A stretch of 3,442 bases of DNA from sequence record PQ561397.1, one strand, 5' to 3'. Origin of the DNA: Escherichia phage Ec1-ASingh. Shown piece by piece: positions 1-3,442 of the stretch. The position numbers were made by a program, and so were the translations under genes. Numbering within the stretch: the stretch's first letter is position 1; every line of letters starts with the position of its first letter. The notes beneath the pieces were generated by a model. The model did no database searches. It saw only the letters and a list, made by a program, of their open reading frames with translations, and had not been told where the DNA came from.

Positions 1-1425
1 GAAGTCTATGAAGCTGCACATACCCGCCTGACTACCGGCGGTAAATCTACAGTTCTCGATAGACACACCGTTAATGTGGGTGGTGGCTGTTGAATCCGGA
101 CCCGCGGCTAAAATTACTGCTTGCCCGGAAATATCACCAATTACCCCTGACACAACAGCATTGTACAGGTATGTACCCGCTCCCGCTGATTCTGCCCCAT
201 GCAGAGCCACATAACAGCCGCGTGTGTATCCGGAGATAATTGAATCTCTGTACCAGGTATCATGTTGGTGTAGCTCCACTGAACACGCTATAACTTGCGC
301 CCTTGAACTCACCGCACGGAATATGCAGTTATCTACACCACTGAAAGGACAGTTAACATATACGGTACTGTGGTCCGCGTTGTTAGCACTCTGTATCAAA
401 TTAATAAACTTACAGTTAGATACCTTACAATTAGACCCATACCCATTCCAGCCAAGGGTAACACCCCAAGTAACATCACCGTTCTGGAAAGTAATACCGG
501 TTACTGAGCAGTTGTAGCTGCGACCAAAAGCGATACCGTTGCGTAACTGTGATGTCGCCCCAAAGTCATAACCACCAAAGTCTATCGTACCGTTGCCGTG
601 AATATGGCAATTATCGAGATTACCGGAGCTTGCAGGGTCACCATTATCAAAGCCTACAAACACCTGAAATGACGAGGAGGCCAAAGCAGGCCCTACTTTA
701 ACAGTACCGTCTAGCTTAATACTTACATTGCTTTTCAATTGTATCAGGCCGCTGTGACCCGATACAGGTCCGGTGCTAATGCTATTCAGATACCATGTAC
801 CTTCCGGTATATGTAGTGTGCCGCCGCCGTTTGTGTTCAGGTAGTCTATAGCTGCTTGCAGATACTGACGGCTGTCAACGCTAACCCCAGGCTGAATCAC
901 ATCCCCGGATGAGTCACAATGAAAATCCCACAGGCTGACCGTATCATCTAATTTATCAGCAACCGTTCTTTTTGTGGTGCTTAGGCTGCCGTCGTACGAG
1001 TACCCAATCAGAGAAGCCCCGCTAAATTCGGACAAGTCGATTCGTAACGCAGAGCCGTCTATAAGTTTCCATCCTGTTGTCGGGGATGAGGATGCTGGAA
1101 CAATCTTAGGATACGCACCAGTCCAGGAGTAGTACTGACCATCGCCACCCGGCAACGGCCAGAGTACTATCTTGTCCTCGTCCCCGGATGCAAGAGTACC
1201 TCCAGAATCGAAATTAAAATCAGCCACGGCAGAACCAATGCTTTTAAGAACCGCAGGGAGCGTCTTTTGCACCTGTCCGGTTACCGCATTGGTCGCGTAA
1301 TCAATATCCGCACCCCCAGCAACACCGCCGGATTTACCAGTGATAACCTCGGCTTCGAAAATCTGGTGTTTTTTGGCGGTTTGTAAATCCGCCAGGCTTA
1401 AAACGTCACCGCATCCGCTTGACAT
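1..1425 (-). CDS. Tailspike / receptor-binding protein, 3'-partial (475 codons in window, C-terminus beyond position 1): N-terminal virion-attachment module plus right-handed parallel beta-helix (pectate-lyase-3-like fold), predicted capsule or O-antigen depolymerase
   Basis: ATG at 1423-1425 (minus) preceded by a Shine-Dalgarno sequence. I checked all 475 plus-strand triplets in this frame (positions 1-3, 4-6, ...) and none is tta, cta or tca, so there is no minus-strand stop down to position 1. Hand translation: MSSGCGDVLSLADLQTAKKHQIFEAEVITGKSGGVAGGADIDYATNAVTGQVQKTLPAVLKSIGS...DFHCDSSGDVIQPGVSVDSRQYLQAAIDYLNTNGGGTLHIPEGTWYLNS...NCHIHGNGTIDF...YNCSVTGITFQNG...SNCKVSNCKFINL...VNCPFSGVDNCIF...IENCRFTAG. 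The D-x-SGD...AIDY...GGGTLHIPEGTWYL entry motif and periodic Asn-Cys rungs are typical of beta-helix glycanases and phage tailspikes. Absent from the ORF track only because it runs off the window without a stop. Confidence 0.85.
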   Translation of the reverse strand, partial: MSSGCGDVLSLADLQTAKKHQIFEAEVITGKSGGVAGGADIDYATNAVTGQVQKTLPAVLKSIGSAVADFNFDSGGTLASGDEDKIVLWPLPGGDGQYYSWTGAYPKIVPASSSPTTGWKLIDGSALRIDLSEFSGASLIGYSYDGSLSTTKRTVADKLDDTVSLWDFHCDSSGDVIQPGVSVDSRQYLQAAIDYLNTNGGGTLHIPEGTWYLNSISTGPVSGHSGLIQLKSNVSIKLDGTVKVGPALASSSFQVFVGFDNGDPASSGNLDNCHIHGNGTIDFGGYDFGATSQLRNGIAFGRSYNCSVTGITFQNGDVTWGVTLGWNGYGSNCKVSNCKFINLIQSANNADHSTVYVNCPFSGVDNCIFRAVSSRAQVIACSVELHQHDTWYRDSIISGYTRGCYVALHGAESAGAGTYLYNAVVSGVIGDISGQAVILAAGPDSTATTHINGVSIENCRFTAGSQAGMCSFIDF

Positions 1426-1430
1426 ATAGA

Positions 1431-1437
1431 GTCCTCT
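1431..1437 (-). promoter_or_regulatory. Shine-Dalgarno sequence (AGAGGA within AAAGAGGA) for the downstream tailspike gene; 6-nt spacer (CUCUAU) to the AUG
   Basis: Minus-strand mRNA reads ...AAU UAA AGAGGA CUCUAU AUG UCA AGC...; plus strand tcctct at 1432-1437 is the reverse complement of AGAGGA. It sits directly after the upstream stop codon at canonical spacing from the ATG (revcomp of cat at 1423-1425). Confidence 0.6.
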
Positions 1438-3442
1438 TTAATTAAAACCATTGCTGAATCCGTCGGAGAAACCGCTGCCGTATGGCGCGACGCCGTCGTA
1501 TTTATAGAATCCGTCGTCATAGTTGTAGCCCGTAATCTTGACCGTGCGGTCATCGCCAGGGTCGATTGAAGAAACAACTATCTTCTGAGCATTATGCCTT
1601 GCTTCGTTGCCGAATGAAAACTCAGTTTTTAGTGCGCTATTCCCCGTGTAGATTGCTTCCTCTGGCGCAGAGAGCATAATCACCTCGCGGTCGTGGCTTC
1701 CTTTGATAACAGAGATGCTTTGCACCGAGCCATCGCGCTTCTTGAGGATGATGGAGTGATCGTCGCCTGGGGTAAACGAAACAGGCTGAGACAGCGTAAG
1801 TGTAAGCCCGTTAACGGCAACAACATAGCCATCCTGCGGCGCGATACGCGAGCCTTTAACGACACTGATTACGCCACCAGGGGTAGCGAGTGCTCCCTCT
1901 TCGGTAGCTTCGAACTCTACGACAACTTTACTTAACGCGTTGCGTTGGTAGCGACGCCACGCCAGCCAGTACGCTTGCTGGTAGTTGCGCACGCCTTTCG
2001 ATTCGTATTCCTCGGTGTTTGCTCCGAGTTCTTCCGGGATATAAATTGTTTCCTGTACGTTAGTATCCGGGTCGATGTACGAGAACGACAGGCTATCGTA
2101 AGTTGTAGAATCGTTGAACGTGCGGGTCCATTTCTCCGTACCGGTAGTTTTGCTGCGGTGGGTGAACACCATTTCAGGCCCAGCAACCGGACGGTCGAAT
2201 CGCAGCATAATATCCGCACCTTTACGGTACGCAGTACAGAACACGGCTTCCGCTATGGCCTGAACAATGTCCTGCATGGTTGTGTCGTAGTCGTCGAACG
2301 TATAGCAGAACTGACCCGCTAATTCACTTCCGAAATAGGACTCAATCTCTTCCTGCACCGCAAGTAACTTGTCCATGTTTGCCGTCGTCAGCTCCAGATT
2401 ACCCACCGCGGGGTCGCGCGCCAGTCGGATTAGCGACTGCACCGCCTGCGTGTTCGGGGTCATTACAGTATCGAATACCCCATTTCCGAGGTATTTGTAA
2501 CACATCTCAGTCGCAATCATGCGCAGTTCAGGGTTGTCAATACTGGCGGCCCGCGGTGTCTGTTTACGGGCGCAATGTACTGTTGTCCGGTTGCCGTAGT
2601 GCGGGGTTGTGTCCAGAGACTGCCCGTACAGGTTGATGAATGTTATCTCATCGCTTACGGTACCGTCGTAGTCCTTATCAAAATTCGTTATACGACGCAT
2701 ACGGGCGCGGAAACGCGATGCGGTAGGCAATTGCCCGTAGATAGACGTGCCAACGTAATCCGTGCTATTACCGGTAACGGTGCCTTGTACGGTGTAGATA
2801 TCACCAATCGGGTTACGCTGAGAATCGATCATCTGGTACTGGAGTTCTACGGTTACATTGGCTCGGCTATAACCGCCGTCGTATTTGTAGAGGCCGTTCT
2901 GCCCGGCAACGTTAGCAAGCACCCGGTCAACTTCTCCGCGCACCATGTAATACCAGTCGGTCAGGGATACGTCGTAGGTGTCTCTCGGACCAATGAAAGT
3001 ATCAGAACGCTCTGTTAAGGTATACGTCTGCCCACTGGTTAACGCGTCCCAATTAGAAGCACCATTCACCGCCAGTCTTACTTCGAAGTCATCGACATAT
3101 AAAACCTCAAACGAGCCGTTAAGGTTAGTGACGCCTGCAACGTCAAAGTTGCTCAGCACCGCGACATCACCGACGCTAAGAAACTCAGAAAAAGCGGAGT
3201 CACCCGACGGGTCATAGATGTAGCCGGTGTTTGAAATACGTTTCGCGGTGCCATCGGCGCTTGGGTTAGCCCCGATGTCGTTTGGCGCTTTCAGTACAAT
3301 ACCGTCAACGTCGTCGTTGGAGTATGTCACATAGAGTTTCTGGTCAATGACGTCCCCGATTTGTAGCTGCGGAGATGTGGTGTTGTTCGGGGAGGTATAT
3401 GGCGCATACACGGCAACAGAGGAGCCTGTGATGTCACTTATC
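1438..3442 (-). CDS. Tail-tip / central hub protein, lambda gpJ-like (host specificity protein J family, hub domains only); 5'-partial, true start lies beyond the window end
   Basis: Uninterrupted minus-strand reading frame from the window edge (3442) to the TAA at 1438-1440 (revcomp of tta). The track's 657-aa ORF starts at a GTG (revcomp of 3409-3411) with no Shine-Dalgarno upstream, and the frame stays open for 10 more codons to the edge (...ISDITGSSVAV-YAPYT...). Motifs I recall from lambda J hub domains: RARMRRIT (about 2689-2712; lambda NIRMRRMT), FCTAYRKGADIMLRFDRP (2188-2241; lambda FCSAMRCMPVWNGQTLTFVQDRP), GYVVAVNGLTLTL (lambda GGRVLAVNSQTRTLTLD), DPGDDRTVKITGYNY (lambda ENDDGTYAITAV). 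The protein ends soon after this region with a Gly/aromatic-rich tail instead of lambda's FN3 repeats and receptor-binding domain. Confidence 0.85.
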   Translation of the reverse strand, partial: ISDITGSSVAVYAPYTSPNNTTSPQLQIGDVIDQKLYVTYSNDDVDGIVLKAPNDIGANPSADGTAKRISNTGYIYDPSGDSAFSEFLSVGDVAVLSNFDVAGVTNLNGSFEVLYVDDFEVRLAVNGASNWDALTSGQTYTLTERSDTFIGPRDTYDVSLTDWYYMVRGEVDRVLANVAGQNGLYKYDGGYSRANVTVELQYQMIDSQRNPIGDIYTVQGTVTGNSTDYVGTSIYGQLPTASRFRARMRRITNFDKDYDGTVSDEITFINLYGQSLDTTPHYGNRTTVHCARKQTPRAASIDNPELRMIATEMCYKYLGNGVFDTVMTPNTQAVQSLIRLARDPAVGNLELTTANMDKLLAVQEEIESYFGSELAGQFCYTFDDYDTTMQDIVQAIAEAVFCTAYRKGADIMLRFDRPVAGPEMVFTHRSKTTGTEKWTRTFNDSTTYDSLSFSYIDPDTNVQETIYIPEELGANTEEYESKGVRNYQQAYWLAWRRYQRNALSKVVVEFEATEEGALATPGGVISVVKGSRIAPQDGYVVAVNGLTLTLSQPVSFTPGDDHSIILKKRDGSVQSISVIKGSHDREVIMLSAPEEAIYTGNSALKTEFSFGNEARHNAQKIVVSSIDPGDDRTVKITGYNYDDGFYKYDGVAPYGSGFSDGFSNGFN

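Follow-up and report, generated by a model that had tools for sequence, protein, structure and literature searches.

Related tailspikes and the identity of the window gene

The tailspike gp9 of HK620 (Lederbergvirus; crystal structures 2VJI and 2VJJ) is an endo-N-acetylglucosaminidase acting on the O18A1 antigen, and EP75 (Kuttervirus), a myovirus with a four-spike complex, carries a homologous beta-helix in its TSP1 (gp167), which produces haloes on O18A only (PMC8217332). These two spikes are close homologues that discriminate O18A from O18A1, with D339/E372 in HK620 and D384/E417 in EP75 as their catalytic residues, and a single position, Gly in HK620 and Phe in EP75, has been put forward as the one that distinguishes recognition of O18A from that of O18A1 (PMC8217332). 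The tailspikes of the Kagunaviruses K1ind1, K1ind2 and K1ind3 (ADA82374.1, ADA82425.1 and ADA82474.1) have likewise been described as O-antigen endo-N-acetylglucosaminidases (PMC11641727), and the receptor-binding protein of K1ind1 is listed as an O18 subtype acquired by HGT (PMC10408124 Table S1).

Here, we analyzed a window of 3,442 nucleotides, the whole stretch of DNA taken from the record of Escherichia phage Ec1-ASingh (PQ561397.1), which displayed 93.4% nucleotide identity to K1ind1/2/3 over its full length. Its first 1,425 positions hold the following gene:

1..1425, minus strand: tailspike coding sequence, first 475 codons out of 721 expected (open translation, PHROG 20900, identity to K1ind3, dN/dS)

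The translation matched PHROG 20900 'tail spike protein' with E=0 (residues 1-475 of a 721-position profile) and was 97% identical to the K1ind3 tailspike over 475 residues. The three K1ind tailspikes occupy the same locus and share the start codon and domain order of the window gene, from which they differ by 12-14 amino acid substitutions at 96.3% nucleotide identity. We give a probability of roughly 85% to the reading of 1-1425 as the 5' two-thirds of a K1ind-type Kagunavirus tailspike of the HK620 type, whose likeliest substrate would be the O18 O-antigen. The gene is an ordinary and already described one, an allele of the Kagunavirus K1ind tailspike, and the reading is not new, since the same spike has been published for K1ind1-3. 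The flanking tail-protein gene together with the first ~55 tailspike codons was 91% identical to K1ind3 and 95.6% identical to phage fFiEco02, and the window therefore represents a different backbone carrying a K1ind-type receptor-binding domain.

The beta-helix domain and its catalytic residues

The part of the protein that follows the N-terminal region comprises the domain and residues listed below:

1..1035, minus strand: receptor-binding/catalytic right-handed beta-helix, aa 131-475, cut by the window edge (phmmer, Foldseek, tblastn)
373..375, minus strand: GAC codon of Asp351, the counterpart of catalytic HK620 TSP Asp339 and EP75 TSP1 Asp384 (alignments)
274..276, minus strand: GAG codon of Glu384, the counterpart of catalytic HK620 TSP Glu372 and EP75 TSP1 Glu417 (alignments)

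The initial annotation had anticipated that searches would reveal beta-helix tailspike homology and that structure prediction would return such a fold, and both expectations were borne out. In a phmmer search of the PDB, aa 131-468 matched the HK620 tailspike 2VJI with E=1e-141, and the AF2 model of the fragment (pLDDT 90.5) displayed a beta-helix that superposes on the HK620 structures at 1.3-1.4 Å, with Foldseek aligning it to 2vji at E=1.6e-37 and an rmsd of 1.4 Å over 354 columns. Together with PHROG 20900, this crystal-structure homology supports the original assignment of the region to a tailspike gene. By tblastn, the beta-helix was 74% identical to EP75 TSP1 (aa 131-475) and 61% identical to HK620 gp9, and on this comparison it is closest to the EP75 spike, for which O18A specificity is experimental.

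Both catalytic residues of the HK620-type glycoside hydrolase are conserved in the alignments, Asp351 and Glu384 being invariant in 8/8 aligned sequences, including EP75 TSP1 and HK620 gp9; we would expect the window spike to share the corresponding activity. PDB titles list D339N/A mutants of HK620, and the E372Q mutant chain 4xqf places its Gln at the exact column of Glu384. Beyond the window edge, K1ind3 carries a Phage_spike_2 match at aa 507-572 (31.3 bits against a cutoff of 25) and a weak HK620_9_C match. By analogy with these relatives, the remaining ~246 residues of the window spike would hold the same two trimer-forming domains, and the spike would be a trimer.

Substrate specificity, mosaicism and enzyme class

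The E. coli O18 O-antigen is the most likely substrate of the tailspike, as judged from its relatives and their hosts. O18:K1:H7 strains served as isolation hosts of the K1ind phages. Prophage tailspikes matching the receptor-binding domain by megablast were found in six complete E. coli genomes, and 6/6 of these carried O18 wzx/wzy, as compared with 69/5426 genomes overall; these six lysogens are not phylogenetically independent, because several have a common genome layout, and their prophage copies share 82-92% DNA identity with the window. Within O18, the sub-form recognized is probably the non-glucosylated O18A. The glucose-pocket column (Gly468 in HK620, or 469 counting Met; Phe509 in EP75; Phe476 in K1ind3) falls just outside the window, one residue beyond its final codon, and is Phe in all 13 full-length close relatives.

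Comparison of the two halves of the beta-helix revealed a pattern that crosses phage types. The second half of the window spike is of the same sequence type as that of EP75 TSP1 (102/125 residues identical over aa 351-475), while HK620 shares only ~53% identity with the window/K1ind type over aa 346-475 and 23-29% beyond the window. Identical or nearly identical second halves were found in tailspikes of P22-like prophages in O18 E. coli; these spikes are of a temperate podovirus type, unlike the window spike. One such fragment, P0067 (GCA_046518805.1), is identical to the window over aa 349-475 (127/127), with 95.5% nucleotide identity over positions 1-382, and the P0005 prophage cluster, whose 709-aa spikes bear a Head_binding domain, is identical at 124/125 residues over aa 351-475. 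The first beta-helix half of the P0005 type is, in turn, of the HK620 type, with 119/120 residues identical to HK620 over aa 131-250. All four combinations of a first half (K1ind or HK620 type) with a second half (K1ind/EP75 or HK620 type) occur, and are represented by K1ind and the window, P0002 (a 43-kb Kagunavirus contig), P0005 (E. coli prophages) and HK620. These arrangements could indicate that the O18-type beta-helix is a two-piece mosaic whose halves are swapped between lytic Kagunaviruses and P22-like prophages at the catalytic core, at about aa 250-350, a tentative proposal with the odds clearly against it. If it is the second half, with its glucose pocket, that determines whether O18A or O18A1 is recognized, half-domain swapping would provide a route to track O-antigen glucosylation, and the window spike would be an O18A-reading variant.

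The same mosaicism bears on whether the window gene encodes a functional HK620-type tailspike with a specificity shifted, by substitutions or by recombination of halves, off O18 or to another O18 sub-form. The protein differs from each listed relative at 12-23 positions, and no identical copy is present among the 14 members listed for its 90% cluster; V242 and P246 are found where all other listed relatives have I and S, and H276 where nearly all have Y. EP75 and HK620 further illustrate that close homologues can tell O18A from O18A1. We nonetheless consider such a shift improbable, given that phages with 97% identical spikes propagate on O18:K1:H7, that aa 349-475 are 100% identical to a prophage spike residing in an E. 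coli genome, that the P0005 cluster is nearly identical over aa 351-475, and that every lysogen examined is of O18 type.

The preferred reading, a K1ind-type spike directed at the O18 O-antigen, also entails an enzyme class different from that implied in the initial annotation, which had expected a Pectate_lyase_3 match. The right-handed beta-helix fold is common to pectate lyases and galacturonidases, weak Foldseek matches were obtained to the exopolygalacturonase 3jur (E 1e-7) and the Acinetobacter capsule depolymerase 8oq1, and the K1ind spikes have been assigned to PF12708 (PMC11641727). However, PF12708 gave no match at E<=1 in either the tailspike fragment or full-length K1ind3, and the E-value of the match to HK620 TSP, an Asp/Glu hydrolase with both catalytic residues conserved in the window, was lower by more than 100 orders of magnitude. 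The predicted enzyme is an HK620-type glycoside hydrolase rather than a lyase, and there is very little chance that the spike is a Pectate_lyase_3-type lyase or a capsule depolymerase acting on capsule or exopolysaccharide instead of O-antigen.

Gene call and upstream neighbour

The tailspike frame runs off the window at position 1, and its start lies close to the end of the preceding gene. The features involved are as follows:

1432..1438, minus strand: Shine-Dalgarno sequence AAGAGGA, with a 6-nt spacer to the tailspike ATG (direct sequence reading)
1438..3441, minus strand: TipJ-family host-specificity tail protein, C-terminal 667 codons and stop (NCBIfam, phrog_469, K1ind3 annotation)
224..517, plus strand: 97-aa GTG open reading frame antisense to the tailspike, spurious (open reading frame list)

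The ATG at 1425..1423 on the minus strand opens 475 codons without a stop, with the N-terminus MSSGCGDVL and the start context TTAATTAAAGAGGACTCTATATG. Its Shine-Dalgarno sequence shares one base, the final A, with the TAA (1440..1438) that ends the upstream gene, and the ATG follows this TAA by 12 nt, an intergenic stretch that is 100% identical in K1ind3. The two long open runs of the minus strand, 667 and 479 codons, lie in one common frame, and 2000 mononucleotide shuffles of 1..1425 yielded longest open runs with a mean of 107 codons and a maximum of no more than 292. The annotated tailspike coding sequences of K1ind3 and K1ind2 begin at the exact homologous ATG and encode 721 aa, which places the expected stop of the window gene ~738 nt past position 1; its total of 721 codons, with the last ~246 and the stop beyond the edge, is thus taken from relatives. 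Between the window tailspike and K1ind3, 36 of the 53 nucleotide differences fall at third codon positions and dN/dS is 0.12 (0.11-0.12 against two relatives), values that indicate purifying selection on the minus strand of 1-1425.

These results agree with the initial annotation in that the ATG, the Shine-Dalgarno sequence and the 475 stop-free codons are all present, and in that the gene had been missed by the open reading frame track, which omits frames running off the edge. The total length of 600-900 aa that it had projected accommodates the 721 aa found in all 13 full-length close relatives. Its dismissal of the plus-strand 97-aa frame likewise holds: this frame had no family match (best Pfam E-value 0.16), lies antisense to a frame under purifying selection, and was rejected as a real gene. 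Where the initial annotation went too far was in the importance attached to the tailspike, which is 97% identical to an annotated and published one. The catch is a correct one concerning biology already known, and its practical value lies in annotation hygiene, since tracks that drop edge-running frames leave a host-range determinant unannotated or mislabelled with a spurious antisense frame.

With the 3' third of the gene outside the window, a frameshift, a stop or the contig end just past position 1 could in principle have left a pseudogene fragment. Phages of this type need a tailspike, the 475 codons present are intact and evolve at an omega of 0.12, and the 13 full-length cluster members share one C-terminus (...DHNVLLQSFT) and a length of exactly 721 aa; a broken gene is therefore highly improbable.

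The upstream gene matched NCBIfam NF040662 attach_TipJ_rel at 382.8 bits (cutoff 140) and phrog_469 at E=6.9e-206, and its K1ind3 counterpart is 851 aa long. Both genes share the same strand and reading frame, and the arrangement of a tailspike directly downstream of a TipJ-like gene recurs in K1ind3, L005 and L011. The tailspike is most likely co-transcribed with this upstream tail gene; a promoter and terminator scan gave nothing above shuffle expectation.

N-terminal anchor and proposed function

The N-terminal region of the spike holds two features:

1051..1425, minus strand: N-terminal anchor (particle-binding) domain, aa 1-125 (phrog_29731, relatives, model)
1075..1143, minus strand: Tail_spike_N match segment (Pfam, 24.1 bits, narrowly below the cutoff of 25)

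The end of the anchor at aa 125 follows that given for K1ind1 (PMC10408124 Table S1). Residues 1-135 matched phrog_29731 (E=2.5e-54), and in dozens of contigs of ~40-45 kb the spikes are alike only over aa 1-~140, at 60-79% identity; at the DNA level, codons 1-~55 are 90-96% identical across Kagunaviruses. By these matches, the anchor shared within the genus Kagunavirus is present in the window tailspike, in contrast to the P22-type head-binding N-terminus of HK620 gp9 and to the N-terminal attachment region of EP75 TSP1, which is unrelated in sequence and of the Ackermannviridae TD1/TD2 type. The AF2 model of the anchor (pLDDT 83.6) has a helix at residues 11-29 and, after it, a small beta domain. 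A fold search with it gave weak matches (E about 1e-4, TM 0.41-0.44) to the N-terminal domains of CBA120 TSP1/3/4 and G7C gp63.1, a class that the modelled anchor resembles without being assigned to it.

This shared N-terminus accounts for part of what could suggest an endosialidase tailspike degrading the K1 polysialic-acid capsule, namely the near-identity in DNA of the first ~55 codons to spikes of the K1G/K1H type (in matches covering 1250-3442), which, like those of other Kagunaviruses, are endosialidases against the K1 capsule; the GenBank product name 'tailspike 63D sialidase' of K1ind1-3 adds to the impression. There is next to no chance that this reading is correct: DNA similarity to the endosialidase-bearing phages is lost at about nt 1250-1290, near codon 55, the GenBank note itself likens only the N-terminus to 63D and the C-terminus to HK620 Tsp, all strong PDB matches are HK620 TSP, the Pfam, PHROG, PDB and Foldseek matches of the fragment include no sialidase or beta-propeller, whether as family or as structure, and the K1ind phages are called K1-independent in PMC11641727. 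Endosialidase identity taken from the GenBank names was discarded on the basis of domain content, and the inherited name would mislead.

The features of the K1ind-type tailspike suggest how it may work. The source phage would be a lytic, K1G-like siphovirus of the genus Kagunavirus, an E. coli phage of the 'K1ind' type that does not depend on the K1 capsule, and its spike a modular protein whose residues 1-~125 would anchor it to the tail tip, beside the TipJ-like protein encoded just upstream. The beta-helix from residue ~131 would hold the O-antigen of the host in a groove, one per subunit, and cleave it as an endo-N-acetylglucosaminidase by means of Asp351 and Glu384; in this way the virion may get through the LPS layer and reach the outer membrane. 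For the source phage, the gene predicts a Kagunavirus whose hosts are O18 E. coli and whose way in would be the O-antigen, not the K1 capsule. The O18 serogroup includes neonatal-meningitis, UPEC and APEC lineages, and a route through the O-antigen rather than the capsule is relevant to the choice of phages for therapy.

In searches with the tailspike fragment, NCBIfam gave nothing meaningful and Pfam no above-threshold domain, the sole Pfam match being the Tail_spike_N segment. Across 61 homologues, Y99, W101, G103, P106, K107 and P115 vary hardly or not at all. The segment at 1075..1143 is probably equivalent to the 44-nt 'motif one' described as a recombination hotspot (PMC10408124).

Tailspike reading frame and coding status

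On the minus strand, window positions 1-1425 comprise 475 codons without a stop, whose translation begins MSSGCGDVLSLADLQ and which open at an ATG (1425..1423) preceded by TTAATTAAAGAGGACTCTATATG. This start follows the TAA of the upstream gene (1440..1438) after a 12-nt gap, and both genes lie in one common reading frame with open runs of 479 and 667 codons, respectively. Across 2000 shuffled versions of 1..1425, the mean length of the longest open run was 107 codons, and none had a run of more than 292. The features of this region are:

1438..1432, minus strand: Shine-Dalgarno sequence AAGAGGA, with a 6-nt spacer to the tailspike ATG
1438-3441, minus strand: C-terminal 667 codons of a TipJ-family host-specificity tail protein (NCBIfam NF040662, 382.8 bits; phrog_469)
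224..517, plus strand: 97-aa GTG ORF present in the ORF list

The initial annotation, which had described an unlisted 475-codon frame with its ATG and Shine-Dalgarno sequence, was right in all particulars, including its remark that the ORF list holds the plus-strand 97-aa ORF instead; a family search with the latter returned no match. The tailspike frame is missing from the list because it runs off the window. The TipJ-family gene runs off the right window edge and appears in the list only as a shorter ORF starting with an internal GTG (position 3411); the C-terminus of its product is rich in Gly, Phe, Ser, and Asp (...GVAPYGSGFSDGFSNGFN).

DNA identity between the full window and the Kagunavirus genomes of Escherichia phages K1ind1, K1ind2, and K1ind3 is 93.4%. 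In K1ind3 and K1ind2, a 721-aa 'tail spike protein' is annotated from the homologous ATG, and the 475-aa fragment aligns to it with 97% amino acid identity and no gaps. The coding part differs from K1ind3 at 53 nucleotides, 36 of them in third codon positions, and the Nei-Gojobori dN/dS was 0.12 for the comparison with K1ind3 and 0.11 for that with a Logan metagenome contig. Judged from its sequence, the frame is protein-coding and under purifying selection. The K1ind1-3 tailspike is the same gene at the same genomic position, with annotation and specificity prediction already published, and the window tailspike is thus an already known gene. Its absence from the list is an edge artefact of the ORF track, so the finding carries no biological surprise.

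The window protein is identical to no member of its 90%-identity cluster, differing from each at 12-23 positions. It carries Val242 (nt 700-702) and Pro246 (nt 688-690) at positions that are Ile and Ser in every one of the 13 other full-length cluster members listed, and His276, where nearly all of these 13 have Tyr; all three residues are located on the beta-helix.

Domain architecture, fold, and active site

Reading the frame as a tailspike is supported by the K1ind annotation, by the HK620 fold, and by PHROG 20900 ('tail spike protein'), in which fragment residues 1-475 match profile positions 1-475 of 721 (E=0). The N-terminal particle-binding anchor spans residues 1 to ~125 (phrog_29731 match to 1-135, E=2.5e-54), and the K1ind1 anchor boundary has been placed at aa 125 (PMC10408124). 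This part, and no other, is shared at 60-79% identity by spikes encoded on dozens of metagenomic contigs of 40-45 kb. The sole Pfam signal in the fragment was Tail_spike_N at aa 95-117 (YYSWTGAYPKIVP), whose 24.1 bits fall below the cutoff of 25. A separate AlphaFold2 model of aa 1-135 (pLDDT 83.6) matched the CBA120 TSP1/3/4 and G7C gp63.1 N-terminal domains only weakly in fold (E ~1e-4, TM 0.41-0.44), suggesting a resemblance to this domain class for which we do not claim membership.

Residues 131-468 matched the tailspike of the Lederbergvirus HK620 among PDB sequences (2VJI and ~24 mutant or complex entries; E=1e-141), and the AlphaFold2 model of the fragment (mean pLDDT 90.5) superimposed on 2VJI with an rmsd of 1.4 A over 354 columns (Foldseek E=1.6e-37). 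The anticipated beta-helix was thereby borne out, and the predicted model confirms a right-handed parallel beta-helix. The Pectate_lyase_3 match that had also been expected is absent: a Pfam search of the fragment and of full-length K1ind3 gave no PF12708 match and did not reproduce the published assignment of K1ind spikes to this family (PMC11641727).

The E. coli O18A1 O-antigen is cleaved by the HK620 tailspike, an endo-N-acetylglucosaminidase with the catalytic residues Asp339 and Glu372 (PMC8217332), which are also reflected in PDB mutant titles. Both have counterparts in the window, in columns invariant across an 8-sequence alignment that includes TSP1, a spike of the Kuttervirus EP75 (MG748547.1):

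375..373, minus strand: codon of Asp351, aligned to HK620 Asp339 and EP75 TSP1 Asp384
276..274, minus strand: codon of Glu384, aligned to HK620 Glu372 and EP75 TSP1 Glu417

The Gln of the E372Q crystal mutant falls exactly in the Glu384 column, validating the register of the alignment.

Predicted O18 O-antigen substrate

The O18 O-antigen is the predicted substrate of the window tailspike on four grounds. The closest phages (K1ind) were isolated on E. coli O18:K1:H7. They are described as K1-capsule-independent, with spikes that are O-antigen endo-N-acetylglucosaminidases (PMC11641727), and the K1ind1 receptor-binding protein is listed under an O18 subtype, gained by horizontal transfer (PMC10408124 Table S1). 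The window beta-helix is 74% identical to EP75 TSP1, which forms haloes on O18A and not on O18A1, O18B, or O18B1 (PMC8217332), and 61% identical to HK620 gp9. Finally, when window 1-1040 was searched by megablast in 5426 complete E. coli genomes, six chromosomes matched, all at prophage tailspikes (82-92% nucleotide identity). With the UTI89 genes as query, the O18 wzx+wzy pair was present in only 69 of the 5426 genomes and in 6/6 of these lysogens; the lineages are non-independent, so that the nominal probability is overstated, and the direction of the association is clear.

Within O18, residues 351-475 are identical to EP75 TSP1 at 102/125 positions and to HK620 at 66/125. A Gly-to-Phe switch has been proposed to block the O18A1 glucose pocket (PMC8217332). 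The corresponding column (HK620 G468, EP75 F509, K1ind3 F476), unique in the alignment outside the unrelated N-terminal attachment regions, adjoins the D470-N471-S472 loop that is deleted in pocket mutants. It lies one residue past the window edge and is Phe in all close relatives. The Phe of the relatives and the EP75-like residues 351-475 therefore favour O18A-type recognition, which we predict with moderate confidence.

It is unlikely that the specificity has shifted or that the 3' end of the gene is broken. The window ends at residue 475. The K1ind3 spike continues for 246 residues, in which Phage_spike_2, a trimer domain, scores 31.3 bits at aa 507-572 (over the cutoff) and HK620_9_C matches weakly. 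Each of the 13 full-length proteins in the 90%-identity cluster has a length of exactly 721 aa and the C-terminus DHNVLLQSFT. An endosialidase, as implied by the GenBank product name of the K1ind spikes ('tailspike 63D sialidase'; GU196279-GU196281), fails because K1G/K1H-type spikes share just the first ~55 codons with the window tailspike; the GenBank note itself describes a C-terminus similar to HK620 Tsp, and Pfam, PDB-sequence, and Foldseek searches found no sialidase domain in the fragment. The label, which sits on spikes with an HK620-like catalytic domain, would carry over to the window through best-hit annotation.

Mosaicism and proposed exchange with prophages

Identity to K1ind3 is 97.2% over window 1-1260 and just 91.2% over 1261-3442, where phage fFiEco02, whose spike receptor-binding domain differs, is 95.6% identical. 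On these identities, the source phage is a new backbone/receptor-binding domain combination of a fFiEco02-like tail module and a K1ind-type domain. The recombination junction lies at window ~1250-1290 (tailspike codons ~45-58), near codon 55.

The O18-type beta-helix is itself a two-piece mosaic, of which reciprocal chimeras exist naturally. The spike P0002 (L011:5001-7163), on a 43-kb Kagunavirus contig with synteny as in the window, is K1ind-like at aa 1-250 (238/250) and HK620-identical at aa 346-475 (130/130). Conversely, the P22-like prophage spike P0005, whose cluster has 97 members and which carries a Head_binding domain, is of the HK620 type in its first half (aa 1-250; 119/120 over aa 131-250) and K1ind-like at aa 346-721 (second half 128/130). 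The crossover zone coincides with the conserved catalytic core (aa ~250-350). A third spike, the prophage fragment P0067 at a contig start (L006:1-1123; E. coli GCA_046518805.1, JBKGQI010000003.1), matches window 1-382 (aa 349-475) at 127/127 residues and 95.5% nucleotide identity. An O-antigen polymerase gene and a phage integrase come after it. By their sequences, these spikes indicate recent exchange between temperate podoviruses (P22/HK620-like prophages) and lytic siphoviruses (Kagunaviruses) of O18 E. coli, with crossover in the catalytic core.

In one of the six O18 lysogens, E. coli 20AR0354 (NZ_CM132272.1, L010:8060-9194), the annotation marks the chromosomal O18 wzy as frameshifted. 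Next to the tailspike, HK620-like prophages have an O-antigen polymerase gene of their own (HK620, hkcF; L006, an O_anti_polymase gene), which may complement or modify O-antigen polymerisation.

Follow-up and report, generated by a model that had tools for sequence, protein, structure and literature searches.

A constant anchor module and an exchangeable HK620-type enzyme in the probable three-part tailspike of a K1ind-like Kagunavirus

The tailspike of Escherichia phage Ec1-ASingh is very probably a three-part modular protein, composed of a tail-docking stub, a Tail_spike_N neck and an HK620-type enzyme directed at the O18 O-antigen, whose enzymatic part would be replaceable by recombination. 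In the model that we propose, residues about 5-60 form a helix-hairpin-helix stub, near-invariant in the subfamily, that would fix the spike to the tail tip. The spike is presumably homotrimeric, and by analogy with Shigella siphophage Sf11 three stubs probably clamp an adaptor helix belonging to Dit, the distal tail protein, so that a virion would carry six trimers. Residues about 61-125 would be a small beta domain acting as neck or hinge, and the protein from about residue 126 on would bind and cut the Escherichia coli O18 O-antigen as an HK620-type endo-N-acetylglucosaminidase. Recombination 3′ of the stub would replace the enzymatic part and bring a new host specificity without the tail being rebuilt, because the stub is kept constant to fit a conserved tail. 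We describe the sharing of the modules, their boundaries and purifying selection on the stub, and identify the receptor-binding module, using the whole 3,442-nucleotide stretch of phage DNA (the window) and its relatives.

The tailspike gene is a 475-codon open frame on the minus strand of window positions 1-1425, with its ATG start at 1425-1423. The reverse-complement translation begins MSSGCGDVLSLADLQTAKKHQIFEAEVITGKSGGVAGGADIDYATNAVTGQVQKTLPAVLKSIGSAVADFNFDSGGTL..., the same peptide quoted in the initial annotation, and the interval given there for the first 115 residues (1081-1425, minus strand) is exactly codons 1-115. The frame continues past the left edge of the window: 475 tailspike residues fall within the window, and the C-terminal approximately 245 residues and the whole Dit gene lie beyond it. 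A ribosome-binding site (AAGAGGA) stands 7 nt upstream of the ATG, inside the 12-nt gap after the stop codon of the preceding gene. The spacing of this gap is kept, and its sequence is near-identical, in all 15 Guernseyvirinae loci compared. Features of the window are collected in Table 1.

Table 1. Features of the window (all on the minus strand)
Feature	Position	Strand	Remarks
J-like tail-tip/hub protein	1438..3442	-	C-terminal about 667 residues; 5′ end outside window
Intergenic spacer with AAGAGGA	1426..1437	-	J-like gene stop to tailspike start
Sub-module A (residues 1-60)	1246..1425	-	Putative virion-docking stub, Guernseyvirinae-specific
Sub-module B (residues 61-125)	1051..1245	-	Tail_spike_N-type beta domain, predicted neck/hinge
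HK620-type right-handed beta-helix module (residues about 126-475)	1..1050	-	Cut by window end

Nucleotide identity between the window and Kagunavirus K1ind1/2/3 is about 93%, and tailspike residues 1-115 are 97.4% identical to those of K1ind1; because of these matches we take the tailspike to be a genuine gene and rule out a chance open reading frame. By the same sequence comparisons the source of the spike is a K1ind-like Kagunavirus, a siphophage of the Guernseyvirinae. Its closest known counterpart is ORF26 of K1ind1/2/3 (ADA82374.1 / YP_009597310.1), which shares the gene order and is 97.5% identical over residues 161-475; in GenBank the K1ind1 ORF26 has carried since 2010 the annotation ‘N-term. 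similar to 63D and C-term similar to HK620 Tsp’. The phage nevertheless differs from K1ind1-3 as a separate isolate with 93% overall nucleotide identity, and the 5′ half of its J gene is closer to the fFiEco02-type phages, at 99% identity.

The gene preceding the tailspike matches PHROG 469 ‘tail protein’ (E 7e-206), with weak Pfam matches to Phage-tail_3 and GpJ FNIII. Its sole PDB sequence match is the Sf11 baseplate hub gp14 (E 2.7e-18), and its product has a conserved C-terminal tail (...PYGSGFSDGFSNGFN). The order of J-like gene followed by tailspike gene, 12 nt apart, is the same in 15 loci and is that of the Guernseyvirinae tail module.

The receptor-binding module is, on sequence grounds, a predicted endo-N-acetylglucosaminidase against the E. 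coli O18 O-antigen. Residues 131-468 match the HK620 tailspike structure 2vji (chain residues 9-347, E 1e-141), and the homology covers the full beta-helix module as far as the window extends. BLASTP similarity begins at residue 123 of the window protein and residue 111 of HK620, from where the enzymatic modules are 60-63% identical. Residues D351 and E384 align to HK620 Asp339 and Glu372, and the pair is conserved. We take Asp339 and Glu372 to be the catalytic residues of HK620, which were reportedly treated by Barbirz et al. in 2008. Among PDB chains of HK620, an E to Q change at the aligned Glu is the sole difference from wild type. The isolation host of the K1ind phages is O18:K1:H7. Cleavage of the O18 O-antigen is assigned by homology in PMC10408124, where Table S1 gives O18 specificity to K1ind1, EP75 RBP1 and HK620 and the K1ind1 tailspike is listed as O18-specific through horizontal transfer. 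HK620 itself, a Lederbergvirus podophage, attaches differently. Its residues 1-110 form a P22-type head-binding domain with no relation to the N-terminus of the window protein: comparison of window residues 1-135 with the HK620 N-terminus gave no similarity (best E 1.7, over 11 residues). The window anchor and the P22-type head-binding domain share a function and belong to separate families.

Conservation falls in steps along the protein. Across 16 Guernseyvirinae tailspikes, mean pairwise identity drops from 90% (residues 1-60) to 52% (61-130), 15% (131-160) and 9% (161-190), a profile that bears out the initial annotation in setting the N-terminal part apart in character from what follows. 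The extents proposed there need revision, since the conserved part ends at about residue 125-130 rather than at about 115, and homology to the HK620 receptor-binding part already begins at residue 123-131 rather than at a beta-helix entry near 162. From these alignments we place the border between anchor and receptor-binding domain at about residue 125, the residue published as the anchor end of K1ind1 (PMC10408124); modularity of anchor and receptor domain in Kagunavirus, including K1ind1 with this boundary, is already in the literature. The anchor itself stands as proposed, but its one-piece make-up does not, as it consists of two sub-modules, A and B.

Sub-module A carries the signature MSSGCGDVLSL...TGQxQKTLPAVL at its extreme N-terminus, as do Guernseyvirinae anchors, and residues 1-60 are 82-98% identical to those of 14 other members of the subfamily. 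Its predicted structure comprises a helix (11-29), a small beta hairpin (43-54) and a second helix (56-63). Because matches to sub-module B prevailed when a 170-residue model was searched with Foldseek and against BFVD, a separate model of A was built and searched; on its own A folds confidently (pLDDT 86.6). All AF2 models are of monomers.

Sub-module B (AF2 pLDDT 76-93) contains a YYxWxGxxPKxVPA motif followed by an LRxDL junction. Its profile matches Shigella B2 Gp48, CBA120 TSP1/3/4, G7C gp63.1 and Sf11 gp13 (E 2.3e-6 for TSP4 and 8.8e-4 for TSP1), in all of which the matching domain sits just N-terminal to the receptor-binding part, and Foldseek aligns it to TSP1, TSP3 and TSP4 (E 4e-4 to 4e-3, probability 0.97-1.0). 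Profile and predicted fold together indicate that B is homologous to the solved N-terminal domain of the CBA120 TSPs. Domains of this type also occur in Kuttervirus EP75 (104-160), Aeromonas AVP1 (24-122) and T7-like IMM-002 (146-220), and B is common well beyond the Guernseyvirinae, in spikes of myo-, podo- and jumbo-phages. The window spike resembles those of Kuttervirus CBA120 (TSP1/TSP3/TSP4) and G7C (gp63.1) in profile, fold and place directly before the receptor-binding part, whereas in CBA120 and G7C the domains that precede Tail_spike_N serve attachment or branching and are different, lineage-specific ones. The Pfam model for this domain, PF18668, scores 24.1 bits at residues 95-117 of the window protein, below the gathering threshold of 25; it scores 22.7 bits in K1ind1 and 29-63 bits in six of nine relatives scanned. 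Of the B domains, that of the K1ind type diverges most (30-47% identity), and a stretch of about 7 residues following SSSPT is missing from it. The PF18668 shortfall coincides with this 7-residue deletion.

We infer docking to be the function of residues 1-60 because of their conservation, the purifying selection described below and the analogy with Sf11, whose tail is the closest solved analogue. In Sf11 only residues 4-59 of gp13 are ordered; they bind the adaptor helix of gp17, the Sf11 Dit, and are present in 18 copies per virion (PDB 9occ; PMC12724387). Homologues of all three Sf11 tail proteins (gp13, gp14, gp17) are found here. Sub-module B is in register with gp13 (window protein 52-133 against gp13 50-132), and K1ind1 Dit matches gp17 with E 1e-91, an alignment that lies mainly over the C-terminal appendage (159-464) and leaves the core with the adaptor helix outside. 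Residues 1-162 of Dit, its core, show about 90% conservation across Kagunaviruses that carry unrelated enzymatic parts on their spikes. When only residues 1-64 were used as a profile query against the PDB, nothing meaningful was returned (best, a lipoprotein at E 0.18), so sub-module A has no solved sequence homologue; the DUF1833 (gpL-like) protein of K1ind1 likewise has no PDB sequence match. The Guernseyvirinae were called structurally uncharacterised in a 2026 modelling paper (PMC13243795).

The stub probably docks on Dit and not on the neighbouring J-like protein, since the equivalent stub of Sf11, the only solved homologous tail, binds the Dit helix and not the hub. That the stub docks instead on the J-like hub, at its FSxGFxxGF C-terminal tail or at a tethered N-terminal domain, is a reading that we regard as unlikely but worth keeping in view: the J-like gene directly precedes the tailspike gene with a conserved 12-nt spacer at every locus, conservation across genera takes in the last approximately 40 residues of J together with sub-module A, and modelling of the Jersey hub gave the J-like protein a conserved, unplaced N-terminal domain (PMC13243795). 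Adjacency of tail genes is commonplace, however, and contact does not follow from it, and the presence in this phage group of homologues of all the Sf11 tail proteins also favours Dit. With Dit as the partner, we give even weight to belief and doubt for the fuller proposal that residues about 5-60 constitute an unrecognised and very widespread docking fold (at least 365 clusters) that clamps, as in Sf11, an adaptor helix ending the Dit core, with six spikes and two nested exchange points.

What is conserved in the stub is protein rather than DNA. In codons 1-60 synonymous exceed nonsynonymous codon differences by 3.9:1, and in comparison with SETP3 45 of 180 nucleotides differ with only five amino-acid changes, so that the stub peptide is under purifying selection. 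It is therefore very improbable that N-terminal conservation reflects a DNA element, such as a recombination homology arm or a translational-coupling or regulatory signal. Kagunavirus genes are indeed about 86-90% identical in nucleotides through codons 1-45/59 and diverge abruptly after that, as such an element might; across genera, though, the DNA of codons 1-60 falls to 75-76% identity while the peptide remains about 82-92% identical, and this peptide is the one predicted to fold confidently. The YYxWxGxLPK motif was also considered as a DNA recombination arm and is unsupported, its nucleotide identity between phages (52-70%) being too low for a good arm.

At the nucleotide level the window is 89-92% identical to K1ind1 within J and 90% within sub-module A, as against 96% within B and 97% within the receptor-binding part (A against the rest, Fisher p 8e-5), and DNA homology to every other Kagunavirus spike gene ends at codons 45-59. 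These data are suggestive of a DNA exchange point of the K1ind lineage at about codon 45-60. When a single change-point is fitted to the mismatches between window and K1ind1, the strongest shift falls at codon 276, within the receptor-binding part, so the signal at the A/B junction rests on the local pile-up of mismatches in codons 46-60 and on the point where homology to other Kagunaviruses ends. Sequence alignments place another exchange point, used in many other Kagunaviruses, after about residue 125-130: in fFiEco02, ST20, Ro145c2, fFiEco03 and phiWAO78-1 the B sub-modules are 90-95% identical and the C-parts unrelated.

Searching the two ends of the protein separately, as the initial annotation had proposed, gave 520 phage records for residues 1-115 and 38 for residues 161-475. 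The former include 365 from Salmonella (mostly Jersey-like siphophages) and 106 from Escherichia, with identity of 60-80% in 487 of the 520; the latter are restricted to K1ind1-3 (97.5%), Kuttervirus myophages (EP75/SenALZ1, about 77%), podophage HK620 (63%) and distant Acinetobacter spikes. Thirteen PHROG tailspike/fibre families are matched by the N-terminal 115 residues and two by the C-part. Every pair among 16 sampled tailspikes has N-modules of 55-99% identity, and the C-parts make up 13 groups without BLASTP similarity to one another, an arrangement that bears out the proposal of a cassette-type protein with an exchangeable catalytic part. Pfam assigns the C-terminal domains to K1 endosialidase, P22 endorhamnosidase, HK620-type, generic beta-helix/NosD and S74-chaperone types, with a sub-threshold match to GH28. 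The locus of Salmonella phage GE_vB_M4 was left out, as its record is UNVERIFIED and its tailspike frameshifted.

At larger scale, residues 1-60 match 365 representatives of 50%-identity clusters (1.84 billion cluster representatives searched); among the 150 matches listed, the alignment spans residues 1-60 (2-59 in a few). Compared pairwise (9045 pairs), 135 full-length carriers resemble one another in residues 1-60 without exception (mean identity 87%) and in residues 61-135 in 98% of pairs (mean 57%), but past residue 140 in only 1.0%, which gives 78 single-linkage groups. By this clustering the anchor carries about 78 unrelated receptor-binding domains among the 135 carriers and, like Guernseyvirinae anchors, is fused to receptor-binding domains that are mutually unrelated. 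A word-indexed protein search with residues 1-130 returned only fragments of at most 209 residues, and C-terminal diversity was taken from the phage loci and the representative library.

The N-terminus is clearly not confined to full-length homologues of the whole protein, and there is next to no probability that it is conserved merely by vertical inheritance of an unmodular protein, a reading that has in its favour the full-length homology (97% identity) of the nearest relatives, K1ind1-3, and that the module-sharing searches refute at the sequence level, since the N-terminus alone is common to about 500 further records, the C-parts are unrelated in 99% of pairs of full-length carriers, and the same HK620-type receptor-binding module is found on three distinct anchors, those of siphophage K1ind, the Kuttervirus myophages and podophage HK620.

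Sequence matches place the N-terminus, as the initial annotation suggested, both in Jersey-like Salmonella siphophages, SETP3 among them, and in E. coli phages specific for capsules, for example K1H, K1G and fTaEco03. The spikes of Jerseyvirus SETP3 (gp32, a P22-type endorhamnosidase) and Kagunavirus K1H/K1G/fTaEco03 (K1 endosialidase) are 82-98% identical to the window spike over residues 1-60 and 55-77% over the approximately 130 residues of A and B, and their genes also lie after a J-like gene; they differ from it in having unrelated enzymatic domains.

The combination of a constant anchor with exchangeable enzymes explains how closely related siphophages move among the O-antigens of Salmonella, those of E. 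coli and the K1 capsule. The annotation of the protein is also corrected: by homology it is an O18-type endoglycosidase spike on a Guernseyvirinae anchor and no ‘sialidase’. The constant anchor offers a practical basis for host-range engineering in which residues 1 to about 125 are kept and the remainder swapped. With the Sf11 structure, the place where the anchor physically attaches becomes a testable question. If the docking proposal is true, the large Guernseyvirinae group would gain a defined mechanism of spike attachment, with six spikes per tail, and either the neck together with the enzyme or the enzyme alone would be exchangeable.

Tailspike residues 1-115 and 161-475 were searched separately by tblastn, the check for module sharing that the initial annotation had proposed. 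The former match 520 phage records, of which 487 lie at 60-80% identity. By host these comprise 365 Salmonella and 106 Escherichia records, the remainder being from Klebsiella, Serratia, Enterobacter, Hafnia and Aeromonas. The latter match 38 records: K1ind1-3, the closest relatives of the source phage, at 97.5%; Kuttervirus myophages (EP75, SenALZ1 and relatives) at ~77%; podophage HK620 at 63%; and Acinetobacter spikes at ~25-32%. Thirteen PHROGs tailspike/tail-fibre families are matched by the N-terminal 115 residues versus two by the C-terminal 315. We fetched the spike loci of 20 phages and compared the proteins. Among the 16 Guernseyvirinae spikes in the pairwise set, N-modules are 55-99% identical in all pairs, and the C-parts split into 13 groups that lack any mutual BLASTP similarity. 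Pfam types of C-part include K1 endosialidase (fTaEco03), P22 endorhamnosidase (SETP3), HK620 type (K1ind1), generic beta-helix/NosD (phiEap-2, VSiP), a sub-threshold GH28 match (Ro145c2) and the S74 chaperone-bearing type (fFiEco02). These counts bear out the proposal that the N-terminus is shared by spikes with unrelated C-parts, and exclude the scenario in which its homologues are full-length relatives only.

A phmmer search of residues 1-60 against 1.84 billion cluster representatives gave 365 matches at E<=1e-3, 347 of them at E<=1e-10; among the 150 matches listed, the segment occupies residues 1-60 of the carrier protein, or in a few cases 2-59. For the 135 listed carriers of at least 500 residues, residues 1-60 are similar in 9045/9045 pairs (mean identity 87%), residues 61-135 in 98% (57%), and the sequence beyond residue 140 in only 1.0%, with 78 single-linkage groups. 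One tblastn match carries a host label unexpected for the group: 'Pseudomonas phage vB_PsS_LDT325' (PP389045.1, host Pseudomonas syringae) has a Jersey-type tailspike N-terminus at 73% identity, equal to that of Salmonella Jerseyviruses. In BFVD the stub matches the '38 kDa minor structural protein' of Salmonella phage MB78 (Q8H9Y4, 333 residues) over 60 residues at 85%, an older annotation consistent with N-terminus carriers being virion components.

Identity across 16 proteins is stepped (90% at residues 1-60, 52% at 61-130, 15% at 131-160 and 9% at 161-190), so the 115-residue anchor is better described as two sub-modules, a stub (A, residues 1-60) and a neck (B, 61 to ~125). A is nearly invariant in Jerseyvirus, Kagunavirus and Cornellvirus, and also in unclassified related phages of Hafnia, Enterobacter and Klebsiella. 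The ratio of synonymous to nonsynonymous differences in codons 1-60 is 3.9:1, and 45/180 nucleotides differ from SETP3 with just 5 amino-acid changes; A is therefore constrained at the peptide rather than the DNA level. Its confident AF2 model (pLDDT 86.6) has two helices, at 11-29 and 56-63, with a small hairpin (43-54) between them; a profile search with A alone found no solved sequence homologue. B is modelled as a beta domain (pLDDT 76-93) with the motif YYxWxGxxPKxVPA. It corresponds to Pfam Tail_spike_N, which scores 29-63 bits in 6/9 scanned relatives and 24.1 bits in the window protein, slightly below the cut-off of 25 bits. K1ind-type B lacks ~7 residues ('STGGVxx' after SSSPT) present in most relatives, which is probably the reason for the low score. 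In profile and fold B matches the domain directly before the receptor-binding part in spikes of solved structure, namely Shigella B2 Gp48, CBA120 TSP1/3/4, G7C gp63.1 and Sf11 gp13. It also occurs at residues 104-160 of the Kuttervirus EP75 spike, at the extreme N-terminus of an Aeromonas jumbo-phage spike, and behind a T7-type attachment domain in Kayfunavirus IMM-002. B is therefore a common neck or hinge rather than a lineage-specific part.

Homology to HK620 begins at window residue 123 (HK620 residue 111) by BLASTP and at residue 131 (residue 9 of the crystallised fragment) by HMMER, coinciding with the end of HK620's P22-type head-binding domain; HK620 residues 1-110 have no similarity to the window tailspike N-terminus. 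The anchor/receptor-domain border of K1ind1 has been published as residue 125 (PMC10408124 Table S1). On both grounds we place the module border at ~125; the initial annotation was right about a conserved N-terminal module, and its end at residue 115 falls short. Residues 131-161, located ahead of the 'beta-helix entry' in that annotation, are already part of the HK620-type module. Window D351 and E384 align to HK620 Asp339/Glu372, which we take to be the catalytic pair and whose identities reportedly come from Barbirz et al. 2008; in the matched PDB chains it is this Glu that carries an E-to-Q change. Since the C-part is shared and the HK620 N-terminus dissimilar, one enzymatic module is borne on three unrelated anchors, in siphophage, myophage and podophage spikes. 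The O18 O-antigen is assigned to all three carriers (PMC10408124 Table S1), and the K1ind1 record gives O18:K1:H7 as the isolation host of the K1ind phages. GenBank names the K1ind1-3 and EP75 (ORF167) products 'tailspike 63D sialidase'. The name is misleading, because Pfam detects no endosialidase domain in these spikes; by homology the module that they actually bear is an HK620-type endo-N-acetylglucosaminidase.

Two junctions are visible within Kagunavirus, one after B and a suggestive one after A. In fFiEco02, ST20, Ro145c2, fFiEco03 and phiWAO78-1, B is 90-95% identical and the C-parts are unrelated, which puts the swap point past B, at ~residue 129. In the K1ind lineage, exchange may have occurred after A, with B moving together with the enzyme. 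Compared with K1ind1, the window is 89-92% identical in nucleotides over J (the tail-tip gene) and 90% over A, rising to 96% over B and 97% over the enzymatic part (Fisher p 8e-5 for A versus B plus enzymatic part). Megablast alignments with all other Kagunavirus spike genes end at codons 45-59, exactly where a cluster of mismatches to K1ind1 lies (codons 46-60, 10 in 45 nt); these codons may be a recombination junction between stub and neck. This junction is suggestive rather than proven, because a global single change-point fit finds the largest shift at codon 276, within the enzymatic part. The YYxWxGxxPKxVPA motif of B has been put forward as a recombination hotspot (PMC10408124); between phages it has only 52-70% DNA identity, which is weak for homologous recombination.

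Features in the window and in compared phage loci
Locus	Feature	Position	Strand	Remark
Window	J-like tail-tip gene	3442 (5' end cut) to stop 1438-1440	minus	PHROG 469, E 7e-206
Window	J gene 5' half	2443-3442	minus	
Window	J aromatic-glycine tail	1438-1480		consensus FSxGFxxGF
Window	Spacer, 12 nt	between J-like stop and tailspike ATG	minus	with AAGAGGA
Window	Tailspike frame, 475 codons	ATG at 1425, leaves window at left edge	minus	
Window	Anchor as first annotated	1081-1425		
Window	Mismatch cluster	1246-1290		
Window	Tailspike residues 61-475	1-1245		
Window	Gap in B	1066-1080		~residues 116-120
L001	K1ind1 ORF26	3501-5666		
L018	EP75 ORF167	2416-4680		
L022	K1ind1 ORF23, Dit long form	2992-4392		
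L016	Dit short form	1594-2094		
L020	Dit short form	1585-2085		

The peptide from which the anchor was first recognised is indeed the start of the tailspike frame, and the stretch assigned to it is exactly codons 1-115. Plus-strand ORFs are antisense to the J-like and tailspike genes and without support. The J-like gene has weak Pfam matches to Phage-tail_3 and GpJ FNIII. Its product ends in a conserved aromatic-glycine tail, PYGSGFSDGFSNGFN; this tail, the 12-nt spacer and the ribosome-binding site are maintained at the same position across genera (L001-L021). K1ind1, K1ind2 and K1ind3 (Kagunavirus, Guernseyvirinae) are ~93% identical to the window in nucleotides, and 93.5% is the best identity of any whole-window match in the phage collection. 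The J gene 5' half is 99% identical to fFiEco02/VIPECOTPH05A versus 89% to K1ind1, and fFiEco02 lacks the tailspike from residue 61 on, a stretch with 96-97% identity to K1ind1. The source phage is thus a mosaic of an fFiEco02-type J 5' half and a K1ind-type spike.

This isolate-level mosaic is what the window adds as new, every element of anchor modularity having been documented before. In GenBank, K1ind1 ORF26, the counterpart of the window tailspike gene, was described in 2010 as 'N-term. similar to 63D and C-term similar to HK620 Tsp'; K1-dependent and K1-independent spikes have been told apart (PMC11641727); anchor and receptor-domain phylogenies with AF2 models cover Kagunavirus, K1ind1 included (PMC10408124); and glycan dependence is general in Guernseyvirinae (PMC11990801). 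The reading of a swappable anchor is supported, with refinements to sub-modules, border and exchange points.

A stub under purifying selection, interchangeable enzymes and an adjoining conserved tail module fit an anchor-plus-receptor-domain design. This is the standard design of phage spikes. It is explicit for Kagunavirus in PMC10408124. Guernseyvirinae are 'structurally uncharacterised' according to a 2026 modelling paper (PMC13243795), and among solved systems the tail of siphophage Sf11 (PDB 9occ) is the nearest. There gp13 is ordered only at residues 4-59, whose trimers, six per tail, bind an adaptor helix of the distal tail protein, Dit (PMC12724387). The sole PDB match of the window J-like protein is the Sf11 hub gp14 (E 2.7e-18), and B is in register with gp13 (window 52-133, gp13 50-132). 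Kagunavirus Dit has a long form of 456-466 residues (K1ind1, 590B, SCS92, fFiEco03) and a short form of 166. Their first 162 residues, the Dit core, are ~90% identical in phages with unrelated spikes, with or without the 300-residue appendage. K1ind1 Dit (ORF23) matches Sf11 Dit gp17 (E 1e-91), mostly through this C-terminal appendage, which has a weaker match to the RcGTA head-spike fibre (6tb9, E 2e-10). The main alternative to docking on Dit is that the stub docks on the J-like hub, as the adjacency of the two genes and the conserved C-terminal tail of J would suggest. We favour Dit because of the links to Sf11 (gp14, gp17 and gp13) and the conserved Dit core, and by analogy give a somewhat better than even chance to residues ~5-60 docking there. 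The Sf11 analogy makes the physical docking site of the anchor testable.

Follow-up and report, generated by a model that had tools for sequence, protein, structure and literature searches.

The tailspike of phage HK620 (gp9; PDB 2VJI, 2VJJ, 2X85 and others) is an endo-N-acetylglucosaminidase (PMC8217332) that cleaves O18A1 and O18A lipopolysaccharide (LPS), but not O18B or O18B1 (PMC6024685). Tailspike protein 1 (TSP1) of the Kuttervirus EP75 (gp167, AVZ45057.1; Ackermannviridae) forms haloes on the O18A strain DSM10809 (O18A:K1) and none on O18A1, O18B or O18B1 strains (PMC8217332). The catalytic pairs named in the same work are D339/E372 in HK620 and D384/E417 in EP75, and a Gly-to-Phe change in EP75 TSP1 was suggested to shut the pocket that takes up the glucose branch of O18A1 (PMC8217332). 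The Kagunaviruses K1ind1-3 (GU196279-81) have E. coli O18:K1:H7 as their recorded host. They are described as K1-capsule-independent and their spikes as HK620-like, the latter in a statement that cites the HK620 paper (PMC11641727); the K1ind GenBank note already reads 'C-term similar to HK620 Tsp'.

We analyzed a 3,442-nt stretch of Escherichia phage Ec1-ASingh (PQ561397.1), hereafter the window, which as a whole is 93% identical at the DNA level to K1ind1-3. Both real genes of the window lie on the minus strand (Table 1). The tailspike open reading frame starts at position 1425 and runs off the left edge, leaving 475 residues visible. From its collinearity with the K1ind3 coding sequence (ADA82474.1, L001:3260-5425), the complete protein would have 721 residues, with the last ~246 beyond the left edge. 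The PHROGs profile phrog_20900 (tail spike protein) matched with 1022.9 bits, aligning tailspike residues 1-475 with profile positions 1-475 of 721. In K1ind1-3 the same gene, with the same start codon, occupies the same position after a gene of the TipJ family. The C-terminal 667 residues of the TipJ-family protein are visible in the window (3442-1438) and were recognized by NCBIfam NF040662 (E=1.9e-114, 382.8 bits against a cutoff of 140) and by phrog_469 (E=6.9e-206); its K1ind3 homologue carries the annotation 'putative tail protein'. This gene is context and lies outside the enzyme. Promoter-like and terminator-like sites in the window were at chance level when compared with shuffles, and Rfam at gathering thresholds gave no match in the window. 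Plus-strand open reading frames within positions 1-942 (≤97 aa) are antisense to a strongly supported gene and were dismissed.

Table 1. Features of the 3,442-nt window (residue numbers are those of the tailspike).
Feature	Coordinates	Strand	Basis
Tailspike gene, residues 1-475 of ~721	1..1425	-	Translation; K1ind3 collinearity; phrog_20900
HK620-type right-handed beta-helix module, predicted endoglycosidase, residues 162-475	1..942	-	phmmer, identities, AlphaFold, Foldseek, megablast
Span with seven Asn-Cys dipeptides (codon pairs 607-612, 508-513, 427-432, 412-417, 349-354, 325-330, 49-54)	49..612	-	Translation, shuffles, DSSP, conservation
Glu384 codon, corresponding to HK620 catalytic Glu372 and EP75 Glu417	274..276	-	Invariant alignment column
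Asp351 codon, corresponding to HK620 catalytic Asp339 and EP75 Asp384	373..375	-	Invariant alignment column
Linker/neck, residues 56-161, common to K1ind phages and weakly like Tail_spike_N	943..1260	-	PF18668, alignments, phrog_29731
N-terminal ~55 residues, conserved at the DNA level across Kagunavirus; presumed virion-attachment segment	1261..1425	-	megablast
Spacer between tailspike and upstream gene, 12 nt; ribosome-binding site AGAGGA at 1437-1432, 6 nt upstream of the ATG	1426..1437	-	Sequence reading
Upstream gene, N-terminus cut: TipJ-family host-specificity tail-tip protein	1438..3442	-	NF040662, phrog_469

The sequence-only reading had proposed that positions 1-942 encode the beta-helix catalytic domain of a phage tailspike, and homology, fold and active-site residues all bear this out. 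A phmmer search of PDB aligned tailspike residues 131-468 with residues 9-347 of the HK620 tailspike chain (E=1e-141), and tblastn against HK620 gp9 gave 61.4% identity over 340 aa. Over residues 131-475 the window protein is 97% identical to K1ind3, 74-75% to EP75 TSP1 and 61% to HK620; over residues 162-475 the values are 97.5, 78.5 and 64%, respectively. Related Kutterviruses share the EP75-like tailspike. The identity to HK620 is unevenly distributed, at 79-83% over the N-terminal cap and the first rungs and only 26-36% after residue 426, which implies that part of the binding surface differs from that of the solved complex. Current Pfam has no model over the HK620 helix, and scans at E≤0.1 and E≤10 detected no significant beta-helix or pectate-lyase family in positions 1-942.

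The AlphaFold model has short repeating strands and a pLDDT mostly of 80-95 for residues 160-475, from an input alignment that was shallow (8 rows) because the homologue search gave only 8 proteins and missed those of K1ind and EP75. When the model was compared with PDB by Foldseek, the best 26 matches were all HK620 tailspike entries (E ~1e-30 to 2e-30), with a TMq of 0.63-0.64, to be read against a query of which only 66% is ordered; other right-handed beta-helix glycosidases and epimerases followed. Structure prediction with Foldseek, a check of the kind that the sequence-only reading had suggested, thus returned a beta-helix whose nearest match is an enzyme with an acidic catalytic pair rather than a non-enzymatic fibre.

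Both carboxylates of that pair are conserved. In the alignments, the window protein, K1ind3, the tailspike of a prophage in E. coli strain E9, EP75 and HK620 all share the residues at D351 and E384 without exception, together with the motifs that flank them, NADHSTVY and CSVELHQHD. The columns were paired with D339/E372 after applying an offset, as published HK620 numbering omits Met1, and the HK620 E372Q mutant chain in PDB carries Q in exactly the Glu384 column. The span thus combines the sequence homology, the right-handed parallel beta-helix fold (in the model) and the catalytic pair of an HK620-type module.

The seven Asn-Cys dipeptides reported for this domain, at residues 272, 305, 332, 337, 358, 366 and 458, are exactly where the sequence-only reading placed them. 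They are strongly enriched: when residues 162-475 were shuffled 20,000 times, the mean number was 0.77 and seven was never reached. A spacing of 21-33 residues throughout did not hold, however, as consecutive gaps are 33, 27, 5, 21, 8 and 92 residues. DSSP applied to the AlphaFold model ordered each rung as a long strand, a loop, a short strand, turn 1, a three-residue strand, turn 2 and a further three-residue strand, and placed six of the seven dipeptides in two-residue turns between short strands. The registers that follow were assigned from the DSSP string of the model, not from coordinates: NCx[I/V] at 272, 305 and 332 falls in turn 1 and NCxF at 337, 366 and 458 in turn 2, whereas the register of Asn358-Cys359 is ambiguous (either turn 1 with a bulge of three residues or the last part of the long strand). 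Within one register the spacing is 26-33 residues, that is, one rung. The 'periodic ladder' thus resolves into two partial turn registers in which Cys is kept more than Asn: every relative has the Cys at six of the seven positions, and the Asn gives way to D, K, S or G at 332, 337, 366 and 458. Asn turns and buried stacks are known from other beta-helix proteins, and the Asn-Cys pattern fits them. Judged from the model, the dipeptides would be a structural feature and not a catalytic one.

Likeness to HK620 and to the prophage spikes begins at residue ~162, and what precedes it has other affinities. Megablast matches to other Kagunaviruses (fFiEco02, K1G, K1H and others) begin at window positions 1250-1292 and extend rightward to 3442 at 90-96% identity. 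The genus-conserved N-terminus, together with the location of the gene directly downstream of the TipJ-family tail gene, in the same order as in K1ind3, marks a Kagunavirus tailspike anchor. In the linker, PF18668 matched residues 95-117 below its cutoff (E=4e-5, 24.1 bits against 25); residues 61-130 are 41% identical to EP75 TSP1, and phrog_29731 matches residues 1-135. AlphaFold assigned a pLDDT <50 to residues 1-159. The P22-type head-binding domain (PF09008), which HK620 gp9 matches with E=1.3e-64, gave no match in the window protein, and residues 1-130 are 21-27% identical to HK620. As far as sequence can tell, the window tailspike is not a whole-protein orthologue of HK620 gp9, because the P22 head-binding domain is absent. 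It reads instead as a three-part mosaic: residues 1-55, residues 56-161, and an HK620-type helix from ~162. The full K1ind3 protein matched PF18781 (Phage_spike_2; E=2.7e-7, 31.3 bits against a cutoff of 25), and PF22424 (HK620_9_C) remained below its cutoff (17.2 against 27 bits).

The three described systems and the prophage spikes differ from the window protein in distinct ways. K1ind3 is 97% identical over the 475 visible residues, with 14 amino-acid differences (e.g., N332, D in K1ind3, and H276, Y in K1ind3), and 100% identical from residue 351. At the DNA level it is 99-100% identical over window positions 1-600 but only ~91% in the neighbouring tail gene. The ~91% value marks a separate isolate or lineage in which the same spike module is found, and the disparity between the two genes indicates that the module was shared more recently than the backbone. 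EP75 TSP1 has a helix 75-88% identical to that of the window, with the catalytic D/E pair kept and a C-terminal half of the same type. It differs in having a full Tail_spike_N domain and in being part of a branched four-spike myovirus complex, and its identity is only 23% over residues 1-60. HK620 gp9 shares the fold and the catalytic Asp339/Glu372 but carries the P22-type head-binding domain where the window protein has the Kagunavirus N-terminus.

The P22-like prophage tailspikes are found in E. coli O18 genomes. Such spikes, e.g., that of strain E9 (WP_261306811.1, NZ_CP104500.1), are 100% identical to the window protein from residue 351, and have a P22/HK620 head-binding N-terminus and an HK620-like first half of the helix (in E9 up to ~residue 340). 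At the DNA level the prophage spikes (n=6) match all or part of window positions 1-936 with 82-92% identity, and the three that reach 671-936 are 82-88% identical. They are therefore mosaic within the gene itself, and the junction lies near residues 340-351.

By megablast, the module (window positions 1-936) was present in P22-like prophage tailspikes of 6 of 5,426 complete E. coli genomes. With O18 wzx and wzy queries taken from UTI89, the O18 genes were detected in 69 of the 5,426 genomes (1.3% background). All six prophage hosts have the O18 cluster: five are among the 69, and the sixth was recognized by annotation (an O18 flippase and a frameshifted O18 wzy). The association has a hypergeometric P of 3e-12, which assumes strain independence and is weakened by the presence among the six of several poultry isolates that may be clonally related. 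Six O18 hosts out of six, together with the O18:K1:H7 host of K1ind, point with good confidence to the O18 O-antigen as the substrate.

These data suggest that positions 1-942 encode the HK620-type beta-helix of a K1ind-type Kagunavirus tailspike that most likely cuts the E. coli O18 O-antigen, a reading to which we give a probability of roughly 0.85. The specificity, previously listed as unknown, is narrowed by the HK620 homology, by 75% identity to the O18A-active EP75 TSP1 and 97% to K1ind1-3, and by the restriction of prophage copies to O18 genomes. The suggestion of an anti-capsule enzyme has not stood up, given that the predicted target is the O-antigen and not the capsule, and that the nearest phages are the K1-capsule-independent ones.

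That the module is a beta-helix depolymerase acting on something other than the O18 O-antigen, such as a capsule or another O-antigen, is improbable, although it ranks first among the alternatives. It draws on the low identity to HK620 in the last, C-terminal third of the helix seen in the window (residues 426-475) and on an activity that is here read from sequence. The same 50 residues, however, are 84-88% identical to EP75 TSP1, whose O18A activity is experimental, and have 100% identity with the tailspike of the E9 prophage, whose host genome is O18; the O18 serotype of all six prophage hosts and the isolation of the capsule-independent K1ind phages on an O18:K1:H7 strain likewise speak for O18. 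Still less probable is a spike that recognizes the O18 O-antigen and has ceased to cleave it. Non-enzymatic beta-helix fibres exist and the activity of the window protein is predicted, but both carboxylates and their flanking motifs are invariant, and EP75 TSP1 is active with the same motifs.

A pectate-lyase-type polysaccharide lyase, acting by beta-elimination rather than by hydrolysis, is very unlikely. The sequence-only reading had seen an N-terminal pectate-lyase-3 signature, and the residues it relied on are in place (DFHCDSSGD from residue 167, EGTWYL up to 213; residue 162 is encoded at window position 942). There is also a weak likeness in the N-terminal cap to a galacturonidase deposited as 'Pectate lyase' (PDB 5olp, E=0.018) and to an NCBIfam rhamnogalacturonidase (E=0.009, 14.8 bits against a cutoff of 500), both sub-threshold matches over residues 178-241, and K1ind spikes have been placed in PF12708 (PMC11641727). 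The signature itself was not significant, however: PF12708 (Pectate_lyase_3, now Pect-lyase_RHGA_epim) had no match at E≤0.1 on the 475-residue protein, and its alignment at E=0.68 (10.1 bits against a cutoff of 27) covers another stretch, residues 292-339. Beta-elimination requires uronic acid. The O18 repeat is without uronic acid as described (PMC8217332; PMC6024685), and the nearest homologue of solved structure has been described as an endo-N-acetylglucosaminidase.

The GenBank name 'tailspike 63D sialidase', which K1ind1-3 and EP75 ORF167 carry, would imply an endosialidase that degrades the polysialic acid of the K1 capsule. This reading is refuted at the sequence and fold level and can be set aside: endosialidases are absent from the PDB matches at E≤1 and from the 50 Foldseek matches listed, no sialidase family was found in Pfam, PHROGs or NCBIfam, the HK620-type beta-helix accounts for all of residues 162-475, the K1ind GenBank note confines the 63D similarity to the N-terminus, and the true K1-dependent Kagunaviruses K1G and K1H, which are endosialidase phages, have DNA in common with the window only from ~1250 rightward. 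The P22 tailspike chain was also absent among the PDB matches at E≤1 and among the 50 Foldseek matches listed, in agreement with the earlier view that the domain is by sequence neither the P22 endorhamnosidase nor an endosialidase.

If the window protein is an O18 O-antigen endoglycosidase, a trimeric spike would bind O18 LPS O-antigen chains along its beta-helix and would hydrolyze them as an endo-N-acetylglucosaminidase does, with Asp351 and Glu384 as the carboxylate pair. Shortening of the O-antigen would then allow the phage tail tip to reach the outer membrane. The module would be grafted onto the Kagunavirus-specific N-terminus, which would anchor the spike to the tail beside the TipJ-family protein.

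Whether the spike prefers O18A or O18A1 cannot be read from the window, which ends at residue 475, before the HK620 glucose-pocket loop and the Gly/Phe position. The sole alignment column with Gly in HK620 and Phe in EP75 (HK620 G468, EP75 F509, K1ind3 F476) lies one residue past the window edge. At this proposed glucose pocket, the Gly of HK620 and the Phe shared by K1ind3 and EP75 suggest a different tolerance of the O18A1 glucose branch. Since the module most resembles the EP75 TSP1/K1ind variant, its preference by analogy is likely to be for the unbranched O18A repeat. We tentatively consider, as a possibility that we hold to be less than even, that the second half of the K1ind/EP75-type helix is a specificity cassette restricted to unbranched O18A and shuffled by intra-helix exchange near the catalytic Asp (residues 340-351) among lytic siphoviruses, temperate P22-like prophages and Kuttervirus myoviruses. 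If so, the window allele could differ from HK620 in its O18 subtype range, and recombination within the helix would offer a natural way to re-tune specificity for O-antigen subtypes.

The window tailspike is already known, being a 97%-identical allele of the K1ind tailspikes deposited in 2010. As a discovery it carries little weight, and its practical value lies in annotation correction: the name 'tailspike 63D sialidase', given to K1ind and transferred from there to EP75 ORF167, misleads, since the enzyme is predicted to act as an endoglycosidase on the O18 O-antigen rather than as a sialidase on the K1 capsule. In phage therapy aimed at O18:K1:H7 strains (neonatal meningitis, uropathogenic and avian pathogenic E. 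coli), the spike would target the O-antigen beneath the capsule. The locus also illustrates clearly how a single catalytic module serves the tails of siphoviruses, podoviruses and myoviruses, with a recombination junction inside the helix.

The tailspike gene of Escherichia phage Ec1-ASingh contains two mosaic junctions, at window positions ∼1250–1292 and ∼936–942. Similarity to other Kagunaviruses, the endosialidase phages K1G and K1H among them, is restricted to the rightward side of the first, and matches to HK620 and to the prophage tailspikes are confined to the leftward side of the second. GC content is 45–47% at positions 150–750, inside the beta-helix module, vs. 50–54% elsewhere in the window, which would agree with a different origin for this module.

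The tailspike of the prophage in E. coli E9 is itself an intragenic mosaic, as revealed by comparison with residues 340–351 of the window protein. Its head-binding domain and the first half of its helix are HK620-like up to about residue 340, but from residue 351 the protein is 100% identical to the window protein; the junction adjoins the catalytic Asp (D351). A tailspike fragment in a draft genome (GCA_046518805.1) overlaps window positions 1–382, with 95.6% identity at the DNA level and 100% at the protein level over the overlap.

When compared with the tailspike of the Kagunavirus phage K1ind3, the window tailspike (1–1425) carries 14 substitutions, every one before residue 333. Among them is N332, which makes one of the seven Asn-Cys pairs; this position is Asp in K1ind3, EP75 and the E9 prophage, but Asn in HK620, as in the window protein.

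The product name "tailspike 63D sialidase", given to the spikes of K1ind1–3 (GU196279–81) and passed on to EP75 (MG748547, ORF167), is misleading, because their resemblance to phage 63D is limited to the N-terminus, and the part responsible for catalysis is of the HK620 type and contains no sialidase domain.

An O-antigen polymerase-like gene lies directly beside the tailspike in two of the prophages; its position is taken in HK620 by an "O-antigen modification protein". The GCA_046518805.1 fragment also adjoins an integrase. Among the six O18 genomes with the prophage spike, that of E. coli 20AR0354 (NZ_CM132272.1) has a frameshift in its chromosomal O18 wzy.

Coordinates of the tailspike, tail-tip and O-antigen features
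Feature	Source	Coordinates	Strand	Remark
TipJ-family host-specificity tail-tip protein gene	window	1438-3442	minus	upstream of tailspike gene; N-terminus cut
"Tailspike 63D sialidase"	K1ind3	L001:3260-5425		
"Tailspike 63D sialidase"	EP75	L003:1003-3267		
"O-antigen modification protein"	HK620	L002:3445-4035		
Prophage tailspike fragment	GCA_046518805.1	L004:1-1123		contig start/edge
O-antigen polymerase-like gene	GCA_046518805.1	L004:1264-2367		
O-antigen polymerase-like gene	E9 prophage	L005:3016-4119		
Prophage tailspike	E9 prophage	L005:4260-6389		
O18 wzy	20AR0354	L008:10059-11193		

The upstream TipJ-family gene shares only ∼91% DNA identity with K1ind3, whereas the spike helix (window 1–600) is 99–100% identical. 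Judged from these identities, the spike module looks to have been shared more recently than the phage backbone.

Follow-up and report, generated by a model that had tools for sequence, protein, structure and literature searches.

The open reading frame on the minus strand of the window (the whole 3,442-nucleotide stretch of DNA analysed here) encodes the C-terminal part of the tail hub protein of a Kagunavirus siphophage (Guernseyvirinae). It is adjoined by the gene for an HK620-type tailspike that would recognise the host and whose conserved N-terminal anchor would dock on the distal tail protein, a reading to which a probability of about 0.8 is given as a whole. The hub is of the gpJ/TipJ type and is a distant homologue of lambda gpJ. 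The combination of a hub that has no central fibre with a separate tailspike is real, ordinary and already known: a J-like hub with an adjoining tailspike was described in Kagunavirus in 2025. An earlier note on this DNA had set the arrangement apart from that of lambda. It does differ from lambda, but an arrangement so common and previously described is no unusual feature.

In DNA sequence the window shares 93.5% identity with the Escherichia coli phages K1ind2 and K1ind3 (Kagunavirus). Translation gives a hub frame without interruption from 1441 to 3442 and a TAA stop at 1438-1440; the frame is open at the window edge, where the first 10 codons contain no stop. The part inside the window represents the C-terminal 667 residues of a protein of 824-851 residues and, because the frame runs off the window, approximately 157-184 N-terminal residues are missing. 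An 824-residue protein (P0001) is 100% identical to the window's part of the hub, a protein identical to the hub is encoded on Logan contig L003, and the homologue in K1ind2 (gp29, a tail protein) has 851 residues. The genes that precede the hub are outside the window, and the place of the hub in the tail tip module is taken from the genomes of relatives. The gene order in K1ind2 is tape measure protein (TMP), 466-, 171- and 121-residue proteins, 851-residue tail protein and tailspike, and in K1ind2, Logan contig L003, 9NA and Sf11 the hub gene sits in a tail tip module after the genes for the tape measure and the distal tail protein. A search of Rfam returned no match, promoter-like and terminator-like sites occur at the frequency of shuffled sequence, and the plus-strand reading frames within the hub gene are short and overlapping, with no coding evidence found for them. 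The features of the window are listed in Table 1.

Table 1. Features of the hub and tailspike genes in the window
Feature	Position	Strand	Remarks
Tailspike, partial CDS	1..1425	-	First 475 aa of ~721; runs off the window
HK620-type beta-helix receptor-binding/enzymatic domain	1..1035	-	Tailspike aa 131-475; continues outside the window
Second N-terminal tailspike domain	1036..1245	-	aa 61-130; homologous to N-domains of Sf11 gp13 and 9NA tailspike
Conserved N-terminal tailspike anchor	1246..1425	-	aa 1-60, MSSGCGDVLSLADLQTAKKHQIFEAEVITGK...
Shine-Dalgarno-like AGAGGA	1432..1437	-	6 nt upstream of the tailspike ATG; read from sequence
Baseplate hub protein 2 (gpJ/TipJ-related), partial CDS	1438..3442	-	Residues 158-824 of the 824-aa form; N-terminus cut
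C-terminal 20-residue tail DGVAPYGSGFSDGFSNGFN	1441..1500	-	Two overlapping [FY][SD]xG[FY] units
TipJ-related hub core	1501..2934	-	P0001 327-804; corresponds to about lambda J 104-594
FNIII-A-like Ig domain	2680..2892	-	Window aa 184-254; in the most variable part of the hub
Beta-rich peripheral region	2935..3442	-	P0001 158-326; N-terminal of the J-alignable core

The likeness to the hub region of lambda J, which the earlier note had drawn by eye, is real. The NCBIfam model NF040662 (attach_TipJ_rel, cut-off 140 bits) scores 384.5 bits on P0001 residues 327-804, with positions 4-477 of its 477 aligned, and the match lies entirely within the window; lambda J is matched by the same model at residues 145-590. 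BLASTP of the hub against lambda J gives an E value of 2e-7, and hhalign aligns P0001 323-801 with lambda J 104-594 (probability 97.4%, E 1.2e-11). When the AF2 model of the hub monomer (pLDDT 87.3) is searched with Foldseek, the matches include lambda gpJ (8xcg_J, E 8e-30, TMt 0.66), Sf11 gp14 (9occ_E, E 4.9e-52), T1 (9l9p_S, E 6e-24) and T5 pb3 (E 2e-9). Sf11 gp14 is also retrieved by a sequence search of the PDB (9occ_E, E 1e-26), and a profile match to the same chain covers hub residues 62-822 (E 2e-72).

The hub core contains HDII-insertion/FNIII-A, HDII, HDIII and HDIV with a beta-sandwich insert (names after PMC10721106 and PMC11101478). In domain annotation, which the earlier note had put forward as a check, Pfam PF24801 (FNIII-A_GpJ) matches below threshold (E 0.05 for the window protein and E 0.005 for K1ind2 gp29). 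The beta-rich region at P0001 158-326 is shared with Sf11 gp14, but nothing in the aligned part of lambda J corresponds to it; in the AF2 model its strands run across residues 165-309 with pLDDT >90. The N-terminal part of the hub, as modelled for full-length relatives, consists of a small domain, a disordered hydrophobic linker and beta domains. A fusion of lambda gpI to the hub N-terminus is an unproven lead (hhalign E only 0.042, probability 1.3%), and a PDB profile search with the hub found no gpI chain. HEAT/alphaRep matches at hub residues 28-79, outside the window, were discarded as composition-driven repeat matches.

The region homologous to lambda J stops at J 594 and the hub ends 23 residues past the position aligned to it (hhalign). 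Both hhalign and NF040662 thus put the end of the protein at about J 617 and not near J 700, where the earlier note had placed it. A hub that ends there is without FNIII-1/2, the helical shaft, the beta-prism fibre and the receptor-binding domain of J. The absence of a lambda-type fibre and receptor-binding C-terminus, also proposed in that note, is upheld: the protein ends about 20 residues after the last hub domain, and NF049904 (lambda_TipJ), which scores 2290 bits with lambda J, finds no match in the hub. The hub is compact only in missing the C-terminal half of J, since its alignment with J, which begins at J residue 104, comes after approximately 320 N-terminal residues. The last residues form the short Gly/aromatic tail seen previously (...YDGVAPYGSGFSDGFSNGFN), which is disordered in the AF2 monomer model (pLDDT <50 at 814-824).

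The tailspike gene does follow the hub gene directly, as first noted, with 12 nt between the hub stop and the tailspike ATG at 1423-1425. Its product is 97% identical to K1ind2 gp30 and matches phrog_20900 (tail spike protein). Residues 131-468 match the HK620 tailspike (2vji_A) with an E value of 1e-141 (phmmer). In this alignment HK620 Asp339 and Glu372, the catalytic pair of the HK620 tailspike (an endo-N-acetylglucosaminidase), are paired with Asp351 and Glu384 of the window tailspike; the PDB variant 4xqf carries Gln at the position of this Glu. As the catalytic Asp and Glu are kept, the tailspike is predicted to be an O-antigen endoglycosidase. The C-terminal third of the tailspike is beyond the window but is present in K1ind2 gp30, a protein with Pfam Phage_spike_2 and a sub-threshold match to HK620_9_C.

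The N-terminal part of the tailspike is related to those of Sf11 and 9NA. BLASTP aligns it with Sf11 gp13 residues 51-156 (34% identity, E 1e-8), and hhalign aligns residues 40-134 with gp13 32-133 (E 2.6e-11) and leaves residues 1-39 unaligned to gp13 but aligned to 9NA. The anchor matches the N-terminus of the 9NA tailspike with an E value of 4.2e-10; the Pfam Tail_spike_N match is below threshold. Among the Guernseyvirinae loci with a readable downstream gene, the anchor is nearly invariant in front of genes encoding 476-1207 residues, and DNA similarity to phages with other spikes stops at tailspike residues 44-58. This comparison of loci shows that different spike bodies are exchangeable behind a conserved 60-residue anchor. 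The window itself combines a hub like that of fPoEco01 and fFiEco02 with a K1ind-type (HK620-like) spike body.

Kagunavirus phages are O-antigen dependent, with the tailspike as their only receptor-binding protein (PMC11990801). This phenotype supports the proposal of the earlier note that receptor recognition is delegated to the tailspike, and host recognition would fall to the HK620-type tailspike, whose gene begins 12 nt after that of the hub.

The most probable docking site of the tailspike anchor is the long C-terminal helix of the distal tail protein, not the hub, and a tail would carry six spikes as in Shigella phage Sf11. This docking is drawn from structural and sequence homology; the gene for the distal tail protein lies outside the window. 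The Sf11 tail is the only solved tail homologous to that of Kagunavirus; searches of the PDB found no Kagunavirus structure. In the Sf11 cryo-EM structure (PDB 9OCC), six tailspike trimers are attached by their N-terminal helices to an adaptor helix of gp17, the distal tail protein, and none to the hub gp14; gp13 residues 4-59 make the contact (PMC12724387). A model of the Kagunavirus distal tail protein (moderate confidence, pLDDT 72.5) has a long C-terminal helix at residues 124-156, and its best match is Sf11 gp17 (9occ_D/C, E 1.2e-7, TM 0.70, 169 columns, whole length), in which the adaptor helix comprises residues ~126-152. By sequence the two proteins do not match significantly (E 0.04-0.09 with BLASTP and two hhalign profiles), and the link between them is one of fold comparison only. 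In Ur-lambda, side fibres dock on gpV/gpM (PMC12617516). Counting against this site, anchor residues 1-39 do not align with the helices by which Sf11 gp13 contacts gp17. Co-variation across 80 loci does not separate the candidate partners, since the Spearman correlations with the anchor all fall between 0.57 and 0.73 (distal tail protein, small hub protein, 121-residue protein, hub halves and tape measure end).

The earlier note, like the BASEL authors, had instead suggested the hub as the docking platform. In this reading the hub trimer would bind either three tailspike trimers or a single central one, perhaps by way of the aromatic-glycine tail. Such docking is unlikely. The tailspike gene does immediately follow that of the hub in all loci with a readable downstream gene, the C-terminal tail is conserved yet disordered in the monomer as expected of an interaction motif, and negative-stain images were read as three spikes, which agrees better with docking on the hub than with six spikes placed on a hexamer. 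However, the Sf11 spikes sit on gp17, the Kagunavirus distal tail protein is predicted to have the fold of gp17 including the terminal helix, and the N-terminal module of the tailspike is homologous to that of Sf11. The tail motif is absent from Sf11 gp14 and from the 9NA hub, although the 9NA tailspike has the same type of anchor, whereas Vibrio phage K389 has a hub with a similar tail and no adjoining tailspike gene. Finally, co-variation with the anchor is no stronger for the hub than for the distal tail protein. The latter is the preferred site, and the role of docking platform assigned to the hub is unsupported.

The aromatic-glycine tail is specific to a clade and is kept across the Guernseyvirinae loci and in some more distant relatives. 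It is quite unlikely that the tail has a function in Kagunavirus and Jerseyvirus that Sf11 does not have, either holding the tailspike anchors on the hub trimer or coupling O-antigen cleavage to opening of the cone.

The hub might also contact a receptor itself, with the FNIII-A-like Ig domain and the insertion domains binding a surface glycan or secondary receptor after removal of the O-antigen by the spikes. The hub varies most in the block P0001 181-420 (mean identity of 34-62% as against 70-87% in the core), and some genomes look exchanged there (59% identity in the N-terminal part of the hub and 92% in the C-terminal part). Additionally, Ig-like domains of phage tails have been proposed to bind carbohydrates weakly (PMC10721106). 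However, variability by itself is no evidence of binding, and a family search matched no lectin-type family to region 181-420. Kagunavirus isolates fail completely when O-antigen is absent, and their narrow host ranges fit a single receptor-binding protein (PMC11990801). A direct role of the hub in receptor binding is therefore improbable.

The compact end of the hub is genuine and is the majority form among relatives. Nearly all of 80 Guernseyvirinae loci share the identical stop and tail. Among the 150 best cluster representatives, 104 end within 20 residues of the C-terminus of the hub and 40 have C-terminal extensions of 60-640 residues; a lectin-like Laminin_G_3 domain is present in three of seven extended representatives examined. 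The aromatic-glycine tail occurs in 15-17 of the 104 compact representatives and in none of the 40 extended ones. It is extremely improbable that the hub only seems compact, being a J that is truncated or frameshifted or having a receptor-binding domain in another part that the window edge conceals, even though the hub N-terminus is indeed cut by the window and extended relatives exist, some with Laminin_G_3. The end is widely shared, a ribosome-binding site and the tailspike start come after the hub stop, and Sf11 gp14 (828 residues, same architecture) was detected in virions by mass spectrometry, with a model that reaches residue 827 (PMC12724387). The earlier note had allowed for a receptor-binding domain elsewhere in the full-length protein; full-length relatives account for the missing N-terminal part, in which none is recognisable by family search or in the model.

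The discovery value of the locus is small, as the hub is 99-100% identical to deposited Kagunavirus tail proteins, its family has already been named by NCBI, the arrangement of the genes was published together with its meaning in 2025, and a homologous tail tip, that of Sf11, has already been solved (PDB 9OCC). Its use lies in the correction of annotation and in the engineering of siphophages that depend on O-antigen or capsule. What these siphophages can exchange as a unit is the spike body carried behind the 60-residue anchor, and that anchor would likely have the distal tail protein, not the J-like hub, as its partner.

Among known systems, lambda gpJ (1132 residues) has homologous hub domains (J 104-594) and a corresponding place after the tape measure and M/L/K-type genes. 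The window hub has nothing of gpJ beyond ~J 617 (FNIII-1/2, alpha-helical shaft at 809-861, beta-prism fibre and LamB-binding domain), and unlike lambda, Kagunavirus has no separate gpI gene annotated. [quoted passage not shown] The comparison with pb3 that the earlier note proposed reveals a distantly related hub fold, but with a TM score of only 0.25 pb3 is not a close relative of the window hub and was rejected as a close model for it.

Salmonella phage 9NA has a compact hub of 840 residues (gp54) that is 29% identical over 98% of the query. It shares the tail tip gene module of Kagunavirus, a tailspike (gp55) with a homologous N-terminus including the anchor, and a homologous distal tail protein (E 3e-7); it differs in having its tailspike gene on the other strand and a hub that lacks the aromatic-glycine tail. 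The hub of Sf11 (Cedarrivervirus), gp14 or baseplate hub protein 2 (9OCC chain E), is present in three copies per virion and is modelled in the tail tip (PMC12724387). It is similar to the window hub in length (828 versus 824-851 residues) and is homologous over almost its whole length (Foldseek TM 0.63/0.70), although identity is only about 20%. Sf11 and Kagunavirus both lack a central fibre and share the gene order TMP, distal tail protein, small hub protein, hub and tailspike. They differ in the hub tail, which Sf11 gp14 does not have, in the spike body (Sf6/P22-like in Sf11, HK620-like in the window), and in the first ~39 anchor residues and the distal tail protein sequence, which cannot be aligned. 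The closest counterparts are the Kagunavirus tail proteins with their adjoining tailspikes (K1ind2 gp29, fPoEco01 and fFiEco02), from which the window shows no difference of substance; the fPoEco01/fFiEco02-type proteins, at 99-100% amino acid identity, are the same protein as the window hub.

The noteworthy coding sequence in the window lies on the minus strand throughout (see table). The earlier note's reading frame for the hub is genuine but incomplete, a fragment cut off at the N-terminus: the frame is open to the window edge, and an 824-aa database protein (P0001) is 100% identical to the window's hub part. Because full-length relatives have 824 or 851 aa, the first 157-184 hub residues, depending on the start chosen, lie outside the window. 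The tailspike opens 12 bases past the hub end, with AGAGGA between the hub stop and the tailspike ATG. Plus-strand ORFs are short and overlapping, and Rfam, promoter and terminator scans of the window gave nothing above background. The Escherichia coli phages K1ind2 and K1ind3 (Kagunavirus, Guernseyvirinae) have 93.5% DNA identity over the whole window, and the hub part alone has 95-96% DNA identity to fFiEco02-type phages. In K1ind2 the counterparts are gp29, a 'tail protein' of 851 aa (hub), and gp30, a 'tail spike protein' of 721 aa (spike); upstream of gp29 lie genes for the tape measure and for proteins of 466 aa, 171 aa ('minor tail protein') and 121 aa.

Table. Coordinates of features in the window and in related loci (L001, K1ind2; L003, Logan contig with identical hub; L004, Sf11 genome; L086, Acinetobacter phage vB_AbaS_Ftm)
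Feature	Position	Strand	Description
Hub frame	3442 (window edge) to TAA 1438-1440	minus	Open frame, 667 residues, end ...GFYKYDGVAPYGSGFSDGFSNGFN
Tailspike frame	ATG 1423-1425, runs off at position 1	minus	475 residues
Hub C-terminal tail	window 1441-1500		Two overlapping [FY][SD]xG[FY] units, conserved in Guernseyvirinae
Most variable hub part	window about 2182-2901		P0001 181-420 (76 relatives)
Possible mosaic	window 1246-1425 + 1438-3442		fPoEco01/fFiEco02-type hub, K1ind-type spike body
Hub N-terminus	L001:8450-8890		P0001 1-120, outside window
Distal tail protein, short	L003:8564-9064		166 aa
Distal tail protein, long	L001:6178-7578		466 aa, K1ind2 gp26
Sf11 ORF	L004:12934-13431 (MF158038)	minus	165 aa, unannotated, between gp16 and gp14 (lambda gene K position)
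vB_AbaS_Ftm hub relative	L086:5614-9060		1148 aa

The proposed likeness of the hub to lambda J was confirmed by several methods. Pairwise BLASTP aligned K1ind2 gp29 330-762 to J 86-533 (22% identity, E 2e-7), and P0001 327-804 scored 384.5 bits against NCBIfam NF040662 ('host specificity factor TipJ family'; cut-off 140 bits), the same model that J residues 145-590 match. Pfam Phage-tail_3 and FNIII-A_GpJ were both found below threshold only, and the lambda_TipJ model did not match the hub. A profile built from 73 relatives aligned P0001 323-801 with J 104-594 (Prob 97.4%, E 1.2e-11). The AlphaFold2 model of the hub (pLDDT 87.3, pTM 0.73) had Sf11 gp14 (9occ_E) as its best structural match (E 4.9e-52), followed by lambda gpJ chains (E 8e-30, TMt 0.66-0.68), then the T1 tip protein and, far lower, T5 pb3, chi, JBD30 and gene transfer agent hubs. 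The hub C-terminus lies 23 residues beyond the position aligned with J 594, so the early stop relative to J stands, although it falls at about J 617 and not near 700 as the earlier note had it. In lambda J, a beta-sandwich insertion of HDIV spans residues 483-569, and HDIV resumes with its next strand at 570-578; past HDIV follow FNIII-1, FNIII-2, a helical shaft (809-861), a beta-prism fibre and the LamB-binding domain (PMC10721106, PMC11101478). All five are missing from the hub, as the claim of an absent fibre and receptor-binding end implied. The hub belongs to the TipJ-related family of hubs rather than to the lambda-type central fibre proteins.

The compact hub end is genuine and not unusual. 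The same C-terminal tail ends the hub in nearly all of 80 related loci from viral contigs, and wherever a downstream gene was readable it started 8-16 nt past the hub stop. From 1287 related clusters, the 150 best representatives include 104 whose C-terminus falls within 20 residues of the one in the window; another 40 are extended by 60-640 residues, and three of seven extended relatives examined have a concanavalin-like Laminin_G_3 domain at the end. By tblastn, 980 phage records contain the compact type, among them those of Jerseyvirus, 9NA, and phages of Vibrio and Acinetobacter. Given both extended and compact relatives, the family is modular, with a hub core to which a distal module is fused in some members and not in others. 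In vB_AbaS_Ftm the hub relative is extended at its C-terminus by about 300 aa, and the next genes encode a small membrane protein and then the endolysin, without a separate spike gene; this layout is the complement of that in the window.

The spike is 97% identical to K1ind2 gp30 over the window. Its residues 131-468 resemble the HK620 tailspike (E 1e-141), and it retains Asp351 and Glu384, aligned with the catalytic Asp and Glu of the HK620 tailspike. Among Guernseyvirinae loci with the downstream gene read, the first ~60 spike residues (the anchor) are near-invariant and total length is 476-1207 aa. DNA similarity to phages with other spikes ends at spike residue 44-58. These sequences show the usual design, in which an exchangeable body sits behind a conserved anchor. 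No other tail-tip element is as well conserved as the anchor (median identity 82%; the hub has 60% and the distal tail protein 69%). The window looks mosaic, as its hub has 99-100% protein identity to fPoEco01/fFiEco02-type phages, which have other spikes; the break in DNA similarity falls just inside the conserved anchor. A variant anchor, MSSGCGDVISLESMQIARKHQIFEIEV... (tailspike residues 1-60), is common to two loci, L003 and L025 (95% identity), whose hubs are 68% and distal tail proteins 65% identical; anchors apparently move with spikes among quite different tail tips.

The earlier note cast the hub as the docking platform of the spike, but the evidence points to the distal tail protein. 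In Shigella phage Sf11, the one solved homologous tail, there are six spike trimers, and gp13 residues 4-59 (N-terminal helices) bundle with the adaptor helix Glu129-Glu152 of gp17, the distal tail protein, and not with hub gp14 (PMC12724387). The Guernseyvirinae spike N-module is homologous to gp13 (window aa 40-134 to gp13 32-133, E 2.6e-11) and, from residue 4 on, to the 9NA spike (E 4.2e-10). In the contig carrying an identical hub, the Kagunavirus distal tail protein is 166 aa long; it has no significant sequence similarity to gp17. The AlphaFold model of this protein (pLDDT 72.5) includes a C-terminal helix of 33 residues (124-156), and its best PDB matches are the two gp17 chains (169 columns, E 1.2e-7, TM 0.70); lambda gpM comes after them, matching in the core only. 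Side fibres of Ur-lambda likewise dock at the gpV/gpM level (PMC12617516). Docking on the hub itself is unlikely in Kagunavirus, both from the Sf11 arrangement and because the hub C-terminal tail does not track the anchor: 9NA has the same anchor type and a hub without the aromatic-glycine tail, and Vibrio phage K389 has a similar hub tail and no adjacent spike gene. Taken together, the Sf11, N-module, fold, Ur-lambda and hub tail evidence suggests that the Kagunavirus spike docks on the distal tail protein (probability roughly 0.6-0.65).

The distal tail protein occurs in Kagunavirus in two lengths. The longer form has an added C-terminal domain that matches the GTA head-spike-fibre model (NF048003, E 3e-25) and is very similar to the C-terminal appendage of Sf11 gp17 (E 5e-93); the N-terminal parts of these two proteins are not alignable. 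Like lambda gpK, the unannotated Sf11 ORF has a Pfam NlpC/P60 match that passes the threshold (E 1e-8); MF158038 annotates only a 58-aa gp15 there, on the opposite strand. The Kagunavirus 121-aa protein at the same position has no Pfam match.

The aromatic-glycine hub tail is present in 15-17 of the 104 compact representatives and in none of the 40 extended ones. A different conserved tail, NDKDFINGIxDExG, ends many other relatives and runs on into the extension in long forms. Mean identity per 20-residue block is 34-62% in the most variable hub part, versus 70-87% in the core. In loci L019-L022, L035 and L077 the N-terminal part of the hub is 59% and the C-terminal part 92% identical, which looks like recombination within the hub gene. 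The hub N-terminus consists of a small domain and a disordered hydrophobic stretch, GALGAVSKVFGFILKPIAKLFGL (pLDDT <50), after which comes SPNNxLxxRxNxxRPxxRxxDIxG, the family's most conserved motif. Lambda gpI has a similar layout, which suggests that gpI and gpJ are fused here; the annotation has no separate I-like gene, and the match to gpI is weak (hhalign, E 0.042).

The window encodes a fibre-less J-type hub and, next to it, a spike that has a conserved anchor and is predicted to be active. Relatives depend completely on O-antigen, and the spike is their only receptor-binding protein (PMC11990801). By cutting a path through the O-antigen, the spikes would carry the cone to the outer membrane, where the hub trimer may open and the tape measure protein exit and form a channel, as in lambda and T5. 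A lambda-type signal passed from a receptor-binding domain through the fibre cannot be the trigger, since both parts are absent.

The hub and the Kagunavirus 'tail protein' are one and the same protein. Its arrangement with the spike was published in 2025, the TipJ-related hub family has been named by NCBI, and the homologous Sf11 structure was released in 2025. Compared with lambda J, the hub has about 320 residues ahead of the part aligned from J 104 onward and is more than a shortened J. Its closest solved relative is Sf11 gp14, with which it has its architecture in common over the full length.
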